Shown here: piece by piece, positions 1 through 64,000 of the stretch | How the letters are laid out: every line of letters starts with the position of its first letter | Position numbering within the stretch: position 1 is the first letter of the stretch | Source: an uncultured delta proteobacterium | GTDB taxonomy: Bacteria > Myxococcota > Myxococcia > Myxococcales > Anaeromyxobacteraceae | Direction: 5' to 3' | Assembly: GCA_963766715.1 (NCBI GenBank) | Contig: CAVYBH010000011.1 | Coordinates: 181,957 to 245,956, forward strand | DNA: 64,000 nt | Made by a program: the position numbers and the translations under genes | Notes under the pieces: generated by a model | What the model was told of the DNA's origin: nothing | Database searches by the model: none | What the model saw: only the letters and a program-made list of their open reading frames with translations

Positions 1-111
1 CTCACCGGGGTGGCCCTGGCCGCGCTGGTCGGGCTCTACCCGTCCGAGGCCCGCTGGGCGACCCACGCGGTGCAGCCCATCGAGGGCTCGAAGAACAGGC
101 TGGTGCGATAG
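1..111 (+). CDS. 3' end of an unknown (probably membrane) protein, truncated by window edge
   Basis: Frame 1 reads [36 protein letters not shown]; its TAG overlaps the gatB GTG. Confidence 0.5.
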
Positions 112-1589
112 TGCCGCTCCAGGACTTCCAGCTCGTGGTGGGCATCGAGGTGCACGCCCAGCTCCTCACCCGCAGCAAGATCTTCTGCGGCTGCTCGACG
201 GCCTTCGGCGGCGAGCCCAACTCGCACGTCTGCCCGGTCTGCCTGGGCATGCCGGGCGTCCTGCCCGCGCTCAACCGGCAGGTGGTCGAGTTCGCCATCC
301 GCACCGGCCTCGCGCTCTCCTGCGACGTGCAGGGGAAGAGCGTCTTCGCGCGGAAGAACTACTTCTACCCGGACCTGCCGAAGGGCTACCAGGTGAGCCA
401 GTACGAGCTGCCCATCTGCGTGGGCGGCGGCGTGGACGTGACGGTCGACGGGGTGGAGCGGCGCATCCGGCTCACCCGGATCCACATGGAGGAGGACGCC
501 GGCAAGAACCTGCACGGCGTGGCCGGCGACGGGTCGTCGGGCGTCGACCTGAACCGGGCCGGGGTCCCGCTCCTCGAGATCGTGAGCGAGCCGGACATCC
601 GCTCCATCGACGAGGCCATCGAGTACCTGAAGGCGCTGCGCGCCATCCTCATGTACCTGGGCGTGAACGACGGGAACCTCGAGGAGGGCTCGTTCCGCTG
701 CGACGCCAACGTGTCGGTCATGCCCCGGGGCTCGACCGTGCTCGGCACCCGCTGCGAGCTGAAGAACATGAACTCCTTCCGCTTCCTGCGGCAGGCCATC
801 GAGTACGAGATGCGCCGGCAGGTGGAGATCGTCGAGTCGGGCGGGAAGGTGCGGCAGGAGACGCGCCTCTTCGACCCGCAGCGCGGCGAGACCCGCTCGA
901 TGCGCTCCAAGGAGGAGGCGCACGACTACCGCTACTTCCCCGAGCCCGACCTGCCGCCGGTGATCGTCCCGGCGGCGTGGGTGGAGGAGGTGCGCGGGAC
1001 CTTGCCCGAGCTGCCCCGCGCGCGGAGCGCCCGCTACCAGCGCGACCTGGGGCTCTCCGCCTACGACGCCGGGCTGCTCACCGCCGACCGGGCGGTGGCC
1101 GAGTTCTTCGACGCCGCGCTGGCGGCGCGCGGGGGCGGGCCGGAGGCGGCCAAGCGGATCGCCAACCTCCTGAACGGCGACGTGGCCCGGCTCGCGAACG
1201 AGACGGGGAAGGCGGCGGGCGCCTGGGCGCTCACGCCGGTGGCCCTCGCCGGGGTGGTGCGGCTCGCCGACTCGGGCGTCATCGGCGGCCCGGGCGTGCG
1301 GCAGGTGATCGAGGAGCTGTTCCGGGAGGGCGGCGACCCCGAGGCGATCGTGGCGGCCCGGGGGCTCGCGCAGGTCTCCGACGAGTCGGCGGTGGAGGCG
1401 GCCGCCGACGCGGTGATCGCGCAGTGCGCGGCCGAGGTGGAGCGCTACCGGGCCGGCAACGAGAAGCTGCTCGGCTTCCTGGTCGGACAGGTGATGAAGG
1501 CCATGAAGGGCAAGGGGAACCCGGCGGTGGTGAACGCGGTCCTCACGCCGGAAGCTGGGGAGCTAGCCATGCCCGGGGCGATGCGCTGA
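111..1589 (+). CDS. gatB: Asp-tRNA(Asn)/Glu-tRNA(Gln) amidotransferase subunit B
   Basis: [49 protein letters not shown] motifs; a probable 1-nt indel near 1548 suggests the true end is ...RKLGS* at about 1566. Confidence 0.97.
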
Positions 1590-1810
1590 TGGCCTGGGCG
1601 GGCTGGGGAGCGGGTCCGGCCGGGGCCGGCGCGGCGGGCGGCCCGAGCCGCTGGTTCCTCGTCCTGCTGCTCGTGGCGAGCGTCGGCGTGGCCGTCGTGC
1701 TCCTGCGCGACCGGCACTGGGTCGAGGGAGGCGTGGCGGCGGCCGGAGCCGTGTACTTCGGCCTGCGGGCGTCCGGGAGGCTGGGCGGGCGTGGAGGAGA
1801 TCGATCGTGA
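1589..1810 (+). CDS. small membrane protein (2 TM)
   Basis: MAWAGW...[18 protein letters not shown]...[11 protein letters not shown]; fills the gap and overlaps the mtnA start (GTGA). Confidence 0.5.
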
Positions 1811-2820
1811 CGGAACGTGAAGTGCTGCGCCCGGTTCGCTGGGACGAGAAGCGCGTCGAGGTGGCCATCCTGGACCAGCGGGCGCTCCCCGCCGTGGAGG
1901 CCTGGCTCGGGCTGCGCAGCGCCGACGAGGTCGCCGACGCCATCCGGACGCTGGCGGTGCGCGGCGCGCCCGCCATCGGGGTGGCCGCGGCCTACGGGCT
2001 GGCGGTGGAGGCCCGGCGCGGGGCTTCCCCGGAGCGGCTGCGCGCGGCGGCCGAGCTGCTGGCCCGGGCGCGTCCCACCGCGGTGAACCTGGAATGGGCC
2101 GTCCGCCGGATGTCGCGGCGCATCGGCGAGCCGTCCGCCGCCATCCTGGAGGAGGCCCACGCCATCCGGGACGAGGACGAGGCCGCCTGCCGCCGCATCG
2201 GGGCGCTGGGCGCGCCGCTGCTCCCGCCCGAGGCCCGGGTGCTCACCCACTGCAACGCGGGAGCGCTCGCCACCGCCGCCTACGGCACCGCGCTCGGCAT
2301 CGTCCGCGCCGCCTGGGAGGCCGGGCGGCTCGAGCACGTCTTCGCCGACGAGACCCGCCCCTTCTTCCAGGGCGCCCGGCTCACCGCCTGGGAGCTGCAG
2401 CGCGACGGCATCCCGGTCACCGTGCTCACCGACAACATGGCCGGCTGGCTCATGTCCCGGGGCGAGCTCTCCTGCGTGGTGGTGGGCGCCGACCGGATCG
2501 CCGCGAACGGCGACGTCGCCAACAAGATCGGCACCTACTCGCTGGCGGTGCTGGCCCGGCACCACGCCATCCCGTTCTACGTGGCCGCGCCGTGGAGCAC
2601 CTTCGACACCTCGCTCGCCACCGGCGCCGGGATCCCCATCGAGGAGCGCCCGTCCGACGAGGTGGTGCGGATCTTCGGGAAGCTGGTGGCCCCGGAAGGG
2701 GTCCCCGCCCGCTACCCGGCCTTCGACGTGACGCCGGCCGACCTGGTCACGGCCATCGTGACCGAGCGGGGCGTCCTGCGGGCCCCGTACGGTCCAGCCA
2801 TCGGGGCGCTGGCGGGTTAA
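1807..2820 (+). CDS. mtnA: S-methyl-5-thioribose-1-phosphate isomerase
   Basis: [48 protein letters not shown] motifs. Confidence 0.96.
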
Positions 2821-2831
2821 GACCCCCGGGC

Positions 2832-3720
2832 GTGCCTCCCAGCGACGGATCCCGACGCAGCCGCGTCACCCGCCTTCCCGGCTCGGGACGGGAGATCGTC
2901 TCGCTCGGCGTCCGGACCACGCCGATCCGGGACCTCTACCACTGGCTCCTCGTCGAGCCCTGGACCCAGTTCTTCGCGCTCGTCCTCGTCGTCTACCTGG
3001 GGGCGAACCTGGTCTTCGCCTTCGGCTACCTCTCCATCGGCGACGGCATCGAGGAGGCGCGCCCGGGCAACTTCGCCGACGCCTTCTTCTTCAGCGTCCA
3101 GACCATGGCCACCATCGGCTACGGCAAGATGGCGCCGCGGGGGCTGGCCGCCAACGTCCTCGTGACGCTCGAGGCCCTCGTCGGCCTGCTCGGCCTGGCG
3201 CTCGTCACCGGGCTCGTCTTCGCCAAGTTCTCCCGGCCGACGGCCCGGGTCCTCTTCAGCCGGAACGTCGTGATCACCCGCTTCGACGGCGCCCCGGCCC
3301 TGCTCGTCCGCATGGCGAACGAGCGCGGCAACCAGATCGCGGAGGCGCAGGCCCACCTGGTCCTGCTGCGCACCGAGGTCACCCCGGAGGGAGAGGAGGT
3401 CCGTCGCATGATCGACCTGCACGCTCCGGCGGAGCCAGTCGGCCTTCTTCGCCTTCACCTGGCTGCTCGTGCACCCCATCACGCCGGGGAGCCCGCTCCA
3501 CGGCGAGACCCCGGAGAGCCTGCGCGAGAAGGACGTCGACCTGGTCGCCTCCATGACCGGGCTGGACGAGACCCTCGGCCAGACGGTGCACGCGCGCCAC
3601 GCCTGGACGCCGGCCGACGTGCTCTGGGGCCACCGCTTCGCCGACGTGCTCGTGACGCTGCCCGACGGGCGCCGCGCCATCGACTACGGGAGGTTCCACG
3701 ACGTGGAGCCGGAGGCCTAG
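2832..3720 (+). CDS. inward-rectifier K+ channel (KirBac-like), frameshifted near 3420
   Basis: AFFFSVQTMATIGYG selectivity filter, KFSRP, ANERGNQI; C-terminal half HPITPGSPL...FHDV is in ORF 3469..3720. Confidence 0.9.
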
Positions 3721-4634
3721 CGCGCGGCCTCGGCCAGGAACCGCTCCACCGCCGGGAAGAACACGTCCGGGTTCTCGCAGAACGGCCAGTGCCCGGCGCC
3801 GGGAACCGCGAGCATCTGCCCCTCCGAGAGCCCGGCCAGCCACTCCCGCTCCACCTCGGGCGGGCCCCGGTCGGTCTCGCCCCAGACGAGCAGCACCGGG
3901 ACGTCGAGGGAGGGCAGCCGAGGCCGCCAGTCCCAGTCGCCGAGCGACGGGTAGACCCGGTCCAGCCAGTCCGGGATCCAGCGCTCGGGGAACTCGTTGG
4001 GCAGGTCGCAGGCGTCGAGCGGGACGAGGTCCACGTTCTCCTTGCGGGCCACCTGCTGGGGCAGGAGGTAGTGGCGCATCCACTCCCGGGCGTAGCTGCG
4101 GGGGTCGGTGCGGTGGACCTTGCCGGCGCGGAGCGCGCCGAGCCGGGTCGAGCCCGGGGGCCGGATCATCTCGCCCAGGCTGGGCATCTCGGACTCGTGC
4201 CAGGGACGGCGGCGCGCCGCGAACGAACCCACCAGCACCAGCGCGCCCACCGCGCGCGGGTGATCGAGGGCATGGAGCAGCGCGACGGCGGAGGCGTAGG
4301 AGTGGCCGATCACCGCCGGGCGCTCCAGCCCCAGGTGGCGCCTCACCGCCTCGAGATCGGACACGTCGAACGAGACCCCGAGGCGCGTCTTGTCCTCGAC
4401 CGGGGAGGAGAGGCCGCGGTTTCGCAGGTCGTAGGAGACGATCCGGCGCCCCGGCGCGAGCGGCGAGAGCGGCCCCGCCACCCAGCATCCGTTGGGCACG
4501 ACGATCGCCGGCCCGGCGGTTCCCCGGACCGAGTAGTGGATCCGGACGCCCGGCTCGACCTCGAGAAATCCCTGCTCCAGCAACGCGAACGCCTCCAGGG
4601 GCGCTACCGTACCCAATCTCGGGAGGATAGGCAC
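3717..4634 (-). CDS. alpha/beta fold hydrolase
   Basis: YDLRNRGLS, GHSYA nucleophile elbow, WGETD and GAGHWP catalytic Asp/His. Confidence 0.85.
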   Translation of the reverse strand: MPILPRLGTVAPLEAFALLEQGFLEVEPGVRIHYSVRGTAGPAIVVPNGCWVAGPLSPLAPGRRIVSYDLRNRGLSSPVEDKTRLGVSFDVSDLEAVRRHLGLERPAVIGHSYASAVALLHALDHPRAVGALVLVGSFAARRRPWHESEMPSLGEMIRPPGSTRLGALRAGKVHRTDPRSYAREWMRHYLLPQQVARKENVDLVPLDACDLPNEFPERWIPDWLDRVYPSLGDWDWRPRLPSLDVPVLLVWGETDRGPPEVEREWLAGLSEGQMLAVPGAGHWPFCENPDVFFPAVERFLAEAAR

Positions 4635-4663
4635 GGTCGCGTCGGGGTAACCTCCGGGTATCC

Positions 4664-4693
4664 TTGACAGGATAGGGGGGGCGATCGTATAGA
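4664..4693 (+). promoter_or_regulatory. sigma70-type promoter of rplU-rpmA-obgE
   Basis: TTGACA (4664-4669), 18-nt spacer, TATAGA (4688-4693) in a very GC-rich background. Confidence 0.6.
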
Positions 4694-4788
4694 ACCGCCC
4701 TTCCGGAAGCCCGGCCCCGTCTGCGCGAGTTCGCGCCGGGGGAGAAGCCCGAGAGCATTCCGAAGTTTATTCGCGAAGGAGCGTCTCG

Positions 4789-5095
4789 ATGTACGCGGTG
4801 ATCCAGACCGGTGGGAAGCAGTATCGCGTCTCCAAGGGCGACAAGCTCCGCGTGGAGCTGCTCGAGGGAGAGGTGGGGAAGAAGCTGGCCTTCGAGCCGC
4901 TGCTCGTCGGCGGCGAGGGCGAGGCCAAGGTGGGCAAGCCCACGGTGGCCGGAGCGGCCGTCGAGGGCGAGATCGTCGCCCACGGGCCGGCACGCCAAGG
5001 TGATCCACTTCCGCAAGAAGAAGGAAGGCTGGACCAAGAAGCGCGGCCACCGCCAGCCGTACACCGAGCTCGTCATCACCGCGGTCCGCGGCTAG
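4789..5095 (+). CDS. rplU: 50S ribosomal protein L21 (frameshift near 4985)
   Basis: [15 protein letters not shown]-terminus; KVIHFRKKK...[12 protein letters not shown] in the next frame. Confidence 0.96.
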
Positions 5096-5120
5096 TCCGC
5101 GCCAGGAAAGGAACCAAGTC

Positions 5121-5378
5121 ATGGCACACAAAAAGGGACAAGGCTCCAGCCGCAACGGCCGCGACTCCGCCGGGCAGCGCCGCGGCGTGAAGATCTACGG
5201 CTCCGAGAGCGTGGTCGCCGGCAACATCCTGGTCCGCCAGGTCGGCACCCTCTTCCACCCCGGGCAGAACGTCGGGATGGGCAAGGACTACACCCTCTTC
5301 GCCAAGATCGACGGCGAGGTGAAGTACTCGAAGACCCGCGGCGACCGCCGCGTCGTCAACGTGCTGCCGAAGGCCTGA
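5121..5378 (+). CDS. rpmA: 50S ribosomal protein L27
   Basis: [16 protein letters not shown]...GNILVRQ. Confidence 0.98.
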
Positions 5379-5451
5379 GACAGGGCCCGCACCGGCCGTC
5401 GCGAGCGCCGCGGAGCCCAGGGCCCGCGGCGTTCGTCGTATGGGAGGCCAC

Positions 5452-6522
5452 GTGAAGTTCGTCGACGAGGTCCGGATCAAGGTGGAGAGCGGGGCCGGCG
5501 GCGACGGCGCCGTGGCGTGGCGCCGCGAGAAGTTCATCCCCCGCGGCGGTCCGGCCGGCGGCGACGGTGGCTGGGGCGGCGACGTGGTCCTGGTCGTCGA
5601 CCCGCAGATGGCCACGCTGCTCGACTACCGGTACGTCCGCGAGCACAAGGCGAAGAGCGGGGAGCACGGCCGCGGCTCCGACCAGAACGGTCTCTCCCAG
5701 CCGGCCCTCGAGCTGAAGGTCCCCCCCGGGACGCTGGTGAAGGACGCCGGCACCGGCGAGGTCCTCGCCGACATGGGCGACGCCTGCCCGCGCTTCGTGG
5801 TCGCGAAGGGCGGCCGCGGCGGCCTGGGCAACATGAACTTCGCCACGGCCACCAACCAGGCGCCGCGCTTCGCGAAGAGCGGCAAGCCGGGCGAGGCGCG
5901 CGAGCTCCAGCTCGAGCTGAAGCTGCTCGCCGACGTGGGCATCGTCGGCTACCCCAACGCCGGCAAGTCCACCCTGATCAGCCGCATCTCCCGGGCCCGT
6001 CCCAAGATCGCCGACTACCCGTTCACCACGCTGACGCCGAACCTGGGCGTGGTGGGCTGGCGCGGCAAGAGCTTCGTGGTGGCCGACGTCCCCGGGCTGA
6101 TCGAGGGCGCCCACGCCGGGGCCGGCCTCGGGCACCAGTTCCTCCGGCACCTCGAGCGCACCAAGGTCCTCGTGCACCTGGTCGACCCGCTGGCGCCCGG
6201 GGAGGGCCGCGGGCCCCGCGCCGACCTCGACGCCATCGACCGCGAGCTCGCGCTCTACTCGCCCGAGCTGGCCAGGAAGCCCCAGGTCATCGCGGTGACC
6301 AAGATGGACGTCCCCGAGGCGCACGAGAAGCTCGAGGCGCTGCGGAAGAGCTTCGCGCGCCGCAAGAAGAAGCCCCAGATCCTGGGCATCTCGGCGGTGA
6401 CCGGCGAGGGGATGGACCCGCTGCTCGACGCGGTGGCGCAGGCGCTCCGCGGCGAGGAGCCGGGCAAGGAGCGGATGTCGAAGAAGAAGGTCGGCAAGCC
6501 GCGGAAGACGACGGCGCGGTGA
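5452..6522 (+). CDS. obgE: GTPase Obg/CgtA
   Basis: FVDEV, GGPAGGDGG, GYPNAGKST, YPFTT, DVPGLIEGA, TKMD; SD GGAGG before GTG 5452. Confidence 0.97.
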   Translation: MKFVDEVRIKVESGAGGDGAVAWRREKFIPRGGPAGGDGGWGGDVVLVVDPQMATLLDYRYVREHKAKSGEHGRGSDQNGLSQPALELKVPPGTLVKDAGTGEVLADMGDACPRFVVAKGGRGGLGNMNFATATNQAPRFAKSGKPGEARELQLELKLLADVGIVGYPNAGKSTLISRISRARPKIADYPFTTLTPNLGVVGWRGKSFVVADVPGLIEGAHAGAGLGHQFLRHLERTKVLVHLVDPLAPGEGRGPRADLDAIDRELALYSPELARKPQVIAVTKMDVPEAHEKLEALRKSFARRKKKPQILGISAVTGEGMDPLLDAVAQALRGEEPGKERMSKKKVGKPRKTTAR

Positions 6523-7175
6523 GCGACTACCTCCTCCCGGAGCGCAAGGCGCGCATCGACGAGGTGGTCTCGCGCCGGACCCGCACCCTGGTCGTGGTGA
6601 TGGAGGCGTTCTGCGATCCGCAGAACGTGAACGCCGTCCTGCGCACCTGCGACTCCTTCGGCGTGCAGGAGGTCCACGTCGTCGAGGGGCCCATGAAGGG
6701 CTTCGACCGGAACAAGAAGATCTCGCAGAACGCCGACAAGTGGCTCGACGTGACCCGCTGGACGTCCACGCGCGAATGCCTCGCCGCGCTGAAGGAGCGG
6801 GGCTTCGCGATCTACGTGACCTGGCTGGGCGAGGGGACGGTGGGGCTCGCCGACCTCGACTTCGCCGGGCCGGTGGCGCTGGTCTTCGGGAACGAGAGCC
6901 GCGGCGTCTCCGACGACGCGCTGGCGCTCGCCGACGCCCGGTACGCCATCCCCATGCGCGGCTTCTCCCAGTCGCTCAACGTGTCGGTGGCGGCCGCGGT
7001 CAGCCTGGCGCGCGCCGTGGACCGGCGCGAGGCGCAGCGGGGGACCCACGGCGACCTGCCCGAGGTCGAGGCGGACGCGCTGCGCGAGCGGTTCTACGTG
7101 CTGGCCGTGAAGCAGCGCTCCCGCATCGCCAAGGCCGAGGCGGTCGCCGATCGCCGGTCGCGCCAGCGGCGCTGA
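6519..7175 (+). CDS. trmH: SpoU/TrmH family RNA 2'-O-methyltransferase
   Basis: DPQNVNAVLRTCD, VFGNESRG, IPMRGFSQSLNVSVAAA. Confidence 0.88.
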   Translation: MSDYLLPERKARIDEVVSRRTRTLVVVMEAFCDPQNVNAVLRTCDSFGVQEVHVVEGPMKGFDRNKKISQNADKWLDVTRWTSTRECLAALKERGFAIYVTWLGEGTVGLADLDFAGPVALVFGNESRGVSDDALALADARYAIPMRGFSQSLNVSVAAAVSLARAVDRREAQRGTHGDLPEVEADALRERFYVLAVKQRSRIAKAEAVADRRSRQRR

Positions 7176-7281
7176 TCGCGGCTTTCCCGCTCGAAACCCC
7201 CGTCGACGGGGCCGGATCCCGCCTTTCGGGCGGGGTCCGTCCGGGCCCGGGGATTCCCCTTGTCGGGCCGATGTCGGCCAT

Positions 7282-7300
7282 GATAATAGGAATCGTTATC
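7282..7300. promoter_or_regulatory. Fur box-like operator
   Basis: GATAATAGGAATCGTTATC matches the Fur consensus GATAATGATAATCATTATC at 15/19; extended TGATAA...TTATCA dyad; about 60 nt upstream of the porin ATG. Confidence 0.75.
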
Positions 7301-7362
7301 AAGATGACGGAGAGGCCGGAGTGGTCCGCATGGCGCGGGCCCCGCGCCTCCCGGTGGATTCC

Positions 7363-8692
7363 ATGACCCGACACCTCGCGCTCTCCCTCCTGGCGGCCAT
7401 CTCCCTTCCCGCGCTCGCGCAGGAGACCCCGGCGGTCCCCTCCGCCCCCACCTCGACGCCGGCCGCACAGGCTCCCGCGCGGCAGCCGCGCAGACGCCCC
7501 CGCCACCCCTGCCGCCGCGGACGACCGCCCGGTCACGCAGGCCGACCTGAAGGCCCTGACCGAGGAGGTCCGCCGGCTCAAGCTCGAGCTCTCCGTCCCC
7601 GACGTGATCCAGTTCGGCTCCTACTCCGGGGCCGGCGTGGGCGCGTCCCGGGCCCACTTCCAGCCGAAGGGGCTCTCCATCGGCGGCTACGGCGAGGTCG
7701 TCTACACGAACTACGCCGACAACCGCGCCGACTTCGCCGAGGTGCTGCGGCTCGTCCTGTACGTGGGCTACCGCTTCAACGAGATGATCGTCTTCAACTC
7801 CGAGATCGAGTTCGAGCACGGAGCGAAGGAGATCGGCATCGAGATGGCCTACTTCGACTTCATGTTCACCGACGCCATCAAGCTCCGGGTGGGCAACGTG
7901 CTCGTGCCGGTGGGCTTCCTGAACGAGAACCACGAGCCCATCTTCTTCTACGGCGTCTACCGGCCGCTGGTGGACCGCTACATCATCCCCACCACCTGGA
8001 ACAACATCGGCGGCGGGCTCTACGGCGAGTTCGGCCCGCTCCGCTACAAGGCCTACCTGATCGCCGGCCTCGACGTGTTCGGCGACGAGGCGCTCGAGGC
8101 GGCCTCCTGGGTCCGCAACGGGCGCCAGGGCGAGTTCGGCAAGGCGAAGACCTGGGCCGGCGTGGCCAACGTGAACGTGGACGTCGGGCCGGCCACCTTC
8201 GGCGGCAGCTTCTACGGCGGCAACGCGGGGCAGGGCTACACCACCGACCTCGGCGTGAAGGTCTCCCCCACCGTCCTCCTCGGCGAGATCCACGGCCTCG
8301 TGGCCTGGAAGGGGCTCACGGCCCGGGCCCTCATGTCCTGGGGCTCGCTCTCCCAGTCAGGCCAGGTCTCCGAGATCCTGGGCAAGGCCCCGGAGGCCTA
8401 CATCGGCAGCCGCGCCTGGGGCGGCTACGTCGAGGCGGGGTACGACGTCCTGACCCTCGTCGGGTCGTCGATGTCGCTCTCCCCCTTCCTGCGCTTCGAG
8501 GCCCTGAATCCCCAGGCGGCCGTCGAGGGGGCGGGCGTGCTCGACCCCAGCCTGAACCAGCGGGTGATCACCACCGGCATCGACTTCAAGCCCATCCCCC
8601 AGGTGGTGGTGAAGGCCGACTGGCAGCAGATCACCAGCCAGGGTCCGGCCACGCTTCGTCAGTGGGACCTGGGCATCGGGTTCGTGTACTAG
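7363..8692 (+). CDS. outer-membrane beta-barrel/porin with N-terminal coiled coil (frameshift near 7480)
   Basis: Signal peptide MTRHLALSLLAAISLPALA; ADLKALTEEVRRLKLEL coil; IGGYGE, FNSEIEFEH; amphipathic strands; C-terminal LGIGFVY. Confidence 0.85.
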
Positions 8693-8699
8693 GAACGAC

Positions 8700-9254
8700 A
8701 TGCGAACCGGTCTCGCGATGGCCGCGGCAGTCGGGATGCTCTGGGCGTCGGTCGGACGCGCCCAGGCTCCCGCCGCCGCGCCGGGTGGCCCCGACGTGCT
8801 GCGCTCCGTCTTCCCCGAGGCGGAGCGCTTCGACTCGGACGACGTGCTGCTCACGCCGGAGATGGCGAAGCGGCTCGACGACCTGGCCCGCTCCCACATC
8901 CCGGAGCGGATGGTCACGTTCTACACGGCGCGGCGCGGCCCCGCGGTGCTGGGCTACGCGGTCCTCCAGTCCCACGTGGTCCGGACCAAGCGGGAGACGT
9001 TGCTCGTGGCCTTCGAGCCGGACGGGCGCCTGAAGCGGATCGTGGTGGTCGCCTTCCTGGAGCCCCCCGAGTACAAGCCCTCCGAGCGCTGGCTCGCCCA
9101 GTTCGCCGGGAAGGGGCCGGCCGATCGGCTGGCGGTCGGCGACGACCTGGCCTTCATCTCCGGCTCGACGCTCTCGGCGCGCGGCGTCGCCGAGCAGTCG
9201 CGCTGGCTCCTCCAGGCGCTCCGGATGGCCCGGGAGGCGGGGAAGGTCCGATGA
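8700..9254 (+). CDS. exported FMN-binding (flavinylation-target) domain protein
   Basis: Signal peptide; FLEPPEY, WLAQFAGK and ISGSTLS, a variant of the [S/T]GA[S/T] flavinylation motif. Confidence 0.8.
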   Translation: MRTGLAMAAAVGMLWASVGRAQAPAAAPGGPDVLRSVFPEAERFDSDDVLLTPEMAKRLDDLARSHIPERMVTFYTARRGPAVLGYAVLQSHVVRTKRETLLVAFEPDGRLKRIVVVAFLEPPEYKPSERWLAQFAGKGPADRLAVGDDLAFISGSTLSARGVAEQSRWLLQALRMAREAGKVR

Positions 9255-9739
9255 GGTTCCTCGTCCAGCCGGCGCCGGAAGCCCTGGAGCGGGCGCGCCC
9301 GCCGGTGAGGGCCTTCCTCGGCTTCACCGCGCTGCTCCTGCTCGCCTGGGTGGCCTCGCGCGCTGCGCACGGGGCGCTCACGCCGTCGGGACTGGAGCGG
9401 ATCCTGGAGCCGGCGCCGGGAGAGACCCTCGGGCCGGTGGCGCTCTGGGAGGAGGTCCACCAGGGCGCCTTCCTCTACGGGTTCCTCCTGCTCGCCGTGG
9501 GCTCGCTGCTCGCGGTCTGCCCGGTCTCCCGCGCCGTTCGCGGCGCCCTGCTCGGCGTGGCGACGGCGGCGGCGCTCGTCGACCTGGGCGCGCCCTTCCT
9601 GCCGCTCGCCGTTCCCGGCTTCCCGGGCTGGGCCGCGCTTCGCATCGGCGCCTTCCTCGTCGCGGTGGGCGCGCTGCTCGCCATGACCGGGCTCTGCTGG
9701 GCCAGGTTCGGCCGGGAAGCGCGGGTGTCCGGTGGTTGA
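9251..9739 (+). CDS. uncharacterised 4-TM membrane protein
   Basis: Four hydrophobic segments; LWEEVHQGAFLY; ATGA overlap with upstream gene. Confidence 0.75.
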   Translation: MRFLVQPAPEALERARPPVRAFLGFTALLLLAWVASRAAHGALTPSGLERILEPAPGETLGPVALWEEVHQGAFLYGFLLLAVGSLLAVCPVSRAVRGALLGVATAAALVDLGAPFLPLAVPGFPGWAALRIGAFLVAVGALLAMTGLCWARFGREARVSGG

Positions 9740-10256
9740 TCCGCGCATCGGCCGCTTCTCCGGCCCCATCGCGTCCTTCGTGGCCATGGTGGCGGTGGTG
9801 ATGGGCACGGCCGCCGTGCTCTTCGCCCGGAAGATCGGCTTCGACCCCGCGCACGTGCAGGCCTTCTACCTGGGATCCGAGGCCACCTTCGCGCCCCCGC
9901 GCTCGCTGGCCGGATTGCTGGAGGTGGCGGTTCCCCACCTCCTCGCCATCCCGATGCTCGTCTTCGTGACCCTGCACCTGGTGGCCTTCGTGAACCGGGC
10001 GCGGCGGCGCCCGTTCGCGATCGTGGCCGGGATCACCTCCGCCTGCGCGGCGGTCGTCATCGCCGGCGGCTTCGCCATCCGCTTCGCGTGGCCGGCGCTC
10101 GCGCCCCTGAAGATCGCCGCCTTCCTCGGCCTGGAGGGGACGATGCTCGCCTGGCTCGGGCTGCTCGCCGCGGCGATCCTGCCGGGAACGCGCGACGAGG
10201 CGCGCCCCGGCGCCGTCACGGGGTCGGAGGGCGCACCACCTCGAGCCGTCCGCTGA
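9732..10256 (+). CDS. uncharacterised 4-TM membrane protein with two His in one helix
   Basis: FYLGSE, GLLEVAVPHLLAIPMLVFVTLHL; overlaps previous gene. Confidence 0.78.
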   Translation: MVDPRIGRFSGPIASFVAMVAVVMGTAAVLFARKIGFDPAHVQAFYLGSEATFAPPRSLAGLLEVAVPHLLAIPMLVFVTLHLVAFVNRARRRPFAIVAGITSACAAVVIAGGFAIRFAWPALAPLKIAAFLGLEGTMLAWLGLLAAAILPGTRDEARPGAVTGSEGAPPRAVR

Positions 10257-11302
10257 GCGCGGGCGAGGTCGAGAGCGCGTTTCCGGAGGTCACGATCACC
10301 GCCTCCGCCCCGCTCCTCGAGGCGAGCGCGAGCCCGTCCTGCGCCGCCCAGGACGAAGATCGCCTTCCCCAGGACCTCGGCCTCGAGCGCGGTCGGGGCG
10401 AGCACGCTCACCTGGCGGCTGGCGGTGGCCGGCCAGCAGGTCCGGGTGTCGATGACGTGGTGGTAGCGCCGGCCGGAGTCGACGAAGAAGCGCTCCGAGT
10501 CCCCGGTGGTCGAGAACGCCGCGTCGGACACGTCGAGCCAGGCGAAGGGCGCGCCCTCCTGGCCGCGCGGGTCCCGGATCCCCACGCGCCACGGGCGTCC
10601 GTCGCGGGTGCCGGCCGCGTAGAGGTCGCCGCCCGCCTGGACGAGGAAGTCGCGCAGCCCGCGCCGGCGAAGCTCGGACACGGCGCGGTCGACCGCCCAG
10701 CCCTTCACGAGGCCGCCCAGCCCCACCTGCATGCCGGTGCGCCGGAGCCTGGCCCGGCAGGGGGCGCCCTCGTCCGGGGAAGCGGCGGGCTCGACCTCGA
10801 GGTCCCGCCAGGAGACGAGGCGGCAGGCGGCGGCGACGGCCTCGGCGGAGGGGACCGCCGCCGGCTCGCCGTCCCCGAAGCGCCAGACGCCGCGCAGCGC
10901 CGCCCAGGTCGGGTCGAAGAGGCCGCCGGTGCGCTCCGCGCCGTCGCGGCCGGCCCGCAGGACCTGGCAGAGGTCGCCCGGCAGCTCCACGAAGCGGCCG
11001 CTCCCCGCCGCAGCGTTGAGCGCGGAGAGCGGGGACGCGGGGCGCCACTCGTTCATCACCTCGTCCACCCGGTCGAAGATCCGGAAGGCGGCCTCCACCC
11101 CGGCGGCGGCCTCGGCGGGCGGTGCGCCGGCCACCGCGACCGAGACCACGGTGGACATGGACGGGCGGGTCTCGGCGTGGAGGGCCCCCGCCCGGGCGGG
11201 CGTCGCGACCGGGGCAGGGGCCGCGGCAGGGGCGGGCGGAAGGCTGGCGCAGGCGACCGCGAGCCAGGGCAGGAGGAGGGGAGCGAGGGGGACGCGGCGC
11301 AC
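10216..11302 (-). CDS. apbE: FAD:protein FMN transferase, lipoprotein (frameshift near 10340)
   Basis: Lipobox LAVAC; GLFDPT, LGGLVKGWAVD, QAGGD, WRVGIRDP, STTGD, RYHHVID; C-terminus LALASRSGAEAVIVT...PTP* in the shifted frame. Confidence 0.92.
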
Positions 11303-11357
11303 GGCCGCTTTCCTAGGACGCGCCCGGGGCTCGCGCAGTACCATCTCGGCGCTCGCC

Positions 11358-11750
11358 ATGAGCGCCCTCACCCACCTCGAGCAGTCGGTCCTGCACGCAC
11401 TCCTCGACGGGGACCACCCCGCGCTCGAGGCCCTGCGCGATCAGCTTCCCGGCCTGGCGGTGCTGCGCCGCAGCGCCAGCCCGACCTCGTTCTCCACGGT
11501 GCTGCGCCCGGACCGCGGCGCTCCCCGGGCGCCCATCCGGGCTCGCCGGGCCGTGCTCGACGACCTGTACGCGGACATCCCGGGGCTGCCCGAGGGCGCG
11601 TCCTTCGCGCTCTTCGTGGAGGACGGCTGGCTGGCGAGGCTGGAGGGGTCCACCTCCGGCGGCGAGCCGTGGCCCGAGGACGTGGCGGGCTTCACCCTCC
11701 ACCACGACGACCCGGAGCGGGACCTCTCCGACCTGGACCCGCCCGGCTGA
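11358..11750 (+). CDS. hypothetical protein
   Basis: MSALTHLEQSVL...FALFVEDGWLARLEGST..EPWP; typical high-GC3 codon pattern. Confidence 0.7.
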   Translation: MSALTHLEQSVLHALLDGDHPALEALRDQLPGLAVLRRSASPTSFSTVLRPDRGAPRAPIRARRAVLDDLYADIPGLPEGASFALFVEDGWLARLEGSTSGGEPWPEDVAGFTLHHDDPERDLSDLDPPG

Positions 11751-11763
11751 GGCCGCGACCCCG

Positions 11764-12951
11764 TCACACGGCCGGCGGCGAGACCCGCGACAGGAAGATG
11801 GGCAGGTGGAGCTTGTTGCCGTAGAGCGGCCGGTAGCGGTCGGTGTTGTACATGGTCGCGACGTCCACCTTGCGGGGCCCGAGCGCCGGATCCGGGATGG
11901 GCACGAGCTCGTAGCAGCCGTTCACGATGGCGGCCATGGTGCCGTGGGCGCCGTCGAGCAGCGCGTCGAGCGCCATGGTGCCGAAGGTCGAGGCCACCAG
12001 CTTGTCGATGAAGTCCGGGTCGCCCGACCGCAGGTCGTAGGTGAGGTCGGAGACGATGGTCTCCTCGCCGGTGCGCGCCTGGATCTCGTCGGAGAGCACC
12101 TCGGCGACGCTGGCCTTCTTGCGCCTTCCGAGCGCGTCGGGCCGCCCGTACTCCTGCGGCTCGTAGCCCTTCCAGGAGCAGCCCTCGGAGAGGATCACCA
12201 GCACGTAGTTGGAGGGGTTGTCCCGCTTCTCGGTCATCAGGAGGTCGATGAGCTTCTCCAGATCGACCGGGTATTCCGGGATGACGCAGCGGTTGGAGGT
12301 GACGTGGGCGGTGTAGAGGGCCGTGAAGCCGGCGTCGCGGCCGAACACCCGGAAGATGCCCACCCGCTCGTGCGAGCCGATGGTGGTGCGCTGCCGGTCG
12401 AGGGCGGCGGTGGCGCGGGTGATGGCGGTGGAGAAGCCGATGCAGTACTCGGTGTACTGCACGTCGTTGTCCATCGTCTTGGGGATCCCGATCACCTTCA
12501 CCCCGAGTCGATCGAGCTGCGCGGCCGACTTGAGGGTGCCGTCGCCGCCGATGGCGATGAGCGAGTCGATCCCCAGCCCCTCGATGTTCCGCAGGACGTG
12601 CGAGGTCAGGTCGTAGGTGAGGCCGCCCTTGCCCTGGCTCGAGGGGAAGTCCCGGCCCTCGAGGTGGCGGGGGAGGGTGCGGACCTTGGACGGGCCCAGG
12701 CGGCTGGAGTGGAGGATGGTGCCGCCGTGCCGGTCGATGGTCCGGCAGTTGTCGCGGTTGAGGTCGAGCACGTACCGGGCCCGGCTGGCCGGGTCGTCGA
12801 GGTCGACGTGGGTGAGCCCCTCGAAGCCCTTGCGGATGCCCACCACCTCGAGCCCGTTCTCCCAGCCCCGGTAGACCACGCTCTTGATGACCGAGTTGAG
12901 GCCCGGGACGTCGCCGCCGCCGGTGAGGATGCCGATGCGCCTTCGTTTCAT
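11764..12951 (-). CDS. pfkA: 6-phosphofructokinase (PfkA family, group III-like)
   Basis: ILTGGGDVPGLN, GGTILHSSR, IGGDGT, PKTMDND, FGRDAG, LRSG. Confidence 0.93.
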   Translation of the reverse strand: MKRRRIGILTGGGDVPGLNSVIKSVVYRGWENGLEVVGIRKGFEGLTHVDLDDPASRARYVLDLNRDNCRTIDRHGGTILHSSRLGPSKVRTLPRHLEGRDFPSSQGKGGLTYDLTSHVLRNIEGLGIDSLIAIGGDGTLKSAAQLDRLGVKVIGIPKTMDNDVQYTEYCIGFSTAITRATAALDRQRTTIGSHERVGIFRVFGRDAGFTALYTAHVTSNRCVIPEYPVDLEKLIDLLMTEKRDNPSNYVLVILSEGCSWKGYEPQEYGRPDALGRRKKASVAEVLSDEIQARTGEETIVSDLTYDLRSGDPDFIDKLVASTFGTMALDALLDGAHGTMAAIVNGCYELVPIPDPALGPRKVDVATMYNTDRYRPLYGNKLHLPIFLSRVSPPAV

Positions 12952-13151
12952 GCGGCGAGTCTAGCCTCGAACCGCCGGGAGGACGGACTGGAACTGGACC
13001 CGAGCGGTCCACGGACCCACACGGGCGCCGGTCCGCGGCCATCGGGGGCGGGTCGCGACCGCCTGCTCCGAAACGCCTAGGCTCGAGGAAGGTAAGCAAG
13101 AACTCATCCCGCTCTGGAGGGGGAACGCGGGTACTTCGACAAGGAGGACGC

Positions 13152-13659
13152 ATGTTCCCGATGACCCGAGCGCTCGCCGTCTCGTCCCTGGTTTTCCTCA
13201 CCGCTGCCTGCGGTGGAAGGCTCCGGGCCGCTGTCTCCGGCCCGCAACCTCTCCGGCACCTGGAAGACGGTCGCCCCGGCCCGGGTCAACTTCGACACCG
13301 ACTTCTGCACCTACCCGGACCCGTCCGCCCTGGCGGCGACGCAGGACTGGGCCGTCACCTGGGTCATCACTCCCGGTGCGACCGAGAACGCGGTCAACGT
13401 CGAGATGAGCTTCGCGGCCTCGAACACCCAGCGAATCCTCACCTGCCCCGGCACGGGCGTCGTTCCCGAGGTATCGCCCATGACCCTCACCGGGAACATC
13501 AGCTCCACCACGCTGACGCTCCTCCAGAACGGGGATCCGTTCGGCACCTTCACCTTCACGACCGACAACCTGCAGGGGGACATGGACTTCGAGTGGTGCA
13601 TGGTCTACTGCCAGCGCGACTACACCCAGAACCGGAGCTTCATCCTGCTGCGCCAGTGA
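13152..13659 (+). CDS. hypothetical lipoprotein (frameshift near 13213)
   Basis: SD AAGGAGG; lipobox LTAAC-GG joins the beta-rich, Cys-containing ORF 13213..13659. Confidence 0.7.
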
Positions 13660-13674
13660 GGGGCGGCGCCCTGC

Positions 13675-14625
13675 TCACCGGCAAGCGTCCCAGAAGGCCT
13701 GCAGGTCCGCGGCCAGCGGGCACTCCAGCTCCAGGCGCACGCCGGTGGCGGGGTGGGGGAGGGAGAGCTTCCAGGCGTGGAGCGCCTGGCGCGGCAGGCG
13801 CAGGACGGCGTGGTCGGCCTCGGTCAGTTCACGTTTCGTGAAACGATCGAAGATCATCTCGTCGGGCCCGTAGATCTTGTCCCCCACCAGGTGCAGCCCG
13901 GCGTGGTGGAGGTGGGCGCGGATCTGGTGCTGCCGCCCGGTGCGGGGGTGGCAGGCGAGGAGCGCCACCGGCACCCCGTCCGCCGCCCGCCGCCGGCCCA
14001 GCACCTCGAACCCGGTCCGCGACGGGAGCCCCCCCAGGTCGACGTGCATCCGCACCTTCACCCCGCTCGCCCCGGTCAGCCGCAGCGGCGCCTCCACCTC
14101 GAAGCGATCCTGCGGCGGGTCGCCGAGGACGAGCGCCAGGTAGGCCTTCTCCACGCGGCCGGCCGCGAAGGCGGCCTTGAGCACCTTGGTGTACTTCGGG
14201 GCGCACCCGCAGGCGAGCAGGCCCGAGGTCTCGCGGTCCAGCCGGTGGGCCGGGTCGACCTTCCGGGCCGGGAAGGCCGTCTTCGTGAGCGCCGTGAGGG
14301 TGTGCTCGACGTAGCGGGCGGTGGGGTGGACGGGGAGCCCGGCCGGCTTGTCCACCACGAGGATCATGGCGTCGTCGAAGACCACGCCGAACGCCATCGG
14401 GGTCTCCGGCTCCGGGTCGGCCTCCTTGAGGAGGGCGAAGCGCATGCCGGGGACGACCCGCGTGGCCGGCTTCAGGCGCCCCGGCCCCTCGTGCTCGATG
14501 CGGGTCTCGATGAGCCGCTGGATGCGCTCCCGGGAGAGGCGGCGGATCTTCTCCTGCAGGTAGCGGTCGAGGCGCCACCCGGCGTAGTTCGGCTCGACCG
14601 TGAACGGGACCCGCACGAGCGCCAT
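13675..14625 (-). CDS. RluA/RluD family pseudouridine synthase
   Basis: RLDRYL S4-like start, DKPAGLPVHP, HRLDRETSG, TGRQHQIRAHL, GDKIYG, QALHA. Confidence 0.93.
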   Translation of the reverse strand: MALVRVPFTVEPNYAGWRLDRYLQEKIRRLSRERIQRLIETRIEHEGPGRLKPATRVVPGMRFALLKEADPEPETPMAFGVVFDDAMILVVDKPAGLPVHPTARYVEHTLTALTKTAFPARKVDPAHRLDRETSGLLACGCAPKYTKVLKAAFAAGRVEKAYLALVLGDPPQDRFEVEAPLRLTGASGVKVRMHVDLGGLPSRTGFEVLGRRRAADGVPVALLACHPRTGRQHQIRAHLHHAGLHLVGDKIYGPDEMIFDRFTKRELTEADHAVLRLPRQALHAWKLSLPHPATGVRLELECPLAADLQAFWDACR

Positions 14626-14770
14626 GGCGGCGGAACATAGCACCCGGTCCGGTCCTCCCCGCGAAGTGCCCGCCCTTCCTCGACTTCCCCGGCGCCGCCG
14701 ACCCACCCTCTCTTTATCGTCAGGTCGTCGTTGACCTCCCGGGGCACGACGCATACAACGGGTTCCCGGC

Positions 14771-15502
14771 GTGAGGCGCGTCGCAGTCATCATCCCCGCA
14801 AGGTTCGGGGCAAGTCGCCTCCCCGGGAAGCCCCTCGCCGATATTCACGGAAGGCCACTCGTGGCCCACGTGGTGGCGCGCGCCCGGAACGCCCGGGGCG
14901 TGGACGTGGTGCTGGTCGCCACCGACGACGAGCGGATCGCCGCGGCCGCGCGGGCGGCAGGGGCCGAGGCGGTGGTCACCGGGCCGGCGGAGACCGGCAC
15001 GGACCGCGTGGCGCTGGCGGCCCGGGCGATGCTGCCCCGGCCGACCCTGGTGGTGAACCTGCAGGGCGACGAGCCGCTCATCGAGCCGGCGGCCGTCGAG
15101 GCGCTCGTGCACGCCATGGACGAGGGCGGCTCGGAGATGGCGACGATGGCCCGTCCGCTCTCGGACGGCGAATGGGAGCGACCCGAGGTGGTGAAGGTGG
15201 TGACGGACCGCAACGGCCACGCCCTGTACTTCTCCCGCGCGCCCATCCCGGCGAGGTGGGAGCCGGGAGCGTCGCCGCTGGCCCGCGCCCACGTGGGCAT
15301 GTACGCCTACACCCCGGCGTTCCTGGAGCGGTTCGCTGCGCTCGAGCCCGGGAGGCTGGAGCGCGAGGAGCGGCTGGAGCAGCTCCGGGCGCTCGAGCAC
15401 GGGTATCGCATCCGGGTCGTCGACACGACCTACAGCGGATTCGGCGTGGACACCGAGAAGGACCTGGAGCGGGCGAGGGAGCTCGTGGCGTCGGGCAGGT
15501 AG
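14771..15502 (+). CDS. kdsB: 3-deoxy-manno-octulosonate cytidylyltransferase
   Basis: IIPARFGASRLPGKPL, TGTDR, NLQGDEP, LEQLRALE. Confidence 0.96.
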   Translation: MRRVAVIIPARFGASRLPGKPLADIHGRPLVAHVVARARNARGVDVVLVATDDERIAAAARAAGAEAVVTGPAETGTDRVALAARAMLPRPTLVVNLQGDEPLIEPAAVEALVHAMDEGGSEMATMARPLSDGEWERPEVVKVVTDRNGHALYFSRAPIPARWEPGASPLARAHVGMYAYTPAFLERFAALEPGRLEREERLEQLRALEHGYRIRVVDTTYSGFGVDTEKDLERARELVASGR

Positions 15503-17197
<1,695 letters not shown>

Positions 17198-17246
17198 CCG
17201 CCCGCGGGGCCGCCGGCCTCGCCGGCCGCCACGCCGAGGAGAATCC

Positions 17247-18074
17247 ATGGAGAAGGTGCGAGCCCGCATCGGCGGGCACGAGGTCGGCGACGGCCGCCCG
17301 CTGCTGCTCATCGCCGGCCCCTGCGTCATCGAGTCGGAGGGGCAGGCGCTGGCGAACGCGCGGCGGGTGAAGGACCTGGCGGCCCGGCACGGGCTGCCGG
17401 TGGTCTTCAAGGCCAGCTTCGACAAGGCCAACCGCTCCTCGGGCAAGAGCTTCCGGGGCGTGGGGCTCGAGGCGGGCCTGGCCGTCTTCGAGAAGGTGAA
17501 GCGCGAGACCGGGCTGCCCACGCTGACCGACGTCCACGAGACCTGGCAGGCCGAGCCGGTGGGGCGGGTGGTCGACGTCCTCCAGGTCCCCGCCTTCCTG
17601 TGCCGGCAGACCGACCTCGTCATGGCCTGCGCCCGGCACGGGCGCTCGGTCAACGTGAAGAAGGGGCAGTTCCTGGCCCCCCGCGACATGCGCCACGCGG
17701 TGGCCAAGTGCCGCGAGGCCGGCGCGGAGAACATCCTGCTCACCGAGCGCGGCGCCAGCTTCGGCTACGGCAACCTGGTGGTGGACATGCGCGGCCTCGT
17801 GATCATGCGCGAGCTGGGGGTGCCGGTCTGCCTCGACGCCACCCACTCGGTGCAGCTCCCCGGCGCGGCCGGCGACGTCACCGGCGGCGAGCGGCAGTTC
17901 GTGGCGCCGCTGGCGCGGGCCGCCGCGGCGGTGGGCATCGACGCGCTCTTCACCGAGATCCACGAGGACCCTTCGGTGGCGAAGTCGGACGGCCCCAACT
18001 CGCTGGACTTCGACATGGCCGACCAGCTGCTCGGCGACCTGCTGCGCATCCGGCGCGCCCTGGGGCAGCCGTGA
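17247..18074 (+). CDS. kdsA: KDO 8-phosphate synthase
   Basis: AGPCVIES, FDKANRSS, PAFLCRQTDL, KKGQF, DATHSVQ, SDGPN. Confidence 0.97.
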   Translation: MEKVRARIGGHEVGDGRPLLLIAGPCVIESEGQALANARRVKDLAARHGLPVVFKASFDKANRSSGKSFRGVGLEAGLAVFEKVKRETGLPTLTDVHETWQAEPVGRVVDVLQVPAFLCRQTDLVMACARHGRSVNVKKGQFLAPRDMRHAVAKCREAGAENILLTERGASFGYGNLVVDMRGLVIMRELGVPVCLDATHSVQLPGAAGDVTGGERQFVAPLARAAAAVGIDALFTEIHEDPSVAKSDGPNSLDFDMADQLLGDLLRIRRALGQP

Positions 18075-18577
18075 CGGCCGAGGCGGAGCTGCTGGCGCGC
18101 GCGGCCCGGATCCGGCTCGTGCTCCTCGACGTGGACGGCGTCCTCACCGACGGCCGGATCTGGTTCGGCCCGGAGGGCGAGGCCCTGAAGGCCTTCGACG
18201 TCCGCGACGGCCACGGCATCGTGCGGCTTCGCGACCAGGTCGACTTCGGCGTCATCTCCGGGCGGCCGGGGCTGGCCACGCGCAAGCGGCTCGAGGAGCT
18301 GGGGTTCAAGCACCTGGTCTTCTCCCAGCGGGACAAGCTCGACGGGTACGCCACCCTCGCGCACCTGGGGATCGCCGACGACGAGGTCGCCTACATGGGC
18401 GACGACGTGAACGACATCCCGCTCCTCGAGAAGGTCGGGCTCTCCGGCGCCCCGGCCGACGCCTACCCGGACGTGCTCTCGGCGGTGCGCTTCGTCTCCC
18501 GGTATCCCGGGGGGCGCGGGGCGGTGCGGGAGCTCTGCGACCTCATCCTGAAGGCCCGGGGGCCTCGCCGGCCGTGA
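18071..18577 (+). CDS. kdsC: KDO 8-phosphate phosphatase (HAD)
   Basis: [33 protein letters not shown]. Confidence 0.94.
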
Positions 18578-19503
18578 CCGACGTCCCCTGGGCGAAGCGG
18601 ACGCGTCGCACGCTCCGGATCTGGGCCATCCGCGCCGGGCTCTGGCTCGGCGGCATCCTCCCGTTCCGGCTGGTCTGGGCGTTCGGGGGGCTGATCGGCC
18701 GGGCGGCCTGGTGGGTGGGCCGCCGCGACCGGGAGCTGGCGCTCCAGCATCTCGCCTTCGCCCTCCCCGAGCTCCCGGAGGCGGAGCGGACGGCCATCGC
18801 CCGGGGCACCTTCCTGCACTACGGCCACGGCGCCGCCGAGGTCGCCCAGATCGATCGCATCGACCGGCGGCTCGAGGAGTACGTCACCTACGTGGGCGAC
18901 GGCGAGGCGCTGATGCGAGAGGCGCACGCCACCGGCAAGGGACTGATCTTCGTCACCGGCCACCTGGGGAGCTGGGAGCTGCTCGCGCGCCGCATCGTCC
19001 GCTCGGGGATCCCGTCGGTGGTCATCGCGGCCCGGAGCTGGGACCGGCGCCTCGACGACCTGGTCGAGGGCTTCCGGGCCCGCGGGGACGTTCCCACCCT
19101 CTTCCGGGAGGACTCGGGAGGCGGGCGGGCGCTCCTCCGGGCCATGCGCGACGGCAAGGCGCTCGGGATCCTCATCGATCAGGACACGAACGTGCAGAGC
19201 GTCTTCGTTCCCTTCTTCGGCCACCTGGCCTCGACCCCGCGCGCCGCGGCCGACCTGGCGCTCCGGTTCGGCTGCCCGGTCCTCGTGGGGTGGTCCCACC
19301 GGCGCGGGCCCAGGGCGGGCGACGGGTACCTCTTGACGGTGGAGAAGGTCGAGTACGACCCCGCCCCGGCCGACAAGGAGGCCGAGGCCATCCGGATCAC
19401 GGCGCACTGCACCGCACGGCTGGAGCAAGCCATCCGCGAGGCCCCCTCCGAGTGGGTGTGGATGCATCGGCGCTGGAAGAGAAAGCCGCCGGATTCCCGG
19501 TAG
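18574..19503 (+). CDS. lipid A late acyltransferase (LpxL/HtrB family)
   Basis: [28 protein letters not shown]. Confidence 0.9.
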
Positions 19504-19581
19504 TTTTTCTTCTACGCAAGGTTGATGCCGAAAAGCGCTTGTCGCCTTTGCGGACCCCGGCTATCGTCGGGTTAGCAAAGG

Positions 19582-20157
19582 TTGTGCCACTTGACTTTCG
19601 GATCAAATCTCCACCGGCGAAGCACCCTGCCGGGCGCCCGAGGCGCCCTCCGGGGTTGCGCTGCGTCAATCGTCCTCCTGGCCGGTTGCGGCGCGAGCGA
19701 GCCCCCCGGCTCCGGGGCGGAGCCCGAGATTCGCCTCGAGACCGTGGAGTTCCGGGCCTACCGGGGCGCCGATCCGAGCGCCTCGGGCCGGGCCGCACAG
19801 GCCGTGTACCGCAGGACCTCGGGCGAGGTGGAGGCGACGGACGCCCAGGTGACCCTGCCCAGCCCGGGTGCGCCCGACCTGACGGTCACGGCCCCGGTCC
19901 TCGTCGGGGACCTGGCGGCGCGGACCTGGTCTGCCCGCGGCGGCGTCGTCCTCGTCCGCGGCGACGCCACGGCCCGGACCCCCTCGGCCCGCTACTCGGC
20001 CCAGGACGGCCGGGTTCGCGGAGACGAGCCCGTGGAGGTGGCCGGTCCCGGCTACCGGCTGGCCGGTCCCGCCTTCACGGCCGACCCGGCGACGGGCGAC
20101 GTGGAGATCCACGGCGGCGTGCGCCTGGTGGTCGCCACGGGAGCGGGCCGGCGGTGA
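19582..20157 (+). CDS. lptC: LPS export periplasmic protein LptC-like (start uncertain)
   Basis: Beta-jellyroll-like sequence; position directly upstream of lptA/lptB. Confidence 0.65.
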
Positions 20158-20622
20158 TGGTCCGCCTGCCTCGCCCTGGCGCTGGCCGCCGCCCCGCCCT
20201 CACCCCCGGTGACGGTCGACGCCGAGGAGGTCCAGTACCTCTACAAGGAGCGCAAGGTCGTCTTCACCGGCAAGCCGCTCGTCACGCTCACCCGCGAGGA
20301 CGCCGTGCTCAGCTGCCGCAAGCTCGTGGCCGAGAACGACGAGCAGGGGCGCATCCGCCAGGCGGTCTGCTCGGGCGACGTGAAGCTGACCCGGGGGACG
20401 CGCGTGGTGACCTGCGACACCGCCACGTTCGAGGAGAAGGCGGCGCGCGTCACCTGTGCGGGCAACCCGGTGCTGCGCGACGGCGAGAACGTCATGCGCG
20501 GCGAGGTGCTGGTCTACGATCTCGCCAACGACCGCGCCACCCTCTCGGCCGCCAAGGGCGTCATCGTGCCCCCGCCGGGCGCCGAGCTCACGCCCCGGAA
20601 GAAGCCGGAGCCGGCGAAGTGA
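20157..20622 (+). CDS. lptA: LPS transport periplasmic protein LptA/OstA (indel just after the start)
   Basis: [38 protein letters not shown]; signal peptide [11 protein letters not shown]. Confidence 0.85.
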
Positions 20623-21377
20623 GCGCCCCCGCCCTCGAGGCCCACGGGCTCGTGAAGAGCTACCGGGGCCGCCGCGTGGTGGACGGAGTCTCCTTCCGGG
20701 TCGCCCCCGGCGAGGTGGTGGGGCTGCTCGGCCCGAACGGCGCCGGCAAGACCACCAGCTTCAACATGACCGTGGGTCTCGTTCGCCCCGACGCCGGGAC
20801 GGTCCGGCTCGGCGACGAGGACCTCACCCGGCTGCCCATGCACGTCCGGGCCCGGCGCGGCGTCGGCTACCTGCCGCAGGAGGCCTCCATCTTCCGGAAG
20901 CTCACCGTCCGGCAGAACTTCACCGCGGTGCTCGAGGCCCTCGGCCGCGGTCGGGCCGACCGGGAGCGGCGGGCCGACGAGCTGCTCGAGGAGTTCCACC
21001 TCCGCCAGGTCGAGGACAGCCTCGGGGAGCAGCTCTCCGGCGGGGAGCGCCGCCGGGCCGAGGTGGCCCGCAGCCTGCTCAACGACCCGCGCTACATCCT
21101 CTTCGACGAGCCCTTCGCCGGCGTGGACCCCATCGCCGTGGGCGAGCTGCAGCGCCTCATCGGGTCGCTCCGGGCCAGGGGGATCGGCGTGCTCCTCACC
21201 GACCACGCGGTCCGCGAGGCCCTCGGCATCTGCGACCGCGCCTACATCCTGTCGTCCGGCAAGATCCTGGAGGAGGGGACCCCGGCCCACATCGCCGGGA
21301 GCGCCCGCGCCCGGGCGGTCTACCTGGGCGAGAACTTCCGACTCGACGACGACCGGCACCCCGAGGTCCGCGCATGA
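20619..21377 (+). CDS. lptB: LPS export ABC transporter ATP-binding protein
   Basis: [38 protein letters not shown]. Confidence 0.96.
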
Positions 21378-22873
21378 GCCTCGAGATGAAGCAGCACCTG
21401 AGGATGTCGCAGCAGCTGGTGATGACGCCCCAGCTGCAGCAGGCCATCAAGCTCCTCCAGCTGTCCCGGCTGGAGCTGGTGGACCTCATCCGCACCGAGA
21501 TCAACGAGAACCCGCTGCTCGACGAGGGGCCCGACGAGGAGGAGCGCGCCGACGGCGCCAGCCCCGCCGAGGCCAAGCTCGAGGAGCTGGCCCCGCCCGC
21601 CAAGGAGGCCGAGAAGGCCGAGGAGGTGAAGGGCGAGGACGGCTCCAACGAGATCGACTGGGATCAGTACCTCGACCACTACCAGCTCCAGGGCCACACG
21701 GCCCCCTCCAACAAGAACATGGGGGACGAGGACCTCCCCGGCTTCGAGGCCACCCTCACCCGCAAGGGCGACCTCGGCGATCACCTGGTCTGGCAGATGC
21801 GCCTCTCCGCGTTCAGCCCGGACGAGGAGCGGGTGGCCATGCTGATCATCGGGAACCTCGATCCCGACGGCTACTTCCGCATGCCCGCCGTGGAGGGCGA
21901 GGTCGACGACTCGGCGGTCCGCGATCCGCTGGTGCGGGTGGCCTTCGAGGCCGGCGTCGGCATCGAGTTCGCCGAGAGCGTGCTGAAGCGCGTGCAGTCC
22001 CTCGATCCGCCCGGCGTGGCGGCCCGGGACCTGCGCGAGTGCCTGCTCCTCCAGGCCGTCCAGCTCAACGCCGACCTCCCCGAGGTGGTGGCCATCATCG
22101 AGCGCCACCTCAAGCACCTGGAGTCGAAGAACTACGCCGCCATCTCCCGGGATCTGAAGATTCCCATCGAGCAGGTGGTGAAGGCCGTCAAGGTCATCTC
22201 CTCCTTCGAGCCCAAGCCCGGGCGCGCCTACACGAGCGAGGAGGCGCAGTACATCACCCCGGACGTCACCGTGCAGAAGGTGGGGGATCGCTACGTCACC
22301 GTGCTGAACGACGACGGGCTCTCCAAGCTTCGCATCTCCGGGATGTACCGGCAGGCGCTGAAGAACGGCAGCGCCGGCGCGGCCAAGGAGTACATCCAGG
22401 ACAAGCTGCGCAGCGCGGTGTGGCTCATCCGCTCGATCCACCAGCGGCAGCGCACCATCTACAAGGTCACCGAGTCGATCGTGAAGTTCCAGAAGGACTT
22501 CTTCGACAAGGGCATCGCGCACCTCAAGCCGCTCATCCTCCGCGACGTGGCCGAGGACATCGGCATGCACGAGTCGACCGTCTCGCGCGTCACCACCAAC
22601 AAGTACGTGCACACGCCGCAGGGGATCTTCGAGCTCAAGTTCTTCTTCAACTCGGCCATCTCACGCACCGGTGGTGACGACATCGCCAGCGAGGCGGTGA
22701 AGAACCACATCAAGCAGATCGTGGCGGCCGAGGACCCGAAGCACCCCCACTCCGATCAGAAGATCGTGGAGCTCCTCAAGGGGCAGAACATCGAGATCGC
22801 CCGCCGAACCGTTGCCAAGTACCGGGAAGTACTGGGCATACTTCCAAGCTCGAAGCGGAAGAAGTTCTTCTGA
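21374..22873 (+). CDS. rpoN: RNA polymerase sigma-54 factor
   Basis: [25 protein letters not shown], RpoN box [10 protein letters not shown]. Confidence 0.98.
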
Positions 22874-23022
22874 TCTGCTATTATGGCGGTAGAGCGCGTG
22901 ACGCGATTGGGCGACATGCAGTTCGTCGGCCGCGGACCTGCCGGTCCCCCTCCCAGGAGGATTTCCGGCGCGCCGCGGCCGATTCGTCTTCACCCACCGA
23001 GCAAGACTCCAAGGAGGCCACG

Positions 23023-23571
23023 ATGCAGGTGAACATCACGTTCCGCCATATCGAGCCCACCGAAGCGCTGAAGGCACACGTGAAGGACAAGGTGGCGCAC
23101 ATCCAGCGGTACGTGGATCGTCCCTCGGAAGCCCACGCCGTGCTCCACCTGGAGAACCTGCAGCACCACGCCGAGATCACCATGAAGGCCGGGCCGTTCT
23201 CGGTCCGCGGGCGGGGCAAGTCGGAGGACATGTACGCCTCCATCGACGCCGCCGCCGACAAGATCGAGCGCCAGCTGAAGAAGCACAAGGAGCGGGTCCG
23301 CAACCACAAGGCGACGCTCATCCCCAAGGACTGGCAGCCGGTCGACATCCGCCACGAGATCCTCGACCAGCCGAGCGACCTGCCCTCGGCCCGGGTGGTG
23401 TCGACCTCGAAGTTCCAGGCCAGGCCGATGAGCCTCGACGAGGCCATCATGCAGATGGACCTGCTGAACAGCCGCTTCTACGTGTTCCAGAACGAGAAGA
23501 CGCGCGCCATCCACGTGGTCTACCGGCGCGACGACGGCAAGCTCGGGCTGATCGAGACCACGCCGGCGTAG
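23023..23571 (+). CDS. hpf: ribosome hibernation promoting factor (long HPF)
   Basis: ITFRHIEPTEAL, DMYASID, KIERQLKKHK, PMSLDEAIMQM, VVYRRDDG. Confidence 0.93.
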   Translation: MQVNITFRHIEPTEALKAHVKDKVAHIQRYVDRPSEAHAVLHLENLQHHAEITMKAGPFSVRGRGKSEDMYASIDAAADKIERQLKKHKERVRNHKATLIPKDWQPVDIRHEILDQPSDLPSARVVSTSKFQARPMSLDEAIMQMDLLNSRFYVFQNEKTRAIHVVYRRDDGKLGLIETTPA

Positions 23572-23725
23572 CGCGACGTCCTCGGTGCCGGCCGTCCTCG
23601 AGGCCGGCGCGCCGGGGGGCTCGTCTCCGCCCGCGCGGGTCCTCCCGCCCTCCCGGGCGTCCCGGATCGCCGCGGGACGCGCGGCGCGGTCGTTCCTTGA
23701 ATCGCGCGGTTGGCCGTGCTAGCCG

Positions 23726-24190
23726 GTGGGAGTGCGCATCGCCGACATCCTGCGTCCCGACTGCGTGATCGCCAATCTCTCCGGCGGCACGGTGGCCTCC
23801 GTCCTCGCAGAGCTGGCGCGGCCGGTGGCCGCGGCGGTCGGGCTGGAAGGGCAGGTGCTCACGGCGGCGCTGCTCGCACGCGAGAAGCTCGGGTCCACCG
23901 GCATCGGGGAAGGCATCGCGGTCCCGCACTGCAAGGTGGCCGGGCTGTCCGCGCTGACCGCCAGCCTGGGACGGTCGGTCGACGGGGTGGACTTCCGCGC
24001 CATCGACGGCAAGCCGTCCCGCGTCTTCGTGGCCCTCTTCGCGCCGGAGCGGGGCGGGGCCGAGCACCTCCAGGCGCTGGCCCGGGTCAGCCGGCTGCTC
24101 AAGCGCCCCGAGTTCCGCAAGGCGCTGCTCGACGCGCCGGACGCGGACGCCATGTACCGGCTGGTGGTCGAGGAGGACGGCCGTCTCTAG
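23726..24190 (+). CDS. ptsN: PTS EIIA (Ntr-type)
   Basis: REKLGSTGIGEGIAVPH, FRAIDGKP, HLQALARVSRLL. Confidence 0.9.
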   Translation: MGVRIADILRPDCVIANLSGGTVASVLAELARPVAAAVGLEGQVLTAALLAREKLGSTGIGEGIAVPHCKVAGLSALTASLGRSVDGVDFRAIDGKPSRVFVALFAPERGGAEHLQALARVSRLLKRPEFRKALLDAPDADAMYRLVVEEDGRL

Positions 24191-24214
24191 GCGGCGCGCC
24201 GTCCCCGGCCCGCC

Positions 24215-24496
24215 TCAGTGCGTCGCGTCGACGAGGACCGCGGCGGGAGAGGCGACGGGCGCCCGCCTGCCGCGCTCCGTACACCCTGGGTGATGGCCGC
24301 TCTTCAGCCCGCACTCGGCGCAGGTGGTCTGGAGCCGGGGCGCCGGGAAGCTTCCGGGCTGCCTGCGCCCGGTGCCGAGGCGCGCATCCAGCCAGGCGGC
24401 GCGCGCCGCGTCCTCCGCGGCGAACCGCGCCGCGATGGTCTCCAGCAGTCCGGATCTCCCGCGATCCCCATCCAGCTCGGGCGTCTGACCAGCCAT
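24215..24496 (-). CDS. small hypothetical protein with CxxC...HHxxC motif
   Basis: SD GGAGG upstream of ATG; MAGQTPELD...TCAECGLKSGHHPGC. Confidence 0.5.
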   Translation of the reverse strand: MAGQTPELDGDRGRSGLLETIAARFAAEDAARAAWLDARLGTGRRQPGSFPAPRLQTTCAECGLKSGHHPGCTERGRRAPVASPAAVLVDATH

Positions 24497-24644
24497 GTCC
24501 GATTTCCTCCCGTTCGATCCGTATCCCGGAATCGAGGGACAGGGATCCGGAACGGCGGGCTGACTCGAAGGAAGCCGCCACATCCGGCGCCACTCCTCCC
24601 ACGCCTGACTACATCCGCACCGACGGTGGATCCGGGGCGGTCCG

Positions 24645-25364
24645 TCAGCGCGCAGCGCCGGCCAGCCGCGTCGCCACCAGCAGCAGGACCGTCGCCGAGA
24701 GGACGAAGCCGAGGTGGCTCGTCTCCACCTCCACGTGCTCCACGCCGGCGTTGCGCCGGTCGATGCAGGCCTGCCAGGAGACGACCCCGTCCCGGCGGGA
24801 GTAGAGGGCCAGGACCGGGCGGGTGAGCGGAACGTCCTCGCGCGAGGCCACGGCGGCCTCGATGGCGTCGAGGTCGACGCCCCGCCGCCGGTAGGCCCGG
24901 GCCGCCAGCGTGTACTTGGGCCCACCCACCACCGGTGCACCCAGCGTGATCACGCGGTCCACGGCGGAGGGCAGGTCCCGTGACGCCTCCCGGGCCAGGT
25001 AGCCGCCCAGGCTCCATCCGACCAGGCGCACCGGGCGGCCGGTCTCCCGGGCGAGCGCCGCCACGCGCTCGACGACCCGAGGGAGGAGCGCCGGGACGTC
25101 TCCGTCGTTCCGTCCCAGCCCCCAGGGCCGGACGTCGTGCCCCAGCCGGGAGAGGTAGGCGCGGAGGATCGCCGTGGCGGCGTCGCCGGTGCCGTAGCCG
25201 GGGAGCACCATCACCGGCCCGCCGTCCCCCCGGGGCGCCCGGGACAGGGACGGCGCACGCAGGAGGAGGCCGGGGAGCTCGAGGAAGCCCAGCACCTCGC
25301 GCCAGGCCGCGCGCCCGCGGGGCGGGCGCAGGAGCTCGGACGACCCGGGCCCCGAGGTCACCAC
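24645..25364 (-). CDS. alpha/beta hydrolase (lipase/PGAP1-like)
   Basis: VLPGYG, GWSLGG, YSRRDGVV, SHLG. Confidence 0.85.
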   Translation of the reverse strand: MVTSGPGSSELLRPPRGRAAWREVLGFLELPGLLLRAPSLSRAPRGDGGPVMVLPGYGTGDAATAILRAYLSRLGHDVRPWGLGRNDGDVPALLPRVVERVAALARETGRPVRLVGWSLGGYLAREASRDLPSAVDRVITLGAPVVGGPKYTLAARAYRRRGVDLDAIEAAVASREDVPLTRPVLALYSRRDGVVSWQACIDRRNAGVEHVEVETSHLGFVLSATVLLLVATRLAGAAR

Positions 25365-25543
25365 CCTGGCGACCGGCCGGGGACGGGATCGGAGCGGCGC
25401 GTGATGCCGGCCCTTCCCGGATCCTCGGCCCCGTCGGTCGCCGCCGGCGCGCCGTTCCAGCTCACCCGCACCGGCCCGAGCGTGAGGAGCGTGACGCCGA
25501 GCGCGAGGAAGACCGCGACGGCCCTGCGAATCCGGGAGACCAT
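25358..25543 (-). CDS. small hypothetical membrane/secreted protein
   Basis: ATG 8 nt after lepB stop; hydrophobic N-terminus AVAVFLALGVTLLTLG. Confidence 0.4.
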   Translation of the reverse strand: MVSRIRRAVAVFLALGVTLLTLGPVRVSWNGAPAATDGAEDPGRAGITRRSDPVPGRSPGW

Positions 25544-25550
25544 GGCCGGG

Positions 25551-26240
25551 CTAGTGGTTCACGGAGTGGGCGATGCGATCCGGCCGGAGACCGCCGGGGC
25601 CCCAGGAGAAGAGCGCGTTCCACGCCCGCCCCTTGATCCGGTCGACCGGCACCGGCCCGAAGACGCGGCTGTCGGCGCTGTGATCGCGGTGGTCGCCCAC
25701 CAGGAAGACGGTGCCGGCGGGAACCACGGTGGGCGGGATGTCGCCGCACTCGATGCCGGGCGTGCAGTAGGTGAGGTAGCGGTGCTTGCCGAGCTGCTCC
25801 TCGGCGGCCACGCACTTCTCCTCGCGCCAGGGGCCGCCCTCCAGCCGGTTCTGGTAGACGCAGCGGCCGGGCCGGTCCTCGCGCGGCACGGGCGAGCCGT
25901 TCAGCCAGAGCGCGCCGTCCTTCACCTCGACGGTGTCGCCCGCCACGCCCACCACCCGCTTGATGAGGTCGTCGTTGCGGGGGTTGCCGGGCGGGGCGAG
26001 CAGCACGACGATGTCGCCGCGGGCCGGGGACGACCACATGGCTTGTGCACGGTCCGTGAATGGCAGGCGGGCCCCGTAGGCCCATTTCTCCACCACCACG
26101 TAGTCGCCGATCTGCAGCGTCGGGATCATGGACCCCGACGGGATGTAGACCGCCTCGTAGAGCAGCGTCCGGAATGCCAGCACGGCGAGGATGGTGATGA
26201 CCCAGCCCTGGATCTCGCGCTTGACCTTGGCCTTGTCCAC
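25551..26240 (-). CDS. lepB: signal peptidase I
   Basis: IPSGSMIPTLQIGD, RGDIVV, LIKRVVG, GDHRDHSADSR. Confidence 0.93.
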   Translation of the reverse strand: MDKAKVKREIQGWVITILAVLAFRTLLYEAVYIPSGSMIPTLQIGDYVVVEKWAYGARLPFTDRAQAMWSSPARGDIVVLLAPPGNPRNDDLIKRVVGVAGDTVEVKDGALWLNGSPVPREDRPGRCVYQNRLEGGPWREEKCVAAEEQLGKHRYLTYCTPGIECGDIPPTVVPAGTVFLVGDHRDHSADSRVFGPVPVDRIKGRAWNALFSWGPGGLRPDRIAHSVNH

Positions 26241-26260
26241 GTCGTCCTGCGGCCCCTTCC

Positions 26261-27487
26261 CTACTCCGTACGCATGGCCTCGACCGGGTCGAGGCGGCTG
26301 GCGCGGATGGCGGGGTAGATGCCGAAGACGACGCCTGCCCCGGATGCGGAAAGCAGGGAGAGTAGCACCGCCCAGGCCGGGACGCTCGCCGGAATGTCCC
26401 ACACCTCGCGGGCCAGGATGGCCCCGCCGGCGCCCAGCAGCACGCCCAGGATGCCGCCCAGGAGCGAGAGCGTGACCGCCTCGATGACGAACTGGGAGAG
26501 GATGCGGCGACGCCGGGCCCCCAGCGCCATGCGCACGCCAATCTCGCGGGTCCGCTCCGCCACCGAGACCAGCATGATGTTCATGACCCCGATGCCGCCC
26601 ACCACGAGCGCCAGCAAGGTCACCGCGAAGGTGGCGGCCGCCACCACCGCGGCGAACTGGTTGAAGGTGCCGGTCATGGTCTCGTTGCTGTAGATGTCGA
26701 AGTCGTTCTCCTGCAGGCCGCGCAGGCCGCGCATGGCGCGGAGCCGGGCGATGACCTCGTCCTGGGCCTTGTTGAAGTCCTCGGGGGTCAGGGCCTGGAT
26801 GGCGATGTTGTGGTTCGTGACCCGGCCGAGCACCTGGTAGTAGGGGTCGAGCGGGATGATCACCCACCCGTCCTGGCTGCCGCCCAGCGTGGCGCCGCGC
26901 CGCTCGGCGACGCCCACCACCGTGAAGGGAGACGAGCGGATGCGGATCTCCTTGCCCACCCCGCTCTCGCCGGGGAACAGGACGTCGGCCACGTCGGCGC
27001 CCAGCACCGCCACCCGGCCGCCAGTGGCGACGTCGGTGTCGGTGAAGAAGCGGCCGTCGGCGATGGTGACGGCGTTGGCGTACTGGTAGTCGGGGACGCC
27101 GCCGCCCACCTGGATGCTCGGCTTGGTGGCCCGGTCCCGGGTGGAGATCCGCTCGGGGTTCCGGTGGTAGGCCTCGATCGACACGTGGCCGACGTGCGGC
27201 AGCGATCGCAGCGCCTCGCCCTGCTCGCGCGTGAGATCGCGCCGCTTGGCGTACTTGGCGCGGTCGATGTGGCCGAAGGTGGCCGGCCACTTCTGCACCT
27301 GGAACGAGCCGGCCCCCAGCCCCTCGAGGTCCTTGTTCACGCTGATGCGGAAGCCCTCCACGAGCGACATCATGGCCACCACGGTGGCGGCGCCGATGAC
27401 GATGCCCAGCAGGGTGAGAAGCGAGCGCAGCGGGTTTCCCCGCAACGTGCTGAAGGCCAGCCCCAGGTTGTCGACGAAGCCCTTCAT
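26261..27487 (-). CDS. MacB-like ABC permease
   Basis: [48 protein letters not shown]. Confidence 0.93.
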   Translation of the reverse strand: MKGFVDNLGLAFSTLRGNPLRSLLTLLGIVIGAATVVAMMSLVEGFRISVNKDLEGLGAGSFQVQKWPATFGHIDRAKYAKRRDLTREQGEALRSLPHVGHVSIEAYHRNPERISTRDRATKPSIQVGGGVPDYQYANAVTIADGRFFTDTDVATGGRVAVLGADVADVLFPGESGVGKEIRIRSSPFTVVGVAERRGATLGGSQDGWVIIPLDPYYQVLGRVTNHNIAIQALTPEDFNKAQDEVIARLRAMRGLRGLQENDFDIYSNETMTGTFNQFAAVVAAATFAVTLLALVVGGIGVMNIMLVSVAERTREIGVRMALGARRRRILSQFVIEAVTLSLLGGILGVLLGAGGAILAREVWDIPASVPAWAVLLSLLSASGAGVVFGIYPAIRASRLDPVEAMRTE

Positions 27488-28731
27488 TCGTAGCGCAACG
27501 CCTCCACCGGATCGAGGTTGGCGGCCCGCCAGGCCGGCCAGATGCCGAAGACGAGGCCGGTCGCCGTGGAGAAGGCGATGCCGAAGACGATCGCCGAGGG
27601 CGTGGCCGCCGCCGCCAGCGGCGAGAGCAGCGCCACCAGCTGCGCCACACCCAGCCCCAGCGCGGTCCCCAGCGCGCCGCCCAGCGCAGCCACCGCCGCC
27701 GACTCGATGAGGAACTGGGTGAGGATGGTGCTGCGGCGCGCCCCCAGCGCGCGGCGAACGCCAATCTCCCGGGTCCGCTCGTGCACCGAGACCAGCATGA
27801 TGTTCATGATGCCGATGCCGCCCACGATGAGGGTGATGAGGCCCACGCCGATGGCCATGCCGTAGAGGGCGCTCGTCAGCTGCTTGTAGAGCTTGAGGAA
27901 CTGCTCCTGGCGGTTGAAGGCGAAGTCGTCCGGCTTGCCGGGCAGGACGTTGCGGGCGCGCCGCAGGATGGGGGTGAGCTCGCTCTCCAGCTCGGCGATC
28001 TTGCCGGGAGGCGCGGCCACCGAGAGCACCATGTTGCGCTGGCTGCCGAAGATGCGGCCGAAGCTGGAGTAGGGCATCACCGCCACGTTGTCGAGCGGCA
28101 TGCCGAGCAGCTGCCCCTGCCGCTCCAGGACGCCGACCACCTGGAAGGTGCGGCCGGCGATGAGCACCTTCTTCCCGACCGCGGCCGCCACCGGCTCGTC
28201 GGGGAAGAGCCGGTCGACCACGTCGGTGCCGAGCACGACCGCCGGGCGGGCCAGGTCGATGTCGCCCGCCACCAGGAAGCGGCCGGCCTGGACCGAGCCG
28301 CCGTTGGCGTTCAGGTACTCCTCGCTCGTGCCGCGGATGACCACGCTCTCCAGCTCGACGCCCCCGCGCGCCACCTTGCCGCGGATGCCGGACATGGGGG
28401 CCACCGACACCGCCAGCTGCGACTCGCGCTGCACGGCCTTCAGCTCGGTGACCGTGATCTTCTTGCGGTTGCGGTACATCCACCAGGTGTCGTCGTTCTG
28501 GATCCAGGGCTGGCGGTCCACGTAGAGCGTGTGGGCCCCGAGGAACTGGATCTGCTCCTCGAAGCTGCGGTCGAGCCCCTGGATGATGGCCACGATGGCG
28601 ATCACCGTGGAGACCCCGATGACGATGCCGAGCGTGGTGAGGAAGGTGCGCAGCCGCGCGCCCGCCAGCGCCCCGAAGGCGATCCGGAAGCTCTCCAGGA
28701 GCTCCCCCCAGGCGCGACGGAGCCACCTCAC
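27484..28731 (-). CDS. MacB-like ABC permease
   Basis: [43 protein letters not shown]. Confidence 0.93.
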
Positions 28732-29489
28732 GCCGCCGCTCCAGGAGCCGGGGCGGGCGTGTGGGGCGGGGCCTGCGGCACGCCCAGGGCGGCCACCTCG
28801 GCCCCCGGACCGTCGGCCACCACGCGGCCGTCGGAGAGCCGGATGGCCCGCGGGCAGCGCGCCGCGAGGCGCGGCTCGTGGGTGACGAGCAGGATGGTGT
28901 GCCCGCGCTTGTTCAGCTCGCCGAAGAGCCGGATGATCTCCTCGCCGGTGGCGCTGTCCAGGTTGCCGGTGGGCTCGTCGGCCAGCAGCAGGGACGGGGT
29001 TCCCACCAGCGCCCGGGCGATGGCCACGCGCTGGCGCTGTCCGCCGGAGAGCTCGTTGGGGCGGTGGTGCATCCGGTTCGCGAGCCCGACGGCCTCGAGC
29101 GCCGCGACGGCCTTCTCGCGCCGCTCCTTGCGCGGGATGCCGCGGTAGACGAGCGGCAGCTCGACGTTGGCGAGCGCGGTGGACCGGGGGAGCAGCTGGA
29201 AGGTCTGGAAGACGAAGCCGATCTCCTGGTTGCGCAGGTCGGCCAGCTGGTCGTCGGTGAGCTTCTCCACGTCGTGCCCGTTGATCCGGTAGGAGCCCGC
29301 GCTGGGCGTGTCGAGCGCGCCGATCAGGTTCATCAGCGTGGACTTGCCCGAGCCGGACTGGCCCACCACCGCCACCCACTCGCCGCGGCGCACGTCGAAG
29401 GAGACGCCGTCGAGGGCGCGCACCTCCTCCTGGCCGACCGTGTAGGTGCGGGTCAGGTTCTCGACGGAGATGAGGGGAGCCTCGGTCAC
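28728..29489 (-). CDS. MacB/LolD-type ABC ATP-binding protein
   Basis: [30 protein letters not shown]. Confidence 0.95.
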
Positions 29490-30826
29490 GACCCGCTGGC
29501 TCCCTTCTTGGCCTCGCCGGAGACCTTGGGGGCCTCCTTGTCCTTCGCCTTGTCCTTCTCCGGCTTCTCCTCCTTCACCGGCTTGCCGTCGGCCAGGTCG
29601 CGGGAGAGCAGCTTGTAGGGCCCCTCGACGATGACGTCGCCCTCCTTCACGCCGCTGGTGAGCTCGATGTCGTTCTCGCTGGCGAGGCCGGTCTCGACGC
29701 GGCGGACCTTGGCCTTGCCGTCCTCCACCACGAAGACGACCTTCTGCATCGGCTCGCGGCCGACCTTCTTCGCGTCCGGGGTGCCCGCGGGCGCGGCGCC
29801 CTCGGGGGGCGGCCCGCCGTCCTTCTGATCCTTGCCGGCGCCGAGCTGCTTCTCGGTGCGCACCGTCACCGCCTGCAGGGGGACGATGAGGGCCTGGTCA
29901 TGGGTCTCGGTCGAGATGGTGGCCTGGCCGCTCATGCCCGGCAGCGCGCCCGAGACGTTCGTCGTGAGGGCGATGCGGACCGGGAAGGTGGTGACCTCGG
30001 CCTCGGTGCCGGCGTTCTTCACCGTGGCGTTCTTGGCGATCTCGATGACCTGGGCCGGGAACTTCCGGTCGGGGAAGGCGTCGATCTCGATCTCGGCCGG
30101 ATCGCCCTCGTGCAGGTAGACCACCTCGTGCTCGCCGACCTCGACCTTCATCTCCATGCTGGAGAGGGTGGCGATGATGACGATGGGATCCTCGTTGAAG
30201 TCGGAGCCGCGCACCCGCTCGCCCACCTGCTTGAGCCGCGAGGTGAGGATGCCGTCGATGGGGGCGGTGAGGGTGGTGAAGGAGAGGAGGTAGCGGGCCT
30301 CGGAGAGGCTCGCGGTGGCGTTCCGGACCCGGTCCTTGGCGGCCTGGACCCGGGCGAGCGCGCCGTCGCGCTCGGCGACCGCCCGCTCCAGCTCGGCGGT
30401 GCTCGCGCTGTCGGCCTTGACGAGCTTCTCGACCCGCTTGAGGTCGGCCTCGAGCTTGGCGAGGTTCACCTCCTCGAGCGAGAGCTCGGACTTCGCGCTC
30501 TGCTCCATGGCCTCGCGCTGGTGCAGCTGGGCCTCGTAGCGGCGCGCGTCGATGCGCCCGATGTACTGCCCCTTCTTGATGGTGTCGCCCTCCCGCACCG
30601 GCAGGTCGAGCAGGTCGCCGGACAGGTTGGAGGAGAGCTTCACCTGCGTGGCGGCCTGCAGCTTCCCGGCCGCCGCCACCTTGCGGGTGATGGGGCCCTT
30701 GCGGACCGCGGAGGTCTGCACGGTGACGGGCGGATCCTTCTTGGGCGCCAGCGAGGCGGCGACGATGCCGACGACGGCGAGCACGAAGACGGCGGCGATG
30801 ATGCGCTTGGTCCAGGACATGGCCAA
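29486..30826 (-). CDS. efflux periplasmic adaptor (MacA-like)
   Basis: N-terminal TM, VREGD lipoyl-like motif, coiled hairpin, APIDG, PGMSG, VPLQAV. Confidence 0.92.
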
Positions 30827-30839
30827 CGGTTCCTTTCGG

Positions 30840-32205
30840 CTACAGCGCGCCGCCCACGGCGCGGTTCAGGTCGGCGCGGGCGATGATGGCGTCGATGCGG
30901 GCCTGCAGGAGCGAGAGCTCGGCCCGGGTGAGGTTGAGCAACGCGTCGCGGATCTCCACCTGCGTGGCCGCGCCCGCCTCGAAGCGGCGCTTGGCGAGCA
31001 GGAGGCTCTCGCGGGCGGACTTGAGGTTCTCCTCGGCCAGCGCGGCGGAGGCGGAGAGGGTCTGGTAGCCGGAGCGGGAGTGCGCGATCTCGCTCGTGAC
31101 CTGCAGGAAGGACTGCTCGGCCTGGAGGCGGGCGCGCTCGTCGTTCAGGTTGGCGCGCTGCACGTTGGCGCTCGTGGTCCGCCCCTCGAAGAGGTTCCAG
31201 TTCACGGCGATGCCGAAGGTGGCCACGTACTGGCCGGTGGGATCCCCGTACACGCCCTGCGGGCCGGCGATGTAGGGCCCCTGGCGGTTGTAGCTGGCCT
31301 GGGCGCCCACGCTCGGCCAGTAGCCGGCCTGGGCGACGCGGATTCCCTCCGCCGCGGCCTTGATCCGCTGCTCGTCGGCCGAGAGGAGCGGGCGCTTGCG
31401 CTTGGCCAGGTCGACGAGGGAGGCCTGCTCCGGCGGCTCCTGGAAGGTGGAGGCCTCGAGGGTGCCGGGCGGGACCACGTGGAGCTCGGGATCGGCGCCG
31501 CGGCCGAGGACGAGCGACAGCGCCACCCGCGCGTCGGCGACCCGGGAGAGCTGCTGCTCGGCGGAGATGCGGTCGTTCCCGAGCGTCACGCGCGCGGCGT
31601 AGGTGTCGCTGCGCGGGGCGCGCCCGGCCTCGTAGAGGGCGTCGGTGCGCCGGACCAGCTCCTCGCTCCGCGCCACGGCCTCCTGGAGCACCTTGAGGCT
31701 CCGCTCGGCGCGGACCACCTCGTAGAAGCGCCGGATCACGTCGAAGGAGACGTTGAGCGAGGCCTCGTCGTAGGACTTGTCGGCGGCCCGCAGGAGCGCC
31801 TTCGTCCGGGCGATGTTCGCCCAGTTCCGCATGCCGTCGAAGAGCGGCACCTGGAGCGTGAGCCCGAGCGCGTAGGACTCCACGTCGTTGGCGGGGATCT
31901 TCTGCAGCGAGAACTTGTAGGCCGAGGGTCTGGCTGCCGTCGGGGTTGGTGACGATGTAGGGGATCGAGATGTTCTGCGTGCTGGGCGCGGTGTAGATGT
32001 TGCCGAAGTTGGCGGCCAGGTCGAGCCGGGGCAGCACGCCCGCCCAGCTGGCGTACTCGTCCACGCCGGCCAGCGCGCGGTCGGTCCCGGCGAGCTTCAG
32101 GTCCACGTTGGCCTGGGCGGCCGCGGCGAGCGCCTCGTCGAGCGTGATGGGAGGGGCTTCGGCGGCGGCGAGCGCCAGCGGCAGCAGGAGGAGGATCGGA
32201 TGCAT
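30840..32205 (-). CDS. TolC family outer-membrane efflux protein (frameshift near 31900)
   Basis: Signal peptide plus ITLDEALAAA; QVPLFDG, WNLFEG, RFEAG, LNRAVG. Confidence 0.9.
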
Positions 32206-32207
32206 GT

Positions 32208-32915
32208 CTACCTCGCGCCCCCGAGGATGGGCAGCGCAACGCGGAAGACGGCGACGTAGGCGAGCCAGAGGACGGTGACGGTCACGAGCGCGCGCGTGCG
32301 CGAGACCCGCGCCACCCCGGCCATGCCCGCCACCACCAGCCAGACCGCCCAGAGGGAGAACAGGTCGACCGCGCCCAGGAACGAGGCGAGCGGCCCCTGC
32401 GCGCCGGCGGGCAGCAGGATCCCCAGGTTGGAGGGGAGGAGCGTGGCGAGCTGCTCGGGCATGAGCGTCCCGCGGACGAGCAGCGCCGGGACGGCGAGCA
32501 GCGCCTCCACGGCGCCCGGGAGCAGCGCCCAGCACATCACCGTGAAGGTCTGCGCGAAGCCGGGCTTCGCCCCCACCACCTTGAACGCCATCCAGACCCA
32601 GAAGGCGCCGAGGAGGGCCGTGAGCCCCGTCCCGAAGGCGGCCCCGGTGTAGGCGGCGAGGGCGGCCACCTTGCGGGCCTGCTCCAGCTTCACCTCGCGA
32701 TCGTGCGGCGACATCTGCGCCGCGCCCTCGCTGCGGTCGATCGCGTCGGCGGCCGCCCGCTCGAAGTCGATGCGGGGCACGGCCACGATCGAGAAGAGCA
32801 GCGCGGCGGCGGTGGCGAAGAGGAGCGGCACCCAGTAGCGCCGCTGCTCCGCGGCGAGGGGAAGCTCTCTGGTGGGGTGGAGAAGTGGCGACTGCGCGAG
32901 CGTCTCGGCGGACAT
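32208..32915 (-). CDS. Yip1-family (YknW-like) membrane protein
   Basis: LLHP, multi-TM, DLFSLW; first gene of the export operon. Confidence 0.8.
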   Translation of the reverse strand: MSAETLAQSPLLHPTRELPLAAEQRRYWVPLLFATAAALLFSIVAVPRIDFERAAADAIDRSEGAAQMSPHDREVKLEQARKVAALAAYTGAAFGTGLTALLGAFWVWMAFKVVGAKPGFAQTFTVMCWALLPGAVEALLAVPALLVRGTLMPEQLATLLPSNLGILLPAGAQGPLASFLGAVDLFSLWAVWLVVAGMAGVARVSRTRALVTVTVLWLAYVAVFRVALPILGGAR

Positions 32916-32942
32916 TGGGCTCCCGAAGCGGACCGACGCCCC

Positions 32943-32968
32943 AACGTGGGAGGAGCGGCCTTATTTCA
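32943..32968 (-). promoter_or_regulatory. putative ECF sigma promoter
   Basis: Minus strand TGAAAT-N16-CGTT, ending 28 nt upstream of the Yip1 ATG. Confidence 0.5.
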
Positions 32969-33104
32969 GAGGGGAGGTCGAGCGGGGGGGCGAGAGGGAA
33001 GGATGGGTGGAGAACCTGCCGGATTCCCGAGTCATTCCAGGGAACGCGCGTGGGGTCGTCCTAACACGGGACGGCCCCGGGTGCCACGATCCGCGACAGG
33101 CCCC

Positions 33105-34626
33105 CTATCGGCCGACCGAGAGCTCCAGGCGCTTGCCGAAGACCTGCCGGAAGAGCGCGGCCTCGCGCCCCGCGTCCCAGAATCTCCAGGTCGATGGGGT
33201 GGCGCGACCGCAACGCGAGCCGGACCGCCCCGCCGGTCACCTGGGCCCGGGACGAGCGGACGAGCTGGTGGTGGCTGCGATCGCAGGAGTCGGCGAGCCG
33301 CAGCAGCGTCGCGAGCTTCCGCACGGTGCGGAACTCGGCGGGCGACAGCGTGGCCAGGTCGGGCCGCTCCCGGTCGGGCGGGCTTCGCCGGTGGTAGCGC
33401 GCCACCAGCGCCACCAGCATGCGCTCCCGGTCGGAGAAGCCCGGGATGTCGCCGTTCGCGACCAGGTAGAAGGTGTGCTTGTGGTGCTTGGAGTACGAGA
33501 CGGCGCTGCCCACGTCGTGGAGCAGGGCCGCTGCCTCCAAGATGGGCCGGGCCGAGGCCGGCAGCCCGTGCACCCCGGCCAGGTCGTCGAAGAGCCCGAG
33601 CGCCACGTGCGTCACCTGGTCGGCGTGGGCCTCGTCGAAGGCGAAGCGGCGGCCCAGGGCCCGGGACGCCTCGGCGGTGCTCGCGTCGGGCGCGTCCCGC
33701 CCCTGCCGCTCCTGCATGTCGACGAGCAGCCCCTGCCGCAGCCCGGTCTCGACCGCGGTCACGCTCTCCAGGCCGAGCCGCTCGACGAGGGCCTCGAGCA
33801 CCACCGCCCCGGCCACCACGATCTCCCCGCGCCGCGCGTCGAAGGTGCGCCGCCGCTCCTCGAGCCCCATGGCGGCGAGCAGCTCGACGGCGCGCCGGAT
33901 GCGCTTGCGGGTGGCCACGCGGCGCCCGCCCTCCGCGGCGAAGGAGACGATGGTGCCGATGGTGCCCGAGCTGCCGAGCGCGCGGCGCGGGTGGGCGAAG
34001 CGGGGCAGCGAGCGCTGGAACGCCTCCGCCGCGAAGGTGCGCATGAGCTCGAGTCGCTTGCTCGGCACCTTGCCCGACGAGTCGAAGGTCTCGGTGAGGC
34101 GCACCGACCCGATGGCCACGCTGAAGAGGCTCGTCGGGTGGTCGCCCACCGCCACCGCAATCTCGGTGGAGCCGCCCCCGATGTCGACGACGAGGTTGTG
34201 GGCCCGGGGCGGCTGGCCTCGGAGCACGCCGAGCGCGATGAGGCGCGCCTCCTCCTTTCCGGAGATGACCTCGAGCTCGAGCCCCGTCGCCTTCCGCACC
34301 CGGGCGACGACGTCCGGGCCGTTCTTCGCCTCGCGGATGGCGCTGGTGGCGACCGCACGGACCCGCGCCCGGTGGCGCCGGGCCAGCGCGGCGTAGCGGC
34401 GCAGCGTGGACAGGAGCCGCGCCTCCACCTCGCGCGGGATGCGGCCGGTCTTGAAGACCCCCTCGCCGGGCCGGACGGGATCTCGCTCGGAGTGGACGAG
34501 GTCGAACGACCCGTCGGGCATGGGGCGGGCCAGCTCGAGCCGGACCGCGTTCGTCCCCACGTCGATGGCTCCCAGGATCCGGGAGTGGCCGCTGCGGGCG
34601 GAGGACGCGCTGCGGGAGGTGGGCAC
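33105..34626 (-). CDS. ppx: Ppx/GppA exopolyphosphatase with HD domain (frameshift near 33185)
   Basis: IDVGTNAVRL, ATSAIREA, EEARL, DIGGGSTE, GLRQG, LLHDVG; shifted tail EAALFRQVFGKRLEL. Confidence 0.92.
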
Positions 34627-34723
34627 GGGGGACGAGGCTAGCGCGCCTCGAGCGGAATGACGCCCGAAATCGGCCCGCGCCGCATCGCTGGCCAGGAGGA
34701 GCCGGGCGGCTTAGAAGTCACTG

Positions 34724-35356
34724 ATGCGCCTCGCGCTCGCCGTCGCCACCTGGGCGCTCGTGTCCACGTTCCATCAGGGGCGCCTCTACCGCATGGAGCG
34801 CGAGGATTCCGACGTGGTCGCGCTGCGCGCCGAGGGCACGGTGAAGGCCCCCGCATGGGCCGTGCGCGACGTGCTCCGCCGGGCCTTCGAGAGCGACCGA
34901 CTGAGCCCCTACCTGGCGCACCGCAAGGTGCTCCACGCCGAGGCGTGCCGCGAAGGCGCCAAGGACCTGCCCGGGTGCCGGAAGATCTGGGTCTACGAGC
35001 GGTACGAGCCGCCGCTGGTGGGAGCGCGAGATTACGCCTTCCGGATGGAGGTCGTGGTCGACGACGTGGAGGACGGGGGAGACTTCGAGCTGCGCTGGAC
35101 CCTCGACGAGAGCCACGGCGCGCCTCCCGACGGCGCGACGCACATGGTCCGCAACACCGGCGGCTGGGAGATCTCGCCCGCCGCCGGCGGAGAGAGCCGC
35201 TTCCGCTACCAGATCGACATCGACCCGGGCGGGGGCGTGCCGTCCTGGGTGATCAACATGGCCAACAAGTCCCAGGTGCCGTCGGTGATCGCCGCCGTCG
35301 AGGACGAGGCCCAGAAGCTCGCCGTCAAAAGAGCTCGTAGCGCAGGCCGGCCGTGA
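34724..35356 (+). CDS. START/SRPBCC-like lipid-binding domain protein
   Basis: PPLVGARDY, GGWEI, IDPGGGVPSWVIN typical of START domains. Confidence 0.75.
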   Translation: MRLALAVATWALVSTFHQGRLYRMEREDSDVVALRAEGTVKAPAWAVRDVLRRAFESDRLSPYLAHRKVLHAEACREGAKDLPGCRKIWVYERYEPPLVGARDYAFRMEVVVDDVEDGGDFELRWTLDESHGAPPDGATHMVRNTGGWEISPAAGGESRFRYQIDIDPGGGVPSWVINMANKSQVPSVIAAVEDEAQKLAVKRARSAGRP

Positions 35357-36251
35357 CCACCGGGCCGATGGTCTGCACGCCGTTCAGCTTGGTCGCGAAC
35401 GGGAGCTGGGCCTTGGCGAAGAGCCACCCGCCCGGGAAGACGTTCACGTAGGCCGCGGGCACCGCCGCGAGCACGAAGCCGCCGGTGCTCTCCACCTCGA
35501 CGCCGTTGTCGACGTCCGACCCGGCCGCGCGCCCGTCCACGGCGAGCGCCAGCGCGAGCCAGTCGAGCGGCTGGTACTGCCCCGCCACCGTCCACAGCGC
35601 CGCCGCGCCGAACCGGTAGCCGTAGGAGTTGACCGTTCGGTAGAGCCCCCACACGCCGGCGTAGCCGCTCCAGAGGTCGCCCTGCAGCCGGTAGAAGAGC
35701 CCGACGTTCGGCCCCCATCCGCCGGTGCCGACCTGGCCGTGCTCGTCCACGCGCACGCCGTCCGCGTCGACGGCCGAGTTGTTGCCGGTGGGGGCGAAGG
35801 TGGAGGCCGACACGGAGAGGGAGTGGTGGAGGCGGTTGCCGAGGTCGATCTCGTCCCAGAAGAACCAGCGCAGGCCGAACTGCATGTCGCCGAAGCCGTT
35901 CAGGTTGGACGAGGGCATGATGGTCCCGTCGGGCATCTCCATCTGCATGTTCTTCCAGACCCACGGCAGGGTGACGACGAGATTCAGGTTCGTGATCGGC
36001 GTGTAGGAGATCGTGAGGAGCACCGAGTACTGGTTCAACACGTCGGTGGTGCCCGGCTCCTCGCCCCCGGCCTTCTGGTAGAGCCACTGGCCGTCGAGCT
36101 CCAGCCCGAGCTGGCCGGCGGGACCGGCGACCTGGCCGACCCCGACCAGGGGATCGCCGCAGCCGCAGACCGAGCAGGCGAGGGCCGGGGAGGCCGCGGC
36201 GAGGAGCGAGCCGGCCACCGTGAGCGCCGCGAACCGAGCGAGAATCTTCAT
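35325..36251 (-). CDS. outer-membrane beta-barrel (MetA-pathway/transporter-like) with N-terminal CxxCxC
   Basis: Signal peptide ...SPALA then CSVCGCGDP; GFGD, APTG, QVGTGG; C-terminal LRYELF. Confidence 0.75.
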   Translation of the reverse strand: MKILARFAALTVAGSLLAAASPALACSVCGCGDPLVGVGQVAGPAGQLGLELDGQWLYQKAGGEEPGTTDVLNQYSVLLTISYTPITNLNLVVTLPWVWKNMQMEMPDGTIMPSSNLNGFGDMQFGLRWFFWDEIDLGNRLHHSLSVSASTFAPTGNNSAVDADGVRVDEHGQVGTGGWGPNVGLFYRLQGDLWSGYAGVWGLYRTVNSYGYRFGAAALWTVAGQYQPLDWLALALAVDGRAAGSDVDNGVEVESTGGFVLAAVPAAYVNVFPGGWLFAKAQLPFATKLNGVQTIGPVVTAGLRYELF

Positions 36252-36358
36252 CGACCTGAGACCTCCATGCCCTCGCTTACACCGGAGCCCTACACTGCCG
36301 CCACCGATCGGATGCGACAAGGTGCCGCAGGTCCCGTGAACGCATTACATCGGACCCC

Positions 36359-37300
36359 ATGCGCATCGCCGTCATCGGGGCCGGAGGGGTCGGTGGGGTC
36401 TTCGGGGGGCTGCTCGCCCGTTCGGAGAACGAGGTGGCCTTCGTGGCCCGGGGGGAGCACCTCGCGGCCATCCGGGCCCAGGGGCTCCGGGTGCACGGAC
36501 CGTGGGGAACCTTCACCGTCCAGCCCGGCGCCGCGCCGGTGCCGGGGGAGCTGTCGCCCCCGGGTCCCTTCGACGCCGTGCTCGTGGCGCTGAAGGCCGG
36601 GCAGGTGCGCGAGATGGCGCCCCTCCTGCGGCCGCTGGTGGGGCCGGAGACGGTGGTCGTCCCCCTCCAGAACGGCGTCGAGGCCGCGGCGATCCTGGCC
36701 GAGGCGCTGGGGCCCGGCCCGGTGGCCGGCGGGTTCTGCCAGGTCTTCGCCTGGCGGGAGGGACCGGGCGAGGTGCGCACCACCGGGACGCCGCTCCAGG
36801 TCACCCTCGGGGAGCGGTCGGGCGGGGGAAGCGCCCGCCTCGAGCGGCTCGCCGAGGCCATCCGCGCGTCGGGCGCGGCTGCCGCGGTGGTCGACGACAT
36901 CCTCACCGCCACCTGGGAGAAGTTCCTCTTCATCGACCCCTTCGGCAGCGTGGGCGCGGCGGCCCGGGCGCCGCTGGGCGTGATGCGCACCGAGCCCCGG
37001 ACCCGCGCGCTGCTCGTCGCCGCGCTGGAGGAGGTGGCGGCCGTGGGGCGGGCGCACGGTGCGAGGCTGGGCGAGGACGCGGTGGCGAGGACGCTCGCGC
37101 GCTACGACGAGCTCCCGCCCACGGCCACCGCGTCGATGCAGCGGGACGTGACGGCCGGCCGCCCGTCCGAGCTCCTCGAGCAGACGGGCGCGGTGGTGCG
37201 CCTCGGAGAGGAGGCCGGCGTTCCGGTGCCGGTCCACCGCTTCCTCCTCGCGGCGCTCCTCCCGCAGGAGTCGGCGGCGCGGGCTGGCGGATCGCGGTAG
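36359..37300 (+). CDS. panE: 2-dehydropantoate 2-reductase
   Basis: GAGGVGG, LQNGV, WEKFLF, ASMQRD, GRPSEL. Confidence 0.9.
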   Translation: MRIAVIGAGGVGGVFGGLLARSENEVAFVARGEHLAAIRAQGLRVHGPWGTFTVQPGAAPVPGELSPPGPFDAVLVALKAGQVREMAPLLRPLVGPETVVVPLQNGVEAAAILAEALGPGPVAGGFCQVFAWREGPGEVRTTGTPLQVTLGERSGGGSARLERLAEAIRASGAAAAVVDDILTATWEKFLFIDPFGSVGAAARAPLGVMRTEPRTRALLVAALEEVAAVGRAHGARLGEDAVARTLARYDELPPTATASMQRDVTAGRPSELLEQTGAVVRLGEEAGVPVPVHRFLLAALLPQESAARAGGSR

Positions 37301-37311
37301 ATTGGCGGGCG

Positions 37312-38977
37312 ATGCGAACCGCACCCTACCGGTCCCTCCTTCTCGCGGCGTTCCTCTCCCTTTCCGCGGCCTGCGGCGGCAGCGGAGGCGGCAGCAGCGC
37401 CGTGGTCACCGTGTCTCCCGCGAGTCCCGGCGTCGTCACCGGGGGAGCGTTCCAGTTCACGGCCAGCGTGACCGGCGTGAGCGACGCCTCGGTGACCTGG
37501 TCGGTGCAGGAGGGCGACGCCGGGGGCACCATCTCCCCGACCGGCGTCTACCGGGCGCCGGCGACCGTGGGGAGCTACCACGTGGTCGCGACCAGCGTCG
37601 CCGCCCCTTCGAGCAGGGGGTCGACGCCCGTCTTCGTCGTCGCGCCCGCCGTGTGCACTCCCTCCGCCCCGCAGCCGAGCGCCCTTCCGGCGGCGCGGGT
37701 CCTCGCGCTCGGCGTGCACGCGGTCGGCGAGACGGTGAGCTTCCAGGTGCCGGCCGGCACGGGGAGCGTGACCCTGGTCCAGCAGGGGGCGGAGCCGCTC
37801 GCGGCCCCGTCGATCACCTTCCAGGGCACCAGCTATCCCAACACCGTGGTGCCCGGCACCATCGCCGTGAACGGGACGCTCTTCTACAACCAGGCCGTCG
37901 CGCCACCCGCGAACCCCGCCACCTGGGGCAGTCCGGGCGGGATCGGCTCCATGTACTTCGAGTCCTCGTCCCCGTGGACCGGAACGGCGACCGTGCCCAA
38001 CACCTCCAACGCGCTCGAGTACGTGGCCGCGAACGGCGGGGTGCCCTCCGGCACCTGGTCGGTCAAGATCTTCGACTACGCCTCGGGCTGCGCGAAGCCC
38101 TCCTGCACCGTGGGTGACGGCACCACGAAGTATCCGCCCGGCAGGTACGACCTGAAGGTCCTCCTGAAGCCCGGCACGGTGGGCGCCACCGGGCGCCATC
38201 GACGTGACGGTCTACCTGGTCACCGACCGGTACACGGCGGCGAGCGCCGCGACCGACCCGTCCATGACGCGCATGGGCGTCACCCTCGGCACGCTCCTCG
38301 CGCGCGCGGGGCTGACGCTCGGCTCCCTGGCCTTCGTCGACCTGCCCCAGAGCGTGAAGGCCCAGTACAGGACCGGAGTGGACGCGGACGACCGGAGCGC
38401 GTGCGGCGAGGTCGCCACCATCCTGAGCCTGTCGAACCCGGGCAACGCCATGAACCTGTTCCTGGTGAACAGCCTGGTCTCGGCCGAGCAGGGCGGGACC
38501 ACCATCGTCGGGATCGACGGGACCATCCCCGGCCCGGCCTCGGTGGGCGGAACGGTGGCGAGCGGGGCGCTGGTCTCGGTGGCGGACCTGAGAGGGGGCG
38601 GCACGGCCGCCTGCACCGGGGCGATGAACTTCCAGGGCTGCGGCGCCGACCGGACCGCCTACATCGCGGCCCACGAGTCCGGTCACGCGCTCGGCCTCTA
38701 CCACGACACCGAGTGGACCGGGACCACCTTCGATCCGGTGAAGGACACGCCCATCTGCGACTGCAAGCTGTGCGCGCTCGACAAGACGAGCTGCTACGCC
38801 GGCACGCAGACCCCCACGACCTACCAGATGACGAACGCGGACTGCACGACCTTCCCGGCCACCACCTGCGGCGGCGGCGAGAACCTCATGTTCTGGCTGT
38901 TCGACGCGACCCAGTCCACCGGCACCCTCTCGCCCGAGCAGCAGCGAATCATGCGGGCCAATCCGCTCGTCCAGTAG
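37312..38977 (+). CDS. lipoprotein with Ig-like domain and metzincin zinc metalloprotease domain (frameshift near 38195)
   Basis: Lipobox LSAAC; Ig-like VTVSP...VTWSV...GVYRAP; HESGHALGLYH; Met-turn ENLMF. Confidence 0.85.
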
Positions 38978-38985
38978 GAGCCACC

Positions 38986-39525
38986 ATGAACACGACCCTC
39001 GCGCTCCTCGCCGCCTCCCTGCTCGCCGCCACCGGCATGTCCGACGCCGAGGTCCGCGCGCACGCCGAGGCGCTCCTCGGCGCCATCGACCGCCCCATCC
39101 CCGCCGCCACCTGGAAGGCGCTCGGACCGGCGGCCGTCCCGGTGCTCGCCGAGATCGCCGCCTCGGAGAGCCGCATGCCCTCGACCCGCTCGGCCGCGCT
39201 CGGGGCCCTCACCGCCGCCGACCCGGTACGCGCCGAGCCGCTCGCCCGCGCCCTCGTCGACGACGGCGCCGCACCGCTGACCGTGCGGGAGACGGCCGTG
39301 CGGATGCTGGGGCGGGTGCTCCAGCCGGCCGGCCTCCGCGCCGCACTGACCCCGGTGCTGCGGGCCGCCGGCGAGCCCGGGCTGCGGTCCGTGGCCGCCG
39401 AGACGCTCGCCCGGCACGCCCCCGCCGACGCCTGCGCCGAGGTGATGGACCAGATCTCGCTCGAGCCGGAGTCGGGCCGCCCGGCGTTCCACCGCTCGGC
39501 CGCGATCTGCGCCGGGAAGCGCTAG
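38986..39525 (+). CDS. secreted HEAT-repeat-like protein
   Basis: SD GGAG; signal peptide; LGPAAVPVL, RSAALGAL, VRETAVRML, RSVAAETL helical repeats. Confidence 0.7.
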   Translation: MNTTLALLAASLLAATGMSDAEVRAHAEALLGAIDRPIPAATWKALGPAAVPVLAEIAASESRMPSTRSAALGALTAADPVRAEPLARALVDDGAAPLTVRETAVRMLGRVLQPAGLRAALTPVLRAAGEPGLRSVAAETLARHAPADACAEVMDQISLEPESGRPAFHRSAAICAGKR

Positions 39526-39545
39526 CGACCCAGGGTGCTAGCGAC

Positions 39546-41297
39546 TCAGACGGTGTCCCAGCCGTAGCCTTCCTTCTGGAAGGCGTGGTCGGCCACCAGC
39601 TTCACCAGCTCGTCGTCGTTGTCGTCGATGCGGTTCAGGTTGCTCCGCATGCGGCGCCGCGCCCGGCCGGCGAAGATCTCGAGGATGGCGAGCTCCTGGG
39701 CGGAGGCCTCCTCGCCCTTGTCCTCCACCGCCGAGTTCACGCGGGAGAGCACCGCCGACAGCACGTAGAGGTCGATGAGGATGTCGGCGAGCCGGTGGGT
39801 GGCGAACTGCTTGCCCACCACCTTGCCCCCGTGCTTGCGGAGGATCCGGTCGGCGGCCAGCGCCACGTCGCGCGTGCCCTCCTCCACGACGGTGGCGGCC
39901 TTCTTCACCGCCGGCGTGAGGAGCGTGAAGGTGCGCTTGTCGCCGACCAGGCCGGTGGCCAGCGAGGCGCGCTTGCGGGCGTAGCCGGAGAGCACCCCGA
40001 AGCCCTTGATGGGATCGGCGACGCCGTTCTTCACCACCCCGGCCAGCTCCTTCAGCTGCTGGCCGACGTCGTTCATGGCGGTGAGCGCGATGAAGAGGCG
40101 CAGGATCTCGTTCGTTCCCTCGAAGATCCGGTTGATGCGGCAGTCCCGCACCGCCTTCTCGTAGGGGAACTCCTTCATGAAGCCGTTTCCGCCGGCGATC
40201 TGCAGCGCCTCGTCGGAGACCCGCCAGAGCGCCTCGGTGGCGAAGACCTTGGAGATGGCGGCCTCGACCGCGAAGTCCTCGTAGCCCTGGTCGATGATCC
40301 CGGCCACCAGGCTCACCACCGACTCGGCGGCGAAGGCGTCCACCACCATCATCCCCACCTTCTCCTTGATCATGCCGAACTCGGAGATGGGGCGGCCGAA
40401 CTGCTGCCGCTCGACGGCCTGCTTCGCCGAGAGCGCGATGAGCTTCTTCATGCCGCCCACCGACCCGCCCCCGAGGCCGGTGCGCCCGGCGTTCAGGATG
40501 CGCATGGCCGCCTTGAAGCCCTGACCCACGCCGCCCAGCACGTGGTCGCCCGGCACCCGGACCTCGTCGAGCCGGACGGTGGTGGTGGAGCTGGCCCGGA
40601 TCCCCATCTTGTCCTCGTGGGGACCGGTGGAGACGCCGGCCATGTCGCGCGTGACCACGAAGGCGGTCAGCGCCGCCTTGCCCTTCGACTGCACGTCCGG
40701 GGTCTTGGCGAAGACGGTGAAGAAGTCGGCCATGCCGCCGTTCGTGATCCAGATCTTCTCGCCGTTCAGGATCCAGTCGTTGCCGTCGCGGCGCGCGGTG
40801 GTGCGGACCGCGGCGGCGTCGGAGCCGGCGCCCGGCTCGGTGAGGCAGAAGGCGGCGATCATCTCGCCGGTGGTGAGCTTCGGCAGCCAGCGGGCCTTCT
40901 GCGCGTCGGTGCCGAAGAGGAGCAGGCCGCGCATGCCGATGGAGCTGTGGGCCCCCACCGTGAGGGCGACCGACCCGTCGAAGGTGGCGATCTCCTGGAG
41001 CACCCGCGAGTAGGCGGTCGAGCCGAACCCGATGCCGCCGTGGGCCTCCGGGATGACGAGGCCGAAGAGGCCGAACTGGCGCAGCTCCTCGACGAAGGCG
41101 CCGGGCATCTCGGCCTTCACGTCCCATTCCCGGAACTCCTTCTCCCGCCCCGACAGGAGCTGGCGGACCGAGGCGAGCACCTGGCCGAGGGTCTCCTTCT
41201 CGCCCGATTCCATCTCGGGGAAGGGAACGATGATCTCCTGCTCGATCTCCCCCATGCAGAGGGACTGGACGTAGCTGGCGGTCTTCTTGTCGGGCAC
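39546..41297 (-). CDS. acyl-CoA dehydrogenase (ACAD9/VLCAD-like)
   Basis: AFCLTEPGAGSDA, NGEKIWITNG, KMGIRASST, RQQFGRPI, RIFEGTNEI; SD GGAGG before GTG. Confidence 0.93.
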   Translation of the reverse strand: MPDKKTASYVQSLCMGEIEQEIIVPFPEMESGEKETLGQVLASVRQLLSGREKEFREWDVKAEMPGAFVEELRQFGLFGLVIPEAHGGIGFGSTAYSRVLQEIATFDGSVALTVGAHSSIGMRGLLLFGTDAQKARWLPKLTTGEMIAAFCLTEPGAGSDAAAVRTTARRDGNDWILNGEKIWITNGGMADFFTVFAKTPDVQSKGKAALTAFVVTRDMAGVSTGPHEDKMGIRASSTTTVRLDEVRVPGDHVLGGVGQGFKAAMRILNAGRTGLGGGSVGGMKKLIALSAKQAVERQQFGRPISEFGMIKEKVGMMVVDAFAAESVVSLVAGIIDQGYEDFAVEAAISKVFATEALWRVSDEALQIAGGNGFMKEFPYEKAVRDCRINRIFEGTNEILRLFIALTAMNDVGQQLKELAGVVKNGVADPIKGFGVLSGYARKRASLATGLVGDKRTFTLLTPAVKKAATVVEEGTRDVALAADRILRKHGGKVVGKQFATHRLADILIDLYVLSAVLSRVNSAVEDKGEEASAQELAILEIFAGRARRRMRSNLNRIDDNDDELVKLVADHAFQKEGYGWDTV

Positions 41298-41362
41298 GGT
41301 GGCCTCCTGATTCAAGAATCAATATTTTGACGCGATGCGGCAGCCGGCGCAACGGGGGATCG

Positions 41363-41394
41363 AAAAAAAAGACGCCCGGCCGGGACCGGGCGTC
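41363..41394 (-). terminator. rho-independent terminator
   Basis: GACGCCCGG/CCGGGCGTC 9-bp stem followed by a U8 tract on the minus strand, downstream of the DUF481-like gene. Confidence 0.85.
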
Positions 41395-41427
41395 GGATCC
41401 GGCGGCCTCTCGGGGCCTTTGGCCGGT

Positions 41428-42349
41428 CTAGAGCAGCTTGTAGACGAGCACGAGCTCGGTGAAGGTGTCCCAGGGGTTGGCGAGCGGCTGGTAGCCGGCC
41501 GCCCAGGAGAAGCCGGACGGCGGCGGCTTGGGCGCGGGCGCCGAGTCGTAGAGGGCGCGGAAGCGGAAGCCCAGGCTGCCGTCCCCGAAGATCTTCCAGG
41601 TCACGCCCACCTTGCCCACCGCGCGGTTGTCCCCGAACGATCCCACCCGGCCGGTGGGCGTCTCCTCGGCGTTCAGGTTGCCGAGGTACTCCACGCTGGC
41701 GTTGTAGGAGAGGTCCGGCGTGGGGTTGCCCAGGTAGCCCAGGTAGGCGCGGACCGCCGCGATGTTGATCGAGTTGGGCGTGCCCACGACGTAGCGCTGG
41801 TAGGTGTAGTCGAGGCCCAGCTCGCCCACGAGCTCGCTCGTCGCCGTCTTGTAGAGGGCCCGGGAGTAGCCGGCCTGGGCGCCGCCCACGAACTGCTTGC
41901 CGGCCGGGATGTCGCCGCCGGCGAAGACGAAGGCGTAGACCGCGTTCAGGCCGAAGAAGTGGTCGTAGCGCAGCTTGGTGCCCCAGGCCTCGCTCACGCT
42001 CTGGGTGATGTCGAAGACCTCGTCGGGCGTGATCACCCCGTCGCGGTTGGTGTCCACGGCCGACTGGATGGTGCTCCGCTGGAACGCGACCATGGCGTCG
42101 AAGGCGAGCAGGTCGTTCTGCGTGAACCGGTGCGAGACCATGCCGGCGCCCGACAGGTTGAGGGCCTGCGCGTTCCCGGTGGTCATGCCGAAGCCGGCGG
42201 TCACCGAGGCCGCCCAGTCCGGCATCTTCACGATCTCGTCCTTCTTGCCCCAGGCGAACTTGGGGTCGTCGGCGAGCGAAGCGGTGGGCAGCAGGGTCGC
42301 GCCGGCGGCGGCCAGGGCGACGACGAGGCGAATGGAACCGGGTGTGCAT
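41428..42349 (-). CDS. DUF481-like outer-membrane beta-barrel (probable indel near the start)
   Basis: Signal peptide, WAASVTAGFGMTTGN, RYDHFF, AGYSRALY, RALYDSAP, C-terminal LVYKLL. Confidence 0.75.
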
Positions 42350-42440
42350 GCGGGGAGCCCTCGAGGTGGAAGTCCGCAGATGCTAGGCAATCCAGCGGGG
42401 AGCCGCTCGATACAGATGGGTGCCGCCGCCTCGACCCGCG

Positions 42441-43346
42441 CTACCGGTCCTCGACGTCGATCCGCCAGCCCATCTGCTCCTCCGCGTCGGGCGGGAGCGG
42501 CCGCGAGCCGGCGCCGGGCAGGCCGGCGCGCACCCGGACCCACGGCGGCCAGCGCCCAGAGCTCCTCCGGAGGGAGGGTCGCGTACGACGGCATGGGCGT
42601 CCCGTCGAGGCCGGTGGCCAGCGTGAGATAGAGGTCGTGCGAGCGAGCCGCCGCGCAGGAAGCGCCCGCCGGAGAACGGCATGGGCCGGATGGGCTTCCC
42701 GCCGTCGCGCCGGAGCGTGGAGGCCGAGGGCCCGTCGCCCTCGCCCGCCTCGCCGTGGCACTTGGCGCATCCGTTCCGCCGCCAGGCCGCCTCGCCCCGG
42801 AGCGACGAGCTCCGGCGTCTCCGCGGGCGTCTCCGGCACCGCCACCGGCTCCCCCGGCCCCTCGTCCCGGAAGCGGGGCGAGAAGCCCTTCACGTGCTCC
42901 AGGACCGCCCACCGCTCCGGCTCGGGAAGCCAGCTCCACGGGATCATCGCGGTGCCGTGGACGCCGCGCGAGACCGAGCGGAAGAGGTCCTCGTCGGTCG
43001 GGAGCTCGCCCGACGGCGTGGACCGGAACTCGTAGACACCCTTCGTGAAGTCCCGCGCCGGAACGGAGAGGCGGGCGGCGTGGATGCCCTTGCCGTTGCC
43101 GTTCACGCCGTGACAGGGGATGCAGCGCAGCCGGTAGACCTCCGCCCCGAGCGCCCGGAACCCGCGTCCGTCCGGGGGTCGCGCACCCGCCGGCGCGCCG
43201 TCGGGCGTCTCCCCGGCCAGCCAGCGCTCGACCGCCGCCCGGGCCGCGGGCGGTACGCCGCGCGTGGCCGGGGGCGGGCGCTCGCAGGCCACGCCGGCGG
43301 CGCCGAGGGCGAGGAGGGCGAGGAGGGCGAGGATCGGGCTTCGCAC
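42441..43346 (-). CDS. di-heme c-type cytochrome lipoprotein (several frameshifts in the 3' half)
   Basis: Lipobox GVAC; CIPCH, ARDFTKG, GVHGTAM; second heme site CAKCH and GLDGTPMPSY in shifted frames. Confidence 0.85.
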   Translation of the reverse strand: MRSPILALLALLALGAAGVACERPPPATRGVPPAARAAVERWLAGETPDGAPAGARPPDGRGFRALGAEVYRLRCIPCHGVNGNGKGIHAARLSVPARDFTKGVYEFRSTPSGELPTDEDLFRSVSRGVHGTAMIPWSWLPEPERWAVLEHVKGFSPRFRDEGPGEPVAVPETPAETPELVAPGRGGLAAERMRQVPRRGGRGRRALGLHAPARRREAHPAHAVLRRALPARRLARTTSISRWPPASTGRPCRRTRPSLRRSSGRWPPWVRVRAGLPGAGSRPLPPDAEEQMGWRIDVEDR

Positions 43347-43355
43347 GCGCGGATC

Positions 43356-44255
43356 CTACCCGGCCTCGTCGCGCCGTGCGCGCAGCGCGTCCCAGGCCTC
43401 CGGCGTCGGGAGCACGGCGGAGCCGGGCGGTCCGAGGAAGCGCTCCGGATCCTCCAGGACGTCCTGGGCGATGCGCAGCGAGCGGGCCGCGTAGAACCCG
43501 TCGTTCACCCGCTCGTCGAGCGTCCAGCGGACCGACAGGAGCTCCCGCACCTCGGTGCCGCCCCGGACCGGGACCACGGTGGGACGGACCGTGCCCACCA
43601 CGCCGAAGATGCTCACCGTCCCGTACTCGTACAGATGGTGAAAGGTGTCCGAGAGCCCGACCGAGCCCAGGTTGGCGAGGAAGAGGCTCGAGAAGAACGG
43701 GTCGTCGCGCATGAGCGCGCCGGGGAGCAGGTTCCAGCGGTCGAGCCAGGCGGCCAGCCCGGTCAGCGCCGAGATGGCGAAGCCCGGCAGCCGCATGAGG
43801 AGCGCGGCCTCCTGGTCGATGCGCCGGGCCTGTCCCCACCGACCCTCGTCGACCGCCTCCGCCACCCGGCGCACCGTCTCCTCGAAGGGCTCCTCGGCCT
43901 CGAACCGGAGCTTCACCGTGGCGAACGGGGCGGGGTCCTTCATCTCCTTCTTGGCGGCGAAGGAGACCGAGACCTCGCGCCGCTGGTAGACCCGGCCGCC
44001 GGAGGCGAAGCGGTTCAGCCCCTTCCGGAGGTGGAGGGCCCGGGCGGAGGCGTACAGGACCAGGTGGAAGAGGGTGGCCCGGGCCTCGTGCGAGCGGTTG
44101 TAGGCCCGCAGCCAGCTCCGGGCCCGCCCCACGTCGTAGAAGGCCTCGTGGTAGACCGCGCTCTCGTTCCGGCGCCGCATGAGGTACGGCACGACCCCGC
44201 GGACCGGCGGCAGGTCGCGGACCAGGTCCCCGTCGGGTCGGCGGAAGAGGGGCAT
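43356..44255 (-). CDS. stand-alone 2-oxoacid dehydrogenase E2 catalytic-domain-like protein
   Basis: RRPDG, NRF, FLANLGSVG, TLDERVNDG; no lipoyl domain. Confidence 0.75.
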   Translation of the reverse strand: MPLFRRPDGDLVRDLPPVRGVVPYLMRRRNESAVYHEAFYDVGRARSWLRAYNRSHEARATLFHLVLYASARALHLRKGLNRFASGGRVYQRREVSVSFAAKKEMKDPAPFATVKLRFEAEEPFEETVRRVAEAVDEGRWGQARRIDQEAALLMRLPGFAISALTGLAAWLDRWNLLPGALMRDDPFFSSLFLANLGSVGLSDTFHHLYEYGTVSIFGVVGTVRPTVVPVRGGTEVRELLSVRWTLDERVNDGFYAARSLRIAQDVLEDPERFLGPPGSAVLPTPEAWDALRARRDEAG

Positions 44256-44352
44256 GGCGCCGAAGACTGGCCACCGCGGCGCCGGGTGTCAACCGGGTCC
44301 GGCCCGCCGATTTCCCCGAGCGAAGCCCGAACGGGGGCGCTACATTCGCGCC

Positions 44353-44517
44353 ATGCGCCCCTCCCGGCGGTTCATCAAGACGGAGCTCATCCTGCCGGAG
44401 ACGGCGCTGGGCAAGGTCGCCGTGATCGTCGGTCTCGTGGTCGGCGGAACCGTCGCCATGACCATGGTCGCGCTCTTCAGCGTCTTCCTCTTCGAGACCT
44501 TCCGGACGCACGGGTAG
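44353..44517 (+). CDS. small single-TM protein
   Basis: MRPSRRFIKTELILPETALGKVAVIVGLVVGGTVAMTMVALFSVFLF; GC3-biased codons. Confidence 0.6.
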   Translation: MRPSRRFIKTELILPETALGKVAVIVGLVVGGTVAMTMVALFSVFLFETFRTHG

Positions 44518-44596
44518 GTTTCTACCCTCGGGGAGCGGCGGGTGGCATGCTGGGATGCCGCCCGGGTACTGCCCGGGGGGCGGGGGGCTTGCTAGC

Positions 44597-45589
44597 GTGC
44601 CGACCGTGGGGACGTTCATCCAGAACCCGAGGCAGTTTCCCCGGATCCAGGCCCGGTACCGCGTGGTCGTGTCTCACGCGGGGGCAGGCTGGTCCGCGGA
44701 GACCTTCGACCTCTCGGCGACCGGCTGCCAGATCATCTCGCCCCGGGCCATGCAGAAGGGGGAGGTGGCGAAGCTGGTGATCGAGGCGCCGCAGCTCTCC
44801 CAGCCGCTCTCGGTCTTCGGCTCGGTGGCCTGGACGGCCGACAAGGGGCGCATCCGGGTCGGGCTGGCCTTCTCCGACCGGCAACCGGACGGCGATCCCT
44901 CCGCCTGGTTCAAGCGGCTCGTCGCCAACCAGCCCGGCATCGAGGGAACGATGCGGCGGGTCCCGGAGCGGCTGCCGGCGGACACCAAGCTCTTCCTCCG
45001 GCCCCCGCCCCGCTTCATCTTCGACTTCGGCCCGGACGAGGTGACGCTGCTGAAGATGCTGGGCGACGGGACCACCATCGCGAACGTCCTCCGCAAGGGC
45101 CCGTTCGCCCCGGTCCAGGCGGCCCGGCTCGTCTTCGCGCTGCTCGAGCAGCGGGTCATCACCCTCTCGCTCGGCGAGGCCTCCCCGGCGTGGCGCTGGA
45201 AGGCGGCGCTCGCGGACTTCGAGTCCCAGGTCGGCGAGCGTCAGCTGCCGCCGCCGGTCGCGCCCCGGGCCGCCGTCCCGGCCCCGCCGCCGCCGTCCCT
45301 CGATCGTTCCTCGCCCGCCCGCACCTCGGCCGCCCGCCCGCCGCCCGTCGTCGCTCCCCCGGATCCCGTGCCCCCTCCCGAAGCGGCCGCTCCCCCCCGG
45401 CCGGTGACGGACCGCGGGCCCGAGGCGCAGGAGTGCCTCGATCTCGCCGTCTCGGCGGTGTCGATGGGGGAGATCTCGACCGCCATCGGGCTCCTGCGCC
45501 GGGGGCTCCAGCTCTCCCCGCGCGACCCGGAGATCTCCGCGCTGCTCGGCCAGCTCGCCTTCCGCGACCGCCAGGTCGGCCAGCGCTAG
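44597..45589 (+). CDS. PilZ domain protein with Pro-rich linker and C-terminal TPR
   Basis: RQFPR (RxxxR) and DLSATG (DxSxxG) c-di-GMP motifs; TPR AIGLLRRGLQLSPRD. Confidence 0.85.
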   Translation: MPTVGTFIQNPRQFPRIQARYRVVVSHAGAGWSAETFDLSATGCQIISPRAMQKGEVAKLVIEAPQLSQPLSVFGSVAWTADKGRIRVGLAFSDRQPDGDPSAWFKRLVANQPGIEGTMRRVPERLPADTKLFLRPPPRFIFDFGPDEVTLLKMLGDGTTIANVLRKGPFAPVQAARLVFALLEQRVITLSLGEASPAWRWKAALADFESQVGERQLPPPVAPRAAVPAPPPPSLDRSSPARTSAARPPPVVAPPDPVPPPEAAAPPRPVTDRGPEAQECLDLAVSAVSMGEISTAIGLLRRGLQLSPRDPEISALLGQLAFRDRQVGQR

Positions 45590-45601
45590 GTTCCGCCCTC
45601 C

Positions 45602-46324
45602 ATGTCCCCCATCTCCCTCGACGCGTCCTGGCCCGAGGCCTGGGCGGATCGGGCGTTCCGATGGCGGCTCGCCCTCACCGTTCCCGCGCTGGTGGCCACC
45701 CTGTCCGCGCTGGCCGCGCTCGTGAAGTGGGTGGAGCGGCGGCCCGGCGCCGTCCTGCCCGATCCGGTGCTGGCCTGGCTCGCGCCCCGCGACGTCACCT
45801 GGCCCGTGTTCACCCTCATCTACGTCGGGATCCTGCTCGCCGTGGCCCTGCTGGCGCGGACCCCGGTGCGGCTGGTGATCGGGGTGCAGGCCTACGTGGT
45901 GATGGCGCTCCTGCGCATCGCGGTCATGTGGGCGACGCCGCTCGACCCGCCCCCGGGGATGATCGTCCTCGAGGACCCGCTCGTGCAGCTCTTCGGCGGT
46001 GCGTCCCAGGCCCTCACCCGGGACCTGTTCTTCTCCGGGCACACCTCGACGATGTTCCTCCTCTTCCTGGCCGTGCCCGGCCGCTCCGCCAGGGCCTTCT
46101 TCCTGGCCTGCACGGGTGCGGTCGCCACGCTGGTCCTGGTCCAGCACGTCCACTACGCGGTGGACGTCCTGGCCGCGCCGGTGTTCGCCTTCGCGGCGTG
46201 GCGGATCGCGCTCGGCGGCTGGAACGTCGCCGGTGCGGCGGAGACCCACCCGTCCGGACCTGCGCTAGACCCAGGCGTGGGGTTCCGCCGGAAGGGCCCG
46301 CGAAGTAGCATGCAGCATGCCTGA
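45602..46324 (+). CDS. PAP2-superfamily sphingomyelin/IPC-synthase-like membrane enzyme
   Basis: LPDP, R...TPL, DLFFSGHT, HVHYAVDV motifs; multi-TM. Confidence 0.78.
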   Translation: MSPISLDASWPEAWADRAFRWRLALTVPALVATLSALAALVKWVERRPGAVLPDPVLAWLAPRDVTWPVFTLIYVGILLAVALLARTPVRLVIGVQAYVVMALLRIAVMWATPLDPPPGMIVLEDPLVQLFGGASQALTRDLFFSGHTSTMFLLFLAVPGRSARAFFLACTGAVATLVLVQHVHYAVDVLAAPVFAFAAWRIALGGWNVAGAAETHPSGPALDPGVGFRRKGPRSSMQHA

Positions 46325-46721
46325 GGAAGTCGCGCAGCCCCGCCGGGCACCCGGACCTGGAGTCCAAGTCCTCGTGGTGGACGACGAGCGCGTGGTCCGC
46401 CGGGCGCTGCAGCGGATCCTCGAGCGGGACGGACACACCGTGGCGGTCGCCGAGGGCGGTCGCGAGGCGCTCGAGATCTACGGGCAGGGGTGGAAGGACA
46501 TCTCGCTCGTGATCCTCGACGTGATGATGCCCGACCTCGACGGGCGCGAGGTGCTGCGCCGGATGCGCGAGCTGAATCCGGGCGTGCGCGCCATCCTGTC
46601 GTCGGGCTTCACCGTCGAGGCCGACCCCTCGCTCACCACGTCCGGGGCGGGGCTCCTCCAGAAGCCCTACACGCCCGACCACGTGCGCGCGGCCATCGCC
46701 GAGGCGCTCGCCTCGAAATAG
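46317..46721 (+). CDS. single-domain response regulator
   Basis: VLVVDDE, ILDVMMPDLDG, LSSG, QKPY. Confidence 0.92.
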   Translation: MPEEVAQPRRAPGPGVQVLVVDDERVVRRALQRILERDGHTVAVAEGGREALEIYGQGWKDISLVILDVMMPDLDGREVLRRMRELNPGVRAILSSGFTVEADPSLTTSGAGLLQKPYTPDHVRAAIAEALASK

Positions 46722-46739
46722 GCGGAGCGGACGGACGTA
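46715..46739 (+). promoter_or_regulatory. putative ECF sigma promoter
   Basis: GAAAT-N16-CGTA, ending 27 nt upstream of ATG 46766. Confidence 0.45.
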
Positions 46740-46765
46740 GGAGGCGGGACCCCGGAGGTCTCGCC

Positions 46766-47265
46766 ATGCACGCATCCGCAGCCGTCCGCCGTCCTCGCCA
46801 CCCTCGTCCTGCTCGCCGCGCCCGCCTCCGCCCGGGCCGGAGGCGACTGTCACCTCGAGGTCGGCCCCCGCGACCGCGTGGCGAAGGGGGAGACCCTCGT
46901 CATCCGCGCCGGCGAACGGGTGGAGAACGCCGTCGCCTTCCAGGGCGACCTCGTCGTGGAGGGCGATGCCGTGGTGCAGAAGGCCGTGGCGATCGGGGGC
47001 ACCCTGACCTTGCGCCCGGGCGCCCAGGTGAAGGAGGACGCCGTGGCCATCGGTGGGGACGTGCGCCTCGAGGGGGACGCCCGGGTGGGCAAGGACGCGA
47101 TCTCCCTGGGCGGCCAGGTGAGGCAGTCCGCGGGATCCCGGGTTCGCGGAAGCGTGGTCGGGCCTGGCCCTCCAGGCCGGGGCCTCCTCGCTGGCGAAGG
47201 AGATCCTGAAGGGCGTCGCGGCCGAGGACTGCCAGATCGTGACGAAGGGCGAGACCGGAGGGTAG
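46766..47265 (+). CDS. secreted bactofilin-like beta-helix repeat protein (two frameshifts)
   Basis: SD GGAGG; signal peptide VLATLVLLAAPASARA; repeats V..AVAIGG.V.L...A.V. Confidence 0.65.
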
Positions 47266-47305
47266 CGCTGGACGGCGGCGGGATGTGCTCTAGAATCCGC
47301 CGCCC

Positions 47306-48364
47306 ATGAGCACGACACCCGACGGACGGCGCCAGTTCGCGAGCGACAACTACGCAGGCATCTGCCCCGAGGCCTGGGAGGCGATGGCCCGCGCCAACCA
47401 CGGCCACGTCCTCTCCTACGGCGACGATCCCTGGACGGCCCGGGCCGCCGACCTGCTGCGCGAGCTCTTCGAGACCGACTGCGAGGTCTTCTTCGTCTTC
47501 AACGGCACCGCGGCCAACTCGCTGGCGCTGGCCTCGATGTGCCAGAGCTACCACTCCATCGTCTGCAGCGAGACCGCCCACGTCGAGACCGACGAGTGCG
47601 GCGCGCCCGAGTTCTTCTCGAACGGCACGAAGGTCCTCACCGCACCCGGGAAGCTCGGCAAGGTGGACGCCGCGGCGGTCGAGTGGGCGGTGCGGCGCCG
47701 CACCGACATCCACTACCCGAAGCCCCGCGTGGTGAGCCTCACCCAGGCCACCGAGCTCGGCACCGTCTACTCGCCGGACGAGGTGAAGGCCGTCTGGGCC
47801 CGGGCCAAGTCGCTCGACCTTCGCATCCACATGGACGGCGCCCGGTTCGCGAACGCGGTGGCCTCCCTGGGGTGCACGCCCAAGGAGATCACCTGGCAGG
47901 CCGGCGTCGACGTGCTCTGCTTCGGCGGCACCAAGAACGGCATGGCGGTCGGCGACGCGGTGGTCTTCTTCGACCGGCAGCTGGCCCGCGAGTTCGACTA
48001 CCGGTGCAAGCAGGCCGGCCAGCTGGCCTCCAAGATGCGCTTCCTGGCCGCACCCTGGGTGGGCATGCTGGAGGACGGCGCCTGGCTGCGCCACGCCCGG
48101 CACGCGAACGACATGGCCGCGCTGCTGCACGCGCTGGTGTCGGCCGTCCCCGGCGTCGACGTCCGCTACCCGAGGCAGGCCAACAGCGTCTTCCTCGGCC
48201 TCGAGCCGGCCGTCCGCGACGGCCTGCACGCCCGCGGCTGGCACTTCTACGACTTCATCGGCTGGGGCGGGGCGCGCCTCATGTGCTCCTGGGACACGAC
48301 CGAGGCCGACGTGCGGGCCTTCGCCGGGGACCTGGCCGAGCTCTCCGCCGCGGCGACGGGCTAG
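47306..48364 (+). CDS. ltaE: low-specificity L-threonine aldolase
   Basis: FASDNYAG, YGDD, NGTAAN, TQATELG, HMDGARFAN, GGTKNG, LASKMRF. Confidence 0.92.
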   Translation: MSTTPDGRRQFASDNYAGICPEAWEAMARANHGHVLSYGDDPWTARAADLLRELFETDCEVFFVFNGTAANSLALASMCQSYHSIVCSETAHVETDECGAPEFFSNGTKVLTAPGKLGKVDAAAVEWAVRRRTDIHYPKPRVVSLTQATELGTVYSPDEVKAVWARAKSLDLRIHMDGARFANAVASLGCTPKEITWQAGVDVLCFGGTKNGMAVGDAVVFFDRQLAREFDYRCKQAGQLASKMRFLAAPWVGMLEDGAWLRHARHANDMAALLHALVSAVPGVDVRYPRQANSVFLGLEPAVRDGLHARGWHFYDFIGWGGARLMCSWDTTEADVRAFAGDLAELSAAATG

Positions 48365-49588
48365 CCTCCGGCCCGCCGCGTCCAGGCGGCGGCGAAGAAG
48401 CCGTCGGTCCCGTGCCGGTGCGGGAAGAGGCGCAGGAAGCCCTCCGCGCCGGAGAAGCCCGGGAGCGCGTCGGCCGGGGTGAAGCCGGGAGCGGCGCGCC
48501 CGAAGGCGCGGGCCACCTCCTCGTTCTCCTCCCGGCGCAGCGTGCAGGTGGCGTGGACGAGCCGCCCCCCCGGGCGGACGTGGGCCGCCGCCCGCGTGAG
48601 CAGCGCGAGCTGCAGCCGGGGCAGGTCCGGGAAGCCGGCGGGGTCGATCCGGAAGCGCTGGTCCGGACCGCGCCGGAGCGCCCCCAGCTCCGAGCAGGGG
48701 GCGTCGACGAGGACCCGGTCGGCGAGGAGCCCGGCCGGAGGGAGCGCCCCGTGCACGTGAACCGCCGCGCCCGCCCGCCCGGCGCGGGTGCGCAGCCGGT
48801 CGAGCCGGGCGCCGTCCGGGTCGCAGGCGTGGACCCGTCCGGTGGGGCCCACCGCGGCGGCGAGCTGGAGCGACTTTCCGCCCGCCCCGGCGCAGAGGTC
48901 GAGCACGACGTCGCCCGGGCCGGCGAGGAGGGTCTCGCCGAGGAGCTGGCTCCCCTCGTCCTGGACCTCGAGGAGCCCCTCGCGAAGGGCGGCCAGCGAG
49001 AACAGGTTGGGGCGCGGGGAGAGGACCTCGAGCCCGTCGGGCGCGAGCGCCGTGGGACGGGTGACCACCCCGTCCGCGGCGAGCCGCGCCTGGACCTCGC
49101 CCCGGGTCGCGCGGGCGCGGTTCACCCGGAGGAAGATGGGGCCCGGGAGGCCGAGGGCGTCGGCGAGGAGCGGGGCCTCGCTTCCCGCCTCCCGCTCCAG
49201 CGTCCCGGCGAGCCAGGCCGGCAGGGAATAGAAGCCGGCCAGGTCCCCGGGCGGCGCCACCGGGGCGGGGAGCGCGCCCGCCGGCAGCCCGCAGAGCCGC
49301 TCCGCGTCCGGGCGCCCGGCCAGGTCCCGGACGAGCGATGCGAGCAGGAGCATCGGCGGCGCGTCCTGGCCGGCGTGCCGGCGCAGCCGCTCCCGCCACA
49401 GCCCGACGCCGAAGATCGACTCGGCGGCGGCCTTCCGCGCCGGGGCGGGGAGGTCGCGCCGGGAGCGGAGGAAGCGGTCGAGGACCCGCTCGGCGGGGGA
49501 GCCGGAGAGCACCGCGCCGATGCGGCGCCTCGAGCGCGGGCGCCAGGCCGTCGAGCGCCTCCCAGGGCAGGGAGCGCAGCCGGGCCAC
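48361..49588 (-). CDS. RsmB/NOP2 family RNA m5C methyltransferase (frameshift near 49520)
   Basis: QDEGSQ, DLCAGAGGK, VDAPCS, ATCT, ENE, TDGFF. Confidence 0.9.
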
Positions 49589-49608
49589 CGAGCGGTCGGG
49601 GAGCGGGG

Positions 49609-50277
49609 CTACTTGCGCACCTCGACCCAGAGGTATCCGCGGAAGTCTCCCTCCGCGTAGCCCACGGCCCGATCGGCCGGGTAGCGCTGCGCCAGCGCGT
49701 CCTTCACCTTGGGTGACATGGAGGCCGGGGAGCCGTGGCAGCCCAGGCAGGCGGGCTTCACGGCGATGGGCAGGAGGACCCCCAGGTTCCCGCCCAGGTC
49801 GACCGCCACGCCCGGGACGTCGGCCGCCTTCTCCCCGGCCGAGAGCTGCACGAGCGTCCGGGCCCAGGCCGGCGGGGCGTTGTCCGGGTTGCGAAGCCGG
49901 TCGGAGGTGCGCCCCATCTTCACGCCGCCGGCCGACGCCGCCTCGGCGCCGATGCGCTGGGCCTCCGACGCGCAGACGTCGATCGCGGCGGTCGGTCCGC
50001 CCTGGGCGAGCGCGGCGCCGAGACGCGCCTGGAGCGCCTGCTGGAAGTCCCGCGCGGAGGCCTCGGCCTTGCGGAGGGCGGGCGACCACTCCGGAGGCGC
50101 CTCCGACACGGGGACCACGTCCTGCGGCGTCCCGGCGGGCGGGGAGGGCGCCTCGGGCCGCGGCTGGGGCGCCGTAGTGGCAGGAGCCGTGGCTCGAGGC
50201 GCGGCGGGGGAGGGAGCCGGCACGAGCGCGGCCGGGGGGGCGGAGAGCGCGACGGCGAGGACGATGGCGTGGAGCAC
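49609..50277 (-). CDS. DUF3365/Tll0287-like heme c protein
   Basis: Signal peptide; AIDVC, RTSDRLRNPDN, CLGCH, YPADRAVGYAEGDFRG. Confidence 0.85.
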   Translation of the reverse strand: MLHAIVLAVALSAPPAALVPAPSPAAPRATAPATTAPQPRPEAPSPPAGTPQDVVPVSEAPPEWSPALRKAEASARDFQQALQARLGAALAQGGPTAAIDVCASEAQRIGAEAASAGGVKMGRTSDRLRNPDNAPPAWARTLVQLSAGEKAADVPGVAVDLGGNLGVLLPIAVKPACLGCHGSPASMSPKVKDALAQRYPADRAVGYAEGDFRGYLWVEVRK

Positions 50278-50365
50278 GGGAGCCTCCGTGGGAATGCGAG
50301 GACTCTAGCCCAACCCGCCGGCGGGGGTGTTGCGCCCGGGTCGAGGTCTCTGGGACAACGGGCGG

Positions 50366-50848
50366 ATGTCCATCCTGCTCTACGTGCTCGGCGCGGCGCT
50401 CCTCGCGGGCGGCGTGGCCGGGCTCGTCCTGCCGGTGCTCCCCGGGGCCGTGCTGCTCGTCGCAGGCGTGGTGGCGCTGGCCTTCGCGGGGAACTTCACC
50501 GCCGTGGGATGGGGCACGGTCGCCTTCGCCGGGGTGATGGGGCTCGCCATCACCGCCGTCGACTGGGCGGCCAGCGTGCTCGGCGCGAAGGCCTTCGGGG
50601 CCTCGAAATGGGCCATCCTGGGCTCGGCGGTGGGGCTCGTGGCCGGGCTCTTCCTGGGGCTGCCCGGCATCGTGCTGGGGCCGCCGCTGGGGGCGCTCGT
50701 CTTCGAGTACGCGAAGGACCCGAGCTTCGAGCGGGCGCTCAAGGCGGGCTTCGGGGCCTTCGTCGGCTTCCTCGCCGGGAGCGTCGTGAAGGTGACCCTC
50801 GCCTTCGTCCTCCTCGGCGTGGTGGCGCTGCGCCTCTTCCTGGGCTGA
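50366..50848 (+). CDS. DUF456 (YqgC-like) membrane protein
   Basis: LPVLPG, AKAFGASK, GIVLGPPLGA. Confidence 0.82.
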   Translation: MSILLYVLGAALLAGGVAGLVLPVLPGAVLLVAGVVALAFAGNFTAVGWGTVAFAGVMGLAITAVDWAASVLGAKAFGASKWAILGSAVGLVAGLFLGLPGIVLGPPLGALVFEYAKDPSFERALKAGFGAFVGFLAGSVVKVTLAFVLLGVVALRLFLG

Positions 50849-50855
50849 GGCGCCG

Positions 50856-51682
50856 ATGGACTCCCTCCCCGGCCGGGTGGCGCTCATCACCGGTGGCGCC
50901 GGCGCCATCGGACAGGCGGCGGCCCGCGCGCTGGCCGCGGCGGGGCTGCGCGTCGTCCTCGCCGGCCGGAACGAGGCGGCGCTCCGCGCGGTGGAGCTTC
51001 CCGGTGGGGTCCCGCCGCTGGTCGTCCCTCTCGACGTTCGCGACCCGGGCGGCTGGGAGCGGGCGATCGCCGCCGCGGTCCGCGACCTGGGAAGGCTGGA
51101 CGTGCTCGTGCACAACGCCGGCATCGTCGAGGTCGGCGCGCTCGAGACACTGGATCCGGAGCGGCTCCGCGCCGTCGTGGACACGAACCTCGTCGGGCGC
51201 GCTCCTGGGCACCCGGGCGGCGCTGCCGGCGCTGCGGGCGAGCCGAGGGCGCGGTCGTCCACGTGGCCTCGCTGGGCGGGATCGTGCCGATGCCCTTCGA
51301 GGCCGCCTACGCGGCCACCAAGGCCGGCATCCGGCAGCTCTCCTTCTCGCTGCGCGCCGAGCTCGCCGGGAGCGGGGTATCGGTGTCGGTGGTGACCCCC
51401 GACTCGGTGGACACCGCGCAGCTGGCCGAGGAGCTCCGCCACGACGAGGCGTCGCTCTCCTTCGCGAATCCCCCCATGGCCGCGGACGAGGTGGGTCGCG
51501 CCGTGCTCCGGGCGGTCCGCTCCGGCGCGCCGGAGGTGCTCGTGCCGGCGGCCGGCGGGTTCGCGGCCCGCCTCGCCGCCGCCTTCCCGCGCCTCCTGCT
51601 CTGGCTCCTCCCGTTCCTTCGCCGGTCGGGAGCGAAGCGGATGGCCCGGATGCGGGGGGAGCGGCCGCGACGCCTGGACTGA
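50856..51682 (+). CDS. SDR family oxidoreductase (frameshift near 51197)
   Basis: TGGAGAIG, HNAG, YAATK. Confidence 0.88.
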
Positions 51683-52003
51683 CGTCGCGGGCCGGTCGGG
51701 CGCCCACTGCCGCCTTCGGTGCAGACCCCGGCCGGTAGGTGCCCGGGCACTCCCTCGGTCCCGCGCCGACGCCCGGACCCCCGGTGCCCGCCGAGGTTCC
51801 CTCGCCCCGGGGAAGCCGACAGCCAGGCTGTACGAAGAGTGAAACCGGACCTTCCGGGTGCAGCCTTTCTGCCGCACCCAAGAGGTCGTGCAGTCGGTGT
51901 TGCAGACGCGGACGGCGAAGGCGTACGCGAAGCAGTGGGGGGATGCCGCGCGACGGCGTCACTGCGCCGCAGGCCTCCTCGAGCCACCAGAGGAGGACAA
52001 GCC

Positions 52004-54406
52004 ATGACGTTCAGGTCCCGGTGCGTGTCGCGTCCGGAGGCGATGCTTCTCGGCGCGTGGATTGCCTTCGGTATCGGATGCGGAACGAGCGGAGGTGGCG
52101 GCGACACCGGAACCGGCACGGTGGGCCCTGCCGGCGGGACGGTGTCGCTGGTTGGAGGACCCAGCGTCCAGGTTCCCGCCGGAGCGCTCGCCGCCAGCAC
52201 GGAAATCACCATCCAGTCGACCGGCCAGACGGCGCCGTCGGGCGGCCCCATCTACCGGTTCTCGCCCGCGGGCACGACTTTCGCGCAACCCGTCACCGTG
52301 CAGATGCCGGTGCCGTCGGGCATGGCGGGTCCCCGGATTTACTGGACGGAGACGGGCAGCACGACGCAGTTCGACGCCCTGGCCACGTCCGTGAGCGGGA
52401 GCACCGCGAGCGCGCAGGTGAGCCACTTCAGCCTCGGCTACGTGGGGCCGGCGCCCCAGGTGGCGACGCCCACGTTCTCGCCTCCGGCCGGGACCTACGC
52501 GACGGCACAGTCGGTGGCCATCACCACCACGACGGCGGGCGCGACCATCTACGTCACCACGGACGGGACCGACCCCACCACGTCCTCGACCGTCTATTCC
52601 ACGCCGATTGCCGTGTCCGCCACCGGGACGCTGAAGGCCCTCGCCACCGCGAGCGGATTCACTCCGAGCGCGATTGGCACGGCCGCCTACGTGATTGGGG
52701 GAGCCCTGCCCCAGGCCGCGACACCCACCTTCAGCCCCGGACCAGGGAGCTACTCGACGGCCCAGTCGGTGACCATCGCCACCACGACGCCCGGCGCCAC
52801 GCTTTACTACACGACCGACGGGTCGACCCCGACCACCTCCTCGACGGTCTATGCGGCCCCGGTGAACGTGGCGGCGACCACGACCCTGAAGGCGATTGCG
52901 ACCGCCACCGGCTACACGCCCAGTTCGGTCGGCTCGGCGACCTACACGATTGGGGGAGCCCTGCCCCAGGCCGCGACGCCCACCTTCAGTCCCGTAGAAG
53001 GGAGCTACTCGACGGCCCAGTCGGTGACCATTGCCACCACGACGCCGGGCGCGACCCTCTACTACACGACCGACGGGTCGACCCCGACCACGTCATCGAC
53101 GGCGTACACGGCCCCGGTGAACGTGGCGGCGACCACCACCCTGAGGGCGATCGCGACCGCCGCCGGCTACACGGTCAGTGCGGTCGGATTGGCGACGTAC
53201 ACGATTGGGGGGCTGCCCCGGGCCGCGACGCCCACCTTCAGCCCCGGCTCGGGTACGTACACCACCACCCAGCTCGTGACCATCTCGTCCACGACGCCCG
53301 GCGCCGTCATCTACTTCACCACCAACGGGACCGATCCGACCACCGCGTCGACCGTCTACAGCGCCCAGGTGTCCGTGGGGGCGAGCGGTACGCTCAAGGC
53401 CATCGCCACGGCCACCGGCTACACGACCAGCGCCATCGGCTCGGCGACCTACACCATCGGCTCCGGTGGCGGGAGCATCGCATTCACCACCCTCTGCCAG
53501 GTCTCGCTCACCGAGGTCCGGAACCTCCTCATGACCTGCCTCCACGCCAACCCGGACTACGTGAACTCGCTCGTCACGAGCGGAGCCTTCGATTGCACCG
53601 CCATCGCGAAGGAGATCGCGGCGGGGCGGGTCGTTTACGACGGCACGCAGGCCACCGCGTGCGCCACCGCCCTCGAGTCCACCACCTGCGCGGCCTTCAG
53701 CGCGGCCTCACCCGCGGCCTGCGACACCGTGCTCACGGGCCAGGTGGCGAACGGCGGCTCCTGCTATCTCGACGAGGACTGCTCGACCGGCTGGTGCAAC
53801 TCGACGGTGAGCCTCTGCCCCGGCACCTGCCAGGCCTTCGCCCAGCTGGACCAGGGCTGCGCCACGACGACCTGTGCCAAGGGGCTGGCGTGCGATTCCA
53901 CGCAGACCTGCAAGGCCGAAGCGGCCGTCAACGGCCCCTGTCCGTGCCAGGCCGGCCTCTGGTGCGATTCGTCCGCCGCGTCTCCCGGCACGTGCAGGAC
54001 CCCGCAGACGAGCGGCACGTGCAAGTCGACGAATTCCGGACAGTGCGCGGTCGGCTATGCCTGCGTCGGGACGACCGGGTCCGAGACGTGCCAATCGATG
54101 GTCGGCCTGGGCGGTGACTGCACCGCAGGGTCCGACCTGTGCGGCCTGGGCTACTCGTGTGACGCGGGAACGCACCAGTGCGTGAGCTACTCCACGGTGG
54201 GCCAGACGTGCAGCATCTCGAGCCCGACCTGCATCGGGAGTTACTGCGAAGTGGTCTACAGCCAGAAATGCCAGCCCTACCTGCACATCGGCGACGGTTG
54301 CTTCCCGGTGGACAACGCCTTTGGCGTCTGTGGGCCCGGCGCGACCTGCGATTCGGGCACCTTCAAGTGCAAGGCTTCCCCGCCCGTGACCTGCCAGGCG
54401 CCGTGA
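52004..54406 (+). CDS. large surface lipoprotein: ZU5-like domain, 4 Fn3-associated/chitobiase C-terminal repeats, Cys-rich repeat region
   Basis: SD GAGGAGG; GIGC-GT lipobox-like; VGPAGG...VPAGAL...HFS; (ATPTFSP..G.Y...YYTTDG..PT)x4; Cys-dense C-terminus. Confidence 0.85.
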   Translation: MTFRSRCVSRPEAMLLGAWIAFGIGCGTSGGGGDTGTGTVGPAGGTVSLVGGPSVQVPAGALAASTEITIQSTGQTAPSGGPIYRFSPAGTTFAQPVTVQMPVPSGMAGPRIYWTETGSTTQFDALATSVSGSTASAQVSHFSLGYVGPAPQVATPTFSPPAGTYATAQSVAITTTTAGATIYVTTDGTDPTTSSTVYSTPIAVSATGTLKALATASGFTPSAIGTAAYVIGGALPQAATPTFSPGPGSYSTAQSVTIATTTPGATLYYTTDGSTPTTSSTVYAAPVNVAATTTLKAIATATGYTPSSVGSATYTIGGALPQAATPTFSPVEGSYSTAQSVTIATTTPGATLYYTTDGSTPTTSSTAYTAPVNVAATTTLRAIATAAGYTVSAVGLATYTIGGLPRAATPTFSPGSGTYTTTQLVTISSTTPGAVIYFTTNGTDPTTASTVYSAQVSVGASGTLKAIATATGYTTSAIGSATYTIGSGGGSIAFTTLCQVSLTEVRNLLMTCLHANPDYVNSLVTSGAFDCTAIAKEIAAGRVVYDGTQATACATALESTTCAAFSAASPAACDTVLTGQVANGGSCYLDEDCSTGWCNSTVSLCPGTCQAFAQLDQGCATTTCAKGLACDSTQTCKAEAAVNGPCPCQAGLWCDSSAASPGTCRTPQTSGTCKSTNSGQCAVGYACVGTTGSETCQSMVGLGGDCTAGSDLCGLGYSCDAGTHQCVSYSTVGQTCSISSPTCIGSYCEVVYSQKCQPYLHIGDGCFPVDNAFGVCGPGATCDSGTFKCKASPPVTCQAP
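52457..53461 (+). repeat. four tandem intragenic repeats, period 255/255/252 nt
   Basis: Units begin at 52457, 52712, 52967 and 53219; units 2 and 3 are nearly identical at DNA level. Confidence 0.9.
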
Positions 54407-54488
54407 GCCGGGCAGGGTGACAGACAGCCCGGGGCGGCGCACGGGAACGCCGCTCCGGGACGAGGAGCGCGCCCGGAAGGCGACCAGG

Positions 54489-54930
54489 TCAACGGCGGGC
54501 GCGCCGGGTGCGCCGCTCGATCTCCGGCAGGGCGACGAACACCCAGAGCAGGCGCCTTCCGTCCGCCCACTCGGCGGCGCTCGCCTGCAGCACGTCGAGC
54601 GCGGTCTGGAAGTCGTCGGCCGAGGCATGGCGCAGGAGATCGCCGTTCGCGAGCAGGAGCGCGAGCCCGGGTGCGCCCGGCCCGCGCAGGTCGCCCAGCG
54701 CGTCGGCGAGCGCGTCCCAGTTGCGGACCGTGCCGGGGGGGAACCCGAGCGCGCCGGACATCCGCTGGAGGAACTCGGCCTTGGTGGAGCAGCCGCGAAG
54801 GTCCACGCGGACGCTGGGGAGGCCCTGCGTCACCGCGGCCGCCGCGAGCGGCCCGAGGTCCCGCTCCGGGACGAGGTGGACGCCGGCCTCGCCGGCGGGC
54901 GGCAGCAGGCCCTCCGGTCCCGCCGGTCAT
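54489..54930 (-). CDS. barstar family ribonuclease inhibitor (frameshift near the start)
   Basis: ALGFP...NWDALADALGDL, LDVL...W; ATGA overlap with the RNase stop. Confidence 0.85.
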
Positions 54931-55329
54931 GGCGTCCCTCCGATCCGGCGAAAGCTCTCGTAGTGGTCGTCGGTGTAGAAGAACTCGGTGGGCGGGTCGC
55001 CGCCGGTGACGATGCGCCGCGCCCCCCGGTGGCCGACGCCCGGCGTGGGCACGGTGTACTCCCGGTAGTAGCCGCGGGGCCGCTGCGGCAGGCGCTTCTC
55101 GAAGTTGCCGAACACCACGCCGTCCCGCTGGTGGGGGAACGGCCCGCCCTGCGCGATGAGCGCCAGCGTGGCGCGGGCCTCGGCGGGCAGCCCGTCCTCC
55201 CGCCCTTGCGACAGGGACGGAGCCCGAGGGGCCGGGATCCGGGGAGGCGGGCGCGTCGCGGTACCGCAGCCAGCCGAACCAGGCGGCGGCCGCCAGGACG
55301 GCGACGAGGAGCAGGCGGGAGCGGCGCAT
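54927..55329 (-). CDS. guanyl-specific ribonuclease (N1/T1/Sa family) with N-terminal anchor (frameshift near 55215)
   Basis: LPAEAR, GGPFP..RDG.VFGNFE..LP, YYREYTV.TPG, RGARRIV, YTDDHYESF. Confidence 0.92.
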
Positions 55330-55422
55330 GGCCTTCTCCCTGGATACCGGCTTTCCCGGCCCGGCGCACGGGCCCCTCCGGGACGTCTTGCACCCACCGT
55401 CGGCCCGGGGCAGAGTGCGCCC

Positions 55423-56238
55423 GTGCGCGACCATCTCTACGACGACGTCCCCTTCCGCGTTCCCGAGATCCAGCACCGCTACGGCGGGAACGTCCACCTG
55501 CTCGCCGACCCGCTGATGCTCGACCTGCTCGCCAAGCTGGCGGCCAAGGAGACCGAGCAGCCGGCGGTGAACAACCTGGTGGTCGACATCTACCGCGGCC
55601 TGTCCCGGGCGGTGCTGAACGCCGAGTTCCCGCGCAAGGTGGTCGAGGTCCCCACCCGGATGATCGACCACACCCCCGAGGGCATCTGGCGCGGCCAGAT
55701 CCTCGAGCCGGAGACCCGCGCGGTGACGGTCAACATCGCCCGCGCCGGGGCGGTGCCTTCACACACCGTCTACGGCCTGCTCAACACCGTGCTGAACCCG
55801 AAGCTGGTCCGCCAGGACCACATCATCATGAGCCGCATGCTGGGGGCCGCCGACGAGGTGGTGGGCGCCGGCATCGGCGGCATGAAGATCGGCGGCGACG
55901 TGGACGGCGCCTTCCTGCTCTTCCCGGATCCGATGGGCGCGACCGGGTCGTCGCTCTCCATGGCGCTCGACACCTACAAGAAGAAGGTGCCGGGCACGCC
56001 GCGGAAGATCATCGCGCTCCACCTCGTGGTGACGCCCGAGTACCTGCGCCGCATGAGGAAGGACCATCCCGAGATGGTGGTCTACGCCGTGCGGCTCGAC
56101 CGCGGGCTCTCGCCGGAGAAGGTCAACGGCACCGTGCCCGGCACCTACTGGGACGAGGAGAAGGGGCTGAACGAGCACGACTACATCGTCCCCGGCGCCG
56201 GAGGGCTCGGCGAGGTGATGAACAACGCCTGGGTCTGA
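55423..56238 (+). CDS. upp: uracil phosphoribosyltransferase-like protein
   Basis: IARAG, PDPMGATGSS PRPP loop, LNEHDYIVPG. Confidence 0.75.
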   Translation: MRDHLYDDVPFRVPEIQHRYGGNVHLLADPLMLDLLAKLAAKETEQPAVNNLVVDIYRGLSRAVLNAEFPRKVVEVPTRMIDHTPEGIWRGQILEPETRAVTVNIARAGAVPSHTVYGLLNTVLNPKLVRQDHIIMSRMLGAADEVVGAGIGGMKIGGDVDGAFLLFPDPMGATGSSLSMALDTYKKKVPGTPRKIIALHLVVTPEYLRRMRKDHPEMVVYAVRLDRGLSPEKVNGTVPGTYWDEEKGLNEHDYIVPGAGGLGEVMNNAWV

Positions 56239-56264
56239 CCGCGGCGACCTCGGGCGGCGCGGCG

Positions 56265-57740
56265 TCACCGCCCCGCCGCCAGGACCGCGGGCATCCCGAG
56301 GAAGAGCAGCGCCGCGAGGAAGACGGCGCCGAAGATCGCGCCGAGCCGCCAGAACGTGGCCGTCGGCAGGTAGCCGCTCCCGTGGTACACGGGCGCGGGA
56401 CCGGTCGCGTACGGCGAGAGCACCCCCATGAGCCCGTGCGACAGGGCGAGCAACGTGGCGAAGGGGACCATCGGGAGCCCGGGCACGGTGTGCCCCACCT
56501 CCAGCATCACCGGCAGGACGGCCATGACGTGCGCCGTCGTGGTGGCGAAGAGGTAGTGGGAGGCGAAGTAGGCGGCCACGAGCGCGGCGACGCAGGCGGT
56601 CGGTGGGAGCCCGGAGAGCAGCCGCCCCACGCCGTGGGCGAACCACCCCACGAAGCCGGTCCGGAAGAGCCCGTCGGCCATGGTCACGAGCAGCGACAGC
56701 CGCACCAGCATGTCCCAGGCCGGGGCGTGGGAGATCATCTCCTGCCAGGTCACGACGCGCGCCACGAGCATGAGCGCCATCACCGCGAGCGCGACCGCGG
56801 TCGGGTGGATGACGGCGCCCCCCAGGATCCAGAGCCCGAGCGCGGCCAGGAGGAGCAGCGAGAAGACCACCTCGCGCCGCGAGACCGGGCCGAGGCGCTG
56901 GAGCTCCCCGGCCGCCCACGGGGGGACCTCCGGGCTGGCGCGGAGTCCCGGCGGGCAGAGCAGGAATCCCAGGAGTGGCACCGCGAGGAGCAGGGGGACG
57001 GCGAACGGGGCGGAGGCGCCGAGCCATCGCAGCCAACCGATCTCGACCCCGACGCTCCGCCGGATCATGTCCACGGCGATCACGTTCGGCGCCAGCGCCG
57101 TGAGGAAGAGCGTGCTCGTGACGCAGCTCGAGGCGAACGCGGTCCAGAGCAGGTAGGAGCCGATGCGTCGCGCCGAGGGCTCGCCCGGCTCGGAGCCGTA
57201 GAGCGGCGGGATGCCGCGGACGACCGGGTAGACGATCCCCGCGCTGCGCGCCGTGTTGGACGGGGTGAAGGGGGCGAGCAGCGCGTCCACCATCGCCACG
57301 GCGTAGCCCAGCCGGAGCGTGCTCCTCCCGAGCAGGCGCACCACCTGGAGCGCGACGCGCCGCCCCAGGGTCGTGCGCTCGTACCCGAGCCCGAAGAGGA
57401 ACGCGGCGAAGGCCAGCCAGACGGCGGGGTTCTGGAAGCCGGAGAGGGCCCAGGCGAGCGATCGGGTCGTCGCGTCGAATCCCGGGCGGGCGAGCTCGTC
57501 GGGCCCGAAGAGCACCCAGCGTGAAAAGACCACGCAGGTCGTCACGCCGACCAGGCCGGCCGCCGCGTTCGGGATGGGCTCGAGCACCAGCGCCGCCAGG
57601 ACACCCACGAAGACGGCGAAGTAGCGCCAGGCGTGGGGCGGGAGCCCGGCGGGCGCGGGAAGCGCCCCCACCAGCGCCGCCAGGGCGAACGGGAGCCACC
57701 CCCTCCACGGAAGGCGGGAGCTCCCGCCCCTCCTCGCCAT
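56265..57740 (-). CDS. DASS family anion permease (CitT/TtdT-like)
   Basis: LEPIP, TTLGRR, PSNTARSAG, FLTALAPN, HYLFATTTAH, PYATGPAPVY. Confidence 0.92.
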   Translation of the reverse strand: MARRGGSSRLPWRGWLPFALAALVGALPAPAGLPPHAWRYFAVFVGVLAALVLEPIPNAAAGLVGVTTCVVFSRWVLFGPDELARPGFDATTRSLAWALSGFQNPAVWLAFAAFLFGLGYERTTLGRRVALQVVRLLGRSTLRLGYAVAMVDALLAPFTPSNTARSAGIVYPVVRGIPPLYGSEPGEPSARRIGSYLLWTAFASSCVTSTLFLTALAPNVIAVDMIRRSVGVEIGWLRWLGASAPFAVPLLLAVPLLGFLLCPPGLRASPEVPPWAAGELQRLGPVSRREVVFSLLLLAALGLWILGGAVIHPTAVALAVMALMLVARVVTWQEMISHAPAWDMLVRLSLLVTMADGLFRTGFVGWFAHGVGRLLSGLPPTACVAALVAAYFASHYLFATTTAHVMAVLPVMLEVGHTVPGLPMVPFATLLALSHGLMGVLSPYATGPAPVYHGSGYLPTATFWRLGAIFGAVFLAALLFLGMPAVLAAGR

Positions 57741-58007
57741 GATCGCCAGCCCCCCGTCTGGCCGCCCGGTGCCGCCCGCGCCGGGGGGCCACCTTCATCG
57801 TGGGGCCTTCCGGCCGTGGCCGGGTCGGGAGGTACCCGAGCGGCACCGCGCTCTTCCGGGGCCGGCCGTCCGGGGAGCCCCGGAAGGTCCGCGCCGCGAT
57901 CGGGAGTCGCTCCCGTTCCCGTGGGCCGCAGGAGGTTCCGCCTCCGGGAAGCCCGTGCCCCCAACCCGCCTCGGTGTGGACCGGTGCGGTGGCATACGAT
58001 GGTCGGC

Positions 58008-59245
58008 ATGGAGGCGATCGCGGCGAGCCTGGTCATCGACGGCCGGCAGGTCCCGGTGCCCGACGGCGGCACCTTGCTCGAGGCCTGCCACCGCGGTGGC
58101 ATCCCGCTCCCGTCGCTCTGCCACATGGACGGGCTCACGGAGGTCGCGAGCTGCCGGGTCTGCCTCGTGGAGGTCGAGGGGATCGAGCAGCCGGTCCCCG
58201 CCTGCGTGACCCCTGCGCGCGCCGGGATGCGCGTCGCCACGGACACGCCGGCGCTCCGCGGCACACCGCAGGTCCGTGGCCGAGATGCTCTTCGCCGGCG
58301 GGCACCACGTGTGCGCGTTCTGCGCCGCCAGCGGCCGCTGCGAGCTCCAGGAGCTGGGCAGGCTCACCGGGCTCGACGCGGTTCGCGCCGGCCCGGAGAT
58401 CCCGCGCTGGCCGGTGGACGCCTCCCGCGCCCGCTTCGCCCTCGACCCGGGGCGCTGCATCCTCTGCACCCGCTGCGTTCGAGCCTGCTCGGAGCTGGAA
58501 GGCGCCCATGCGCTCGGCGTCATGGGGCACGGATTCCGTTCCCGCATCGCGACCGACGGCGCCACCTGGGGCGCGAGCCGCGCCTGCACCGACTGCGGCC
58601 GCTGCGTCTCCGCCTGCCCCACCGGGGCCATCTTCGAGAAATCCCTCGCCGCCCAGGGGCTCCTCCCGCGCTCCGCCCTCCCGCCGGTGCCCAGGCCGGC
58701 TCCCCTCCCCGCGACGGCGCGCCGGCTCCGCCTTGCCACCGTCTGGCTGGGCGGGTGCTCCGGCTGCCACATGTCCCTCCTCGACCTCGACGGGAGGTTG
58801 CTCGACCTCGCGCCCCGCATCGAGCTCGTGTACTCGCCGTTCAACGACGTGAAGGTCTACCCGGGCGACGTGGACGTCTGCCTCGTCGAGGGCGCGGTGG
58901 CCACCGACGAGGACGCGGCTCTCCTCGCGCTGGTGCGGGCGCGCACGCACCTCCTCGTCGCGCTCGGCGACTGTGCGGTGGACCGGGAACGTGACCGCGA
59001 TGCGCGACGGGGTGGGCGGCGCCGCTGCCGTGCGGGCCCGCTCCTGGTCGGGGCCGGGCGGGGTGCCCGATCGGGAGCCGGGACTCCCGGCGCTGCTCGA
59101 CCGCGTGGTCCCGCTCCGCGATCGGGTGCACGTCGACCTCTCCTTGCCGGGATGCCCTCCCCGGGCGGATCTCCTCCACCTCGTCCTCTCCGACCTCGTC
59201 GCCGGCAGGCGCCCCGACCTCGAGGGGCTCTTCCGTTTCGGGTGA
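58008..59245 (+). CDS. apparent HoxU-HoxY fusion (Fe-S subunit plus hydrogenase small subunit), frameshifts near 58265 and 58980
   Basis: LC..CRVC..AC 2Fe-2S; H.CAFC...CELQ; CILCTRC, CTDCGRCVSACPTG; in-frame WLGGCSGCHMS, VEGAV, GDCA, LPGCPP. Confidence 0.85.
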
Positions 59246-59248
59246 ACC

Positions 59249-60667
59249 ATGGCGCGCCACCTCGTCATCGACCCGGTGAGCCGAATCGAGGGGCGCGCCC
59301 GCGTCACCATCGAGCTCGACGACGGGCGGCGCGGTCACCTCGGCGCGGGTCCACGTGACCGAGCTGCGGGGGTTCGAGTCGATCTGCGTGGGGCGGCCGC
59401 TCGGCGAGATGCCGGCCTCACCGCGCGCATCTGCGGCATCTGCCCGGTGTCCCACCTCCTCGCCGCCGCGCGCGCCGGGGACGTCATCCTGGGCGCTCCT
59501 CCCCCGCCCGCCGCCCGCGGCATCCGCGAGCTCGTCCAGCTGGCCCAGGTGGTCCAGTCCCACGCGCTCTCCTTCTTCTACCTGTCGGCGCCGGACCTGG
59601 TGCTCGGGCACGACGCGCCCCCGGATCGGCGAAGCATCCTGGGGCTGGCCGAGGCCGCCCCGGCGCTGGCCCGCGACGGCGTCGCCCTGCGGGCCTTCGG
59701 GCAGGGGGTGATCGAGAAGGTCACCGGCCAGCGCATCCACGGAGCCTTCGCGGTCCCCGGGGGCGTGACCCGGCCGCTCGGCGCCGAGGTCCGCCGGCCA
59801 TCCAGGCTGGCCTCCCCGCGGCGCTCGACGCGGCCGAGCGGAGCCTGCACGGGTGGGAGGGCGAGGAGCCGCGGCATGCCGAGGAGGCGGCGACGTGCGG
59901 GAACTTCCCGAGTGCCTTCCTGGCGCTGGTCCGTCCCGGCGGGCGGCTCACGTTCGGCGAAGGCGGCCTGCGCCTCGTCTCGGCTTCCGGCGAGATCCTC
60001 GAGGACGGGCTCGACCCGGCGCGCTACGCCGAGCTCATCTGCGAGCAGGTGAGCGGCGCGAGCTACCTCAAGGCCCCCTTCTGGCGGTCGCTCGGGCCCG
60101 TGGAGGGCAGCTACCGCGTGGGCCCGCTCGCGCGGCTCAACGCGGTGGACGCCTGCGGGACTCCGCGTGCCGACCGGGCCCTCGACCGCTTCCGCGCCCT
60201 CGCGACCGGCCCGGTGCTCTCCACCTTCCACGCCCACCGCGCTCGCCTCGTGGAGATCGTCTACGCACTGGAGCGCATGGACGAGCTGCTCCGGGATCCG
60301 GTGCTCCTCGACCCCGCCGTGCTCACCCCTGCCGGCACCCGATCGGCCGAGGGAGTGGGCGCCTGCGAGGCGCCGCGCGGCACGCTCTTCCACCGCTATG
60401 CCGTGGACGGGGACGGCCTCGTGACCCATGCCGACCTCCTCGTCGCGAGCGCGCAGAACGCGACCTCCATGGATCGCGCCGTATTCCAGGCCGCGCAGCC
60501 GCTGGCTGGACGGGGCCCGGATCACCCCGGCCCTGACGAACCGGGTCGAGGCGGCGATCCGGGCCTTCGATCCCTGCCTCTCCTGCTCGACCCACGCCCA
60601 TGGCGAGCCGTGGGTGGCGATCCGGATCGTGGGGCCGGGCGGGCAGGTGCTCGACGCGGGGGACTAG
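59249..60667 (+). CDS. hoxH: [NiFe]-hydrogenase large subunit, group 3d-like (multiple frameshifts)
   Basis: IDPVSRIEG, RGFE, L1 RICGICPVSH, SHALSFFYLS.PD, RVGPLAR, EAPRGTL.H.Y, L2 DPCLSCSTH plus C-terminal extension. Confidence 0.9.
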
Positions 60668-60686
60668 GACCGTCCCGGCGGACGTG

Positions 60687-60719
60687 AAAAGGCCCCGGTC
60701 GCTCGCGCGGCCGGGGCCT
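60687..60719 (-). terminator. hairpin terminator between convergent hoxH and mdh
   Basis: AGGCCCCGGTCGC/GCGGCCGGGGCCT stem with a short U tract on the minus strand. Confidence 0.7.
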
Positions 60720-60744
60720 CGTTGCCTCGGGAACGGACGGGAGG

Positions 60745-61749
<1,005 letters not shown>

Positions 61750-61763
61750 CTACGAGCTACGGG

Positions 61764-64000
<2,237 letters not shown>

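Follow-up and report, generated by a model that had tools for sequence, protein, structure and literature searches.

The locus considered here raises the question of what a predicted exported flavoprotein, with a flavin transferase encoded beside it, does behind a Fur-type box, and which membrane protein supplies it with electrons. On balance, and judging from sequence, we lean towards an operon that pairs a b-type cytochrome with a flavinylated RnfG-like carrier and would carry out periplasmic, assimilatory Fe(III) reduction to supply FeoB. A preliminary description had listed an outer-membrane barrel, an FMN protein, two genes for four-helix membrane proteins and a convergent, overlapping apbE, all of which are found at the locus. 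On the plus strand of the 64-kb window (the whole stretch of DNA analyzed), a porin gene (7363-8692) is followed by genes for an exported RnfG-like FMN-binding protein (8700-9254) and for two four-helix proteins, TM1 (9251-9739) and TM2 (9732-10256), both members of family PF27139. The FMN-type gene and TM1 are joined by an ATGA overlap, TM1 and TM2 share 8 bp, and apbE (11302-10216, minus strand), whose product has a lipoprotein-type N-terminus (LAVAC), converges on TM2 with 41 bp in common. The locus is a real operon, conserved in its porin, its RnfG-like exported protein and its pair of PF27139 paralogues, with apbE adjacent; no description of it was found in the literature, within the papers accessible to searching.

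The porin has a signal peptide and a C-terminal aromatic residue, and the Porin_O_P profile scores 21.1 bits on it (cut-off 20.9) and 41.9 bits on the barrel of one relative; certain complete loci (L053, L060 and L061) lack the porin. Its gene is frameshifted near 7480-7495 and apbE near 10340, both likely through assembly error. The porin frame is unbroken in relatives, and one related contig has indels at 7436-7493 that restore it in net. Ribosomal protein L21 and feoB are also frameshifted in this assembly, and related contigs restore the frames of the locus; a pseudogene reading is unlikely.

Predicted Fur control and gene neighborhood

The predicted Fur box, GATAATAGGAATCGTTATC at 7282-7300, lies 62 bp 5' of the porin start and agrees at 15 of 19 positions with the E. 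coli consensus. It is the sole site of at least 13/19 in the window, four loci in all reach 15/19 in the 4.2-Mb genome, and 14/19 is found in 5 of 8733 genomic windows of 480 bp. Two of the other top-scoring boxes precede fur-feoB and bfd-bfr, such that feoB of this genome stands behind a Fur box of its own. In relatives boxes lie at the corresponding position, and among 44 relatives one was found at 33 of 37 testable loci versus 0 of 598 control windows, which confirms the box as first reported. Fur very probably binds it, and likely represses the operon. Contigs of relatives in RNA run X20 span all five genes, with a small share of words, and were not used as evidence of expression.

The co-occurrence of these genes is likewise conserved. 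The FMN protein adjoins 42 of the 44 loci, the porin 38 and apbE 37, and linkage extends to fur (19), DtxR/FeoA (19), feoB (18) and bfd (11). The 18 loci that stand behind feoB come nearly all from one family and are therefore not independent. For the more distant, single-unit loci, feoB is nearby in 1 of 11, and a box of at least 14/19 precedes the first recognized gene in 2 of 10. Certain relatives, annotated as PF27139 in the Atlas, carry a CxxCH cytochrome c inserted in the periplasmic loop directly before an H-x-H motif (hhalign E 2.5e-12). These units adjoin genes for cytochrome-c maturation or for a di-haem peroxidase; they lack the deep histidine discussed below and have no Fur box in the 3-kb loci read, so that the PF27139 unit is not iron-specific.

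Partnership with an inserted cytochrome c away from Fur boxes, feoB linkage largely confined to one family, and the presence of bfd beside a quarter of the loci would all suit the same Fur-controlled chain working with another acceptor or in another direction, whether in Fe(II) oxidation, on haem or another periplasmic substrate, or as an iron-sparing replacement for cytochrome c. We regard this as unlikely, if deserving of serious attention, because a dedicated porin and co-transcription behind fur-feoB-dtxR/feoA fit uptake, and because FeoB transports Fe(II) and a reductase is needed wherever iron is ferric.

The PF27139 membrane pair

TM1 and TM2 are paralogues within PF27139 (Aq_1264_TM), a family of no known function that extends to 379 clusters at 50% identity. 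Precomputed annotation gives PF27139 for 119 of the 120 listed matches of TM2 and 116 of the 120 listed for TM1, and the Atlas scores for the family are 0.95 and 0.97, respectively. Neither "cytochrome bd subunit 2", as JGI labels 1 of 120 listed matches, nor the automatic name "elongation factor-1 alpha" was taken as evidence.

The earlier statement that none of the known donor types was recognized here withstood closer comparison: PepSY, MsrQ, DsbD, NapH, Nqr/Rnf and DUF4405 are unmatched in TM1 and TM2, where known donor Pfam domains gave nothing at E<=1. Across 108 family members none was found at E<=0.05, the best match being Ni_hydr_CYTB in 5 of the 108, under the cut-off. No NCBIfam family covers PF27139 units, the unit profile, searched against PDB sequences, found nothing below E 0.15, and a tblastn search of plasmids with P0273 gave no match. 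Foldseek found no match at E<=0.001 for the TM2 and fused models, the top VIA Z scores of which (9.2 and 9.7) are to soluble helical bundles; overall, the fold searches returned generic four-helix bundles only, and styrene oxide isomerase (SOI) is missing among the matches listed.

What had been termed an unrecognized membrane module can now be named as a PF27139 pair with a cytochrome-like histidine pattern. Histidines are present in both proteins as described, but only three of the five are conserved, H70 of TM1 (51 of 51) and H69 and H82 of TM2 (107 and 108, respectively, of 108 aligned units). TM1 represents unit type A, with E67 and H70 as E-x-x-H and the other two histidines absent. TM2 is of type B and carries E64, H69 and H82 on helix 2, with both histidines on model helix 59-87. 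The invariant intramembrane histidines thereby lie towards both faces of the membrane. In b-type cytochromes, two histidines 13 residues apart on one helix are found, as with H69 and H82.

Elsewhere the unit is encoded by one gene, all three histidines included (E-x-x-H-x-H...H), or occurs twice in a fused protein. All 17 natural fusions hold H72 in unit A and H229 and H242 in unit B, a division identical to that of the TM1/TM2 pair, and the model of one fusion is a confident single chain of eight helices (pLDDT 89, pTM 0.85). Among 34 long matches scanned were five unit-ApbE fusions and one unit-DtxR/FeoA fusion; a word search for longer fusions found none among 7998 candidates, which is weak evidence. 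In a quick tree of 84 units all 35 B-type units group (SH-aLRT 95), and those of A-type from split pairs and fusions, on a long branch, form no group. TM1 lacks partners for H82, and the classical four-histidine dihaem site is consequently absent from a simple heterodimer. The pair probably binds haem.

Where a porin/FMN/apbE-type locus lacks the unit (nine cases), eight hold in its slot a different small membrane protein in which four histidines align, and which in two of five genomes tested scores no better than E 0.11 and 0.37 on DUF4405. This filling of the slot by a four-histidine protein argues against taking the pair as a permease for metal, or as a membrane site that binds it (through E-x-x-H and two further histidines), with the electrons of the flavoprotein coming from elsewhere, as do the b-type spacing and the relatives with an inserted cytochrome c. 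A conserved Glu beside the histidine would suit such a site, yet Lys replaces Glu64 in 25 of the 108 units, with both histidines retained. The lack of a cytochrome family or fold match, a pair behind feoB with no FMN gene (G285) and a sister unit whose FMN-like partner has no flavinylation motif (L147) speak for the permease reading, which we consider distinctly improbable.

The exported protein and the ApbE flavin transferase

Profile searches bear out the ApbE assignment (PF02424, 231 bits, over the cut-off), but FMN_bind gives this copy of the exported protein 13.3 bits, under the cut-off of 22 that 4 of 4 relatives scanned do pass. A profile of the exported protein (A5) matches RnfG (9eri_G) at E 1e-11, and that RnfG carries ITGST. 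A Treponema match (L014) is an ordinary rnfG and was set aside.

The predicted flavinylation motif reads A-F-I-S-G-S-T, with the Thr codon, ACG, at 9168-9170. Motif and codon are as first described, but S-G-S-T departs from [S/T]GA[S/T]; relative to the canonical D-x-x-[S/T]-G-A-[S/T], the -6 Asp is lost and Ala is replaced by Ser at -1. Gly and Thr are invariant in 42 of 42 rows aligned, and [S/T]GAT is found in 33 of 42 relatives. The -6 Asp is absent from all 35 pair-type substrates and present in 17 of 19 of single type.

The gene beside the operon is the sole apbE found in this 85%-complete genome. The catalytic triad of ApbE is Ser-His-Asp (PMC12052999). Here Thr, His and Glu align with S240, H256 and D284 of a solved T. 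pallidum-type ApbE chain; the catalytic His is retained, the triad Asp is Glu, and the next Thr is Lys. Across the split-pair clade, all 29 readable ApbE rows have Glu-x-x-x-Lys in place of Asp-x-x-x-Thr. These departures in enzyme and motif, together with the two frameshifts, could be read as a flavin branch altered or dead in this clade, with an ApbE that no longer flavinylates or a decaying copy, which is very improbable given the invariant Gly and Thr, the GST of 9eri, apbE retained beside 37 of 44 loci, frameshifts elsewhere in the same assembly, the frames restored at this locus in related contigs, and the minor effects of Asp-to-Ala in a model flavinylation substrate (PMC12052999). The Thr of the exported protein is quite probably flavinylated.

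A candidate route for reductive iron uptake

The reading as an iron and flavin system gains from the conserved co-occurrence, the Fur boxes, the feoB/fur/bfd linkage and the absence of a known donor; haem binding, flavinylation and Fe(III) import stay predicted. In the reductive scheme that we prefer, TM1 and TM2 would assemble into one membrane b-type cytochrome, in which H70 of TM1 and H69 of TM2, near the periplasmic face, may hold one haem between the subunits. A second cofactor would be held by H82 of TM2, roughly 20 A further in, on the cytoplasmic side where electrons would enter, probably from quinol, since the operon encodes neither an NAD(P)H subunit nor an Fe-S one. ApbE would load the periplasmic protein with FMN at its Thr; this carrier would accept electrons from the outer haem and pass them to Fe(III) or its chelates, for which the porin is the putative entry. 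Fe(II) would then be imported by FeoB, co-operonic in many relatives. We infer both the direction of the electrons and Fe(III) as acceptor.

PepSY-like (FoxB/VciB type) and MsrQ-like proteins are membrane cytochromes that accompany flavinylation and have been linked to the assimilation of iron (Meheust et al. 2021, PMC8238504). Those systems likewise combine apbE, a flavinylated exported carrier and a histidine-bearing membrane protein with Fur control and Fe(II)-transporter neighbors. The membrane protein here is instead PF27139, with four helices, three histidines on one helix type and two genes; the carrier is RnfG-like rather than DUF2271, a small porin and FeoB stand in place of a TonB receptor and VIT1, and there is no NAD-binding domain. 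DUF4405/FezC proteins, too, are small, sit in the membrane and are associated with apbE; haem b binding has been shown for them, and the haem sites of FezC are modeled as formed by dimerizing (Huang et al. 2024, PMC11334425), but DUF4405 has four central histidines in a six-helix frame that TM1 and TM2 do not match. The exported protein is homologous to RnfG, and differs from RnfG/NqrC in its export signal and Fur-type control; unlike the two-subunit Nqr/Rnf systems, the operon has no RnfD/NqrB or NAD-binding partner.

With heme-copper oxidase subunit I, MAPEG proteins and SOI the unit shares four helices and a histidine on helix 2, at its outer end, and single-unit members read H-F-H as does helix X of the oxidases. 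In SOI, one histidine binds haem b where subunits meet (PMC11374702). The likeness is weak: hhalign gives E 0.0056, against 0.018 for the best reversed control, and VIA Z scores of 7.4-8.0 to 7deg and 6.8 to mPGES1 (rmsd 2.0, 87 residues) lie in the range of unrelated bundles. Moreover, two-unit fusions misfit a three-unit ring, and the deep histidine is extra. It is a rather doubtful conjecture that the four-helix repeat of the oxidases has a free-living relative in PF27139, turned modular membrane cytochrome with haems at subunit interfaces. A homo-oligomer would have split into A and B units that divide the ligands, and the carrier would be exchangeable, a Fur-controlled flavoprotein serving iron uptake and an inserted cytochrome c serving respiration; in the split-pair clade, ApbE and the substrate motif would have altered jointly to form an enzyme-substrate pair of their own.

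In the survey of Meheust et al. (PMC8238504), 6230 genomes have flavinylation genes but no characterized system, and only 3635 of these were assigned. PF27139 is a further candidate family of membrane donors for such systems, and is thereby given a testable role: with single, split and fused forms that partition the histidines exactly, the cofactor ligands can be tested by three point mutants. If the scheme is true, soil and sediment bacteria would possess a small, TonB-free, envelope-spanning route of reductive iron uptake.

Composition of the operon and its membrane pair

On re-reading the window, the Fur-type box (7282-7300), the coupled and overlapping genes and the Thr codon of ISGST all stand as the preliminary description gave them. 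One frameshift each interrupts the porin (7363-8692) and apbE (11302-10216, reverse strand); both are likely assembly errors, because the gene for ribosomal protein L21 (rplU, window 4789-5095) and feoB are likewise frameshifted in this assembly, both frames are intact in same-genus relatives, and in related contigs indels restore the frame where the porin breaks, while the pieces that cross the apbE break show single gaps. The ends of gatB and of an ion-channel gene (about 1560 and about 3420) look broken too; the assembly is one with scattered indel errors. The host is Anaeromyxobacter-like, its closest named loci being 63-83% identical.

ApbE scores 231 bits on the Pfam ApbE model and is the sole copy found in the genome (85% complete). 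The window's own exported protein (8700-9254), proposed from the sequence as an FMN-binding substrate, scores under the FMN_bind cut-off, but a 42-row profile of its family matches RnfG structures (E 1e-11) and 4 of 4 scanned relatives pass that cut-off. The barrel protein scores at the Porin_O_P cut-off. TM1 (unit A, 9251-9739) and TM2 (unit B, 9732-10256) have no family match in local Pfam or NCBIfam; precomputed domains and the Atlas place both in PF27139 (Aq_1264_TM), and they are paralogous (E 8e-21 between broader profiles). Atlas clusters of PF27139, for few members of which a taxon is given, are most common in Myxococcota, Bacteroidota, Calditrichota and Pseudomonadota.

The PF27139 unit occurs as a single gene, a split pair or a two-unit fusion, with one histidine set throughout. 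In single-unit genes the motif E-x-x-H-x-H is followed by a third histidine, 13 residues past the second; the first histidine is present in 35 of 108 aligned units, always with the other two. In split pairs the first histidine lies on unit A (TM1 E67, H70) and the others on unit B (TM2 H69, H82), and in 17 natural fusions, chosen by length among the best 150 of 379 TM2-profile clusters (50% identity), the invariant histidines are exactly H72, H229 and H242. The AlphaFold2 model of TM2 (pLDDT 92) has four helices, a conserved periplasmic loop and both histidines on helix 59-87; that of the fusion P0254 reaches a pTM of 0.85. The positive-inside rule would put H70/H69 close to the periplasm and H82 deeper by about 20 Å. 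Placed on an ideal helix, the first two histidines point in opposite directions, which fits a predicted haem held between neighbouring units.

Conservation and probable iron regulation in the phylum

Among 401 sampled genomes of the phylum, a strict first search found the unit in at least 45 (a lower bound, own genome included); the FMN-protein family occurs in 101, all 45 among them. The other 44 unit loci comprise 36 pairs or fusions and 8 singles. Conserved co-occurrence, on which the proposed system depended, is borne out, mostly among kin (34 loci come from one family, so the counts are not independent): the FMN protein is adjacent in 42 of 44 loci (the misses being a contig end and the genome G285), the porin in 38, apbE in 37, feoB in 18, fur and DtxR/FeoA in 19 each and bfd in 11. 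A box of at least 14/19 precedes 33 of the 37 loci that could be tested, the remaining 7 of the 44 running into contig ends; none of 598 control windows has one. At its smallest (L053) the locus consists of box, unit and FMN protein. Matches of long or odd length, 34 in all, include 5 unit-ApbE fusions and 1 unit-DtxR/FeoA fusion, some of which may be read-through of adjacent genes. In G285 (L063 and L136) a split pair, with unit B in two pieces, lies behind fur-feoB-dtxR/feoA without an FMN gene, and another contig holds a porin-FMN-apbE locus without a membrane gene.

A second set of 20 loci with the FMN protein, 19 of them drawn from the other 56 genomes and one being the second G285 locus, contains 11 with a single unit and 9 without. 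Iron signals are weaker in the 11 (box in 2 of 10 against 3 of 199 controls; feoB in 1, fur in 3). In single-unit operons of other families a lipoprotein of about 350 residues (DUF4856 marginal), possibly an iron-binding partner, is encoded 5' of the porin (L131:9389-10435, L134:9227-10261, L140:3963-5036). In 8 of the 9 unit-less loci, the ninth being G285, the place of the unit in the porin-FMN-apbE operon is taken by another membrane protein, which has three helices and four aligned histidines, 18 and 14 apart (L124:6150-6578, reverse; L127:8067-8582, forward; L135:7830-8312, forward; L137:6323-6796, reverse; also L129, L133, L139 and L141). Its profile was built from 4 loci and found the other 4 at E<=3e-27; no Pfam or NCBIfam model matches above cut-off, DUF4405 being marginal at best.

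In the window's own genome, a scan with the E. coli Fur consensus returned four loci at 15/19 or above: the window operon, fur-feoB-dtxR/feoA (17/19), bfd-bacterioferritin (16/19) and a small MetA_deg-type barrel gene whose family score is below cut-off (15/19). The barrel gene (L003:3999-4924, contig C1) is frameshifted in the assembly, and a similar gene adjoins fur in L141. An operon of fur, feoB, a small Cys-rich protein gene and a DtxR/FeoA fusion is conserved behind boxes of 15-17/19 (L011:851-4353, L058, L059 and others; own genome C12, L001). The porin operon of the window's genus has become detached from it and has kept a box of its own.

A predicted electron route and its alternatives

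The reading we lean towards, by a modest preference, is that quinol would hand electrons to an inner cofactor on H82, which would pass them to an interface haem on H70/H69 and thence to the covalent FMN; the flavin would reduce Fe(III) that came in by the porin, and FeoB would take up the resulting Fe(II). As judged from sequence, the operon would work much as flavinylation-linked iron-assimilation cytochrome systems do, but its membrane pair belongs to none of the listed donor classes; the preliminary description had recognised none of the established donors there. PMC8238504 names NapH-, MsrQ-, PepSY-, DsbD- and Nqr/Rnf-like donors and also P19 clusters; its main text lacks the words "porin", "FeoB" and "Anaeromyxobacter", and its supplementary file 1, a catalogue of gene clusters, may hold these loci unassigned. 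PMC11334425 adds DUF4405/FezC. Searches through listings of open-licence papers turned up no account of either the operon or the family.

Another acceptor or direction of the electron chain, iron sparing included, is the most serious competitor, at a probability we would put rather low. That the pair is a metal permease instead of a cytochrome appears less probable still, and units with an inserted cytochrome c (next section) support an electron-transfer role for the unit. It is improbable that the flavin branch is dead or altered in the split-pair clade; what speaks for it is that split-pair ApbE (window 10343-10400) has Glu-x-x-x-Lys instead of the triad's Asp-x-x-x-Thr in 29 of 29 rows that could be read (another 4 of the 33 could not, and one genome is represented twice), and that 35 of 35 split-pair substrates (window 9150-9170) lack the flavinylation motif's -6 Asp. 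Single-unit loci, by contrast, have the canonical ApbE in 5 of 6 and the canonical motif in 17 of 19. The two deviations may mark a co-adapted enzyme-substrate pair.

Relatives and other uses of the unit

The single-unit profile, and it alone, weakly matches the heme-copper oxidase repeat: its H-F-H aligns with oxidase helix X over 115 columns (E 0.0056, with a reversed control near at 0.018), and the oxidase's own repeats match each other more weakly (E 0.089 and 0.32). A tie between the PF27139 unit and the oxidase repeat is thus suggestive only. Single-unit oxidase homologues, reportedly treated by Pei et al. in 2014, may already include the family.

A sister operon (L147:3-2351) encodes a BBP2 porin, an H-x-H unit without the deep histidine and an exported protein that resembles the FMN protein by eye and lacks the flavinylation motif; the 3.3 kb read there contain no Fur box. 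Units whose periplasmic loop contains an inserted CxxCH cytochrome c occur in 3 of 151 genomes around a Treponema locus and, in the phylum, in at least 2 of 251 (L098:6835-7557, L099:7274-7996, L065:747-1469, L144:1055-1759, L145:1483-2208). Most retain H-x-H, and the deep histidine is absent; the Atlas assigns them to PF27139 and has automatically misnamed them elongation factor-1 alpha. They neighbour ResB/CcsA (cytochrome-c maturation), rnf-like genes, or di-haem peroxidase and cupredoxin genes. These forms show that the PF27139 unit is not limited to iron uptake.
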